From: Mobula hypostoma
Taxonomy: Eukaryota
Assembly: GCF_963921235.1 (NCBI RefSeq)
Contig: NC_086108.1
Location: 90,026,001-90,090,000 of the forward strand
Length of the DNA stretch: 64,000 nucleotides
Reading direction: 5' to 3'
A program made the translations under genes and the position numbers. Under the pieces are notes generated by a model, which was given only the letters and a program-made list of their open reading frames with translations, was not told the DNA's origin and ran no database searches. The first letter of the stretch is position 1, and the number at the start of each line of letters is the position of its first letter. Positions 1 through 64,000 of the stretch are shown in pieces.

Positions 1-463
1 GTTAAGAAACTACTCACTCAATTAATTTTTTTAATATATACTTCACATTTTATTATTTTTGTACTACACGATACTGCTGCCACAAAACAACAAATTTCAC
101 GATAAATGCCAGTAATACTGAACCTGATTCTGATTCTGAGCTTCTTTCCCTCTGCCATCAGATTTCTGACCAGTCCATGAACACCACCTCAACTTTTTTG
201 CAACATGCGTGAAGTGCTGGAAGAATTCAACAGGTCAGGCAGCATTTATAAAAATTAATAAACTGTTGATGTTTTGGGCTGAGACCCTTCTGGTTGTGCA
301 GAATTTCTTGTGTCAATATTTTTACTCCCGTTTTACATTACTATATATTATATAATGTATATAGTTCTTATTGTAATTTATAGTATATTTATTGTACTGC
401 TGCTGCAAAACAACAAATTTCAGTCAGTGATAATAATAATAAAGCTGATTACAGAGCTGCACA

Positions 464-1378
464 AGAAACATAGAAAACCTACAGCACAATACAAGCCCTT
501 TGGCCTACAAAGCTGTGCCGAACATGTCCCTACCTTAGAACTTTCTAGGCTTTACCCATAGCCCTCTATTTTTTCTAAGCTCCATGTAGCCATCCAGGAG
601 CCTCTTAAAAGACCCCATCGTTTCTGCCTCCACCACCGCCGCTGGTAGCCCATTCCATGCACTCCCCACTCTCTGCATAAAAAAAACTTACCCCTGTCAT
701 CTCCTCTGTACCTGTTTCCGAGCACTTTAAAACTATGCCCTCTCATGCTAGCCATTACAGCCCTGGGGAAAAGCCTCTGACTATCCACACGATTAATGCC
801 TCTCATTATCTTGTACACCTCTATCAGGTCACCTCTCATCCTCTGTCGCTCCAAGGAGAAAAAGCAGAGTTCACTCAACCTATTCTCATAAGGCATGCTC
901 CCCAATCCAGGCAACATCCTTGTAAGTCTCCTCTGCACCCTTTCTATGGTTTCCACGTCCTTTCTGTAGTGAGGCAACCAGCATTGAGCACAGTACTCCA
1001 AGTGGGGTCTGACCTGGGTCCTATATTGCTGCAACATTACCTCTTGGCTCTTAAACTCAATCCCACAGTCGATGAAGAATGCACCATATGCCTTCTTAAC
1101 CACAGAGTCAACCTGCGTAGTAGCTTTGATTGTCCTATTGACTGGACTCCAAGATCCCTCTGATCCTCCACACTGTCAAGAGTCTTACCATTAGCGCTAT
1201 ATTCTGCCATCATATTTGACCTACCAAAATGAACCACCTCACACTTATCTGGGTTGAACTCCATCTGCCACTTCTCAGCTCAGTTTTGCATCCTATCGAT
1301 ATCCCGCTGTAACCTCTGACAGCCCTCCACACTATCCACAACCTCTGTGTCATCAGCAAATTTACTAACCCTTCATTG
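464..1378 (-). mobile_element. CR1 LINE, 5'-truncated 3' end (RT C-terminus and 3' UTR)
   Basis: ORFs 1037-1264 (MEFNPDKCEVVHFGRSN) and 552-1103 ([19 protein letters not shown]...ERVQRRLTRMLPGL) match the CR1 ORF2 C-terminus. CR1-type tail (catagaaaac) at about 464-480. Confidence 0.93.
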
Positions 1379-2423
1379 AAGAACAAAACCTTCAGCCTAC
1401 GTGTTGTGCTAAACATGATGAAGAATGAAACTAGATCACACTCTGCCTATCCATAATCTATACCTCTCTATTCCTTGCATGCTCATGGGTCAATAGACAC
1501 CATCCATTCTTCTCTTTACAACATATGCTAAAAATCAATGCTATATGCAGTATGCTTGGACATAATTGAGACCCATGGTTTATGGTCTGTCTCCAATTCA
1601 AAAGCTTGTCCATAGATGTACTAACATGCATATGTGCTGGCAAGAAGCTCTTTATCTGTGAATCTTCTGCACTTGTGAAATCCTTTGATGCCATGTGTCA
1701 TCTTACTGCTGTAATAGTACTCTCCAAGGCCATGCCGGGATGCATCAGCCGAGATTCTAGTACTCCCTTCCGAATGATAAAACTTCAGCATGGGCTCTTT
1801 AGTTTTGACTCTTTTCAGTGTCTGAAAACACTCTTCTTGCTCATGAGACCATATCCACTCATTTTGCTCTTGAAGGAGTGACCCAAGTGGTGTTGACACA
1901 GTTGACAGTCAAGGGAAGAACTTAGTCTGGTAAGTCACCATCCCTAAGAAACACTCACCTCCTCTTTGTTTTGGGGTATCTCCGTGTATTCAATAGCCGA
2001 TGTCTTTCTTGGATCAGGCTTCACTTTCTCTTCAGATATGACGTCTCTTACAAAGGTCAGTGTGTTAACACCAAACTCACATTTCTCTTTATTTAATTGT
2101 TGACTTTCTTTATTTAATTATTGACATTACATGTCACATCAAGCACTTGTCTCAGTCACGTATCATAATCATCCTTGGTGGACCCCAGACGACGATGTTA
2201 TCCATCATGTTCTTGACACCAGGTATGCCCTCAAGGATCATGTGAATGGTTTTATGGTAGACTTCTGGTGCGGACAGAATCCCATACAATAGCCGAAGAA
2301 AGCAATATCGCCCTGTGGTTTGTTAAGAAGTTCAGTCTCGAACTTGCCTCGTCAAGCATCATCTGCCAAAACACATATGACTCGGTGAGCTTGCTAAACC
2401 ACCTGGCACCTGCAAACCAAGAT

Positions 2424-2950
2424 CTATAGTTGTACCGTGGAGAGCATTCTGACAGGCTGCATCACTGTCCGGTATGGAGGGGCTACTGCACAGGACCGAA
2501 AGAAGCTGCAGAAGGTTGTAAGTCTAGTCAATTTCATGGGTACTAGCCTACAAAGTACCCAGGATATCTTCAGGGAGTGGTGTCTCAGAAAGGCAGCGTC
2601 CATTATTAAGGACCTCCAGCACCCAGGGCATGCCCTTCTCTCACTGTTATCATCTGGTAGAAGGTACAGAAGCCTGAAGGCACACATTCAGCAATTCAGC
2701 AACAGCTTCGTTCCCTCTGCTATCCGATTCCTAAATGGATATTGAATCTCCGGACACTACCTCACTTTTCTTTAATACACAGTATTTCTGGTTTTGCACA
2801 TTTTAAAAGTCTATTCAATATACGTAATTGATTAACTTGTTTATTTACTATTATTTTTTCTCTCTGCTAGATTATGTATTGCATTGAACCTCTGCTGCTA
2901 AGTTAACAAATTTCATGTCACATGCCGGTGATAATAAACCTGATTCTGAT
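2424..2950 (+). mobile_element. Rex1/Babar-type LINE 3' end inserted in the Gypsy RT region
   Basis: ORF 2437-2745 (ESILTGCITV..GGATAQDRKKLQKVV...SGRRYRSLKAH...NSFVPSAIRFLN) is the typical Rex1 C-terminus. Tail aataaacctgattctgat. Confidence 0.88.
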
Positions 2951-3490
2951 GATTTCCTCCCATGTTGACAATTTAAAATGGCATATCTTGATGGCTTTAT
3001 TGAGACCTCTTGGTCTAGACGTATCCAAAATGTTCCATTTTCCTTTTGCACAATGACCATGGAGCTCACCCAATCTGTTGGCTCTTCAATTACCTGTATG
3101 AAATTCATCCATTCCATGTGTGTTCATTCTTGTTTAAGATTGTCTGGAAGTGCAAACAGAACAAAAAGACAACAGGAGTCACTGCCTCATCTATATGAAT
3201 TTTCTGGACACCAGGTAAGCATCTGAGCCCCTTAAAGATACCTGGGTACTCTCCGATGAGTGTTGCGTGGTTATCTTTGGTCTGTGAAGCCACTATGAAA
3301 ACTCCTTTCACCAGGTTGAGCTTTTTACATGCACCCAGACCTAATATTGGCTGTACTCTCTTTTCTACAATCAGTATCTGTGACTTTAGGTACTGCCAGA
3401 TGTGCTTGAAGGTCACTAAACAGCCCACTTTTTACTGGAACATTCTCTCCAGTGTAGCCTGTTAGTTTTAACTTCACTGGGTAAATCTTG

Positions 3491-4623
3491 AAAATGCTTA
3501 AAGATATTAATATCGACAGAAGAGATCTAAGAATAATCAGGAATCTCTACTGGCAACAAAGTGCAGCTATACAGATAGACAATGAGATTGGTGAATATCA
3601 GCCAATAAAGCGAGGAGTCAGACAGGGTTGTGTTCTGTCACCAGACCTGTTCTCCCTCTACAGTGAAAACATCATGAGAAACATACAAGACCTACCTGGA
3701 ATAAGTATAGGAGGATACAATATCAACAACTTCTGCTATGCGGATGATACAGTACTGATAGCAAACAGTGAAGTAAATTTACAGAAACTAGTATCTACCA
3801 TCAACACAGAGAGCGAAAGACTTGGCCTAACCTTAAACAAAAAGAAAACTGAAGTAATGGTAATATCAAAGAAACCTGATAATCCCAAACTGTAGGATCG
3901 TATTGGGAAATGAAATCCTGAAACAAGTTCACAACTTCAAGTACCTTGGATCATGGGTAACATCTGATGGCAAATGCGAAACAGACATAAAAGCAAGAAT
4001 AGCACTGGCAAGAATAGCATTTACAGAAATGAGAAACATCTTAAAGAACAAGAAAATAGCAATTGACATCTGCCTTAGAACCCTCAGCTGCTACATTCTT
4101 TCTCTATTGATGTATGGGTGCGAGTCACGGACCATCACAAATGCAATGGAAAAAAGAATCAATGCAGCAGAGATGTGGTTCCTCAGATGAATGCTATGCA
4201 TATCGTACACGGACAGGATAACCAACGAAGAAGGTCTACAGAAAACAAAAGAAAACGTACCTTACCTAAAACAAAAATCAGAAAACAGCGATCAAAATTC
4301 TTTGGACACATCATGCGAAGAGACATTAGAACATTTAGTTACAACTGGAAAGCTGGAAGGAATAAGAAGCAGAGGCAAACAGAGAATGAAAATGATAAAT
4401 GGAATACGAAGGGTCTCGGCCTGAAACGTCGACTGCGCCTCTCCCTATAGATGCTGCCTGGCCTGCTGCGTTCACCAGCAACTTTGATGTATGTTGCGTT
4501 AATGGAATAACATCACGCCTAGAAACAGGAGAGGCAACAATTACAATTCAGACGGTCAGGGACTGTTATGGATGGAGAGACATGATTGCCCACGCTGAAC
4601 GGCAAGGCACCTGAATGAATGAA
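3491..4623 (+). mobile_element. RTE-clade (BovB-like) LINE, 5'-truncated, with 13-bp TSD
   Basis: ORF 3488-3895 (GVRQGCVLSPDLFSLY...GGYNINNFCYADDTVLIA) and 3903-4190 (FKYLGS). (TGAA)n tail at about 4612-4623. TSD tgggtaaatcttg at 3478-3490 and 4624-4636. Confidence 0.92.
4407..4500 (+). mobile_element. Penelope-like terminal-repeat fragment inserted in the RTE, with 9-bp TSD
   Basis: Sequence matches the Penelope repeat at 11863-11950. Flanked by aatggaata at 4398-4406 and 4501-4509. Confidence 0.88.
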
Positions 4624-6525
4624 TGGGTAAATCTTGCTCTTTACTGTGAGAGCCCTGTAATCATCCATAGACAATAGATTCACCTGGGCTCCTGTGTCAA
4701 CCTTGAATGGAATTACTGTCTTATTCATGTTACTGCAATGACCCATTCTGTTTTACCGACACCAGCAGTCTGTTGAGAACCCACAAAAGTTCCTCCATTT
4801 TCTCCTCAACGATGTGCATCTTCCACTTCATGGCCCCAGCTTTGCAGTACTTTGCAAAATGATTCTTCTTCCCACAACTATTGTGGACTTTCTGTAAGTA
4901 GGACACATCTTTGGAATGTTATTACCTCTACATCTGTTTTTTTTTGCTCCTTAAGTCTTCCTCTTTGCTGTTGCTTTGGGAACTGCTTTGTGCACTGCTT
5001 CTCTTTTTTCACGCATGCAATGTTGTGTTTGCTCTGTGCAGCTCCTCAGCTTGTGATCATGTGGTCACTGCTGCCCTACACGTTCACAGCCTTCTCCAGT
5101 GTCAAATCTTTTTCACACAGCAGTCTTTCTCTGAGTATATTATCTGGAATTCCACAAATTTATGCTGTCTCTAACTAGTGAGTTTCTCAAATCTCCAAAT
5201 TCACAGGACTTAGTGTGTGAGGCTCAGCTAAGTATTGGTCGAAGCTAACACCATATTTCTAATCACAAGAAAAGAACTTGTATCTCTCAAGAGTGATATT
5301 TTTGCTTGGGACAAAATGCTCCACAAATTTTGACATCAGCGCGTCCAACATAAAAGCTGTCTCATGAATTGGAAACCTATTATAGATGTCCAAAGCATCT
5401 TTGCCAATTACATGCAGAAAAATACAAGCTTTAAAATTTTCATTGGCCCCTCGTGCTCTGATAGCAGATAAGTATATATTGGATCGATGTTTGAAGCTGC
5501 ATAGATGCGGGAGAACTTAGCTTGTTCATGACGGAAACTCTCGGCCTCTCACCTAGATCTCTTTTGGTGAATCTGCTGACTGTTGAACTTTGGGAACAAT
5601 GTGGACTCTCACCTTGCTGGCAGCTTCTCTCTGTCTGAGCTCACCTGATGCTAGCACCTTTCATACTCATGCAGTCTCTTTCTCTGTCATGCACAGTATC
5701 CATTTACTTTCCATGCTTAGTCTCACACTACCTTCCGAAACCATGTTGTTAATAAAGACAAACCTGGCGTAGGTTTATGTTAGAACATATTATTATTGAA
5801 CTGCTGCTCTACCCAATACGCTCACAAGCAGTTCATCACCACAGCTTCCAGTTCCGGATGAAATCCTCGCATTGCCCACTGGGAACTAAATTTCTTTATT
5901 ATGTACACAAAATAACATAAACCCCTGTGTTAAAGTGTTGCAGCCTTTCTCCTCCATACACTTCGAGCAGCTTGTCTTGAATTGTGTCCTGTTGGCCATT
6001 TTTCAAGAAAACACAAAATATATATGAAAACATAGTAACAGAAGTAAATCACTTCATGCCTCAAATCAATACAACCATTCAATATAACCATGATTAATCT
6101 GCCCCAGCTCTCAGTTCCACTTTCTTGTCAGAGCCCCAAAGGCATCATTTCTCCAATCTTTCAAAAATTTACCTTGCTCTATTTTTAATGATCTATCCTT
6201 CACAATATTTGGGGGCAGCATATTCACTATCCTCTCTGAGAAGAAATTTCTGTATCCCATGGTTTTAAATAACCAGTCTCAAACTAGTGAAAACATCTCT
6301 ATCATGCTCCCTTTGGATCGTATAACAAAACTAATCCTCATTCTTCTGAACTCCAAAGAATACAGACTCAACTGTTTAGTTGCAATTGAGAGGACAGAAG
6401 AACATTAATTAATACAACTGTAACCCACTGAAATTGCTTTGTTCCACAGTTGTGAAATCAGCAAAAGGTCCTTTTCTTCCTTGCAGACTCACATAACTTG
6501 CAAGAATTAAAGAAAATGTGATATA

Positions 6526-6907
6526 CAAGGGGTGATTGATAAGTTCATGCCCTAAGGTAGAAGGAGTCAATTTTAGAAAAACTAGCACATATATTTTTCC
6601 TACATTTACACACTTAGTCCAGCGGTCATGGAGTATACGGATCCATTCTTTGTAGAAGTTGGTGTCTTAGACCTCCAGAAAGGGGTCCACAGCAGGGGTG
6701 ATCGATAAGCATACGGATCTTGGACCTCCAGAAAGTGTCCACAGATAGGTGATTGATAAGTCCGTGACCTAAGGTAGAATGAGATGGGTTATACAGCTCT
6801 CGTTACGTGCACGTGCAGGTCAACTCTTTGAGTGATTATGCAGAAAGTTTGAATTTAATAACTCATCTCCTTCTACCTTAGGCCACAAACTTATCAATCA
6901 CCCCTCC
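6526..6907. mobile_element. Non-autonomous mariner-type element (MITE)
   Basis: Terminal inverted repeats caaggggtgattgataagttcatgccctaaggtagaaggag / ctccttctaccttaggccacaaacttatcaatcacccctcc. TA on both sides. Internal TIR copies near 6698 and 6749. Confidence 0.85.
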
Positions 6908-7294
6908 TATTTGTAGAGTTGAACAAATAATGGAAAGAAACTAGCAACTAATCTTCCCAATGATCCCTTGAAAATATACAGGCTGCAATATTCCTGTTGT
7001 TTAACACATGTTTCCATTGTGTTAGGTGGAAAGAGAAGGGCAGGCTGGAATGTTGAGCTCCCATTTTTCAGCACTAACATCAAATTAGTGTGACACCATG
7101 ATCTGCCCGATCTGCATATTTTTGTCAGGAATGAGCTGTGGGCATCATCTTCAACAACAGGGTGTTTAGCATGATTTAAGGCAGAGGTGTGTGCCAGCAT
7201 ATCTGATGATATTTTTTCTCACAAACTACACCTGGGTATGAGAAAGCGCCATCACCACTTTTGAATCAGAATCAGGTTTAATATCACCGGCATA

Positions 7295-7908
7295 CAAAGG
7301 GTGATTGATATGTTCATGGCCTAAGGCAGAAGGAGTGAATTTTAGAAAACGTAGCTCATTTATTTTTCAACATAGTCCCCTCCTACATTTATACACTTAG
7401 TCCAGCGGTTGTGGAGCATACGGATCTTGGACCTCCAGAAAGTGTCCACAGATGGGTGATTGATAAGTCCGTGGTCTAAGGTAGAATGAGATGAATTATA
7501 CAGCTCTCGTTACATGCACATGCAGTTCAACGCTTTGAGTGATTGTGCAGAAAGTTTGATGTTAATAACTCATGGCCTTCTACCTTAGGCTACGAACTTA
7601 TCAATCACCCCCGATGAGTTATTAACCGATGAGTTATTAACTTCAAACTTTCTGCATAATCACTCAAAGAGTTGACCTGCATGTGCAAGTAAAGAGGGCT
7701 GCATAACTCATCCCCTTCTACCTTAGGCCACGAACTTATCAATCACCTCATCTGTGGACACTTTCTGGAGGTCCAAGATCCGTATGCTCCATGACTGCTG
7801 AACTAAGTGTGTAAATGTAGGAGGGGAATATGTTGAAAAATAATTGTGCTAGGTTTTCTAAAATTGACTCCTGCTACGTTAGGCCACAAACTTATCAATC
7901 ACCCCTGG
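7295..7908. mobile_element. Fold-back composite of the same mariner-type MITE, inserted at a TA inside a Rex1 3' tail
   Basis: TA at 7293-7294 and 7909-7910. The flanks rejoin as a Rex tail (atcaggtttaatatcaccggcata|tgtagtgaaatttgttaac). Arms about 7295-7573 and 7629-7908 are inverted copies. Confidence 0.85.
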
Positions 7909-8560
7909 TATGTAGTGAAATTTGTTAACTTTGCAGCTGCAGTACAACGCAATACATGATAAATATAGGGAAAAAACTGAATTACAGAACTAATTCCTTT
8001 GATTTGATTTCCATCATCTGATATTTGCATATCCACGTAATACTTGGAAATGCTTAGAGTGGAAAACCTTAGTAATTATAATTATTCACAGATCTCTATG
8101 GGTTTATTTAAATTCTATAAATAGTCAAATCTGAAATGCAGAGACTGTATTAGAAGTACACTGTAGTTTAAACTGAGCAGCATCTTATTTACATTAATAG
8201 GCAGAGAAGTCCATAGGCTAGTTAAAAGAACGCACACTTATATTCTTTTTATGTAATATTTGCTTTGTGATTGACATAAGAGCACAAGTTTTTACCCTCC
8301 CAATTTCCCATTGCATTTTTCCTCATGGTTAATTGCAGGTAGCAAACACTTTGATAAGACTCTAACAACATGATTCAAAAAAGCTTCATACAGGATTTTC
8401 TCTTGGAATTATAAATTGACTTAAATTGTTTGTATTCAGGCACTGTGTGCTCATATGTTGGTTTGTATCTAATATCTAAGACCAGAGTATAATTATACTG
8501 TGTCTTCTTCAGTGTTTATTCCAGCATTACTGAGGTAAATATGTAGTACCAAGATATATG

Positions 8561-9065
8561 CATTCAGTGTACACTGAGTGCATTTCTATACGTTCATGGT
8601 CTTCTGCAGCTGCATTCCATCCACTTCAAGGTTGTACATTCAGAGATGCTCTTCTGCTCACCACTGTTGTAATGTGTGTTTAGTTGAATTACAGTCACCT
8701 TGCAGAAGGCATTCTCCCCTGACTTTTCTCATTATTGAGGCAATTTCGCTACAGAACTGCTGCCCAATGGAATTTTTTTTTTCTTTCTTTTGCTTTTCGC
8801 ACCATTCTCCATGAACTTAAGAGACTGCTGTGCATGAAATTCCCAGGAGATCAGCAGTTTCGGAGATACTTAATCCACCCTGTCTGGACCCAGCAATCAT
8901 TCCACAGTCAAAGTCACTTTGATCACATTTCTTTCTGATTCTGATGTTTGGTCTGAACAACAACTGAACCTCTTGACCATGCTGGCATGCTTTTATGATA
9001 GGCTGATGAGGTATTTGCCTTAACAAGCAAGTGTACAGGTGTACCTAATAAAGTGACCACTGCTG
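8561..9065 (-). mobile_element. Tc1-family non-autonomous transposon
   Basis: ORF 8817-9026 (KKCDQSDFDCGMIAGSRQGGLSISETADLLGIS) matches the Tc1 transposase N-terminal HTH. TIR gtacctaataaagtgaccactg at the right end. Confidence 0.82.
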
Positions 9066-9399
9066 TATGTACAATTATCGTTGTTGAATATTGTTACTTT
9101 TGTTTCATGTCACGCTAACACACCACAACCGACTCCTAATACATGGAAATGTATATAGCAAATAAACTTAATTCTTCATCCTTGATTGTTCATAGTTCTT
9201 AACAGTTCTACATTTTGCTCTAAAATCCAAGAAATAAATGAGAATAATTGTAAAAGAAATAAAATGAATAGTTCAATGGTTTTTTTCAAGTAAGTGGACT
9301 TGTAGTCCCTCTTGAGAAAGGGTGATTTATTTCCTTTTAGTGATGTCAGTTTAGACTGTAGAGGCTAAATACTGCAAGATTGTTTCTGAGTAGGAAAGC

Positions 9400-9600
9400 C
9401 AAGCTTTAAGCCCCACTCAAAAATTATCAACACAAAATTTTGGCAGCTTCCTTTATGCACTACTGCACTGCGACACAAATGAGATATTAAATAGATGACA
9501 TTTACTTTTGTGGGCGGATATAATAGATATCATGGTGCAATTTGAAGTAGCTTAAGGAAGAAACCTCAAAATCCTAGCCAACATCAATTCCCCAGGCACA
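9400..9600 (+). mobile_element. Degraded DeuSINE (SacSINE/AmnSINE-like) core
   Basis: atgagatattaaa...ggcggatataatagatatcatggtgcaatttgaag...tcctagccaacatcaattccc resembles the Deu-domain consensus as I recall it (GATGAGACGTTAAA...GGTGGACGTAAAAGATCCCATGGCACTATTTCGAAG...GTCCTGGCCAATATTTATCCC). Judged by eye only. Confidence 0.55.
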
Positions 9601-11679
9601 GAACACTGCATCGTCTAGCATTACTACCTTATAGATCTAAGGACACGGGTTTAATCCAAACTCATGTTTCGTCTGTGTGCAGATTGCATTGTCACTGCAT
9701 TTATACTGGCTTCCCATTAGCTGATTGATGTCAATTGTATTTAGTGTATGAAAGTGGATAATGAATCCATGGCTGATGGACGGGGGGGGGTGGTATTTGG
9801 GGAAGGGGAAATGGGGCTGAAGAAATTTCTCAGCAGGATGATGACTGATAGGTTGAATGAGCTTGCTGTGTGTTGTAGTAATGAGCTCTTCATTAGGTAT
9901 TCTCACACAAGCATTGATGACACACAGCTCTTCCCCACGTGGCAATTGTCCACTTTAACACTGCAGTAGTGTTACCACATTCAATCCAGGGTGAACTGCA
10001 CCATTCCTCCACCAAGCTTCTTGTTTGAATGGAATTAATTGACTGGATGAACAGATAACCACTCACTTTTGTGGCTTCCCCTCCAGAACCAAAGTCTCCT
10101 CAACCTCAGGCATTGAGATGTAGTTTGCTAATGATGTTCACATATGCAGACATTTGGATGCTCAGCTCCAAATCAAAACTCACTTCACCACTGAGGAATA
10201 CAGGAGAATGGGGCTATCATTTTTAAAATAAATATTTATGTCCCCTAGAAACCTGCCCCCTACTATACAAAACTGCTGCCTTAACTTTGAAGGTTCATAT
10301 CAAAACCATGGAAAATGTGAACTGCCTTCCATTGTCTGAAGAGCCACCTCTAAGCAAAGACAGACAGCAATAATGAAACTCATCACTGTCTCTCGAGCAT
10401 GACCACAGACTTCAGCTAGCCAAGAAAAACCTCCACAACCTGGATTAACACACTGATGTCGTGTGGAGGCTTGCATGCTTCAAGGATTCCATCAAGCAAT
10501 GCTAACTGAGGGCCACGCATGATGGAATGGCTGTGGACAAGATGCCGTATAAAGATTGATTCAACCCTGGCTCCCAAACAGACAGACTTGTGCCTGCCCC
10601 TCCTGGGCCATGCCATATGAAACAACAACCAAGGAAAATAATATTGAAGGCCAGTACCTCAAGCTCAGCGTCACTTGTGGCCTATTTAGCTGCAATGATC
10701 TCTGTACCTCTGTATTCTTAAAAGCTATATATAACTGGGAGCAGACATTTTAAATTCATGAAGTTCTTCTAAGATCTTTCAAACTGGCAGCATATGGGAA
10801 ACAACGACTGTCTTCTCCCAGGTCGACATTGCCAGTGTCCAGTCTCTGACCAAGCTCCGAGCACCAGTGGATGGGCCATATGCACAAACATTATCTCACT
10901 CACAGAGGAGTAAAAGGCAAGTACCAATTTCCTCCACCTAAAGCTATTGTTTCCTGACTCAAATACTCTTTACTATTCATTGTTTCCTATTCCGTCTGGG
11001 CTATTATCAGATTGTTTGTCATCTGCTCATCCAATTTACTATGGTGCTGTAAGTACAGCTACATGTCCTCTTCATGACAATACCTACCATTTCAATAACA
11101 TTGGCTGCTTTTGCACTCCATACCCTACATTAAAGGCCATTGAACAGTGACAACCTGAAACTTTTCAAACAGTTCAAAAGTATTTACATTATTGAAATCA
11201 ATTAAAAAATGTAAATATGTTCAAAACATGTCATGCAATATAAATTAATTCAAAATAATCAAGTAAAATAAAGCAAAAAGTCACCAAACATTGAACTGCA
11301 ATTAACTGCTCAATCCAGGTCAATGACTGTTCAACATCTGGTAGCCACAGCTGCTGGAAGCTGAGAGGTCAGTTGCGAAATGTATCCTGTTTACCAGCTC
11401 TGCACACCTGAGCTCTCCCTGGGACTCAAACGCTGTGTCTAGCTGTGGAAAGAAAGGTTGTGTGTGGGAGCACGGGATCTCCAGCATGTCTCTCACTTTC
11501 ATGGTATGGTGTGCGAACATGGAAACCAGGTACAAGTTATCCCACGCAAAGCACTTCCCTGATAGTTCTTGATTGAAACTCTGGCAAGTGCTGAGTATCT
11601 TTCAGGCTATTGTATCCACTTACTCTGATATAACAGTAACATATTAAATAAGTACGTCAAAAGTCTGATAGAAAAAAAA

Positions 11680-11950
11680 TCCTCCCCCTTTTCCTTCTCC
11701 CTGGGCCTCCTGTCCCATGATCCTCTCATATCCTTTTTGCCAATCACCTGTCCGGCTCTTGGCTCCATCCCTCCCCCTCCTGTCTTCTCCTATCATTTTG
11801 GATCTCTCCCTCCCCCTCCCACTTTCAAATCTCTTACTAGCTCTTCCTTCAGTTAGTCCTGACGAAGGGTCTTGGCCCGAAATGTCGACTGTACCTCTTC
11901 CTAGAGATGCTGCCTGGCCTGCTGCGTTCACCAGCAACTTTGATGTGTGT
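11680..11950 (+). mobile_element. Penelope-like element 3' terminal-repeat fragment
   Basis: Near-identical reverse complement of 13225-13490, the terminal region of the RT/GIY-YIG Penelope copy. Confidence 0.88.
11855..11890 (+). ncRNA. Minimal type I hammerhead ribozyme motif in a Penelope terminal repeat
   Basis: AGTC-CTGACGA-A-GGGT(CTTG)GCCC-GAAA-TGTC-GACT. Shows the CUGANGA and GAAA core boxes, stem I AGUC/GACU, stem II GGGU/GCCC, a GUC cleavage triplet and a rudimentary stem III. Confidence 0.8.
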
Positions 11951-13181
11951 TTCCTGGTAAATATGACTCTGTTCTTTCTGTTAAATTCTGGCATGACCAT
12001 CAACTTTTAAAGACGTAATTAGTAGGTAATTGGTCCCATGCGTATGGTTAGGTAATGCAGGGTCATTGGGCCAGAAGGGCCTGTTACCATGCTGTATCTC
12101 CAAACAGAATTATAATGAACTCTTCTGCAGTTTAATTGTTTCCACTTTCAGGAAAGGTCTCCATTCTCTCGCTCTTGATCCACTGAATTTCTGCTACACC
12201 CACCCAGCCATTCCCAAGCAACCCTCATCTCCCTGCTGCAGGCATTACATCTGAGCAGCAGCCACATACTCCTGTCACTGGAGCCCCTCTGCTACCGTGC
12301 CCACCCGCATACCCAGCGTTTCTTGTCTGGTTCTATGCTTCCTTTCTTAACAGTTTCCATCATCTTTAGCCCTTCACTGATTCCACCGACCACCTCCCAG
12401 CCTCTTTCACAGTTTTCCATTCTGCCAATCATCACCCCTTACCTCATTCACTTTGCCAGCTCTTACCCTCCTCTCAATCTGTCCATCCAGGTGAAGGACT
12501 TCAGTCTGAAACACCCACCATCCATCTCTCTCCACAGATGCTGCCTGGTTCGGCTGAAGTCCTCCAACAATTTGTTATTGTTTAATTGGTCAGTCTTGTT
12601 AGCTAGTCTAAGCTTGCATGAGCAATGTTTATAAATGACTAGGGCTCCTCTATTTATTCACACTTACCTATCTCAGACAGTGTGGAGCATAACTTAATGA
12701 AATGAAAGCATTATTTCTGACTTCGATAATCAGACCTCTCTTAGGAGTTATGAAAATTCCTGTCAGTTTTATGTCTCATTTTACTTTGTGACTTAGTTCA
12801 GAAAAAGAGATTATCTGGATGATAATGAATATCAACTATTATTGAACACAAACACTCTGGGAATAGCATGTCCAATGAGAAAGGGAATTAAATTGTGTTT
12901 ATCTGACATCATCAGACATTTTTATGTCATCAATAACCCTCTAAAAGAGACAGGAGTGTGTGATGGAAGGTAAGATGAAGCCTTTAAGTATTCCTGCTTT
13001 GGGATAAGCTGTAAATGGTTGACTAAAGAAATGAATTGGTCAGCTAAAGATTTCCTCATTTGCTTCATTAGCATTACTTTCTGAAGTTTACACAGGGCAG
13101 CAAAACAGGCAGATAGCCAGCATTCTAGAAGTTTCTGTGATTTGCGTAGGATAGTCTCCAAATGAAGAAGTCAGGAAAAAT

Positions 13182-14825
13182 GCAAACACGAGGAATTCTG
13201 CAGATGCTGGAAATTCAAGCAACACACATCAAAGTTGCTGGTGTACGCAGCAGGCCAGGCAGCATCTCTAGGAAGAGGTACAGTCAATGTTTCGGGCCGA
13301 GACCCTTCGTCAGGACTTACTGAAAGAAGAGCTAATAAGAGATTTGAAAGTGGGAGGGGGAGGGAGAGATCCAAAATGATAGAAGAAGATAGGAGGGGGA
13401 GGGATGGAGCCAAGAGCTGGACATGTGGTTGGCAAAAGGGATATGAGGGGATCATGGGACAGGAGGCCCAGGGAGAAGGAAAAGGGGGAGGGGGGGAACC
13501 CAGAGGATGGGCAAGGGGTATAGTCAGAGGGACAGAGGGAGAAAAAGGAGAGAGAGAGAGAGAGAAAGAATGTGTGTATCTAAATAAATAACTGATGGGG
13601 TACGAGGGGGAGGTGGGGCATTAGCGGAAGTTAGAGAAGTCAATGTTCATGCCATCAGGTTGGAGGCTACCCAGTCGGAATATAAGGTGTTGTTCCTCCA
13701 ACCTGAGTGTGGCTTCATCTTTACAGTAGAGGAGGCCTTGGATAGACATGTCAGAATGGGAATGAGATGTGGAATTAAAATGTGTGGCCACTGAGATCCT
13801 GCTTTCTCTGGCAGACAGAGCGTAGGTGTTCAGCAAAACGATCTCCCAGTCTGCATCGGGTCTTGCCAATATATAGAAGGCCACATCGGGAGCACCGGAC
13901 GCGGTATATCACCCTAGCTGACTCACAGGTGAAGTGTTGCCTCACCTGGAAGGACTGTCTGGGGCCCTGAATGATGGTAAGGGAGGAAGTGTAAGGGCAT
14001 TTGTAGCACTTGTTCCGCTTACAAGGATAAGTGCCAGGAGGGAGATCAGTGGGGAGGGATGAGGGGGATGAATGGACAAGGAAGTCGTGTAGGGAGCGAT
14101 CCCTGCGGAAAGCAGGGGGGGGAGGGAAAGATGTGCTTAGTGGTGGGATCCCGTTGGAGGTGGCGGAAGTTACGGAGAATAATGTGTTGGACCCGGAGGC
14201 TGGTGGGGTGGTAGGTGAGGACCAGGGGAACCCTATTCCTAGTGGGGTGGCGGGAGGATGGAGTGAGAGCAGATGTATGTGAAATGGGGGAGATGCGTTT
14301 GAGAACAGAGTTGATGATGGAGGAAGGGAAGACCCTTTCTTTAAAAAAGGAGGACATCTCCCTCATCCTGGAATGAAAAGCCTCATCCTGAGAGCAGATG
14401 CAGCAGAGACGGAGGAATTGCAAAAAGGGGATGGCATTTTTGCAAGAGACAGGGTGAGAAGAGGAATAGTCCAGATAGCTGTGAGAGTCAGTAGGCTTAG
14501 AGTAGACATCAGTGGATAAGCTGTCTCCAGAGATAGAGACAGAAAGATCTAGAAAGGGGAGGGAGGTGTCGGAAATGGACCAGGTAAACTTGAGGGCAGG
14601 GTGAAAGTTGGAGGCAAAGTTAATGAAGTCAACGAACTCAGCATGCATGCAGGAAGCAGCGCCAATGCAGTCGTCGATGTGGCGAAGGAGAAGTGGGGGA
14701 CAGATACCAGAATAGGTTTGGAACATAGATTGTTCCACAAAGCCAACAAAAAGGCAGACATAGCTAGGACCCATACGGGTGCCCATAGCTACACCTTTAG
14801 TTTGGAGGAAGTGGGAGGTGGGAGG
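13182..14825 (-). mobile_element. Penelope-like retroelement, 5'-truncated (RT C-terminal half, GIY-YIG endonuclease, terminal repeat), with 13-bp TSD
   Basis: ORF 14046-14786 (MGTRMGPSYVCLFVG...RHIDDCIG...LPFLD). ORF 13621-13884 (VATHFNS..HSHSDM...LEEQHLIFRLGSLQPDGMNIDF) is the GIY-YIG C-terminus. TSD agtcaggaaaaat at 13169-13181 and 14826-14838. Confidence 0.93.
13282..13317 (-). ncRNA. Minimal type I hammerhead ribozyme motif in a Penelope terminal repeat
   Basis: Minus strand reads AGTC-CTGACGA-A-GGGT(CTCG)GCCC-GAAA-CATT-GACT. Core boxes are intact. The cleavage triplet is AUU, probably CpG decay of CGTC. Confidence 0.78.
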
Positions 14826-15394
14826 AGTCAGGAAAAATCTATCTTTTAATCACCGCCACTCTGATCCGCTCGTTTAAATATTTAAATAATCTCTCTAATG
14901 AGCAGACTGATTTCTCTGTTTGCTTCACCTTTTGCTAGGTGATGCTGTGAAGAGCAAAATTAATCCTTCAGGCTTAATAAACCTCTGAAGATTTAGTCTA
15001 ACCAATTGAACTGATGCTAATGAATGTAGAGAGTATTTTCCAGTCAGGCCCTGATGGATGAATGGACCTCAGGAAGCTTATTGGTGTGAGGAAACTTTTC
15101 TGAGCCTGTACACGATGGAGTTCAGAAGGACAAGGTGGGGATCTCATTAAAACCTGCCAAGTACTGTAAGACCTGGATAGAGTGGACATGGAGATGATAT
15201 TTCCATTAGTAAGTGTCTAGGACCTGAGATATATTTCTTTGACCCCTCAAATACCATCTGTTCATTAAAACCATCATCACCAATTTGGCAATACTTTATG
15301 AGGTCAGAGTTTTGGGACACAAATTTGAGTGATCTTTAAACAAAAACAGCTCTTCAAATAATTCTGAATTCTTTTGAATTAATATGAAAAGCTT

Positions 15395-15535
15395 ACAAAA
15401 ACGAGAGAAAGTCTACAGATGCTGGAAATCTAAGCAACACACGCAAAATGCTAGGAAAACTCAGCAGGCCAGGCAGCATCTATGGAAACGAGTACAGTCG
15501 ACATTTCAGGCCGGGACCATTTGGCAGGACTAGCC
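15395..15535 (-). mobile_element. Penelope terminal-repeat fragment with degenerate hammerhead (15496-15531)
   Basis: Matches 13182-13317. The minus-strand core reads CTGCCAA...GAAATGTCGACT, so the core is damaged. Confidence 0.75.
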
Positions 15536-16282
15536 TGATCATTTAATGAGGAGAAATACAGCCCCTTGCATCTAAAATAAAACAACTTCAATACACAACA
15601 CAGTGCATCACACCTCCAAGAAAATGTAATATCTGGGCAAATCTTGCCATCCTTTTAACCTTGAATAAGAACATAATAGTTCTGCTTCAAATTCTCTTTT
15701 TCTCAAAGACAGCTTTCTTTACGATGTCATGGACATCTCTTCCAAATCTCCATGGAGACAAAACATATAAAAGAGATTATTATTTACATCAACCAAGGTG
15801 CAGTGATTTTGTACTGTATTCATGTTTTATGTTTGAATGCTTTCTTATTGATAAGAACACATCTACCATATTTCCTTTCACAGTCATATTCTGCAATACA
15901 GTTTACAATTTATGTTCTACAAGGATAACTTTATAGTAAGTTTTTAAAGAGCATAAAATTAAAATTCCCTTAAAATTTTAATCGATAAAAGAAATGAAAA
16001 TATGATTTCTTTGCTTCTCAGAATAAAAGTTATTAATATTGAGGAATAAACAACAGACCCACAGGCAATATCAGATGCAACCAATTTATGGAAGACCAGA
16101 CTTTCCTGCAAATATTTTGTGGGAAAATAGGAATATTACTTTTACAAATAACTTAAATACAAAACTTCATATTTTTGCTGGAGAACTGGCCTTTAATTCA
16201 AGCTCATTCAAGTAGAGTGCTCAGTCACCTGGTTCCCAAACTAACTTAGATCAAATATTTAACAAAAGAAAATTCTGATCTA

Positions 16283-16836
16283 CACACAGTGACCACTCTG
16301 CTTGGTACCTCCAGTACCTAATAAAATGCTCACTTAGTGCATGCTCATAGTCTTTTGCTGCTGTAGCCCATCCACTTCAAGATTTGATGTGTTGCGTGTT
16401 CAGAGATGGTCTTCTGCTCACCACTGCTGTACCATGAGGTTATCTGAGTTACTGTCACCCTGCTGTCAGCTTGAACCAGTCTGACCATTCTCCTCTGACC
16501 TCTTTCATTAATAAGGTGATTTCACCCGCAGTACTGACATTCACTGCATGTTTTTTTCATTTCCACATTGTTTTCTGTAAACTCTGGAGACAGTTGAGTG
16601 CGAAAATCCTAGGAGATCAGCAGTTTCTGAGATACCCCGTCTGGCACTATCAATCATTCCACAATCACTTAGATCACATTTCTTCCCATTTTGATGTTTG
16701 TTTTGAAAAACAACTGACCCTTTTGACCATGACTGCAGGCTTTTATGCATTGAGTTGGTGCCACATGATTATCTGATTAGATGTTTGCTCTAATGAGCAG
16801 CTGTACAGGAGTACCTAACAAAGTGGCCACTAAGTG
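16283..16836 (-). mobile_element. Tc1-family non-autonomous transposon with TA TSD
   Basis: TIRs cacacagtgaccact... / ...aagtggccactaagtg, TA on both sides. ORF 16541-16750 (GKKCDLSDCGMIDSARRGISETADLLGFSH). Confidence 0.85.
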
Positions 16837-19019
16837 TATGTTAATGACAAGGATAGGGATGTGAAAGCAACGATATGTAAATTTACAGTTGACATGAAAA
16901 AGCATAGCTGTTGAAGTTCGACACAGCACTCTGGGCCAGGGCCTGTTCCCATGTTGTATTGTTCTACGTTTGACCATCAGAAGAACATAGGCAACATCCT
17001 GGTGAACGTCTTCTGCACTCTCTCCATTGTTGCCTGGAATGTGGGGCTATAGTTATAGAGAGATTGGTTAGGGTGGGTTCACTCTAAATGGAACATTGGA
17101 GTCCAAGGTGTGACGGTATAGATCTTTATAAAATCATGAGAGGTGCAGATATGATAGAAAATCAGCCTTCCCACTACACCCGCAACCTAGACCAGGGGAT
17201 TCTAGAACCAGACGGAACCTGAGGGTAGAAATTTAAAGATATGAAAGGTAAGGGTGGGTGATGGATATTTGGAATAAATTAGCAGAGACGGCAGGAGAGG
17301 CAGATGCAATTACCAGTAGGTCAGATATTTAGATCGGAAAGGCAAAGAGTGATACTGCCCTAATTAAGTTAAATGGGACTGACATGCATTTGTATCACAT
17401 ACAGCACAGATAAGGCCTGATATAAGGACATGTTTCTGTGTTTTATATTTCCATATTTTTATGATTAATCATATTAAGAAATGAAATAGTGAATTTAATT
17501 ATGAACCTTCGAAATGCTGACAAATAATTAAAACGTAACTTAAATAAAAACACGCAGTTAAATTTTTCCAAAATGTCAGCAGTCCCTATAAAGCTGAGAA
17601 CCTGATACAAAGTGGGTCAAATCTCTGAACGGCCCACACCAGAATTGAACGATGTGAAAAGAAAGTCAGGGGAATGTATGTGTTCTCCAGCATATCTCGG
17701 ACTTCCAGATTTGCTCAAGCAGGTGCATTACTCATAAGTGCTCTGAGGTCTAAACTTCTTTCAGTCAGCTCAATCTGGCCGAATATTTTCAGGATCAGCA
17801 GCTGGTCTGTGCCTGGAATATAATTATATAAATTTCTCCAGCCTTTTTAAAGACACTCATAGTCGTAAGCAAGCAACAACAGTGAACTAAACTTAAACAA
17901 TTCAAGGACTTCAACTTGCTGGGTAAACAATACTCTACAGAGAGTTTGGGATTTGGGAAATGTAACATGCTACCTTTTCTTGCAGCTGCCTTTATTACAT
18001 GAAACTAGAGAGTTGTCTCTGCATCTCCATTACTCATTCTTAGGTACCTCTTGTGGCCTTGAGGGAGAACCTGATGCTTTATTAGGTCATCTAATCTTAC
18101 AGAATCCGTTTTGCTTCTCACACTGGTGAACATGCCTCTTTGGCCTGTGGTGTATTTTCAAGTGATAATGGTTCCCCTTGATAGTTTCAGTGACAGGCAT
18201 TTCCATCAGTCGCATTTTCTTCTAATTGAGGTGTTTTTCTGAACTCCTTTTCCCCTCAACATTTGACCTGAACTTTGGCCGCTATTTTGTTTTTATATAT
18301 AATGTAGTTTCATGTAAAAAAAAATCATGCTGCATTGAAAATAATTGTAAACAGCAGATACCGAGAGCTTAGAGGGACCAGGAGAAATAATTATGAGAGC
18401 TGAATATTCTCAGATTCTGCTAAACACGATGGGAGCTTCAGTAGAAAATTGTCAGGAAGATACTGCACTGGATCTCTGACATTTCCAAGAATGTACATCA
18501 TTCCCTCTGGGAGTAAGGTGGTTAGTGTGAAGAGATGTAATAGTTGCAATATTTTTTATGTGTTATTAACTTAGAGCACATGAACATCACTAGAAGTGCC
18601 AGCATTTATTCTCCATCCCTAAATGTCCTGTGGTATATCATTGGTAAAAGAGACAAGTAGGCATACTCAAGAAGGATAGAAGCTTTCCATTACTGAAGGG
18701 CATCAATAAACCATATGAGTTTTTACTACATTTCCCTGTTTCCAGACCCTTTTTTGCTTTAGTTTGAGATGTATTTCATTATAAATGAAAATTTTACAGC
18801 TCTCATGCTGGGATTCAAAATGATATCACTAGCCACCAATAGTCCAGAACTTTGGCTGCTAACCTAGTAATTTAAGCACTACAGACTATCTTGGTGGGCG
18901 GGGACAACTAAGGACTGAAGATCTTCAGGCCTTCTGAATATGTTGGTTTACAAATTATGATCTAAAAGCTGATGGTTTATGTATTTGATGAAGAGTCCCT
19001 GGCAAGGATCTTTCTGGGT

Positions 19020-19445
19020 TGAGGATCCGAGTTATAGGAGAAGGTTGAATGGGTTAAAACTTTATTCCCTGGGTGTAGGAGAATGAGGGGAGATTTAATA
19101 GGTATAGAAAATTATGAGGGATTTAGATAAGGTAAAGGGCAGGCTTTTTCCACTGTAGTTGGGTGAGACTACAACTAGAGATCATATATTAAGGGTGAAG
19201 GGTGAAATATTGAGGGGTATTTCTTCTTTCAGAGAATGGTGGAATGTGGAATGAGCTGCCAGAATATGTAGTGGATGTGGGGTTGATTGCAATATTTAGG
19301 AGAAGTTTGGATAAGTACATGGATGGGAGGGATATGGAGGCCTGAGGTCTGGTTGTGGGTTGATGAGTCTAGACAACATAACTTCATCATGGACTAGATA
19401 GGCCGAAGGGGCTGTTTCAATGCTGTGGTGCTCTACGACTTTATA
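19020..19445 (+). mobile_element. Old CR1 LINE 3' fragment
   Basis: Similar by eye to the CR1 3' ends at 464-900 and 52990-53413 (aggagaatgaggggagatttaatag...ggccgaaggggctgtttc). Confidence 0.75.
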
Positions 19446-20067
19446 TCCTCACAAGCAACAGAGATTGGATACTGTCGGATGGAGAGGTCAATTCATGCTA
19501 TTGTACCCTTCCATCCTGTGCCCCTTTAATAGGCTTGATACAGAGGGCCAACATTTCGACCCAGAACTGTGAGGATTGTACATCCCTTGAATTTTCCAGG
19601 CAATGAAAGCATCCTGATTATTTTATTGTTCACCGCTTCATTTCTCTCTCCATTGCTTTTGATAAGTAAAAAGCAATGACAGAGAACTCATTAACTCTGT
19701 GCATCAAAAGACTTAAACACAGCAATTGCTTTAAACCTCTTCCCAAGTGTGACACAAGCTTAGTGATAATGAAAAAGGGGAACATAATTAATTGGATTTA
19801 CTTGCTTTTAATCATTGCCTTTAAGCGGCTAGTAGCATTAGGGGAAAAGAGTGTCAACCTGGAGATCAGTGGCAATAGTTGGCCTTCTGATAGTTGGCAA
19901 GTGTGAAGTTCAGCCTAGCGGGGATATCAGATTGCTGGTCAGGAAACAGTTGGATGAAGATTAAGGCAAAGTACCCGGCTTGCTAATCAGTGATGGCATT
20001 ACTTGAAGCAAGGGAGGGAATTCCAGTGCGTGAGAGAGAATATATACAATGCTATGTAATTTCAAAG

Positions 20068-20229
20068 CAGGGGTGGCCAACCTTTTACATTCCACGTGTC
20101 AATTTTTTCACGCACGAGTTCAGATGCGCCATACAACTCTTGTACCCCCACAATTTTTATAAAAATGTTAATATAGAACCCGTGCGTGAAAAAATTGATG
20201 CATGGAATGTAAAAGGTTGGCCACCCCTG
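20068..20229. mobile_element. hAT-family MITE, 162 bp, largely palindromic
   Basis: TIRs of about 54 bp (caggggtggccaaccttttacattcca... / ...tggaatgtaaaaggttggccacccctg). 8-bp TSD tttcaaag/ttttaaag with one mismatch. Confidence 0.88.
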
Positions 20230-20519
20230 TTTTAAAGGATGCTTTAAGAGGGCGTGTGTGAAATGGGATCCCAGTGCAAGACTCCTTTGCCTGTCATATA
20301 CTCAACCAGGTCACCTTCAAACTAATAATTGAGCAGGTCTCACAAGAAATTTGAAGAGCTGTTCTTGTACACAAGCTGGGACAAAATCATAAAGGTAGGA
20401 AGGTATAAATTTGAATCATGAAGCACTTATTACTATTTATATGTTTGCCACTGTGATTTCCCACTTTCATTTAAATAGTTGCAATTAACAAGAATCAAAA
20501 GCTCCATGCCAAGTCAATT

Positions 20520-23500
20520 ATAAGACCTTAAAACCTTAAGGCATAGTAGCAGAATTAGTCCATTTGGTACATCTAGTCTGCTCAGTCATTCACTCGTGGC
20601 TGATCCTTTTTTCCCCTTCTCAGCCCCACTCCACAGCCTTCACCCCGTAACCTTTGATGCTGTGTCAAATCAAGAACCTATCACTTTCTGCCTTAAATAC
20701 ACCCAAAGACCAGGCCTCCACAGCCGCCTGTGGTAACAAATTCCACAAATCCACCACCCTCTGGCTAAAGGAATTTCTCTGCATTTCAATTTTAAATGGA
20801 TGTCCCTCTATCTTGAGGCTGTGTCATCTAGTACTAGACTCCCCATCATGAGAAACATCCTTTCCCCATCTGCTCTGTCTTGGCCTTTCAGCATTTGAAA
20901 GGTTTCAGTGAGATCTGCCCCTCATCCTTCTGAATTCCAGTGAGTACAGACTCAGAGCCATCAAATGTTCCTCATATGATAAATCTTTCAATCCCAGAAT
21001 CATCCTTGTAAACCTCCTCTGAACCCTCTCCAATGCCAGCACATCTTTTCTTAAATGATCACAAATGATCAAAACTGATCACAATACTCAAGCTGAGGCC
21101 TCAGCAGTGCCTTATATCCTTATATATACCTGTTCTTGTATTCCAGACCACTTGAAATGAATGCTAACATTGCATTTGCCTTCCTCACTACCAACTCTAC
21201 CTGCAAGTTAACCTTTAGAGTATTCAGCACAAGGACTCCCAAGTCCCTTTGCATCTCAGATTTTTGGATTTTCTCCCCATTTGCAAAACAGTTTGCACAT
21301 TTATTTCTACTACCTAAGTGCATGACAATGCATTTTCCAACATTGTATTTCATTTGCTACTTCTTTGCCCATTCTCCGAATCTGTCTAAGACCTTCTGCA
21401 GCCTTCTTATTTCCCCAACACTCCACCAACCTTCATTTCATGTGCAAGCTTGGCAACAAAGCCATCTATTTCATCATCTAAATCATTTATGTACAGCATT
21501 AAAAGAAGCGATTCCAACATTGACCCTCCAGAACACCACTGGTCACTGGCAGCCAACCAGAAAAGGATCCTTTATTCTCACTCGCTGCCTCCTACCAATC
21601 AGCCAATGCTCTAACCATGCTAGTAACTTCCCAATAATACCATGGGCTCTTAATTTGGTGAGTAGCCTCATGTGTGGCACCTTGACAACAGCCTTCTGAA
21701 AATCCAGATATACAATATCTACTACATTCCCTGCATCTATCCTACTTGTAATCTCCCCAAAGAATTCCAACAAGTTAGTCAGGCAAGATTTTCCCTTAGG
21801 AAACCATGCTGACTTTGCCTTATATTGTCCTGTGTCATCAAGTACTCCCTAACTTCATCCTTAATAATTGAATCCAACATCTTCCCAACCACTGAGGTCA
21901 AGCTAACTGCTTTATAATTTCCTTTCTGCTGTCTTCCTCCTTTCTTAAAGATTGGAGTAACACTGGCGATTTTCCAGTCTGCTGGCACCATGCTGGAGTC
22001 CAATGATTTTTGAAAGATCATTACTAATGCCTCCACAATCTCTACCGCTATTGCCTTCAGAATCCGAGGGTGGAGTTCATCTGGTTCAGGTAACTTATGT
22101 ACCTTCGGTCTTTCAGCTTTTGAGCACCTTCTCCCCTGTAATAGTAACTGCACTCACTTCTCTTCCCTCACACCCTTCAACACCTGGCACACTGCTAGTG
22201 TCTTCCACAGTGAAGACTGATGCAAAACACTCATTTAGTTCATCTGCCAACTCCTTGTCCCCCATTGTTATCTTTCCGGCCTCATTTTCTAGCAGTCCTA
22301 TATGAACTCTCATCTCTCTTTTATTTTTACGTACTTGAAAAAGCTTTTACTATACACTTTAATATTGCTTGCTTGCATATTTCATCTTTTCCCTCCTGAT
22401 GATTCTTTTAGTTGCTCTTTCTAGTGTTTTGAAAGCTTTCCAATCCTCTATCTTCCTGCTAATTTTTGCTTTGTTGTATACCCTCTCTTTTGTTTTACAT
22501 TAGTTTTGACTTCCCTTGTCAGCCACATTTGTACTTTTTTTCCATTGAGTATTTCTTAGTTTTTGGAATACATCTATCCTGCATCTTCCTCAATTTTCCC
22601 AGAAACTCACACTGTTGCTGCTCTGCTGTCATCCCTGTCAGCATCTCCTTCCAATTTACTTTGCCCAGCTCCTCTCTCATACCACTGTAAATTCCTTACT
22701 CCACTGAAATAATGCTAGGTCAGACCTTACTTCCTCCCTGTCAAATTTCAAGTTGAACTCCATCATGTTGCGATTACTGCCTCCGAAGGGTTCTTTTACC
22801 TTAAGTTCCCTAGTCGCCTCCGATTCATTACATAACACCCAATCTAGCATAGCTGCTCCCCAGCAGGCTCAATGACAAACTGCTCTCAAAAGCCATCTCA
22901 CAGGCATTCAACAAACTCATTCTCTCGTGATCCATTACCAACCTGATTTTCCCAATTGACCTGCATGTTAAAAATTTCCCATGACTATCATAACATTGCC
23001 CTCTTGACACGTCTTTTCTATTTCCCATTGTAATCTGTGGTCCACATCTCAGCTACTGTTGAGAGACTTGTATGTAACTGCCATTAGGGTCCTTTTACAC
23101 TTGTAGTTTCTTAATTCAATGCACAAGAGTTAAACACCTTCTGAATCTATGTCACATATTTCTACTGATTTGATGCCATCCTTTACCAGCAGAGCCACAC
23201 CACCGCCTCGGCCTACCTTCCTATCCCTCCAATACAACGTTTGACCTTCGACATTCAGCTCCCAACTACAACCATCCTTCAGCCACGATTTAGTGATGGC
23301 CACAGCATCATACCTGACAATATGTAATAGTACAACAAGATCATTCATCTTATTTCTTATAACTTAATGGCTCCATCTGTCTAAGTAGACAATGGATGCG
23401 CCTGGTTTAGGACTCAATTGGATGTGGAACAGCATCGGCTGTGGCTGAATAAGACGATTCTTGAGCAGCAGTCAGTCCTTGGCACAGCTGCTGCACACAA

Positions 23501-26500
23501 AGGCTCTTGGCTGTGGCTGGGTAGTCACTGCCTCAGCTTTCCTCCTCTCTCTTCTGTCCGACCACAGTCGAGTTCGTTCTTCCTCTGCATCGGTAATGCC
23601 TGTATGTACAGCCTGTCGCCAGGTGCAGCGATTTGTAGCTGTCTCTTCCCAAGTGTCCTCCCTGATATCAGCAGACTTCAGGTCACGTTTACAAACGTCC
23701 CTGTAACACAGCAGTGGGCACCCTATGGGCCGGGATCCTGCGGCAAGTTCTCCGTATAGGATGTCCTTGGGGATACGGCAGACGTGGCCAAGCCAGCGCA
23801 GTCGTTGCTGTGTGAGAAGGCCATACATGCTTGGCATGCTGGCCTGGTCCAGGACGTCCTTGTTTGGCACACGGTCTTCCAGGAAATTTCTAGGATCCGA
23901 TGCAAGCACCATAGGTGGAAGCTGTTGAGACGGTGCTCTTGGCGCGCATAGGTTGTTCAACTCTCGCTGCTGTAGAGAAGAGTACTCAGTACGCTGGCTC
24001 TGTACACTGCAGTCTTGGTGGCAGTGGTGAGCTTCTTGTTTCTCCACACTCTCTTTGACAGCTTGGCCATAGCAGCGGCTTTCCCTATTTGTCTGTTGAG
24101 CTCTGGATCGAGGGACAGGTTGCTGGAGACTGTCGATCCTAGGTACGTGAATTCATCGACCGCTTGCAGGGTGTAGTCACCGATGCTGATGCTGGGGGCT
24201 TCACTGACGTCCTGGCCTATGATCTCTGTCTTCTTCAGATTGATGGTGAGGCCAAACTCTTGGCAAGCATGTGCCAGGGAACTGACTAGCCTCTGGAGAC
24301 CAGACTGTGTGTGTGATGTCAGGGCGGCATCATCAGCAAAGAGTATCTCCCGGATCAGGACCTGGCGCAATTTGGTCTTTGCTCTGAGGCGTGCAAGGTT
24401 GAAGAGCTTGCTGTTGGACCTAGTGTGTAGGTACACTCCGACATCAGATGTCCTGAAAGCGTACAACAGTACGAGGGAGAAGAAGATCCCGAAGAGCATC
24501 GGGGCAAGGATACAACCGTGCTTCACTCTGCTTTGGATGGGGAAGGGCTCTGAGGATGATCCATCGAATTGTACTGTCCCCTGCATGCCGTCATGGAAAG
24601 AGGCGATGAGATTTAGCAGCTTTGAAGGGCATCCGATCTTCTTCAGGAATGCAAAGAGGCCTCTCCTGCTAACCAGGTCGAAAGCCTTGGTCAGATTGAT
24701 AAAGGCAACGTACAAAGGCTGTCTCTGTTCACGGCTCCTCTCCTGTAGCTGCCTGAGTGAGAAGATCATGTCGATGGTGGATCCCTCTGCTCTGAAGCCA
24801 CACTGGGACTCAGGGTAGATACGTTCTGCCAGTGTCTGCAGTCACTTCAGAACCACTTGGACAAACACCTTGCCAATGGTGTCGAGCAGGAATATGCCTC
24901 TGTAATTGTTACAGTCGTTGCAGTCCCCCTTATTCTTGAACAATGTGATGATGTTTGCGTCTCGCACGTCTTGAGGAACTGATTCCTTCTCCCAGCCCTG
25001 GCAGAGCAGCTCGTGAAGATGGCTTAGGAGCACTGGTTTCCTGCACTGGATCACTTCTGCAGGGTTTTCATCTTTGCCTGGTGCCCTGCCGTGAGCAGAC
25101 GAGTCGATGGCCTTGTTGAGTTCTTCCTCTGTTGGGGGTAGGTCCAGCTCTCTCATGACAGGTAGGGCAGGGATACTGGCAAGGGCTGACTCAGTGACCA
25201 TGTTCTCAGTGGAGTACAGGTTCTGCTAGTGCCTGGCCCACCTCTCCACCTGCTTGGTCTTTGATGACTTCACCATCCTTGGACTTGAACGGAGCGATCT
25301 TGCTAATGGTGGGCCTGAAGGCTTTCTTCATCCCCTCATACATGCCTTGTACATTGCCACGGTCGGCGCAGGTCTGGATGTTCTGGCACAGATTCTGCCC
25401 GTAGACAACTGCGCAGCGTCTAGCCGTCCTTTGAGCGTTGTTTCTTGCCATTCTCAGTGCAGTGAGATTCTTTTCTGAAGAGTCTCTTTTGTAGTTGATC
25501 AGAGCTGGTATCAATGACAGGTTCCATCTCAGACAGGTGAGATTCAAACCAGTCTTGGTTTTTCCTCTCCTTCTTCCTGAGGGATGACATGGCGGTGTTG
25601 TAGATGGTGCCACAAATAAATTGCCACCTCTCCTCCATGGTTGTGGCTGTATTTGCTTTGAAAGCCTGTTCCATTTGGTCGTTGCGTTTCGTGTGAAGTT
25701 CTGTGTTCACTGCCTTGGCAGTGTTGATGTGTGGGCATCCTTTCTGCTTGGTGTGGTGGATCTTCTTTGGTTTCAGTCGGACTTTGCTGCACACCATGGA
25801 ATGGTCCATGACGCAGTCTGCACTGTGTAAGCTGCGTGTTAGAAGCACACTGTTGAGGGCAGCTCTTCTGGTGATGATCATGTCCAGCTGATGCCAGTGT
25901 CCGGACCTTGGGTGTCTCTAGGAGACTTTCTGGTGAGGTTTGTCTTGAGGAACATGTTGGTGATGCACAGCTTGCAATAGGAGCAAACCTCTAGCAGTCT
26001 CTGGCTGTTGTCATTCATCTTGCCAAAGCCGAAGTGTCCGAGGCAGTCTGGCCATGAGCTGTGGTCAGATCCGACTCTAGCATTGAAATCACCAAGCAGA
26101 GTGATGTGTGCAGATTCTGGTATTTTGCTGATGGTAGCGTCGAGGTCCTCCTAAAACTGATCTTTTGTTTCTTGAGGTGAGCCCAGCATTGGAGCGTAGA
26201 CACTCAGGATGTCCACTTTACCAGACGATGTTGAAAGGCTGAGGGAAAGGATGCATTCTGACCTGCCGGTGGGAGGAACTATCATGGATAGCAGGCTGTT
26301 CTTGACAGCAAGGCCGACGCCATGCAGTTGGGGTTCCTCAGGTGGTCTGCCCTGCCGAAAGAAGGTATAGTTCCTCTCCCACAGCACGCTGTCTGCAGCG
26401 AGCCTGGTCTCTTGCAGTGCTGCTATGTCGATGTCCAGCACCCTCAGCTCAGAGTCAGTGATCACTGTTTTCCTGCTGTCGTTAATCTGCTGCGGGTCGT

Positions 26501-27060
26501 CTGAGAGGCCAGGGCACATGGTCCTAACGTTCCAGGTGGCCAGTCGCAGGACTGGTGGTTTCTTCTTTCTTCTCTGTGGTTTGCCTGGTGCAGTGATAGC
26601 CATCTGCTTTTCTATGTAAATCTAAGCTCCAAGCACCCACTGAAGCAGACAGACAGTGGCGAATCAGCACCCAATTGTCCAGGGGCTGCCTGGATTGAGG
26701 CGGGCGATAGCTGATCAGTCAGATGCAGTGACCTCTCCCACCGTCGGAGGCAACCTGTAGTGCCCGTACCCTATGCCAATCAGGTTGGACTTATAACCCA
26801 TAGCTGCTGCCTCCTGTGTTGGTTTTTCTGCTTTGCAGCAGCACTGGAGTGACCTCTCTTATCTTTCTTATACTCCATGCATAAGTACTGCATTTGCTAC
26901 CCTTTTTGATTCTGTATTCCTAACGCACTGGTACTTACCCTGTAGGCTGCAGTTTTGTCCTATTATCTGCCTACTCTTCCTGACAGTCTGACTGCATGCT
27001 ACCTTTGCTATCTTACCGTCTGTCCTATCCTGAGTCTCTTCACTCCGGTTCCCACCCATA
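20520..27060 (-). mobile_element. Long decayed CR1 LINE (endonuclease to 3' tail), split by an RTE insertion at about 23362-26856
   Basis: ORFs 23130-23348 (YDAVAITKSWL, APE), 21779-22153 (IFKKG...NYKAVSLTSVVGK), 21543-21773 (YLDFQKA) and 21120-21353 (KYNVGKC). CR1 sequence resumes after about 26860. Confidence 0.88.
23362..26856 (-). mobile_element. Apparently full-length RTE-clade LINE (5' UTR, APE endonuclease, RT, C-terminal Cys/His motif), frameshifted
   Basis: ORFs 26151-26603 (LATWNVRTM...DIAALQETRL), 24842-25201 (FKNKGD..DCNNYRGIFLL), 23957-24769 (VKHGCILAP...LFADDAAL...FTYLGS) and 23472-24047 (RLRWLGHV...FVCSSCAKD). TSD core tttcttata at 23353-23361 and 26864-26872. Confidence 0.93.
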
Positions 27061-28107
27061 AAATATTGCTCCATTTGGTACAAAACTAGAGTTAAAATGA
27101 AAGTTAAAATAATGTCTGAAATGTTTTAATATTGATCATAAGCTTATCATAAATCTGTTAAGGCAGTTAGCTTTCACTGTCAATTTTATATGTATAGTTT
27201 TACAAATGAACATTGAATCCAACTCGATTTTGGATATACTTATTTGGTATGTTTTCCGTATCAATTACAACAGAAAGCACTGTGTATTATCATTGTGCTA
27301 ATTTTTATTCAAGAAATTTTTAAAGCTGACAAGGAATTGCAAATATTCTTGATGCCAAATATTACAGTACATTATCATTATTACAATCATTGTCAGCATA
27401 GCTTAATATATGCCATAAAACACCCATCCATAACAGTCCTATTTTTTTTCAGTTTAACTCGCAAGTTACATTGGAAAGCAGAGATGAGGAATAAAAACCT
27501 GTAAGGATATGAAACATAAATTTTTATAATTCTTCAAAATTTTATATACTTACAATGAAATGGCACTAAAGCAAACAATAATCTTCATTAAATTGAGTGT
27601 AAATTAAGATAACATCTCACTGTTTCTGCATTATTTATCTTGCATGGTTTTTATTGTTATTTTTAGTATTGCAGCCAGTCCCAATGATCTTGCTTACTCT
27701 TGCATCGACTTTACATGTTTATTGCCAAACAGTTGTGTATATTTTCTGCAATGCCTACCAGTTCAGAACAGTTTTTGTAAAAATGCTGTCAAACATTAAA
27801 ATAAGACTAAGGCTAATTAAAGATAGCACATAATTCAAAGAAGGATCACCAGGTTGGAGTCGAGACCTTTCCTCGGATCAACCTGAGGAAGTGAATTAGT
27901 GGCCAATAATATCATGGTTCAAAGGATATAACGGCAGTCAAATATATGTCAATTTTTATTTTTAAAAGGCTAAATGAATGACAAGCAAAATTGCAGTAGG
28001 ACTGAAATTTGGAATGAAATAACCCATTAATTTGAAGAAGATTGTTACTGAGCTACATCTTATGGCGATAGTTGAGTTACAAATTAATGACATAAGTTCA
28101 GATAAAC

Positions 28108-29185
28108 ATTCAAGATTCAAGGTTATTTATTGTCATTTGTCAGTACACAAGCTTAAAGAAGAATGAAATAATTGTTACTTTGGATTCAATGCAACATTGA
28201 ACAATAAACATAAAGAACACAATAAAACACAATAAATTTAAATACATTAAATTACCTTATAAATTTAGACTGACTTATGTACGTAAAGTGACACTGGGTA
28301 AAGGAGTATCTGTATATAAGGTGGCTCTGACAGGAAATGATAGGAGTGTGGTTTGGGGAATTAATGGGAGGAGGGGTTGATCAACCAGAATACTTGGAGA
28401 AATAACTGTTTTTGAGTCTGGTGGTCCTGGTGTGGATGCTGCATAGCCTCTCCCTAGGCAGGGTGGATAGGATTCTTCAAGATATTGTTGGCATTCTCCC
28501 ATCTCTTTTCTGTATATATGTCCTTGATGGCAAGTAGGCCAATGTCAATGATGCATTGGACAGTTCTAACTATCCGTTGTAGAGCCCTCCTGTCTGCTAA
28601 AGTGCAATTTCTATACCACTCAGTGATGCAGTATGTTAGGATGGTCTCAACTGTGCATCAGTAGAAGATCTTAAGTATTGATGTATACAGTCCAGCTGTC
28701 TTCATCCTCCTCAGAAGCTAGAGGCATTGGTGAGCTTTCTTGTTCCTGGAGGCTGTATTCTATAACTATGAAAAGTTGTGTGAGATGTACACTCTCAGGG
28801 GTTTGAAACGGCTTGCTGTTTCTACTGCAGTGCCGCCAATATGAAGAGGGATTTAAGTGGTGCATGTTTTCCTGAAGTCAATAATCATCTCCTTTGTCTT
28901 GTTGAAATTGAGGAAGAGGTTATTTGCCTGGCACCAGGCCTCAAGCTCTTCCACTTCCGTTCTGTACGGCATCTCATTTTTGTTGGTGATGAGCCCCACT
29001 GCTGTTGCGACATTGGCAAACTTACAATGTGATTGCTCGGGTGTTTGGCTACCTGGTCGTGTGTGAACGGAGTGTACAGCGCTGGGCTCAGCACACAGCC
29101 CTAGGGAACATCCGTGTTGTGGATGATGAGGATGAAGGAGGGGGTTGTGCATCCTGACTATCTGGGGTCTGTGAAAGGCTAAACC
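28108..29185 (-). mobile_element. Rex1/Babar-type LINE 3' fragment
   Basis: ORF 28853-29215 (LEAWCQANNLFLNFNKTKEMIIDFRK). (TCTTGA)n-type tail at about 28108. Confidence 0.82.
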
Positions 29186-31033
29186 AATCACAAAATAAAG
29201 TGAGTGAAGTAACAAAGTACATCAAATATACAAAGCGAAAACCTCAATAGTGCTCAAATTGACTACTGCCTTCACAGTCTGTAACAATAAACTCTTAATA
29301 GCTGGTATAACACTTTGAAACAACCAGAGATTATAAAAATTGCTATGTTCTTCATTGATGCATCTATTGGTGTCTTGAGATCTGAAAAACTACAGAGGCA
29401 CACATAGCAACATAAGAAAGCCCTTGTGTTGCCATGGGATTTAGTCACGAGTAAGTCTAGGATGATCTCAGATATTAACTAATCATCTTAAGACAGCAAA
29501 GGCATAACTGCTGTGGCCTTGTGGTGGTCATTGGAATGGGGTATAGGTAGCTCATGGTAAATGGGTTATTTTTGTCACACTCACTGAAGTGCTGTGAAAA
29601 ACTGTTTCTCATGCTATCCTTACAGATCATTTCATTACAACAATGCAAAACAATAAAAGAATGCAGAATGAAGTGTGGAAGTTACAGAGGATATCCAGTC
29701 CAGGCATGTAGTAATATGTAAGGTCATGTGAGGTTTTTGGATTTTCTTTAATTCTATCTGCCAATGATACTTTGTAACCACTTTTGCCTCATAATTTCAC
29801 TTTTAAGTGCCCCCTTATTCTTTTTTAAACGCCAGAGAGGCCTCCACCGTAATTAGTTTTCTATATCTGCTATAAGTATCTATTACTCTGTATTCAGTCC
29901 TCAATATTCCTTAACATCCAGAGTTCCCTGTACTTGTTGCCCTTGGATTTTCCTTTTAAATGAACATGATAGCCCTGAACTCTCATTATTTTTCCTTTGA
30001 ATGCTTCCCACTGTGTAGATGAAGATTTGGCTGCAAGTAAAAGCTCTAATTTTACCTCTACCAGTTGGCCTTCCTCTTATTTACGGAGTTATGGATTTAC
30101 AAAGATTCCTGGCCTATTGCTATCTTTATCCATAACTACTTTGACACATAAGGAGTTACTGTATATGCACTATCCCCAAAAATGGTAACCAAGACAAGGT
30201 TTCACTTTACCTTGATAGATGTGACAATATTAAACTAATATAATTTACCAATAAAACAGAAAATACTGTACACACCTAATCTGCCTGCATGTATAAAGAA
30301 CGTTACATTAATCAGGGAATATTTTCCCCCAGTAGCATACTTTTCTTTCAAATGTGATCCTTACTGCAGATAAAACTGGAAACAGAAGTTCTTATTGTAC
30401 ACAGTTCAGGAATTCCTCCTCTTTGTTCTATATATTATTGTTTTCCCAGACTAATGGAATTGACTATTGATGAAAAAGATCCCCGTTGGTTAGCTATGCT
30501 ACACAAGCACATATGATGAACATTTTGTCTCCTAAATCTAAAAGTCATTCAAATTTGTACCATGCCATATGACTGACATTACTGGATCATATTTAGTCTA
30601 AAGTTGCTATTTTGTCAAGTTACAGTCCTTAGAAGTCTACTCCTACAAAAGCACCCATTAACATTATGCTTCCAGCACTAAATGAAATAGCTTTGAATTT
30701 GTACTAAGTCATGCCTTCCTATAGTCTTGTAATAATATCTTTGATCATTACTGACACAACACTTTCAAATGTTCCTCTCTATCTTTCCTGAAAATCATCA
30801 AACCACAAATATTTTCATTTCTCTGCTTCTGCTTGCTATATCTCCACCATTCCACTTCTATCATAATCCTGCTTAGCTGTTTGTAGCTTTAATTTCCCAG
30901 CTTTATGCACTGAATAACAACTATTTACAGAGATGCATTTTTAACCTTTCCTCATGACAAATGGCATTGATATAGTGTGATCACTTGAGTCGAGTATGAT
31001 GTTCTCTCAAGGGGTTATTCCCTTCATGAAGAA

Positions 31034-31280
31034 TGTTGTGCATTTATTATTTCAGTGATATTTGAGTAATATCGTAAATATATTGTTTGCTTAAGCATTC
31101 TTTGTTCTTTACATAATTCATTATGGGTTATACATAAAAGTATGAGAAGGCATACGTCATTACATCGCCACATCCTAAGTGCACACCTCATTAAAAGTAA
31201 AAATGAAATGCACATATTTATCCGGGGCTCCATGTTTTTCTTTTGATTAGTTTTCTGTTTTGGAGTTGCAAGACATATGA
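31034..31280 (+). mobile_element. Solo LTR related to the LTRs of the 48490-51353 Gypsy element
   Basis: tgttgtgcatttattatttcagtgatatttgagtaat...ttaagcattctt is reverse-complement homologous to 48490-48746 and 51113-51353. Possible 5-bp TSD aagaa/gagaa. Confidence 0.78.
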
Positions 31281-31665
31281 GAGAATGTCTGTACAGTTAA
31301 TAAAGATGTTTTAATGCGATTAAGCAATCTTTGCTGCTTAAAACCGACGGGAAAAATGCCAACTGTGGTCATTCAATCCTCAGTAGGAGGAATCTTTGGA
31401 AATGCAGCTGCCGCTCCGGGCTACGAGTGTGTTTAAAAATTCCAAGGTTTTCAACAAACAATAACAACTATCTTGCTGGCAAATGTATAGTCTCTCAGAG
31501 CTAGGGTTCTGTAACAGAGGAATATTAGGATCGCTTGTGTCCTTTGTTTCAAGTAATCCTGGTTAAACCCTTCCGTACTGGGTGCAGCAATTCAAATTGA
31601 CAGGTTCACTATACACCATAGAAACATAGAAATATAGAAAATAGGTGCAGGAGTAGGCCATTCGG

Positions 31666-34655
31666 AGTGTATACCTATGAAAACTTGCGGTACATTTCCA
31701 AACTAAAAGCCATGGAAGAACCAAGAGGTTCGATGGCTGCTGAGGGCTATATCAGTGCCATTTAAGTCTGGCAACCCAGGTCTGTACAGAAAAAACAGAT
31801 ATGACTTGCGGGGGGCTACTTCAAGAGCAAAGAAACAATTCCAATCAGGGTTGGAGGTGATATCGGTTGCACAATAGCTCTGTCAGGGTTTGCAGGACAT
31901 TGCTTCCTACAAAGCAAAACCCAATAGCATGAATGGCAGTGCTAGACGAGCGCAATGCCTGTTATGCCCACTTTGAAAGGGAGAATATAACTACAACTAT
32001 GAGGAGCCATGCTGAACCCAGTGATCCTGTGATCTCTGTTTTGGAGGCTGATGTCCAGCTATCTTTCAGGAGGGTGAATGCTCGCAAGACAGCAGACCCC
32101 AATGGAGTACCTGGTAAGGCTCTGAAAAGTTGTGCAACTAACTGGTATGTATATTTAAGGACATTTTCAACCTCTCACTGCTATTGTCAGAAGTTCCCAC
32201 CTACTTCAAAAGGGCAATAATTATACCAGTGCCCAAGAAGAGTAGTAAGAGCTGCCTTAATGACTATAGTCCAGTAGCACTCACATCTGTGATGCTGAAC
32301 TGCTTTGAGAGGTTGGCTATAGCTAGAATCAACACTATCCTCACCAAGAAACTGGACCACTGCAATTTGCCTATCACCACAATAGGTCTACGACAGACAC
32401 AAACTCAGTGGCTCTTCACATGGCCTTAGATCACCTGGACAACACAAATACCTTTGTCAGGATGCTGTTTGTTGACTACAGCATTCTTATAGTCCTGATC
32501 AAAAAGCTACAGAACCTGCGGCTCTGTATTTCCCCCTGTAATTGGATCCCCGACTTCCTATCCGGAAGACCACAAGCTGTGCAAATTGATAATAGTACCT
32601 CTTCCTTGCTGGCGATCAACATTGGCGCACCTCAGGGATGTGTGCTTAGCCCACTGCTCTCCTCTCTCTATACTCATGACTGTGTGGCTAGGCATAGCTC
32701 AAATGTCGTCAATAAATTTGCTGATGATACAACATTGTTCGCAGAAACTCAGATGGAGATAAGAGGGTGTACGGGAGTGAGATATCCCAGCTAGTTGAGT
32801 GATTTTGTAGCAGCAACCTTGCACTCAGTGTCAATAAGACCAAAGAGTTGATAGTGGACTTCAGAAAGTGTAGGATGAGGAACATAAAACAGATCCTCAT
32901 AGAGGGATCAGAAGTGGAGGGAGTAAGTAATTTCAAGTCCCTGGGTGTCAAAATCTCTGAGGATCTTAACCTGGTCCCAACATATTGATGCAGCTATAAA
33001 GAAGGCAAGACAGCGGCGATATTTCATTATGAGTTTAAGGAGATTTAGTTTGTCACCTAATGCACTCAAACACTTCTACAGACATACTGACAGTCTGTAT
33101 CACTGTCTGGTATGGGGGTGGGTGGGTGGTGAGGCTACTGCACAGGACCAAAAGAAGCTACAGAGAGTTGTAAAACTATTCAGCTCCATCTGGAGTACTA
33201 GCCTCTGTGGTATCAAAGACACCTTCAAGGAATGGTGCCACAGGAAGACAGAGTCCATCATTAAGGACCCCCATCACCCAGGACCTGTTGTCCTCTCATT
33301 GTTACCATAAGGAGATACAGAAGCCTGAAGGCACACACTCAGTGATTCACTGAGTGGAAAAGCAAATTATACAGAGGACGTGGAGAGTCTGCAGACAGAT
33401 ATAGATAGGTTAAGTGAGTGGGCCAAGGTCTGGCAGATGGAATACAACGTTGGTAAATGCGAGATCATCCACTTTGGAAGGAATAATAGAAGAGCAGATT
33501 ATTATTTAAATGGTGAAAGATTGCAGCATGCTGTTGTGCAGAGGGACTTGGGAGTGCTTGTTCATGAATCGCAAAAAGTTGGCTTGCAGGTACAACAGGT
33601 TATTAAGAAGGCAAACGGAATGTTGGCCTTCATTGCTAGAGGGATTGAATTCAAGAGCAGGGAGGTCATGCTGCAACTATACAGGGTACTGGTGAGGCCG
33701 CACCTGGAGTACTGTGTGCAGTTCTGGTCTTCATACTTGAGGAAGGATATACTGGCTTTGGAGCCAGTGCAGAGGAGGTTCACCAGGTTGATTCCAGGGA
33801 TGAAGGGGTTAACCTATGAGGAGAGATTGAGTTGCCCGGGACAAAACTCTCTGTAGTTCAGAAGAATGAGAGAGGATCTTATAGAAACAAATAAAATTTT
33901 GAAAGGGATAGAAAAGATAAAAGTGGGAAAGTTGTTTCTATTGGTAGGTGAGACTAGAACTAGGGGACATTGCCTCAAGATTTAGGGGAGAATATTTAGG
34001 ACGGAGATGAGGAGAAACTGTTTATCCCAGAGAGTGTGAATCTGCAGAATTCTCTGCCCAGGGAAGCAGTTGAGTCTTCCTCACTACATATATTTAAGAA
34101 ACAGTTAGATAGGTTTTTACATAGTAAGGGAATTAAGGGTTATTGGGAAAAGGCAGGTATATGGAGCTGAGTTTACGGACAGATCAGCCATGATCTTATT
34201 GAATGGCGGGGCAGGCTCAATGGGCCGGATGGCCTACTCCTGCTCCTATTTCTTATGTTCTTATGATCATCTTTTTCCCCTCTGCCATCTGATTCCTAAA
34301 TGGACATTGAGCCCATGAGCACTATCTCACTTTGTTTTTATTATTATTTGTTTTGTACTATTTTTAATTTAATTATTTAATAAACATATATATACGTACT
34401 GTATTATTGAATTGAATTGACTTTATTTCTTACATCCTTCACACACATGAGTAAAAATCTTTACATTATGTCTCTGACTGAATGTGCAATGTGCAAATTA
34501 TAGTAATTTGTAATAAATAGTATGTACAGTAAGACATAAAACAGAACAGTCAATAGATTTACTTTTTTTTCTATATTGTCATGTATTGGATTGTACTAAT
34601 AAGTTAACAAATTTCATGGCATATGTCAATGATATTAAGCTGGATTTTGATTCTG
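31666..34655 (+). mobile_element. Rex1/Babar-type LINE (RT to tail), interrupted by CR1 at about 33350-34265
   Basis: ORFs 32184-32429 (PVPKK..CLNDYSPVALTS), 32408-32794 (GAPQGCVLSPLL...KFADDTT) and 32945-33310. Rex 3' UTR resumes at about 34266 and ends in ttttgattctga. Confidence 0.88.
33350..34265 (+). mobile_element. CR1 LINE 3' end
   Basis: ORF 33380-33856 (LQTDIDRLSEWAKVWQMEYNVGKC...[13 protein letters not shown]). Tail ttcttatgttcttatg. Confidence 0.92.
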
Positions 34656-35545
34656 AATGCCTGTCTGTGACTTTGTTTAACGTATGGTAAGGCGACTCAT
34701 ACATGGGCAGACATCGCATGGTCCTTGCCAGATCGGGGTCAGAGTCCTGTGCCATGAAATACAAGGCGACTGGGGATTGTTCACTTTTGCACCTGTCCTC
34801 TATCTTCACTGCACTGTCCTTCTGTCATCTTCTGCCAGCAACGGCACTGAAATCTTGGTATTGAGCTAAGAGCTTTACTCCTGGTACATTCATTGTCCTC
34901 CTCATCCAGTAGATTGAAACCTCCTGGTAAACATGTATACTCGTTGATATTCGTTGTAGAATGCCTTTCATTAGCTGAAGTATGCACTTTAACACATTCT
35001 GTGAGCCAGAGGAAAATGACTAATCTTTCCTTCTAATCCTGAATAGCTTTCAAGTGTCATCTTTCAATAATCATTCCAAATCGAATGTAGAAAGTAATCA
35101 GAGCTATTAAGCTTTTGGCAACAAAAAAAAGGAGGAAGATAGACAAAGATAGATGCAAATGTGTAACAGTCCTTTCAGTTTGGAAATTGGTTAATTGGTC
35201 ATTGATACTGCAAAATTGTTTTACCTACATTGGGGGGGGGAGTGAAAATTATTTGCCTGTTCATCTATTCATAATAGTAACATAATAGACATCACATGAT
35301 TAAAACAGAAAAGCAAAAGGGTCCAAATGCAATTGCCCACAATTGTAGCAAGGCTATTCCCAACACCTTCACATGCATTTATAAATCTAGTTCCATCTTC
35401 TTTCACTGCTACATCATCATTTACAATTATAGCAAGTTTATTCAATTTATTTAATTGGAAAAAGTGGGTCAATTTCCACTGTAATTTAAAGGTATTGAAT
35501 TTCAATATTCCATGCTACGACAATGATAAGTTCAAACTGTAAATA

Positions 35546-36088
35546 TACCCAGTGGCCACTTTGTTAGGTACACCTATACTCTCGCACGTTAATACAAATA
35601 ACTAATCAGACAATTATACGACAGTAACCCAATGCATAAAAGCATGCAGACATGGTCAAGAGGTCCAGTTGATGTTCAGACGAAAAATCAGAATGGGGAA
35701 AAATGTGATCTAAGTTACTTAGACTGTGGGATGATTGTTGGTGTCAGACCAGGTGGTTTGAGTGTCTTAGAAAATGCTGATCTCCTGGGATTTTCATGTA
35801 GAACAGTCTCTAGAGTTAACTGAGAATGGTGTGAAATAAAAAAAAATCTAGTGAGCACCAGTTCTGTGGGTGAAAACACTTTGGTATTGCGAGAGTACAG
35901 AGGAGAATGGCCAGACTAGTTCAAGCTGACAGAAAAGCGACAGTAACTCAAGTAACCATCTGTTACAACAGTGGTGTGCAGAAGAACATCTTTCAATGCA
36001 CAACACATCAAACCTTGAAGTGCATGGGCTACAGCTGCAGAAGACCAGGAATGTACAGTCAGTGCCACTTTATTAGGCACAGGAGGTA
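35546..36088 (+). mobile_element. Tc1-family non-autonomous transposon
   Basis: TIR agtggccactttgttaggtacacc. ORFs 35632-35823 (GEKCDLSYLDCGMIVG) and 35907-36089 (MARLVQADRKATVTQ) match Tc1 transposase N-terminal parts. Confidence 0.83.
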
Positions 36089-36178
36089 GCTCATTCAGGA
36101 AGATAAAATAGCATGTGTATGTCACTGTAGTGCTACTGTTTAAGTATGAACTTCTGGCCAGTTAAATATCATCTAGAC

Positions 36179-36258
36179 CAGGGGTTCCCAACCATTTTTA
36201 TGCCATGGACCAATACCATTTAGCAAGGGGCTGGTGGATCCCAGCTTGGAAACCCCTC
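36179..36258. mobile_element. 80-bp hAT/Charlie-type MITE
   Basis: TIRs caggggttcccaac / cttggaaacccctc. Flanks atctagac/gtctagat fit the Charlie NTCTAGAN target. Confidence 0.75.
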
Positions 36259-36444
36259 GTCTAGATGATCTTGTAATGAAATAATGGAATACAAACATAT
36301 GTATCAAAAGTAGGTGTAGACTGGTGGTCCCCTATAGCTTTCTTCACCATTTTGTAAGATCATGTCTCATCAGTCTGTAACTGGCATCAGCGTTCTCACC
36401 ATCTTTGAGGAACTTTCTACCACTTTCTTGTCACAGATCTATCT

Positions 36445-37245
36445 AGTGAATGTTAGCATTCATTTTGAGAGGATGAGAATATGAAAGGAAGGTGTAATTT
36501 TGAGGCTTTATACGGCATTGGTCAGACCACACTTGGAGTATTGTGAGCAGTTTTGGACCCCTTATCTGGGAAAAAAAAATGTGCTGCCATGGGAGGGAAG
36601 AGGTACACGAGAATGATCCTGGGACTGAAAGAGTTAACATATGAAAAGCGTTTGAGGGCTTTGGATCTGTACTCGCTGAAGTTTAGGATTGCATTACCGT
36701 CTGGTATTGGGGGGGGGGGGTCACTGCACAAGATCAAAGAAGCCGCAGGGGTTGCGAGCTCAGCCAGCTCCATCAAGGACACTAGTCTACCCAGTGGCAA
36801 GGGCACCTTCAAAAGGCGATGTTTCAAAAAGGTGGTATCCATCATGAAGGACTCCCATCACCCAGGACATACCCTCTTCTCATTGAAGCTATTGAACACT
36901 GAAAAGTCTAGATAAAGTGGACATGGAAAAGATGCTTCATATAGTGGGGAGGTCTGGGACCAGAGGGCACAGCTCGGAATAGAAGGCAGTCCCTTTGGAA
37001 CAGAGATGCAGAAGAATTTCTTTTCCCAAAGAGAGGTGATTCTGTGGAATTCATTGCCACAGATGGCTGCGGAGACCAAGTCATTGGGTATATTTAAAGC
37101 AGAAGAGATAAGTTTTTGATTAATAAGAGTGTCAAAGGGGGTTATGGGGAAAAGGCAGGAGAATGGAGTTGAGAGGGATAATAAATCATCATTGATGGAC
37201 TGGCAGGATGGGCCAGGTGGCCTAATTGTGATGTCTTATGGTCTA
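36445..37245 (+). mobile_element. CR1 3' end containing an internal Rex1 fragment (about 36687-36885)
   Basis: ORF 36553-36915 switches from CR1 (GLKELTYEKRLRALDLYSL) to Rex1 (FKRRCFKKVVSIMKDSHHPGHTLFSL) and the DNA then returns to CR1. Confidence 0.8.
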
Positions 37246-37445
37246 GATATGGTTGTCTATCTCAACTTTTTATACTGTTAAAGGTAACTTCTGCAAGGCA
37301 CTGAAATTTTTGGTTAATCCAGGATGTTTTACTTGGAGTTTTGTTGGTAAAATGACATTGCATGGGGATTGCAACAAGAACAATTTACAACTGAAAGCTC
37401 CCAGTTCTATGAATGTGCATGTTCCAAGCTGAGTTTTGAAATGCC

Positions 37446-37500
37446 AGAGTAATTCAATATATGAGGGCAATTCAATATGCAAGAGTAATTCAATATGCAA
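37446..37500. repeat. Short tandem repeat, three copies of an 18-bp unit
   Basis: agagtaattcaatatatg / agggcaattcaatatgca / agagtaattcaatatgca. Confidence 0.7.
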
Positions 37501-37894
37501 AGTGAGCTCCGAGTTAAACAGCTATGGGCACTTGCATGCAATGTAATGGAATTTTAAATTGCTATTGCAGCTGTTTGAGGGGCGCTCCAGCCACAAACTT
37601 AATAATGCCAATATTGTCATTACTATTATTACATTTCCACCAAAATTAAAATACAGTTGGCAAGACCATTGACGAGGACAAATGTTGCCCAAAAGAAGAC
37701 TGTAAAGCATATGAAAACGATACACTGCAAGGCTGTATATAAAAATTCTTTATGAACATATAGCATCCATCAATTGCTTTAAGTTACATTTTAATGTGGA
37801 AAGTAAATCTTTTCTTGAGAATTTTGTCAGCAATGGGACTTTACTAAGAAGTAGCCACAGTCCATTTCAAATCCAATGACAGCAAAATATCAAA

Positions 37895-39160
37895 ATCTGA
37901 ATCAGGTTTAATATCACCAGAGCATGTCGTGAAATTTGTTAACTTAGCTGCAGCAGTACAATGCAATGAATCATGGTATAGAAAAAATAAGTAAATCAAT
38001 TACAGTAAGTATATACATGTATATTAAATAGTTAAATTAAAAACAGTGTGTAACACCCTAGTTAAGATTTTTGCTGCTATCCTGCAGGTATTTCATTTTA
38101 GCATTTCTGTAAGAGAAGCCTATTTGGGCTTGAGCTGAGATAAGAGGCCTTGTTGTTCAACTTAAAAATGTGGTGTCAGCCAATCAGGATGGTGGAAGTG
38201 GATTCTAGAGAACATTTAGCGGAGAGATTTTGTGAGGGACACTGGCGTGGGTCGAGGTCTTTTTGACTGTTTAACTGCTTAACTGTTTGACTGTTTAATT
38301 ATAATGGGCCCTTTTTGTTTTCTTATTTCTTTTCTTTAATAACCCGTTTGAGTTAACATTCATAAATATACTGTCTTTATGCAGTGTATGATCTGTTATT
38401 GCTTGCTGATGGGCAATTGCAGGGGGGCAGTAAATTACACAGCATTCACACAAACTGGAGTTTGGGTAGACAAGATATACCAACCTCACAGGTTTGGCAA
38501 AATCGAAGTGTATAGACCTAGACATATTGAGCCTGAGAAAGTTGGGTTTCTCACTGTGGAGTCCAGTGGCTGTTAGCAAGGGGCTAATGAGCCACACCTC
38601 TAGAGACACCTGGTAAAAGGGGGTTTCAAGAGTAAAAGCAGAAATAATCTTTAAAATAAGTGAGGTCATGTTCATAGGCTCAATGTTCATTTAAGAATTG
38701 GATAGCAGAGAGGAAGAAGCTGTTCCTGAATCATTGAGTGTGTGCCTTTAGGGTTCTGTAACAATGAAAAAGGGCATTAATATCCTGGGTGATGGGAGTC
38801 CGGAATAATGGATGATGACTTTCTTAGGACTGCTCCTTGAAAATATCTTGGATACTATGGAGGTTAGCTCCAAGATGGAGCTGACAAATTTTACAACTTT
38901 CTGTAGCTTCTTTTGATCCTGTGCAGTAGCCCCATTCCACCCCCATACCACACAGTGATGCAGCCTTTCAGAGTGCTCTCCATTGTATATCTGTAGAAGT
39001 TTGAGCGTTTTAGGTGACGAACCAAATCTCCTCAAACTCCGAATGAAATGTAGCCGCTGGTTTGCCTTCTTTATTGCTGCATCGATATGTTGGGACCAGG
39101 TTAGATCCTCAGAGAGCTTGATACCCAGGAACTTGAAATTGCTCTCTCTCTCCATTTCTC
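37895..39160 (-). mobile_element. Rex1/Babar-type LINE 3' end, split by a solo LTR
   Basis: ORF 38748-39188 (FKFLGIKLSEDLTWSQHIDAAIKKANQRLHFIRSLRRF). Tail reverse complement (gaatcaggtttaatatcacc) at about 37898. Confidence 0.83.
38049..38628 (+). mobile_element. Probable solo LTR (580 bp)
   Basis: Starts TGTAACACCC and ends GGGGGTTTCA (TG...CA with short inverted ends). Contains a CCAAT box near 38180. 4-bp flanks agtg/agag. Interrupts a Rex1 3' UTR. Confidence 0.68.
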
Positions 39161-39184
39161 TAGGCACAGACTTACAAATTATTT

Positions 39185-39475
39185 TCAAGGTTAAGGAAGG
39201 CTAGCTTTATTTGCCACAACTACATTGAAATACATTGTTTTGTATCAGTTGTATTGGGGCAGCTAGCAAGTCTTTCCATGCACCATCTCCACAACTCACT
39301 AACCCTAATCATGCCTCTTTGGAATCAGGGAAGAAACTGGAATACCCAGAGGAAATGTGTGCAGTCATGGGGAAAACATGTAAATTTGTTATGGACAATG
39401 GTGGGAATTAAAACCCGGTCCGTGATTGCTGGCAGCATTAAGCAAACATGCTAACCTAAACTACTGTGCTGCCCT
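39185..39475 (-). mobile_element. Degraded V-SINE (HE1-like)
   Basis: ctttggaatcagggaagaaactggaatacccagaggaaat is the reverse complement of the V-domain. Confidence 0.65.
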
Positions 39476-40029
39476 ATGATTTCCCCCCATACGATGCAAC
39501 TTAAAATATATATTTTGAAAAACTAGTAATTCCAGTTTATTTTGACCATTTCCACTTGGAATAACCGAGATAGTGTCTTTAAGAAAAATATATTATTTGT
39601 TTTTAAATATTGAAAACTTTCCTTCGGTATGTTCGGAACAGAAGAGCTTTAAATGTACTTCAGTATATTGTCCTCTGTTGCTCTCTGAGCAAGAAAGGAA
39701 TCAGAAGGTTTCCAGTTAAAATTAAGCAGAAATAATTCAGTTAGGGTTAATTCGGGGTTGTCGGAGTCTGCTGAGTGGCACAGCTCAAAGGGCCAGGAGG
39801 GCCAATTTTGCGATGTATCTCCAAATAATAGCTCAGCCATATCTACAGTGCAGTGTCGATGGAATACAGAAGTGTTGGAGGTGTGTTGCTCGGATTTCCA
39901 GCACCTGCTGATCTTCTCTTGTTTGCAATGTTGGAGGTGCTGTCCTTCAGATAAAGTGTTTATTACATTGCTGAGGCAACTTCAGTGGGGCAAGTGGCCT
40001 CCTTCAGTGATATAAGGCACAGATTAGGC

Positions 40030-40590
40030 TGCATTTGGTTTATTTTAAAGCAACTGAGTGTTGAGAGTTTTGGGCTCTTATTTAATGAAGGATGTGCTAG
40101 CATTGAGAGGGTCCAGAGGAGGTTCATGTGAATGATCCTGGGAATGAAAGAGTTATGAAGAGCATTTACTGGGCCTGTACTCGCTGGATTTAAGAAGAAT
40201 GAGGGAGGACCTCATTTGAAACCTATTGAATATGAAAGGTCTAAATTGAATGGACGAAGAGAGGACGTTTCCTATAGTAGGGGAGTCTAGTACCAGAGGG
40301 TTCAGCCCCAGAATGCACGGACATCCCTTTAAGACAGAGGTGAGGAGGAATTTCTTTAGCCAGTGGATGGTAAATCTGTGGAATTCATTGCCATAGACGG
40401 CTGTGGAGGCCAAGTCGTTGGGTATATTTAAAGTGAAGGCTGACAAGTTCTTGATTAGTAAGGGTGTCAAAGGTTACAGGGAGAAGTCAGGAGAATGGGG
40501 TTGAGAGAGATAATAAATCAGCCATGATGGAATGGCAGAGTAGACTCTATGGAGTGAATGACCTAAATCTGCTCCTATGTCTTATTGCCT
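40030..40590 (+). mobile_element. CR1 LINE 3' fragment
   Basis: gaaggatgtgctagcattgagagggtccagaggaggttc... through the 3' UTR. Homologous to 33740-34265. Confidence 0.82.
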
Positions 40591-40924
40591 TAAAACTTTT
40601 CCATGGTTCGGCAGTTCTCTCAATAGATTGCATGTCACCATTTTGTAGAAAAGGGAAATTATCCTTGGTGATGTGAAGTGAGAATACCACATAAATGCAA
40701 CGTCTCTCCAGCATATCTTCCACAAACTATCCAAACACATGAAGTTATCCATCAAGGAGAATAAGAGCAGCACATATGTGTACATGCAAACAGCACAATA
40801 CAACTTCCTTCACACCACAGCCTGCAGTTTCCATGAGATGGGACACCACACTTCCTAGAGGATATTTATGTAAAGACAGTATTTACTGACATTGACAGCA
40901 ATGCCCAAATTAGCTCTATTTGTC

Positions 40925-41222
40925 AAATCCACACTGAAACATCAAAACTCACAGTGAACTGTTTCATTTTGCATCAACGACCAACACGGTCCATCTGAGG
41001 ATGTGCGGTGTTGCGAGCTTCCAAAGCCAACGTAGCATGCCCAAAACTCACCAATCCCAACCATACATCTTTGGAACATGGCAGGAAACCTGAGCACCTG
41101 GAAGAAACCCACGCGATCACGGGGAGAATGTACAGACTCCATATAAACAGCAGTGCAGATCGAACCCCGATTGATAATCACTGGCACTGTAAAGAATTTG
41201 CACCAACTGCTACACTATCTGC
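40925..41222 (-). mobile_element. V-SINE (HE1-like)
   Basis: tctttggaacatggcaggaaacctgagcacctggaagaaacccacgcgatcacggggagaatgtacagactcc is the reverse-complement V-domain. Confidence 0.78.
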
Positions 41223-42233
41223 AGAAACAAAAAAAAATCATTTCTTCCACTTCCTTTGATATCAGCAGAAATATATTAATTGAAATTTTGCAGCTACCAA
41301 TTGACTCATTTGGAAACCTTTTAGACTCCCAGCTGGGGAAATATGTGAGGGGCTGGAATGCAGAATTGCTTCTTTCAAATAGGCATTTTATTTTATAAGG
41401 CATTTAAGGGCATCAATCAACTTTCTGAACTCAGAGGATACAGACTAACTTTACATAACTTGTCCTCACAACTAAACCTTGCAATTATTCTTGAGAAGCT
41501 GTTTCATACCATCTCCAGTGCTAATATATTCCTCACACGTTTGATTTACAATACTGAACACAGTAGTCCAGATGGGGGTCTCACCAAAGCGCTGTTAACA
41601 CTGAAGTCTAATTTTTTTTCGCTTCTGAATTCCAACCCATTTGAAATAAAGGCCAAAATTCCATTAACTTCTATTTTATTACCATTTGTATCTGTGCACT
41701 AGCTTTTAATGGTTTGTGTGTTGATTCAACTAAATCCTTTTGCTCCTCCAGAGTTTTGCCTCCAGCCATTAACAAAACACTCCAATTTGTCTTTTTCTTT
41801 AGATGGAGGGCAAAAAGTCCAGCCTCGATGTAGCCTTGTATTTGTTATGGACTGCATTAAGGAATATTTGGGTGGAAGGCACATGTCAGAGATGGAAAAG
41901 CAATCTTTTTCTACTGCTTGACAACTGGTAAGGCAGACATGTTATTGCATGAGGTAGACGGGTGTATGGTGGGGCAAGATGGCTGTGTCCCACCATTTAC
42001 TGCACTGGCTCCTGCAAGTGAAATTCCGCCCTCACATCTTTGAATACCTTCACTTTCCAGGTAAGTATCTACCTTCCCATTAAATAAGCCAATTATTCCT
42101 GCATCTTTAAGCTCAAGAACATAAAACATCAAATAGGGACAGCACAAGAAATAGCCCTTTGGCCCACAATGTCTTGTTGAACTAAATAATGACACCTAAT
42201 ACATGGTCTATATCCTTCCATCCTCTGTATATC

Positions 42234-42525
42234 AGGGTTGCACAGGGTGTAGCGGTTAGTACAACGCTATTATAAATTGATGTGTTCCGGAGTTTAGACT
42301 TTAATTCTGGTGCTGTCAGCAAGGAGTGGTATATTCTTCCCCATGACCATATGGATTCCTCCAGGCGCTCCAGTTTGCTCCCGCATTCCAAAGAGGCACA
42401 GGTTAGTAGGTTAATTGATCATTGTAAATTATCCTGTGATTTGGCTAGTGTTCGATTGGAGGGATACTGGGCGGTGAAGGTCGTTGAGCTGGAAGGACCT
42501 GTTCCATACTGTATCTCCAAATAGT
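42234..42525 (+). mobile_element. V-SINE (HE1-like)
   Basis: tRNA-like head (gtgtagcggttag), V-domain (ggattcctccaggcgctccagtttgctcccgcattccaaaga...ggttaattg) and LINE-like tail (gaaggacctgttccatactgtatctc). Confidence 0.8.
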
Positions 42526-42879
42526 TTAGATTTGGACGTACAGACAGACTGACAGATATTCGTTCAAGAGCCTCTTAAACACCTCTGTTGTATCGATCTC
42601 TACCACCACCTTGACTGTACATTTCAGGCATCCACCGCGCTCTGTGTAAGAAAATCTGATCTGTGCATCTCTTTTGAACATTCCCCCTTTCATTTCTAAT
42701 GCATACCTTTGAGGATTAGACATTTCAACTCCTCCGTGAAAGATAGCAGTTTGCTATTCTATCCATGCCTCTCACTTAACCTTCCCATAATTCTGTATGA
42801 AATTTGTTTTTAACCCAGGTTTATTCTCAGTTAGTTTGATTCTAGCAAGATACATCTCGGTTATTCCTCAAAACTTTTA

Positions 42880-43300
42880 AGAACATAAGACCATAAGACG
42901 AAAGACCAATATCAGGACATTTTGACCCACCAAGTCTGCTCCACTATTTCATCACGGCTCTCAACCCTATTCCCCTGCCTTTTCCCCATAATCTTTAATC
43001 AAGAACCAATTAACCTCTATATTAAGTATACCCAATGACTTGGCCTCCACAGCATCAATGTCAATGAATTCCACAGATTCACCACCCTCTCACTAAAGGA
43101 ATTCCTCCTCATCGCTGTTCTACAATATCTTCTACAATACTCTGTAGGTTTCAATGAGATTCACACCCCTCCCTTATTCATCTAAACTTCAGTGAGTACA
43201 GGCCCAGAGCTATCCAACATGTCTCATACATTAACTCTTTCATTCCTGAGATCATTCTCATGAATCTCCTTTGGATCCTCTCCAGTGCCAGAGAAAAGAG
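42880..43300 (-). mobile_element. CR1 LINE 3' fragment
   Basis: ORF 43178-43366 (ALERIQRRFMRMISGMKEL). Tail aagaacataagaccataaga. Confidence 0.8.
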
Positions 43301-45569
43301 CCACTTCTGCTGTATAATCATTATTTTAAATTCTCTACAAAATCCTTCCTGCTTGTATCTGAGCACTGAGGCTCAAGCTAACACAAATGTCTGAGAGACC
43401 ACTTACTTCAACAGCACTCCCAGCCCTCATGTGCTACTGTTAAGTAAGGGCAACAAAGCTGCTTCAATAATCTGCTGTTATATCAGAATCATGTTTAATA
43501 TCGCCAGCAAATGTTATGAAATGTGTTAACTTTTTGGCAGCAATACATGATAATATAGAAAAATAAACTGTGAATTGTGGTAATTATGTACGTATATCTC
43601 ATGGTTAAATTAAATATGTAATACAATAACAGAAATTTTTAAAAAATTAGTGAGGTAATGCTCATGGGTTCTTTGTATGAATTGGTGACATTGATGGATT
43701 TTACAATTGATTAGTAAATATCATTTGTGTCCTCCTCTTTCCTCACTTCAATAGTGCGTTGTTCCTGGAGGTTTCATTATTTCATGCATCTATCACTGTA
43801 TATTTTATGATAATTATAATCTAATGAATGACGCGAGAGATATAGGCGAAAGCACTGGCCGGATATTTCTTAGAATTTAAAACCGCAGATTCAGACAACC
43901 AGAAAGTCATGAGGCTTTCAGAAGCTATTTCAACTTCTCTTCTCACTATATTAAAAAGTATAAACAATCTGCTTTAATTAAACGAGAACAGCAAAGTGAA
44001 ATAAAATGAAGTACTTGTGAGATAGCATCATAACAAAGATAGCTGCATAACACAGATACAGTCTGAAGATTAAAATGACAAAGAACAACAGTTCTAAATC
44101 ATTTTGCCATTTTTACAGACTTGTGTTCTTTTGTTAATAAAACTACAAAACTATACAAAGGAAATAAATTTGTTTCATTTTCCTGATCACCGCCACTAAA
44201 TTGGTAACTAAAGACCAAAAAAAAATGATTGAAGGAAATACAAAACAGCTATAATAAACTGGTACCTTATGCCAGTAGCTCCTAACCACTTTGAACAAAA
44301 CTCCCAGTTATTCCCACTTAACCACTCCTTTTAAGAATCTGGGAACATCCTAGGATTCATGGATATTGCAACTTCCCCAATGGATGGGGCAGATAGTGTA
44401 TCATATACTGAGTTTTTTATTGTTATTGCGAATTTTCCAGCCTGATGATCTGAATTTTATTGAAGCTGTATTGACCCCTGTAACCTTTGCCCCTCTCCTC
44501 ACCAAGGGGATCATGCACCCCATATTAAGAACTATTGTCTCAGAGCATTCCTGAAGGGAAGTGCATGAAAGTAAATGCCTTCTTTTTCTCTGAGAGCTGT
44601 TTAAATTTGTAGCATGTCCAAGGATCAGATAGATAACTCTTCTTTTATTTTGGGTCACTGATCCTATCACTTGTTCTCATGTGGTTTTCTTTGACTTCAG
44701 TAGAAAGCAAACTAAAATATCGCTGTCCATTGTGACTTGGACTTTAACTGCTCAGCGCATTTCCTCAAGAAGAAAAGAATAACTGAACTATAGAAATGAA
44801 ATGTTGTAGATTTTTATCTTAATCGGGTTTAAGTGTCTCAGAGCTATTGCAGTAAACAATAGCATAGTTACTCATCCAGACCTTACTGGGTTTTACAGGC
44901 AGTTCCATGTGGAATCGCTGGCATTTACCCTTGGAAATGTCAGGTTGTTTCAGAACTCCATATGGATGCATAAACCCTGGAATTATTGACCTCCCGCTAC
45001 CAGTGTCCAGAGATGGAGCTGTTCCTTGCTGAGATACAACAGCCTTTCTGCTGCAGCACCTGAACTAAATCAGACCTGCTACAGGATCTGTGTTCCCATT
45101 TCTTTGAATGGAGATTTTTCTCCTTTGAGGAATGTGGTTGAAAATAAGTTATGTCATTGAAGTTATTTGCATCTGCAATTATGTTGTTTAATCATTTCAT
45201 AGTGGTTTAAAATAGGCTAATTTTGTAACAAGCCTTAAAATATTTATGACGATTTTCATAATATTTAATTATTTCTGAAGGTCAGAGAAATTCTAAATCA
45301 TTGAAGAACATTAAAAGCTTTGGCAGATGGTAAAGCGAGGGTGTATAGCTTTGGGAGATTTGTGCCTGTGACTTGTTCTGGCTACCACCCCACCTCAACT
45401 CCTACAACGTGCTGCAGTCACATTCAGTGAGACCTGGCACCATGCACGTCTATCAGTGCACCTCCTGCATATACTTGTCCAGCAAGATTAGCTTCTTGGC
45501 TGTGGATGAAGCAAGAGTCCCATAATGATGCAATAAGTTTGGGAGTTTGCCCCACTCTCTTCCTTAACT

Positions 45570-46350
45570 TGCTCATCGCAGACCACAGACAGGGCAGATT
45601 GGAAATAAACTCTCCACTTTGCTGACAGTCAACACAGGTACACTAAAGGATGCATGCTTAGCCCTTTGCTCTGCTCTCTCTCTCTCTCTACATTCATGAC
45701 TGTGTGGCTAGGCACAGTTAAAACACTATGTATAAATTCATCAGTGACACAACTGTTGGCGGAATCTCAGACAGTGACTGGAAGGCTACAGAAGTGAGGA
45801 ATGCTGTCTACTCAGGAGCCTTAGCATTGTCAAGGATCCCTCCCAACTGTCTCACAATCTCTTTGACCCCCTACCATCAGGTAGGTGGTATAAGGGCTTG
45901 GACGAGGACTGTTAGGATGGGAAACAGCTTCTTCCACGAAGCTGTGAGACTACTAAAATCTCTGTGACCACCCAGGTCTCATCATGTATGAAGCACCAGT
46001 AGCGTTATGCTGTTTACTCTTTAACTTGTGTCTTAAATGCAATCTTATGGAATATATTTTATTATTTGTTCATTTACTTTTGGTAATATTACAGTATGTG
46101 TTGATTGTGAGTTATACGCACTCGTTACGCACCTCGATAGTTATTTCAACACACTATGTCAATAGGAATTTGGCAAGCTTTGTTGGGCCAACTACCCCAC
46201 TATTTTGCTCTTGTTATGGACTACTAATTTATTTATTTGTACATTTCTTATTGTAACTTAGAGAAATATTTTATATATTACACTGTACAGCTGCTGCAAA
46301 GTGACAAACTTCACTACATATATCAGTGATATTAAACCTGATTCTGATGC
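45570..46350 (+). mobile_element. Fragmented Rex1/Babar-type LINE pieces
   Basis: ORF 45728-45967 (YKFISDTTVGG...RTVRMGNSFFHEAVRLL). Rex tail aaacctgattctga at about 46335. Confidence 0.7.
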
Positions 46351-46799
46351 TAATTTAATATTTAATGGAAATCTCAAAACTATGATGTCCACAATATGAT
46401 AGCTCATTAAGTCATTTCAAATGAGTCACATATTATATCTAATGCATTTTATTAATTTGCTCAACCACTTTATCAACCTCTGATGAAGTTTATCAAATAT
46501 AGATTGCCAAAGTTGTCCACCTTTAAGATATTTTGCCAACTTATATGGGCGATGGTTTCTCAATCGATTCTTCACTGGCTCTCCTTGTATCTAACATGGA
46601 CTGACATTTCAACTTCCAATGGAAATTGCACATTAAGATTTCAAATGTGCTCAAAGTTTCTGCAACTTTCGAATCAGATTCCTTAATATAATAAGGAGAA
46701 AATCATCACGACTAGATGACATATGAAAGTAATTCCATAAATTATTTCCGAAGGCACAAATAATTCTATGATTATTTCTAAACGCTGCATGAAGACAAA

Positions 46800-47800
46800 A
46801 TGTTAGCACAGCCCAGTTGGAGTACAGTGGGCATCCAATTTAAAGTGCACATCTGCCTGCATATGGTCAACGTACCTCTGTTCCCTATCTATTTGTATGC
46901 CTGTCGTATCTTCCCAAACAGTAAATTCCAGACAACTACCACTGTCAACATAGAAAATCTTGCTATATAATTCTCCTTTAAACTTGCCCCCCACCCAATT
47001 TAAAGCTATTTAAGTTTGCCATTCTAGGAAAAAGACGATATACACTATCAATATCTCTCATTACTTTACATGCTGGGATCTGTGGTGCAAAGAAAACAGT
47101 CTGTAATTGGGCAGTGTGGGCTTGTTGAGCCAAAAAGGTCAGTTATTGTGCTGTATTGGTAAATAAAAATAATAATAAAATAAATACCTCTATTGGATCA
47201 CTCCTCAGACTCCAATGCTTCTGAGAAAACCATCTAAGATTGACCAACCTTTCTTTATAGTTAATACTCTTTAATCCAGGCAGTGTCCCAGTGATCCTCT
47301 CCTGAACCCACTCCAAAAACTTCACATCTTTCCTGTAATGCAGTGACTACAATGGGACACAATGCTCCAAATATGGCCAAAATAATATTTTGTACTGCTG
47401 CAGTGTGACTTGGCACTTTTTATATTCAACGCCCCCAGCCTAAAAGGTCTAGTGTGCCATACAACCTCTTTATCACCCTATTGACTTGTGTTGCCACTTT
47501 CAGGGAACTATGGACTTGAACCTTATAATCCTACTGCACATCAATGTTCCAAAAGGTCTGGCCATTTACGGAATGCTTTCCTCTTACATTTGCGCTGCCC
47601 CCCCCGCCCAAAGTGCAACACCGAATATTGTCCAGATTAACTCCACCTGCCATTTCAACACCCATATTTCCAACTGACCAATACCTGCTATATCCTTTGA
47701 AAACTTTCTTCACTACCTCTGTCCGTTTTTAGGTTATCTGCAAACTTACTAATCAGCCCACTTACATATTCATCCAAATCATTTATATATATGACAAACT
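46800..47800 (-). mobile_element. Old CR1 LINE 3' fragment
   Basis: ORFs 47143-47325 (LEWVQERITGTLPGLKSINYKERL) and 46803-46994. Confidence 0.72.
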
Positions 47801-48489
47801 TACTGTACGAAGTTAAAAGTTCTAGGACTTTTTCTAATATTTTCCATCAGTTCATTTTTATTTATTGTATACTTGTGATGCATACTTTTTCAACCAATCT
47901 GTCTCCTTTTATGTGTAATAGATGATACTTCCATTTATATAGCACCATAATAACCTTCTCATCTCAATTTAGAAATGTTTTCAGAATGGACGGAATATTG
48001 AATTTGCTTCATCTGCTGCAACTGTGCTGTGAATATTGAATTGAGTTCAGGGGTCTGAGAGAATAGAAATGCACCCAGCCTATTCAGTGGAACCTCAATT
48101 TGTCTGCACTTATGATTATCCACAAAACTACTTTTTTTAAATAGAAACCATCCTTTTTGCATAAACCAACCGAAGTGCTATGAAGCATTTAAAATTGATT
48201 TCCAGACCCTTAGTTATTGAAGAGAAGAGTTCAGCTGCCACTAGAATGTATATATATCATGGAAATCACTTGCCACGGAGTCTTTAAATTGTGGTCTGAT
48301 TCTCTTTTTCCTGGAGAGTTTGGTGTACATGCAAATCTGAAACAGATGACTTGCAGGAGAAAGCTCTTCTTCTTGCCTCACACAAGGAAATACCAAGAAA
48401 CACTTGGGCAGTCACATAGCACCTAGTGTGGAGCTAAAGCATTTGAGCCTGACAAAATTCAACATTACATCTAAAAACTGGAAAGACAC

Positions 48490-51353
48490 AGTTATGTTTC
48501 ATAACTTCAAAACATTAAACTAATTCAAAGAAGTAATAGGAGTCTGAAATGTGGGTCTAACTCTGAGATTACTTTAAGGTAGGCACTCACCTATCACATG
48601 GTAGCGTGATGCCATCTGTAATTCAAGTATTTATAAATACAGCATAACCCCTAATGCATTATTAAAAAAACAAGAATGCTTAATCAAACAATATACATAT
48701 ATGCACAAGATTACTCAAATATTACTGAAATATCAAATGCACAACACTCCTTCCTGCTTAGCTATAAACTCCAACTCAACACAGAATTCATCTCAGCTAT
48801 ACACACAGTATATTATATCATACATCTACTATATACTGACATCTACAGCATAACAAATTTTCAATGGTCCCATTCATGCCTAAAGATTTAATCGCTGTGG
48901 AGTATTTCTTATTCTTGTGGGATGACTAGGGAAGTCATTCCACTTGGCAGGTGAGACTTGTGGCTGTAAAAACAATTGTAGGCTCTGGGGCCTCCTCCGT
49001 GATGGTTGAGGAGATCATTCTGAGACTGCAGAATGTGGTTCTAATGCAGGTAGTCACCTTTCTTCTTCTTCACTTCTCTGTTTCTGGTTTGTGCATCTTG
49101 ATCTTGGGAAGCTGTATTTAATTCACTGACGTATTCTCTTATTAATCGTTCTATTGCCTCCTTTGCGATCTGATCTCTCCTCTTAGTTTCTGCATCCACA
49201 ACATCAACTGACGAATCCTCTATTTTTGTATCTCCATTGACTCCAGTCTTTTTCACCTTCCATTCACCCAACCGGGCTTTGGTCTTTCCATCTACTTTTA
49301 CAAGCAGCTTTTTGTCTCCCACTTGAAGTTCGTGTAATAAATTTAATGCATGCAGATTAGATTCTTGTTCTTTATATTCACAAAAGCCAAATGTTTACAA
49401 CTTTCCTGAAGCTCCTTGATCTCCCTTTGAGCTTAAAACCACACCACATTTCACAAGTAACTGCCTGATTAACATATTAGAAGCTTTCTCAGATATGTTG
49501 CCTACAAAAACTGGTGTGGTCGAACCCCCAATTTCATCACTTTCATAATTCTTCTTAGTAGTGTTCTTCTTCCTTGATTCAATATGCTTTCCAACCAGAG
49601 GAAAACCTGTTTGTCCTCTGTTGGGCAACTGTTCATGGTGTACAGCATTGAGACAGTTTTGGGATCATCCAATACCTTTCTTAATTCACTTTCAATTGGC
49701 TGTAGTACAGAGGATGAGGCATGTAAATGGTGAATGGATCTCAAATCAAGTTATAGTTGTTTCAGCCAATCATGGCCTCAGAATGCTAGTCCTTCTGCTT
49801 TAACCACATACAAGCTCAATGTGGTTTGCTGGTTGTTGTATTTCACAGTACGAATGTCATTCCCACAGGAGTAACCTTTTCTCCAGTATAAATTCTGAGT
49901 TGGATATCTTCAGTTTGGTACCTTTGATATGCCATTCATGCCAATTTTATGGAATGACTAACAGCTGAACCATGTCCAAAGCCATTTTAATTAATTTGCC
50001 ATTCACTTTTGGCAAGAGTCATACTGCTTGTCTATTGCTGATTTTCACACTGTAAATCATAAGGCTACACAGTCCTGTGTCTCTCACCATTATCAGATTT
50101 TTCATCAACAGCATGCAGCTTAGTGTTATTTTTGAAACTGCAACTTGACTTTTTAGCATTTACTCTTTTCTGTGCTGTCCATTTATTTTTGTCTGCCCGA
50201 GATGTTCTTTGTAAGTGTCATATTTAGTTACATTTTCTGAAAGTTTTGTCTTTAAATGTACATTTGTTTAGTGAACGTGAGTGCTTGCCACAATGGTAAC
50301 ACAATTTTTTCAGCCAGGATGGTTTCTGTTTTATATGTTGCAATTTTGTCATGATCTCTTTCATTGCTGACTGAAACAGCAATTTCAACTGCTCTTTTAA
50401 ATGTAAGTTGTACTTCAGTTTGCAGCCATTTCTGAATGCTTTCTTTAAAGATTCCACAAATTAAATAATCGCTTAGTGCATCATTAAGCCTATTACCAAA
50501 CTAGCAATGCTCAGATAATCTCTTCAATTTAGTCACACATATTGAAATAGACTCCTCTTCTTTTTGATTCCACCTCTGAAACCGAAAGTGTTCTGCAATC
50601 AAATTGCCGTTGGTTCTAAGCGTTTCTGCATCACATTTCTGCTGGTTTAGTTGAAGCAATTAAACTACAAAGCAAACAGTACACCTTTAAACTCAATGCA
50701 CTCAGAAAAATTTGGTACTTATTTCTCATTGGCTATTGTATTTGCTACAAAATATTGCTGAATTAGCTCAGTATACATATTCCAGTTATCTTCTGTGTGA
50801 TCAAATGTTTTAATTTTCCTGACCAGCCAGCTATTTCTGCTTTGTTTTTTAAAATCATTATTATCAACCGGTACTCAGTCTCTATGAATGCATGAATTCT
50901 TCTGTATTCTGACTTATTTTAAAAACTCAGTTGTGTCTTCCCTTCCAAAGAACATGCGTGGTGCTGCATTTCTTTAAACTCGACTGTCTCTGCACGTGCT
51001 AGGCTGTGTCTTCTTTCTCGCCGTGTTTTTTTTTTAAAGTTTGAAATGTCTTGCTGCGTTTCAACAGGTCGACAGCCATCTCAGGTCTGGTTTAAAAACA
51101 CACCGTGGCCAATGTTATGTTTTGTCACTTCAAAACATTAACCTAATTCAAAGGAATACATAAGAGTCCAAAATGCGGATCTAACTTTGAGTTTACTTTA
51201 AGCCAGGTGTGAACATATCAGGTGGTAACGTAATGTCCTGTGCAATTCAGGTATTTATACATGATGCATTCCTTAAGTGAACAAAAATGCTTAATCATAC
51301 AATATATATAAACAAGATTACTCAAATATGACTGAAATCTTAAATACACAGCA
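48490..51353 (-). mobile_element. Two-LTR Gypsy element: gag and protease retained, RT/RNaseH/integrase core replaced by an RBM25 fragment
   Basis: Direct-repeat LTRs 48490-48746 and 51113-51353. PBS-like TTGGCCACGG next to the 5' LTR and PPT AAGCAGGAAGGAG next to the 3' LTR. 5-bp TSD gacac/gacat. Gag knuckle CYHCGKH..NKC (ORF 50224-50457). Frameshifted protease (VNGKLIKMALD..GSAV) at about 49960-50010. Integrase-type tail (HPTRIRNTPQRLNL*) at about 48880-48925. Confidence 0.9.
49053..49660 (-). pseudogene. RBM25: Intronless fragment of RNA-binding motif protein 25 (RRM and following helix) inside the Gypsy element
   Basis: One continuous frame: LVGKH...GGSTTPVFVGNISEKASNMLIRQLLVKCGVVLSSKGDQGASGKL*TFGFCEYKEQESNLHALNLLHELQVGDKKLLVKVDGKTKARLGEWK...ETKRRDQIAKEAIERLIREYVSELN. 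This matches vertebrate RBM25 as I recall it (VFVGNISEKASDMLIRQLLAKCG...GASGKLQAFGFCEYKEPESTLRALRLLHDLQIGEKKLLVKVD). One CAA>TAA stop at 49395-49397. Confidence 0.93.
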
Positions 51354-51379
51354 GACATTGCACAAAATAGATACACCTG

Positions 51380-51650
51380 AAGGAAATCTGTTCAAGAGGG
51401 AACCATGATTTATGAAGGCAACCCTCTGTTGCAGAGAACAAGCGCAACTGCAAAAAGAGAGACTGATCAACCAAAAGAGGCAACTACGAACCAGAGGTAC
51501 CACTTCCGCTTGCACACACTGAAACAGAATATGTAGATGCTGGACTGGGTCCATAGGCACCTGAGGACCCATCAGTAGACAACTCCTTAGAACATCATAC
51601 TCAACTCGAGTGATTGCACTACCACTGCTACAACTATGGAGCTGCTGAGG
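51380..51650 (+). mobile_element. Old RTE-type LINE 3' remnant
   Basis: Decayed ...aaaagaggcaactacgaacc...tgcacacactgaaacagaatatgtagatgctggactggg resembles an RTE C-terminal Cys/His region. Confidence 0.45.
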
Positions 51651-51902
51651 TCAACAACATCTTACTGAGACTAAAACTGGAAGCACTCAGGGAGAAGAGG
51701 AAGAGGATCAACATTTTGGGTCGAGGACCTTTTATTAGAACTGGAGTAAATGAGTGTGTAAATTGTGGGGGGCGGGAGTGGATCAGGAGGAAGAAATATC
51801 AGCGTTCGGGTGTAGTTTAAAGTTCTGAAGGGAACAATGAGTTTAAAAACCAGCAGTTGGAGGAGATGGAAGGAAAAGGCATGCGGGGTGTGAGAAAGAG
51901 AA

Positions 51903-53413
51903 ATGAAAATTGCTGAGCCTCTGGCTAGGATCTTCATGTCCTTGTTGTCTACGGGAATGGTACCGGAGGATTGGAGGGAGGCGAATGTTGTCGCCTTGTT
52001 CAAAAAAGGTAGTAGGGATAGTCCGGGTAATTATAGACCAGTGAGCCTTACACCTGTGGTGGGAAAGCTCTTGGAAAAGATTGTTAGAGATAAGATCTCT
52101 GGGCATTTAGAGAATCATGGTCTGATCGGGGACAGTCAGCATGGCTTTTTGAAGGGCAGATCGTGTCTAACAAGCCTGATAGAGTTCTTTGAGGAGGTGA
52201 CCAGGCATATAGATGAAGGTAGTGCAGTGGATGTGATCTATACGGATTTTAGTAAGGCATTTGACAAGGTTCCACACGGTAGGCTTATTATTCAGAAAGT
52301 CAGAAGGCATGGGATCCAGGGAAGTTTGGCCAGGTGGATTCAGAATTGGCTTGCCTGCAGAAGGCAAAGGGTCGTGGTGGAGGGAGTATGTTCAGATTGG
52401 AGGATTGTGACTAGTCGTGTCCCACAAGGATCTGTTCTGGGACCTCTACTTTTTGTGATTTTTATTAACGACCTGGATGTGGGGGTAGAAGGGTGGGTTG
52501 GCAAGTTTGCAGATGACACAAAGGTTGGTGGTGTTGTACATAGTGTAGAGGATTGTCCAAAGATTGCAGAGAGACATTGATAGGATGCTGAAGTGGGCTG
52601 AGAAGTGGCAGATGGAGTTCAACCCGGAGAAGTGTGAGGTGGTACACTTTGGAAGGACTAACTCCAAGGCAGAGTACAAAGTAAATGGCAGGATACTTGG
52701 TAGTGTGGAGGAGCAGAGGGATCTGGGGGTACATGTCCACAGATCCCTGAAAGTTGCCTCCCAGGTGGATAGGGTTGTTAAGAAAGCTTATGGGGTGTTA
52801 GCCTTCACAAGTCGAGGGATAGAGTTTAAGAGTCGCGATGTAATGATGCAGCTCTATAAAACTCTGGTTAGGCCACACTTGGAATACTGTGTCCAGTTCT
52901 GGTCGGCTCACTATAGGAAGGATGTGGAAGGATGTGGAAGCATTAGAAAGGGTACAGAGGAGATTTACCAGGATGCTGCCTGATTTAGAGAGTATGCATT
53001 ATGATCAGAGATTAAGGGAGCTAGGGCTTTACTCTTTGGAGAGAAGGAGGATGAGGGGAGACATGATAGAGGTGTACAAGATAATAAGAGGAATAGATAG
53101 AGTGGATAGCCAGAGCCTCTTCCCCAGGGTACCACTGCTCAATACAAGGAATGGCTTTAAGGTAAGGGGTGGGAAGTTCAAGGGGGATATTAGAGGAAGG
53201 TTTTTTACTCAGAGAGTGGTTGGTGTGTGGAATGCACTGCCTGAGTCAATGGTGGAGGCAGATACACTAGTGAAGTTTAAGAGACTACTAGACAGGTATA
53301 TGGAGGAATTTAAGATGGGGTCTTATATGGGAGGCAGGGTTTGAGAGTCGGCACAACATTGTGGGCCGAAGGGCCTGTACTGTGCTGTACTATTCTATGT
53401 TCTATGTTCTATG
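51903..53413 (+). mobile_element. CR1 LINE, 5'-truncated, relatively well preserved RT
   Basis: ORFs 51903-52580 ([14 protein letters not shown]...[11 protein letters not shown]...[12 protein letters not shown]...KFADDTK), 52564-52983 and 52889-53344. Tail (ttctatg)n. Confidence 0.95.
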
Positions 53414-53424
53414 TAAAATGATCC

Positions 53425-53637
53425 ATAAACACAAGAGTTTCTGCAGATGCTGGAAGTCCAGAGTAACACACACAAAATGCTGGAATGCTCAGCAAGCCAG
53501 GCAGCATCTATGGGAGAGGAATATGCACTCAACATTTTAGGCATGGTGAAAGGTCGGGCTCAAAACAAGTGCCCTTTATTCCTCTCCACAGATGCTGCAT
53601 GACCTGTTGATTTCCTCCAGCATTTTGTGTGTGTCAC
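53425..53637. mobile_element. Head-to-head inverted pair of Penelope terminal-repeat fragments
   Basis: acacacacaaaatgctggaa...ggcagcatctatgggagagg followed by cctctccacagatgctgc...tccagcattttgtgtgtgt. Confidence 0.72.
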
Positions 53638-53699
53638 AAAAACAACCCAACTGCTTAACTGAAATATTTAAATTCAATCTTAAATCCCAACATTTTCAA

Positions 53700-55250
53700 A
53701 TAAGCTGCGGCTCCTTAGCTTCTCTTTTTCAAACTGCAGTGTGAATTCTATCATGTTATGTTCACTTTCCCCTAAGGGTTCCTTTACTTTAAGCTCCCTA
53801 ATTAAATCTGGGTAATTCATAACATCCAACTCAGAATTGCCTTTCCTCTAGTCAGCACAACCACAAGCTGCTCCAAAAAGCCTTCTGGTAGGCATTCTAC
53901 AATTCCATTTCCTGGGATCCGGCACCTTGTTCTGTATACTGTGTGCATTCAAATATAAAACCATCAGTCCTGTATTCAGCAACATTTTTGATTTTGGACC
54001 CCTGTTATACTTTAACTCATCCCACTCACTGCAATTTTGCGCTATCATCTGCCTGTCCTTCCTCAGTCTCACTACATGCTGCATCTAATTGTATACCAAA
54101 TGCCCCATCCTCAGCCTTATCACTCCGGTTCCTTTCCTACTGCCTAATTAGTTTAAATGTTCCCCGATAGCTCCAGCAAACCTGCCCATAAGTATATTGA
54201 CTCCCCCTCAGGTTCAGGTGTAACCCGTCCTTTTTGTACAGATCATACTTCACCTTCCCCAGAAGAAATCCCAATGATCCAGATATCTGAGACCCTGCAC
54301 CCTGCACTAATTCCTCAACCACACAGTTATCTGCCAAATCATCTCAATTCTTACCCCTACTGGCATGTTGCATTGGCAGCAATCCAGAGATTACTTCCCC
54401 AGGAGATCCTGCTTTTCAGCCTTCTGCCTAACTCCCTATATTCTCTCCATAAAACCCCTCCCTTTTTCTGTCTATGTCGACGGTACCACTATGTACCACA
54501 ACCTTCTGCTGTTCACCCTTCCCCTTTAGTATGCTCTGGAACCGATCTGAGACATCCCTGACCCTGGCACCTTGGGAGGAGAGAGACCATATGAGTTTCT
54601 CCTTCACAGCTGCAGAATCTGCTCTCTGCTCCTCTAGGTATGGAATCCCCCATCACTACTGAACTGCTCTCCTCCCCCTTTCCCTTCTGAGCCACAGAGC
54701 TAGACTTGGTGCCAGAGACTTGGTCGCTGCTACTTTCCCTGGTAGGTCATTCCTCCCCAATAGTATCCAAAGCAATATACTTATTATTGAGTGGAATGGT
54801 CACAGAGGCACTCTGCACTAACTGCATATTAACCCTCCCCTCCTGACAGTCAGCCCAAGTACCTACCCCTGCATCTTAGGGGTGACTATATCCCTGTAGC
54901 TCCAATCTATCACCTCTTTTTCCTGTATGAGCCAAAGCTGATCGAGCTGCATCTCCAGTTCCTTAGCACAGTCTCTAAGGAGCTGCAGCTCAGTGCACTT
55001 CATGCAGATACAGTTACCAGTGAGACTGGAGGTCTCCAGCAGTTCCTACATCTCACACAAAGAACATACCACTACCTCCAAACCCATTCTCAGTGTACTG
55101 TCTAAGCATGAACAGAATAAACAACTTACTACAAACTTACCTACTTAATTAGAACCTCCTGCCTGTGCTTGCTGAAACCAGTTCTCACCCAAGCCCGTTG
55201 AGCTAAAGTCTCACCAGTCTAACAGTGGCCTACTCCAACAATGGCCATTC
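53700..55250 (-). mobile_element. CR1 LINE 5' portion (ORF1 SGNH/GDSL esterase and start of ORF2)
   Basis: ORFs 54513-54695 (VVMGDSIPRGAESRFC), 54137-54337 (YDLYKKDGLHLN) and 53848-54084 (LMVLYLNAHSIQNKV). Confidence 0.83.
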
Positions 55251-55960
55251 CCACACCTCCCTTCTTTTAATTAGCCTCATATTGATTGTAACCCGCCGAA
55301 AAAGCCAAAAGCAACGGAACTCTTTTTAAACCTCATGCCGTGTCACTAATGATCGACCTCTATGTTCCATCTTAAATCACATTCATAGATTTATGAAGTC
55401 AAGAAATACCTATAAAGGCATCAAATTTCTGCTGTTCATCTTTGGTTGCCCAGAATTTTGTTGCAGAGCCAAGACAAATGGTTCAACAGTTAATCATTCA
55501 TTTCTATTGGTGGTTAACAAATAACTTCTCAGGTTACTAATTCATACACAAATAAAATCATTAAGTATGAATAAGATTATTAAATCATTCAACAACATAT
55601 GGGCTGGCTAGTAGAGAAATGATAGGGAAGTAGGTCAGAGTGCAGGATAGGATATGTTACAGAGCTGTAGATGTATAGAAATATATGGTAATACAGGATG
55701 AGGCATAGGCTGAGTGAAAACAGGACAGTAAGTTTGAAGGCAACAGCCACATGAAGGTTTCAAGTGTAGATTGGTTAGCAGATTTGGAGGTGGGAGTTTC
55801 AAGCAAATACTGTATTATAAAGGAAAAATTATGATTGGAAATTTGGCTTGGGGTCGAGCAGGAGGGTAAAGCTGTGCTTAGATGTTATACTACAAGCAGG
55901 GAAAGTTTCTGTCAAAGCGCTAACATAATTGTATACAACTGGGTCTACAAGGACCTAGAT

Positions 55961-56959
55961 TAGGGGTTCTCAACCGGGGTTCCGCAGAACCCTAGGATTT
56001 CTAGAGAGGTTGCCAGGAGTTCCGCAAAAGATCGTAATTTTAAAAAACATTATTTATTGAACTTAGTGCTAGAGTTCATAATAGTGGCAGTGACTGAGCA
56101 GCTCTGTTTGCAATGGTAAGCACTGTATTGCATGGAGGGGAGGGTGGGAGCCTGAAGTGCGCTTAACGAGCATTAGATGTACTCGCCCAGCTTGGCCTGT
56201 GACATCAGCCTCTTTCTCCCAAAGGAAAGCAATGAACATTTTGCTGCAGTTTTCAACTTCTTACATGTGTGAGCAAGCTTTTTCTTGCTTAACAAGCATC
56301 AAGAGCAAGAATAGAAATCGTATCATTTCACTTGAAGGTGAAATCCTTGTGTACTTATCGAGGTTTGACCCAGAATTGAGTATTTGAGCAACAAAAAGCA
56401 AGCACAGGTTTCACATGCTAGGCCTATATTTGAGCCTGATATCACTTTGTACAAAAAGTTTTTTCAAATTCTTGTATAAAATTGTGGCTTAGGCTATTTT
56501 TTTTTAATATTGCTTTGGTTTATTGTTTTTGGTAACTTTACTATTCAACATTGACAATAAACTTTCATGTTGTAAATAGCATTAGTTAAAATCAATTTAC
56601 AACCTTTATTTAAATTAAAATCTACCAAACCTACTATTAGAAAAATTAAATCCCATTTTGGCTTAAGCCAGTAATTTAACAGAAATCTATTATGTTTGCC
56701 TTTTGAATTTTTAAATTTTATGAAAGGGAAATTTCAAGAAAGGTACAGTAAGCTGAGCTGAACTGCCTAATATTTTTCAAGAAAGGTTGGCTAAAGAGTC
56801 ATTCTCTACTCAAAAGAGCATTGACGGTTATTTTTGGATCATTATGTTTACAACTTAATGAACCACGAGCTGCAGATATAATATTTTTACGCAGGGGTTC
56901 CCTAAGACCTGAAAATTGTTTCAAGGATCCCTCCAGGGTAAAAAGGTTGAGAAAGGCTG
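55961..56959 (+). mobile_element. hAT/Charlie-type internally deleted transposon with perfect 8-bp TSD
   Basis: TSD acctagat at 55953-55960 and 56960-56967. Ends taggggttctcaacc / ggttgagaaaggctg. ORF 56157-56387 (KAMNILLQFSTSYMCEQAFSCLTSIKSKNRNR) matches the hAT C-terminal dimerization domain. Confidence 0.9.
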
Positions 56960-56974
56960 ACCTAGATCATAGGC

Positions 56975-57400
56975 TAACACAGTAGCACAGCTTCTAGAGC
57001 TGTTCTGTCACAATTCCAGTGACCTGTTTATAACCATTACCTCCAATGTGATGCTGGCACTTTCTCCCTATGACCGCATGGGTGGTGATACACTCTGGGT
57101 GACTCTGGGTGCTTCAGTTTATCCCACATCTCATAGAGGTGTTGGGTGTCCAGTGAACTGGCTTCAAATATTGTCTCTTATCAAGATGGGATTGGGTGTG
57201 GGCTGAGGTGCTGCTGCGGGAGTTGGTGGATGGGGGATGGTGTTAATGGCATGTGTGAAGAGTAAGTCACAAAGAAATTGACCATATCGGTACCTCACTG
57301 TACTTGTGCATATGACAATAAACTTGACTTCATTGGGCATTACAGCAGAACTGGATTAATGAGATTGCTCCCAGAGCCAGCAGCAGATCGAAGGGTGAAA
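56975..57400 (+). mobile_element. Degraded V-SINE
   Basis: ttctccctatgaccgcatgggt...ctctgggtgcttcagtttatcccacatc resembles the V-domain. Confidence 0.55.
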
Positions 57401-57759
57401 GACAGTCCTTTTATGACAGAAAGAATTTCAAAGAGGTATGTTCTAGAACAGTTGCATTGAAAGGAGAGTATTGAGAAAGGGAAAGACAGAGGGAAAGTGA
57501 AAGAGAAAAAGAGAGAGAGAAGGTGAGAAAGAATGAAAGGTGGGGGGGATGAGGAAGAGAGTAGAAGGACACTCTATCTCTCAAATCTAAAAAAAAATGA
57601 TTTTGCCGACGTATTCTGCTGCCTACTTGTCTTGAAGGAAGGTGCGAGATCCATTCTCATTCACAGTTAAATAGTGCAACATAACAGAGAAATCTGCCAG
57701 AAGAAGGATAGAAAATATCAGACACGATTTAAGAATAAATATTAAATATCTTGATTATT

Positions 57760-58395
57760 AAATATTAGCTTTATTTGTCATGTGTACATCAAAACATTCA
57801 GTGACATGCATCATTTGCATCAAATTAAATTGAGCTAGGCCAACACTGCATGCCCACAACTTATTCCATATGTCTTTAAAATATGGGAGGAGACAAGCTG
57901 CATCTCCAGCTGGTATTGCAGCAGCAGAGCATTGTACCAGAAGTCCCCACAAAGGACAGTGAGAATGGCCAAGAAGATCATAGGGGTCTCCCTACCATCC
58001 ATCGGGGACATTTATCAGGAGTGTTATGTTAATCTGTTCAGTACCTCACAATATTTAATGTATTCACTTTTATTTATTTATTTATTCGTAATTTATTTGC
58101 AAATTTAATTCTTACTTTCCTAAGTTATTGTGTGTTAAGTGTGTGTTATATGTACTATTGTGCTTTACACCCAGTTCCGCAGAAACGTTGTCTCGTTTGA
58201 TGGTATACATGTATATACAGTAGTTAAATAACTATAAACTTGACATGACTTTACTTGACTTGACTTGGGTACCTGGAGGAAACCCGCACAATCACAGGGA
58301 GAATGTGCAGTCAGCTGCAGGAATTGAATTCGAAACTTACTGCTGGCTTCTGTAAGGCATTGCGTTAACCATTACAATACTATGCCATCTGATGC
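57760..58395. mobile_element. V-SINE (minus) interrupted by a Rex-type 3' fragment (about 57950-58265)
   Basis: V-domain halves at about 57870 (tctttaaaatatgggaggaga) and 58268 (gtacctggaggaaacccgcacaatcacagggagaatgtgc) flank a Rex-like segment ending (acttg)n. Confidence 0.6.
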
Positions 58396-58696
58396 AGAGG
58401 CTGGCCCTGCAACCCTGCTTGGAATATTTTCAAAAAACAATTGTGTCAAACATAAACTATGATAACAATTAAAGATGCTTGAAATAGTGCACGTTCTTGA
58501 TAATTGTCTGAGACAACCTGAACCTTCAGCCATTTGTTTATGTGATGAAGAATTACTGTCAAACACATGAAAATTGTTACACATTTCACTGCTTTTGTTA
58601 AATTGCATGATTCAGAAGGGGATGCTGTTGATTTGGCAGCTCTGTAGCATAGCTAATATTTACAAGACATGCAATAAAAATGCATAATAAAGATAA

Positions 58697-60535
58697 ATAG
58701 AACATAGAATAGTACAGCACAGTACAGGCCCTTCAACCCACAATATTGTGCCGACCCTTAAACCCTGCCTCCCATATAACCACCCCCCACCTTAAATTAC
58801 TTCATATACCTGTCTAACAGTCTCTTAAATTTCACTAGTGTTAACTGCCTCCACCACTGACTCAGGCAGAGCATTCCACACATCAACCACTCTCTGAGTA
58901 AAAAAACCTTCCTCTAATATCCCCCTTGAACTTCCCACCCTTTACCTTAAAGCCATTCCTTGTATTGAGCAGTGGTACCCTGGGGAAGAGGCACTGGCTG
59001 TCCACTCTATCTATTCCTCTTAATATCTTGTATACCTCTATCATGTCTCCTCTTATCCTCCTTCTCACCAAAGAGTAAAGCCCTAGCCCCCTTTATCTCT
59101 GATCATAATGCATACTCTCTAAACCAGGCAGCATCCTGGTAAATCTCCTCTGTACCCTTTCCAATGCTTCCACATCCTTCCTATAGTGAGGCGACCAGAA
59201 CTGAACACAGTACTCCAAGTGTGGCCTAACCAGAATTTTATAGAGCTGCACCATTATCTCGCAACTCTTAAACTCTATCCCTCGACTTATGAAAGCTAAC
59301 ACCCCATAAGCTTTCTTAACTACCCTATCTACCTGTGAGGCAACTTTCATGTACCCCAGATCCCTCTGCTCCTCCACACTACCAAGTATCCTGCTATTTA
59401 CTTTATACTCTGCCTTGGAGTTTGTCCTTCCAAAGTGTACCACCTCACAGTTCTCTGGGTTGAACTCCATCTGCCACTTCTCAGCCCACTTCTGCATCCT
59501 ATCAATGTCTCTTTGCAATCTTTGACAATCCTCTACACTATCCACAACACCACCAACCTTTGTGTCGTCTGCAAACTTGCCAACCCACCTTTCTACCCCC
59601 ACATCCAGGTCGTTAACAAAAATCACAAAAAGTAGAGGTCCCAGAACCAATCCTTGTGGGACACCACTAATTACAACCATCCAATCCGAATGTACTGCCT
59701 CCACCACGACCCGCTACTTCCTGCAGGCAAGCCAATTCTGAGTCCACCTGGCCAAACTTGCCTGGATCCCATGCCTTCTGACTTTCTGAATAAGTCTACC
59801 ATGTGGAACCTTGTCAAATGCCTTACTAAAATCTATGTAGATCACATCCACTGCACTACCCTCACCTATATGCCTGGTCACCTCCTCAAAGAACTCTATC
59901 AGGCTTGTTAGACATGATCTGCCCTTCATAAAGCCATGCTGACTGTCCTTGATTAGACCATGATTCTCTAAATGCCCATAGATCCTATCTCTAAGAATCT
60001 TTTCCAAGAGCTTTCCCACCACAGACAGACATAAGGCTCACTGGTCTATAATTACCCGGACTATCCCTACTACCTTTTTTGAACAAGGCAACAACATTTG
60101 CCTCCCTCCAATCCTCCAGTACCATTCCCATGGACAACGAGGACATAAAGATCCTAGCCAGAGGCTCAGCAATCTCTTCCCTCGCCTCATGGAGCAGCCT
60201 GGGGAATATTCCGTCAGGCCCTGGAGACATATCCATCCTAATGTATTTTAACAACTCCAACACCTCCTCTCCCTTAACATCAACATGCTCCAGAACATCA
60301 ACCTCACTCATATTGTCCTCACTGTCATCAAGTTCCCTCTCATTGGTCAATACTGAAGAGAAGTATTCATTGAGGACCTCGCTCACTTCCACAGCCTCCA
60401 GTCATATCTTCCCATCTTTATCTCTTCACTCCTGTCATCCTTTTGTTCTTCACATAATTGAAGAATGCCTTGGGGTTTTCCTTTACCCTACTCGCCAAGG
60501 CCTTCTCATGCCCCCTTCATGCTCTCCTCAGCCCC
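58697..60535 (-). mobile_element. CR1 LINE, same subfamily as 51903-53413, opposite orientation
   Basis: ORFs 59991-60392, 59714-60022, 59093-59707 (GVPQG.VLGPLLF...KFADDTK) and 58883-59071. Tail atagaacatagaatag. Confidence 0.94.
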
Positions 60536-60539
60536 TTTC

Positions 60540-63500
60540 ACCATTCAATAGGTTTCAATAAGGTCACCCCCTCATTCTTCTGCATTCTAGTGAATACAGG
60601 CCCAGAGCCACCAAACTCTCTTTGTATGACAAACCGTTCCATCCTGGAATCATTTTTGTGAACCTCTTTTGAACACTCTCCAGTTTCAGCACATCTCTTC
60701 CAAGATAACAGTCCAAAACCTGCTTACAGTATTCCAAGTGATGCCTCACTAGTGCTTTATAAAGTCTCAACATTACATTCTTGCCTTTATAGTATAGTCC
60801 TCTTGAAATGAATGCTAACATCTCATTTGCCTTCCTCATCACAGACTCAAACTACAAATTAACCTTTAGGGAACCCTGCACAAGGACCTCCAAGTCCCTT
60901 TTACCTCAGTTGTTAGTATTTTCTCTCCATTTAGAAAAAAGTCAACCCTTTCATTTCTACCAAGGTGCATGACCATACACTTTCCGATGCTGCTACTTCT
61001 TTCCACTCTCTTCTAATCTGTCTAAGTCTTTCGGTAGCCTCTCTGCTTCCTCAAAACTGCCTGCCCCTTCACCTATATTCATATTGTCTGCAGATTTTGC
61101 AACAAAGCCACTAATTCCATCATCCAAATCATAGACATATAACAATGAAAAGAATCAGTTCCAACACATACCTCTGTAGAACACCACTAGTCACCGGCAG
61201 CCATTCAGAAGAGGTTTCCTTTATTCCCATTCTTTGTCTCCTGCCAAACTGCCGTACTTTATCCCTGCTAGAATCTTTCCTGTAAAGCCATGGGTTCATA
61301 GCTTGTTAAGTAGGCTTATGTGAGGCACCTTGTCAAAGGCCTTCTGAAAATCCAGGTTATCAAAATCAGCCAATTTTCCTTTATCTATCCTGCTTGTTAT
61401 TTCTTCAAATAATTCCAACAAATTTGTCAGGCAAGATTTTCCCTTGAAAATGCTGACCACAGTTAATTTTATCATGTTCCTCCAAGTACCACAAAACCAT
61501 ATCATTACTACATCTCCAATGACTTCCCAACCTCTGAGGTCAAACTGACTGGCCTAGAATTTCCTTTTTTCTGGCTCTCCCTTCTTGAAGAGTGAAGTGA
61601 CATTTACAATTTTCCAGTCTTCTGGAACCATTCCAGAATCTAGTGATTCCTGAAAGATCATTACTAATGCCTCCACAATCTCTTCATCCACCTCTTTTAG
61701 AATCCTAGGGTGTACACCATCCGGTCCAACTGGCTTATCTACCTTCAGACCTTTCAGTTTCCCATGTACCTTCTCCCTAGTGATGGTAACTTCACACACT
61801 TCATGACCAATGATACCTGAAACTTCCACCATACTGCTAGTGTCTTCCACAGTGAAAACTGATGCAAAATACTTATACAGTTTGCCCAGCATTTCCTTGT
61901 TCCCTATTACTACTTCTCCAGCATCGTTTGCCAGTGGTCTGATATCCACTCTCTCCTCTCTTCTACACTTTTTGTATCTGAAGAAACTTTTGGTAACCTT
62001 TTTAATGTTATAGGCTAGCTTACTTTCGTATTCCATCTTTACCTTCTTATTGACCTTTTTAATTGCCTTCTATCAGTTTTTTAAAACTTCCCAATCCTCT
62101 AATTTCCCATGAATATTTGCTCTATTATATGTCCCCTCTTTGGCTTTTATGTTGACTTTGATTTCTCTTGCTAGCCACAATTCTGTCATCTTGCCTTTAG
62201 AATACTTCTTCCTCTTCAGGATGTATCTATCCTGTGCCTTCCGAATTGCTTCCAGAAATTCCAGCCATTGCTGCTCTGCCGTCATCCCTGCCAGTGTTCT
62301 TTTCCAGTCAATTCTGGCCAAATCCTCTCTCATGCCTCTGTAATTCTCTTTACTCCACTATAAGACTGATACATCTGACTTTAGCTTGTTCTTAAATTTC
62401 AGGATGAATTCGATTATATTATGATCACTTGTCCCGAAGGGTCCTTTTATCTGAAGCTCTCTAATCAATTTTGGTTCATTGCACAACACCCAATCCAGAA
62501 TAGCTGATCCCCTTGTAGGCTCATCTTCGAGATACTCCAAAAAGCCATCTTATAGGTACTCTAGAAATTCTGCCCTCTTGGAATCCAGCACCAACCTAAT
62601 TTTTCCAATCTACCTGCATATTGAAATCCCCCATGACTACTGTAACATTCCCCTTTAAGCATGCATTTTCTCTCTCCCATTATAATTTGTAGACCAGATC
62701 CTTACGACTGTTTGGTGGTCTGTATATACTTCCTATCAGGGTCTTTTTACCCTTGCAGTTCATTAGCTGTATCCACAACGATTCAACCGTCTGACGCTAT
62801 GTCACCTCTTTCTAATGATTTGAGTTAATTTTTTAGCAACAGAACAATGCCACAACCTCTACCTTTCTGCCAGTCCTTTCGATACAATGTGTATCCTTGG
62901 ACATTAAGCTCCCAGCTGTAATCTTCCTTCAGACACAATTCAATGATGCCTACACATCATACCTGCCAATCTGCAAATGTGCGGCAAGTTCAACTCCCTT
63001 ATTCTGTATATTGCGCACTTTCAAATATAACAGCTTCAGTCGTGTATTCACCTTCTTTGATTTTGTCCATCTTTTACATTGCAACTCATCCTGTTGACTA
63101 TGACTTTGCCCACTCATCAACCTCTCCTTGCTAGGAGTCTCACTACACATTGCCTCTGTTTGTAAACCAACTACCTTTTACTCAGCACTATCACTTGGGT
63201 TCCCATTCCCCTGTCAAATTAATTGAAACACACCTTAACAACTATAGCTAAACTGCCTGCAAGGACATTGGACCCCTTCCTGTTCAGATGTAACCCTTCC
63301 TTATTGTACAGGTCATACCATCTCAGAAGAGATCCCAATAATCCACAAATCTTAACCCCTGCCTCTTGCACCTCAGCCAAACATTCACTTAAGTTATCCT
63401 ATCCTTACCCTTGCTAGCCATGGCACAGGCAGTAATCAGAGATTACTACCCTGCAGGTCCTGTTTTCTCAACTTTCTACCTAGCTCCCTAAAATCTCTCT

Positions 63501-63645
63501 TCAGGAGCTCCTCACCATGTCGACCTACATCATGTGTGCCAATATGTATCTAGATATCTGGCTGCTCACCCTTGCCCTTGAGAATGCAATGGACCCAATC
63601 TGAGAAATCCCTGATCCTGGCAGCAAGGAGGCAACATACCATCCA
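60540..63645 (-). mobile_element. Long decayed CR1 LINE (ORF1 end, APE, RT)
   Basis: ORFs 62950-63150 (LKLLYLKVRNIQNK), 62358-62540 (EPTRGSAILDWVLCNE...SDHN), 61554-62036, 61296-61505 ([12 protein letters not shown]) and 60564-60842. Confidence 0.9.
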
Positions 63646-64000
63646 GGCGGGAGGAGAAGGTGGCGGCGCGACGCAGCCCGCAGCGGCCACGCCGGTGGTG
63701 ATGTCTGTTATTTGTCAAGTAGGATGCTGTGCACAATCCTGATTTGATGGAGATGGACTTGAGAGCACAGAGGAACATCTGGTGAAACTTCTGAAATGCC
63801 TGCTTTGCTGCTGCTGCTACTGTGTGGTCCAGAATCTCTGGAGGAGAAGGCCCTGAGTCCTTGGCTTTGCTTGTTGCTCGGCGGCCGGGGCGGGGTTGAA
63901 GCGCTCGGCAGAGGATGGTGCTCGGAGAGGCTGTGTCAGAGGGGCAGGTCGGAGGCTCGAAGTTTTCAGATGGACTTAGAGTCCACTGCGGTCGGGTGCT
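63646..64000 (+). repeat. GC/CpG-rich element, probably a younger interspersed repeat, running off the window edge
   Basis: Abrupt switch from decayed CR1 to CpG-rich sequence (ggtggcggcgcgacgcagcccgcagcggcc). Family not assignable from sequence alone. Confidence 0.45.

What the first reader, a model, noticed from the sequence alone, without database searches (positions are those of the whole stretch)
48490..51353. Gypsy LTR element that appears to have captured a spliced host RBM25 mRNA fragment in place of its pol core
Seen: on the minus strand the order is 5' LTR, PBS, gag, protease, about 600 nt of RBM25, integrase-type C-terminal tail, PPT, 3' LTR, with a near-perfect 5-bp TSD (gacac/gacat). 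RT, RNaseH and the integrase core are missing exactly where RBM25 sits. The RBM25 piece is in sense orientation to the element and has no intron, poly(A) tail or TSD of its own. Established: template switching onto co-packaged cellular mRNA during LTR reverse transcription produces this architecture (acutely transforming retroviruses, LTR-mediated retroposition), and vertebrate RBM25 is a multi-exon splicing factor. Inference: this is a transducing non-autonomous retroelement that kept all cis signals and may belong to an amplified family carrying an RRM domain.
Basis: partly seen in the sequence, partly recalled or inferred. Interest (0 to 1): 0.9.

Follow-up and report, generated by a model that had tools for sequence, protein, structure and literature searches.

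The report
Retrotransposon family carrying spliced RBM25 fragment
This is one decayed copy of a crippled jumping gene in a cartilaginous fish that long ago swapped its own copying enzymes for an intron-free piece of the host splicing gene RBM25 and was then copied, cargo and all, to about a thousand places in the genome.

Summary
Observation confirmed, and the family is large. Window 49059-49664 is RBM25 mRNA. It holds the last 10 nt of one host exon and five further exons, among them a 48-nt alternative exon; the four internal introns of 1.7-4.8 kb are gone. It replaces about 3 kb of pol that a cargo-free sister element keeps. The 5' junction occurs at 965 loci (reversed control 0), roughly 1,500 after allowing for decay. 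Copies have separate flanks and 5-bp TSDs. The switch points carry 7-nt and 8-9-nt microhomologies. Longer copies run four exons further, and the window is the short, internally deleted form. Copies form a star, differ privately by about 9% and decay neutrally (singleton omega 0.97). Best reading: one double template switch onto co-packaged RBM25 mRNA, then trans-mobilised amplification with passive cargo. The mechanism is known (Tan 2016); the copy number far exceeds the 1-5 cited there for Bs1. This scan noted the same family before on another piece of this genome (e1-7790852). A SUDS3-carrying family here belongs to a different Gypsy lineage, so such capture recurred.

The parts
51354..51358 (.). 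5-bp target-site duplication, upstream copy (plus strand gacat)
   Evidence: 4 of 5 letters match the downstream copy
51113..51353 (-). 5' LTR
   Evidence: direct repeat of 48490-48746
51101..51111 (-). decayed primer-binding site, tRNA-Ser(GCT) type
   Evidence: same place in other copies; matching tRNA-Ser(GCT) gene in the genome
50200..50880 (-). broken gag with a decayed CCHC knuckle near 50230-50307 (limits approximate)
   Evidence: translations; 44-50% protein identity to the matching region of another Gypsy family; no Pfam hit; label partly from recalled motifs
49665..50020 (-). broken protease and linker up to the point where RT would begin
   Evidence: 74-79% DNA identity to the stretch of sister L038 that runs on into RT, RNase H and integrase; label from position and recalled motif
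49655..49664 (-). 5' switch point: 7-nt microhomology shared by element and host exon end (two changes in this copy), then 3 nt found only in the host exon
49607..49654 (-). RBM25 48-nt alternative exon (host C1:99832633-99832586, AG/GT flanks)
   Evidence: the same peptide stands in Heptranchias perlo RBM25 isoforms and in Logan protein P0185
49452..49606 (-). RBM25 171-nt exon (start of RRM), with a 16-nt deletion in this copy
49394..49451 (-). RBM25 58-nt exon (one stop codon at its end in this copy)
49233..49393 (-). RBM25 161-nt exon (end of RRM)
49059..49232 (-). RBM25 177-nt exon, ending in the purine-rich stretch (49066-49059) shared with the element tail; short-form 3' junction
48880..49058 (-). 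end of pol (tail behind the integrase) to its stop codon
   Evidence: 71-74% DNA identity to the tails of sisters L038 and L040
48747..48759 (-). polypurine tract
   Evidence: same place in other copies
48490..48746 (-). 3' LTR
48485..48489 (.). 5-bp target-site duplication, downstream copy (plus strand gacac)

Best explanation
A Ty3/Gypsy retrotransposon packaged a spliced host RBM25 mRNA (the isoform with the 48-nt exon) in its particle. During reverse transcription RT left the element's RNA at a purine-rich match in the pol tail, copied about 1.07 kb of RBM25 mRNA across eight exon-exon junctions, and returned to the element at a 7-nt match just behind protease. The product lost RT, RNase H and the integrase core but kept LTRs, PBS, the gag region and PPT. 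Intact sister elements could therefore package, copy and integrate it in trans. It spread in one ancient burst to at least 965 and probably about 1,500 sites. On the way, deletions between purine-rich repeats in the Arg/Glu region gave middle and short forms; the window is a short form. All copies examined are now dead, and the cargo was most likely a passenger. Shown: spliced origin, replacement of pol, microhomologies, shared junction, separate integrations, neutral decay. Inferred: template switching as the act, trans-mobilisation, the order long to short, passive cargo.
For: Window cargo maps to five separate host segments at 83-94% identity. All five have AG/GT flanks, and 28-30 of 30 copies align without a gap across each of the four internal junctions. 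One host locus only: 3 matches for the C-terminus and 1 strong match for the N-terminus, all on C1. Sister L038 holds RNase H (E 9e-11) and integrase H2C2 (E 9e-7) in the roughly 3 kb between the two junction positions. 5' microhomology TGCCACA (chance about 6e-4). The 3' junction of long copies lies inside a later host exon at a GAGAAGAAA-type stretch that sister tails share over 6-8 nt. 965 loci match the 31-nt 5' junction at up to 3 mismatches, control 0; 8 of 8 exact-match loci fetched carry RBM25 exon sequence downstream. 113 loci have the long 3' junction at up to 2 mismatches and 31 have the short one exactly. TSD letters match at 30 of 45 in the 9 copies where both ends could be placed, against a shuffled mean of 14.4 (p 2e-5). 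Star-like tree, no strongly supported inner branch of 33, median tip 0.087. Singleton omega 0.97. 4 of 4 long copies but only 7 of 28 others keep the host letter at one diagnostic column (p 0.009).
Against: Sequence alone cannot tell an RT template switch from DNA repair patched with cDNA. The tree does not resolve long, middle and short forms (long needs 2 changes, no better than shuffles), so their order rests on a few columns. Two of 9 copies show no TSD (1 of 5 letters), and element ends were partly placed by eye. The sister tails fetched are decayed, so the length of the 3' microhomology is less sure than the 5' one. The 5' fusion is in frame with RBM25 (ungapped in 28 of 30 copies) and 29 of 31 short junctions keep the frame of the long form, which fits selection as well as chance. 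18-21 near-fixed synonymous differences from the host are slightly more than the 13 expected from copy decay (P 0.03-0.11).
Confidence: 0.85

Rival explanations
1. DNA-level origin: a break in an integrated Gypsy copy was repaired with RBM25 cDNA by microhomology-mediated joining, and the product then spread as a non-autonomous element.
For: It predicts the same anatomy: spliced partial cDNA, microhomologies, no poly(A).
Against: It needs a 3-kb deletion and a sense-oriented cDNA patch in one event. Sense orientation with matches at both ends is the pattern Tan et al. (PMC5131818, sections read) attribute to template switching. A second Gypsy family in this genome shows a like swap with SUDS3.
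Confidence: 0.07
2. Splice capture, as in the classic model for transducing retroviruses: a Gypsy copy in or above RBM25 was read through and spliced from a cryptic donor in pol to the acceptor of the 48-nt exon.
For: The main cargo starts exactly at an exon start, and sisters have a GT at the matching position.
Against: The three letters before the exon are those of the upstream host exon (ACT), not those of the sisters (GCA). Two of three would have had to change by chance to the host state.
Confidence: 0.03
3. A LINE-made processed pseudogene of RBM25 landed in a Gypsy element and was trimmed.
For: LINE-like RT sequence is abundant here (for example window 51894-52580), and a preprint ties retrocopy counts outside mammals to LINEs (10.64898/2026.06.26.734816, passages).
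Against: No poly(A), no cargo TSD, and the mRNA's 3' half is absent. C-terminal and N-terminal queries hit only the host locus. All 54 scored full-protein hits lie within residues 60-413 of 836 (stricter first look, so a floor).
Confidence: 0.02
4. Same 5' capture, but the different 3' ends come from repeated recombination of the long chimera with intact sisters, or from several captures, and not from nested deletions.
For: Tree unresolved. The exon end used by the short form is itself similar to the element tail.
Against: The commonest short junction keeps the GG before AGAAGAAA found in the later host exon, where sister L038 has AG. Short copies share derived letters with some long ones.
Confidence: 0.15
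5. The cargo was selected: an in-frame fusion carrying the RBM25 RRM, or the host-like spliced RNA itself, helped the element replicate.
For: In-frame 5' junction. Frame kept in 29 of 31 short junctions. All deletion forms seen spare the RRM. The non-CpG amino-acid changes that reached high frequency lie outside the RRM (codons 5, 14, 169, 193-195).
Against: An in-frame 5' junction has a 1-in-3 chance. Deletions in a purine repeat with 3-nt period tend to keep frame anyway. Few swept changes exist, so sparing a 40% stretch is not significant. 30 of 30 copies have a broken cargo frame, with singleton omega 0.97. Whether gag and protease share one frame with the cargo could not be shown.
Confidence: 0.12

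Closest known systems
LTR-mediated retrocopies of animals (Tan et al. 2016, Genome Res 26:1663, PMC5131818; abstract, section 6, Discussion and passages read)
   Same: Partial spliced mRNA inside a discontinuous LTR element, microsimilarity at both switch points, no poly(A) or cargo TSD, secondary retroposition with shared switch points.
   Different: That paper's vertebrate cases are a few loci per genome (5 in zebrafish, 4 in chicken, 3 in human, 8 in mouse); no cartilaginous fish is among the species named in the sections read. Here one chimera reached at least 965 loci and split into long, middle and short forms.
Maize Bs1 (as described in PMC5131818; primary papers not read)
   Same: LTR element whose internal region is replaced by host mRNA pieces and that was copied again with the same switch points.
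   Different: Bs1 has 1-5 copies and three donor genes, and is said to give a hybrid protein. This family has one donor, two to three orders of magnitude more copies, and no intact cargo frame in 30 copies examined.
Bat Helitrons carrying host fragments (Thomas et al. 2014, PMC4224331; abstract and section 13 read)
   Same: A vertebrate transposon amplifying captured host sequence to thousands of copies (12,382 in total over 54 genes and 16 non-genic regions).
   Different: Rolling-circle DNA transposons, mostly genomic fragments with promoters and introns. Here an LTR retroelement with a purely spliced cargo in place of pol.
Acutely transforming retroviruses (recalled, no call)
   Same: Replication genes replaced by spliced host sequence, cis signals kept, helper needed.
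   Different: No sign of env in the sister (its tail runs straight to the LTR), no intact or selected cargo shown, and spread was by germline retrotransposition.

Membership tests
LTR-mediated retrocopy (Tan 2016) | Host sequence flanked by two discontinuous parts of one LTR element | tested here: met
   Window aligns to sister L038 up to 2117 and again from about 5140-5163; the cargo sits between
LTR-mediated retrocopy (Tan 2016) | Cargo is spliced, partial mRNA | tested here: met
   Five exon-exon junctions in the window, eight in long copies; N- and C-termini absent
LTR-mediated retrocopy (Tan 2016) | Microsimilarity at both switch points | tested here: met
   7 nt exact at 5'; 8-9 nt at 3' for the long form, read from decayed sister tails
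LTR-mediated retrocopy (Tan 2016) | No poly(A) tail or TSD around the cargo | tested here: met
LTR-mediated retrocopy (Tan 2016) | Secondary retroposition with the same switch points | tested here: met
   965 loci; different flanks with TSDs
LTR-mediated retrocopy (Tan 2016) | Co-transcription from the LTR | tested here: inconclusive
   Contigs bridge the junction in X4 and X18, but these runs are only guessed to be RNA and are held as contigs
Non-autonomous Ty3/Gypsy element | LTRs, PBS, PPT and 4-6-bp TSD | tested here: met
Non-autonomous Ty3/Gypsy element | Helper family with order PR-RT-RNase H-IN | tested here: met
   In L038 a YLDD motif, RNase H hits and an integrase H2C2 hit follow in that order. 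RT itself got no Pfam hit in this broken copy; 1 of 3 sisters fetched had this much pol.
Non-autonomous Ty3/Gypsy element | Placement in a named Gypsy clade by an RT tree | not tested
   A likeness to Mag/K02A2.6-type elements is recalled, not tested
Transducing (acutely transforming) retrovirus | Intact, expressed cargo protein under selection | tested here: not met
   30 of 30 copies with a stop or frameshift; singleton omega 0.97
Transducing (acutely transforming) retrovirus | env-bearing infectious helper | tested here: inconclusive
   No room for env between the pol tail and the LTR in L038; only one near-complete sister seen
LINE-made processed pseudogene | 3' end of the mRNA, poly(A) and TSD | tested here: not met

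The most novel reading that the evidence does not exclude
In this fish lineage several Gypsy families repeatedly turned into high-copy carriers of spliced mRNAs for nuclear regulators (RBM25 here, SUDS3 in another family), and the winners were not random: the in-frame RBM25 cargo, as an RRM fused to Gag-protease or as host-like RNA that was better kept, exported or tolerated, raised the element's own copying rate. A selfish element would then have co-opted a splicing-factor domain. The top retrocopy parents listed for cartilaginous fishes would reflect Gypsy amplification, not LINE activity followed by host selection.
Probability: 0.12. Interest if true: 0.88.

Novelty: new variant of a known kind. 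Interest (0 to 1): 0.62.

Why it matters
It shows that in a vertebrate one LTR-captured mRNA can become a transposon family of its own with about a thousand copies, far beyond the 1-5 copies cited for Bs1. It gives an unusually complete fossil record: donor isoform, both switch points and a deletion series. It also bears on a current reading of vertebrate retrocopies. A 2026 preprint on 244 genomes (10.64898/2026.06.26.734816, passages read) names SUDS3 among the top retrocopy parents of cartilaginous fishes, ties retrocopy counts to non-LTR elements and explains lineage profiles by selective filtering. Here at least 119 SUDS3-like matches exist, and the 3 of 3 fetched lie behind Gypsy gag and protease. 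Counts of this kind can therefore be one capture multiplied by a transposon, which is directly testable for the other listed genes. Such copies can also inflate gene-family counts in shark and ray annotations (inference).

Tried and rejected
PDB search with the second half of the cargo gave only weak RRM hits, E 0.46 or worse. The Pfam PWI search found SRRM1-like and PRPF3-like exons (names from recalled sequences), not RBM25; the host gene was found with RBM25 pieces instead. LTR dating: 10 of 19 copies gave a usable LTR pair (K2P 0.16-0.27); 9 gave short or spurious alignments and were dropped. No substitution rate was obtained, so no age in years is given. TSDs: both ends could be placed in 9 of 18 copies. 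Codons 193-205 were left out; codons 193-196 were added and hold three high-frequency amino-acid differences, so '18 synonymous, 0 non-synonymous' holds for codons 1-192 only. The tree did not separate long, middle and short forms. The test for a single gag-protease frame failed: distances scatter with indels and two anchors were off frame. Polarising near-fixed differences with other species was mostly impossible, since only 40 of 141 rows were shown. No bridging contig was listed for run X6, but that table is cut. The idea that the SUDS3 cargo rides in the same family was rejected: no DNA match beyond one 33-nt hit, 44-48% protein identity in gag. The look-up of earlier findings by sequence returned nothing. 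Literature searches that found no report of this family; RBM25 has 0 occurrences in the main text of the preprint and of PMC10787021. The preprint's supplements were not seen and may list RBM25; the supplements of Tan et al. were not opened.
Full report
Setting. The window lies at G000:C50:90026001-90090000 in a 3.48-Gb assembly of 200 contigs. The best protein match to a well-kept copy of the cargo is RBM25 of the shark Heptranchias perlo (76%, E 2e-88), so the host is a cartilaginous fish. Earlier notes of this scan call it a ray; I did not test that.

The observation. On the minus strand the window reads: LTR (51353-51113), PBS, gag, protease, cargo, pol tail to a stop at 48880, PPT (48759-48747), LTR (48746-48490), with flanking 5-mers alike at 4 of 5 letters. 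The cargo is RBM25 (E 8e-58; RRM_1 E 1.1e-6). None of the three minus frames has an RT, RNase H or integrase hit. Gag and protease got no Pfam hit either. I name them from recalled motifs, from their position before RT in a sister element, and from 44-48% identity to another Gypsy family. In other copies the PBS fits the 3' end of a tRNA-Ser(GCT) gene present in the genome.

The donor. RBM25 pieces outside the cargo hit one locus, C1:99.79-99.84 Mb: three C-terminal exons and the first coding exon. Against 30 kb of this locus, window 49654-49058 splits into five matches of 83-94%, separated in the host by introns of 1.7-4.8 kb. The five segments are 48, 171, 58, 161 and 177 nt long, all with AG/GT flanks, and together form an open frame. 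The 48-nt segment is a real alternative exon. H. perlo isoforms XP_067833824.1 and XP_067833825.1 begin with the same peptide, and Logan protein P0185 runs from the upstream exon through it into the next. A contig of run X6 joins it to another spliced stretch of the same host intron. In front of it the element carries the last 10 nt of the upstream host exon. So the window's cargo crosses five exon-exon junctions, and 28-30 of 30 copies align without a gap across each of the four internal ones.

What was replaced. Cargo-free sisters read GATGATGCCACA-GCAG where chimeras read GATGATGCCACA-ACTG. Of three sisters fetched, L038 continues for about 3 kb through a YLDD motif, RNase H (E 9e-11) and an integrase zinc finger (E 9e-7), then rejoins the window at the tail. 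L039 is interrupted by other repeats, and L040 has its own internal deletion with no RBM25 exon match. The order PR-RT-RH-IN makes the family Ty3/Gypsy; no clade tree was built.

Switch points. At the 5' end element and host exon share TGCCACA exactly (chance about 6e-4). The next three letters are the host's, which argues against a splice from a cryptic donor in pol. At the 3' end the copies differ. Long ones (L008, L020, L026, L059) continue through the 84-nt exon and parts of the 335-nt Arg/Glu exon into the next exon, and end at a GGAGAAGAAA stretch that resembles the element tail. This junction occurs at 113 loci with up to 2 mismatches (control 0). Middle forms (L015, L027, L030) skip the 84-nt exon. 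The short form of the window goes from the 177-nt exon straight to the same purine stretch; 31 loci match it exactly. The original capture was thus about 1.07 kb over eight junctions, by summing host exon lengths. Long copies keep host letters that most others have lost (4 of 4 against 7 of 28 at one column, p 0.009; two keep the host His-Pro codons). That fits nested deletion, though the tree does not resolve it.

Amplification. The 720-nt junction-to-junction query gave 3,036 candidates; 40 were scored and all 40 matched, the 39 other than the window at 78-82%. The 29 other loci fetched show element sequence on one or both sides of the cargo. The 31-nt 5' junction matches 965 loci at up to 3 mismatches, 62 of them exactly, and the reversed control matches 0. 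The sister sequence differs from this pattern at five places, so few sisters can slip in. The ratio 62/965 fits about 10% decay and a total near 1,500 (estimate, indels ignored). Eight exact-match loci taken across contigs all carry RBM25 exon sequence downstream (8 of 8). Flanks differ. In the 9 of 18 copies where both ends could be placed, the TSD is perfect in 2, 4 of 5 in 3, 3 of 5 in 2 and absent in 2 (30 of 45 letters, shuffled mean 14.4, p 2e-5). Contigs bridging the 5' junction by more than 31 letters on each side occur in runs X4, X18 and X19, labelled organisms A, E and F. E holds only 0.34 of the words of a host exon, so the family is older than that split and is no assembly artefact. 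These runs are contigs and only guessed to be RNA, so they do not show transcription.

Age and selection. Copies differ from the host by 9.7-14.5%, privately by 8.6% on average, and from each other by 15.7% (closest pair 10.5%). The tree is a star: 0 of 33 inner branches are strongly supported, median tip 0.087, host tip 0.034. Ten usable LTR pairs give K2P 0.16-0.27. The 30 copies were the window's best matches, so this is if anything a young-biased sample. All 30 have a stop or frameshift in the cargo, and singleton changes give omega 0.97. Differences shared by at least 20 of 30 copies are 18 synonymous and 0 non-synonymous in codons 1-192 (Fisher 8e-12 against singletons). The simplest reading is purifying selection on the host gene since capture: 13 are expected from the copies' own synonymous decay (P 0.11 for 18, 0.03 for 21). 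One such site seems host-derived, as organism E keeps the copies' letter. Just beyond, codons 193-195 differ non-synonymously in 30 of 30, 25 of 29 and 27 of 30 copies. The first matches H. perlo; the other two arose within the family.

Mechanism. Shown: spliced donor, replacement of pol, microhomologies, one shared 5' junction, independent integrations, neutral decay. Inferred from the model in Tan et al. (PMC5131818): a double template switch inside the particle, then copying in trans by intact sisters because all cis signals survived. I put this at 0.85. The open question is why this chimera did so well. The 5' fusion is in frame and the short deletion keeps that frame in 29 of 31 exact matches, and every deletion form spares the RRM. 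Each of these also has a plain explanation (1-in-3 chance, a 3-nt repeat period, deletions confined to repeats), and a single gag-protease frame could not be shown. I give selected cargo 0.12.

Context and novelty. The mechanism is described. In the sections read, Tan et al. list a few loci per vertebrate genome and cite 1-5 copies for Bs1. Bat Helitrons reach thousands of copies with host fragments but are DNA transposons (PMC4224331). Eight literature searches found no report of this family; the library lacks most subscription papers, and I could not query Repbase or Dfam. The scan itself noted the family at another locus (e1-7790852) and other cargos in this genome. I checked one: Sds3 gives 119 matches among 150 scored, and 3 of 3 fetched lie behind Gypsy gag and protease of a different family. 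A 2026 preprint lists SUDS3 among the top retrocopy parents of cartilaginous fishes and explains such profiles by non-LTR elements and selection (supplements not seen). The verdict is a new variant of a known kind, notable for scale and for recurrence across Gypsy families. Interest 0.62.

Noticed in passing
G000:C1:99832633-99832586 (L034): The 48-nt in-frame alternative exon of RBM25 gives the same 14 residues in this fish and in Heptranchias perlo, and is absent from the bony-vertebrate proteins I viewed. It looks like a strongly conserved, cartilaginous-fish-specific exon.
   Followed up: partly
G000:C1, about 99837505-99837476 (L034): A contig of run X6 joins a stretch of the intron after the second coding exon, ending at a GT, to the 48-nt exon: a further cryptic exon of host RBM25.
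   Followed up: partly
L061-L063 and 116 further matches: SUDS3-like sequence sits behind gag and protease of a second, younger-looking Gypsy family (copies 82-92% alike), with no DNA match to the RBM25 family.
   Followed up: partly
L040:2262-2333: A cargo-free sister in which the start of RT is joined almost directly to the pol tail, with about 70 nt between: another internally deleted derivative of the same family.
   Followed up: no
C59:28260903-28261460, C18:168619643-168620218, C2:224750744-224751268, C91:57053834-57054361: 4 of 54 scored RBM25-like hits have no stop inside 175-195 matched codons; possible candidates for a retained frame or for mis-annotation as genes.
   Followed up: no
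window 31034-31203 (+): 76% match to the LTR of sister L038 with no internal sequence nearby in that search: probably a solo LTR of the same family.
   Followed up: no
window 51894-52580 (+): 228-codon open stretch of LINE-type (CR1-like, recalled) reverse transcriptase just upstream of the element; related repeats at about 52742-53409 and 58697-59345.
   Followed up: no
C76:4506072, 4781810, 4888350, 4998920: Four exact 5'-junction matches within 0.5 Mb on C76, possibly local segmental duplicates rather than separate insertions.
   Followed up: no
L064:1500-1583 (C1:99.65 Mb): A tRNA-Ser(GCT) gene, the likely primer type, lies about 140 kb from host RBM25; it is 1 of 16 pattern matches, so probably chance.
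   Followed up: no
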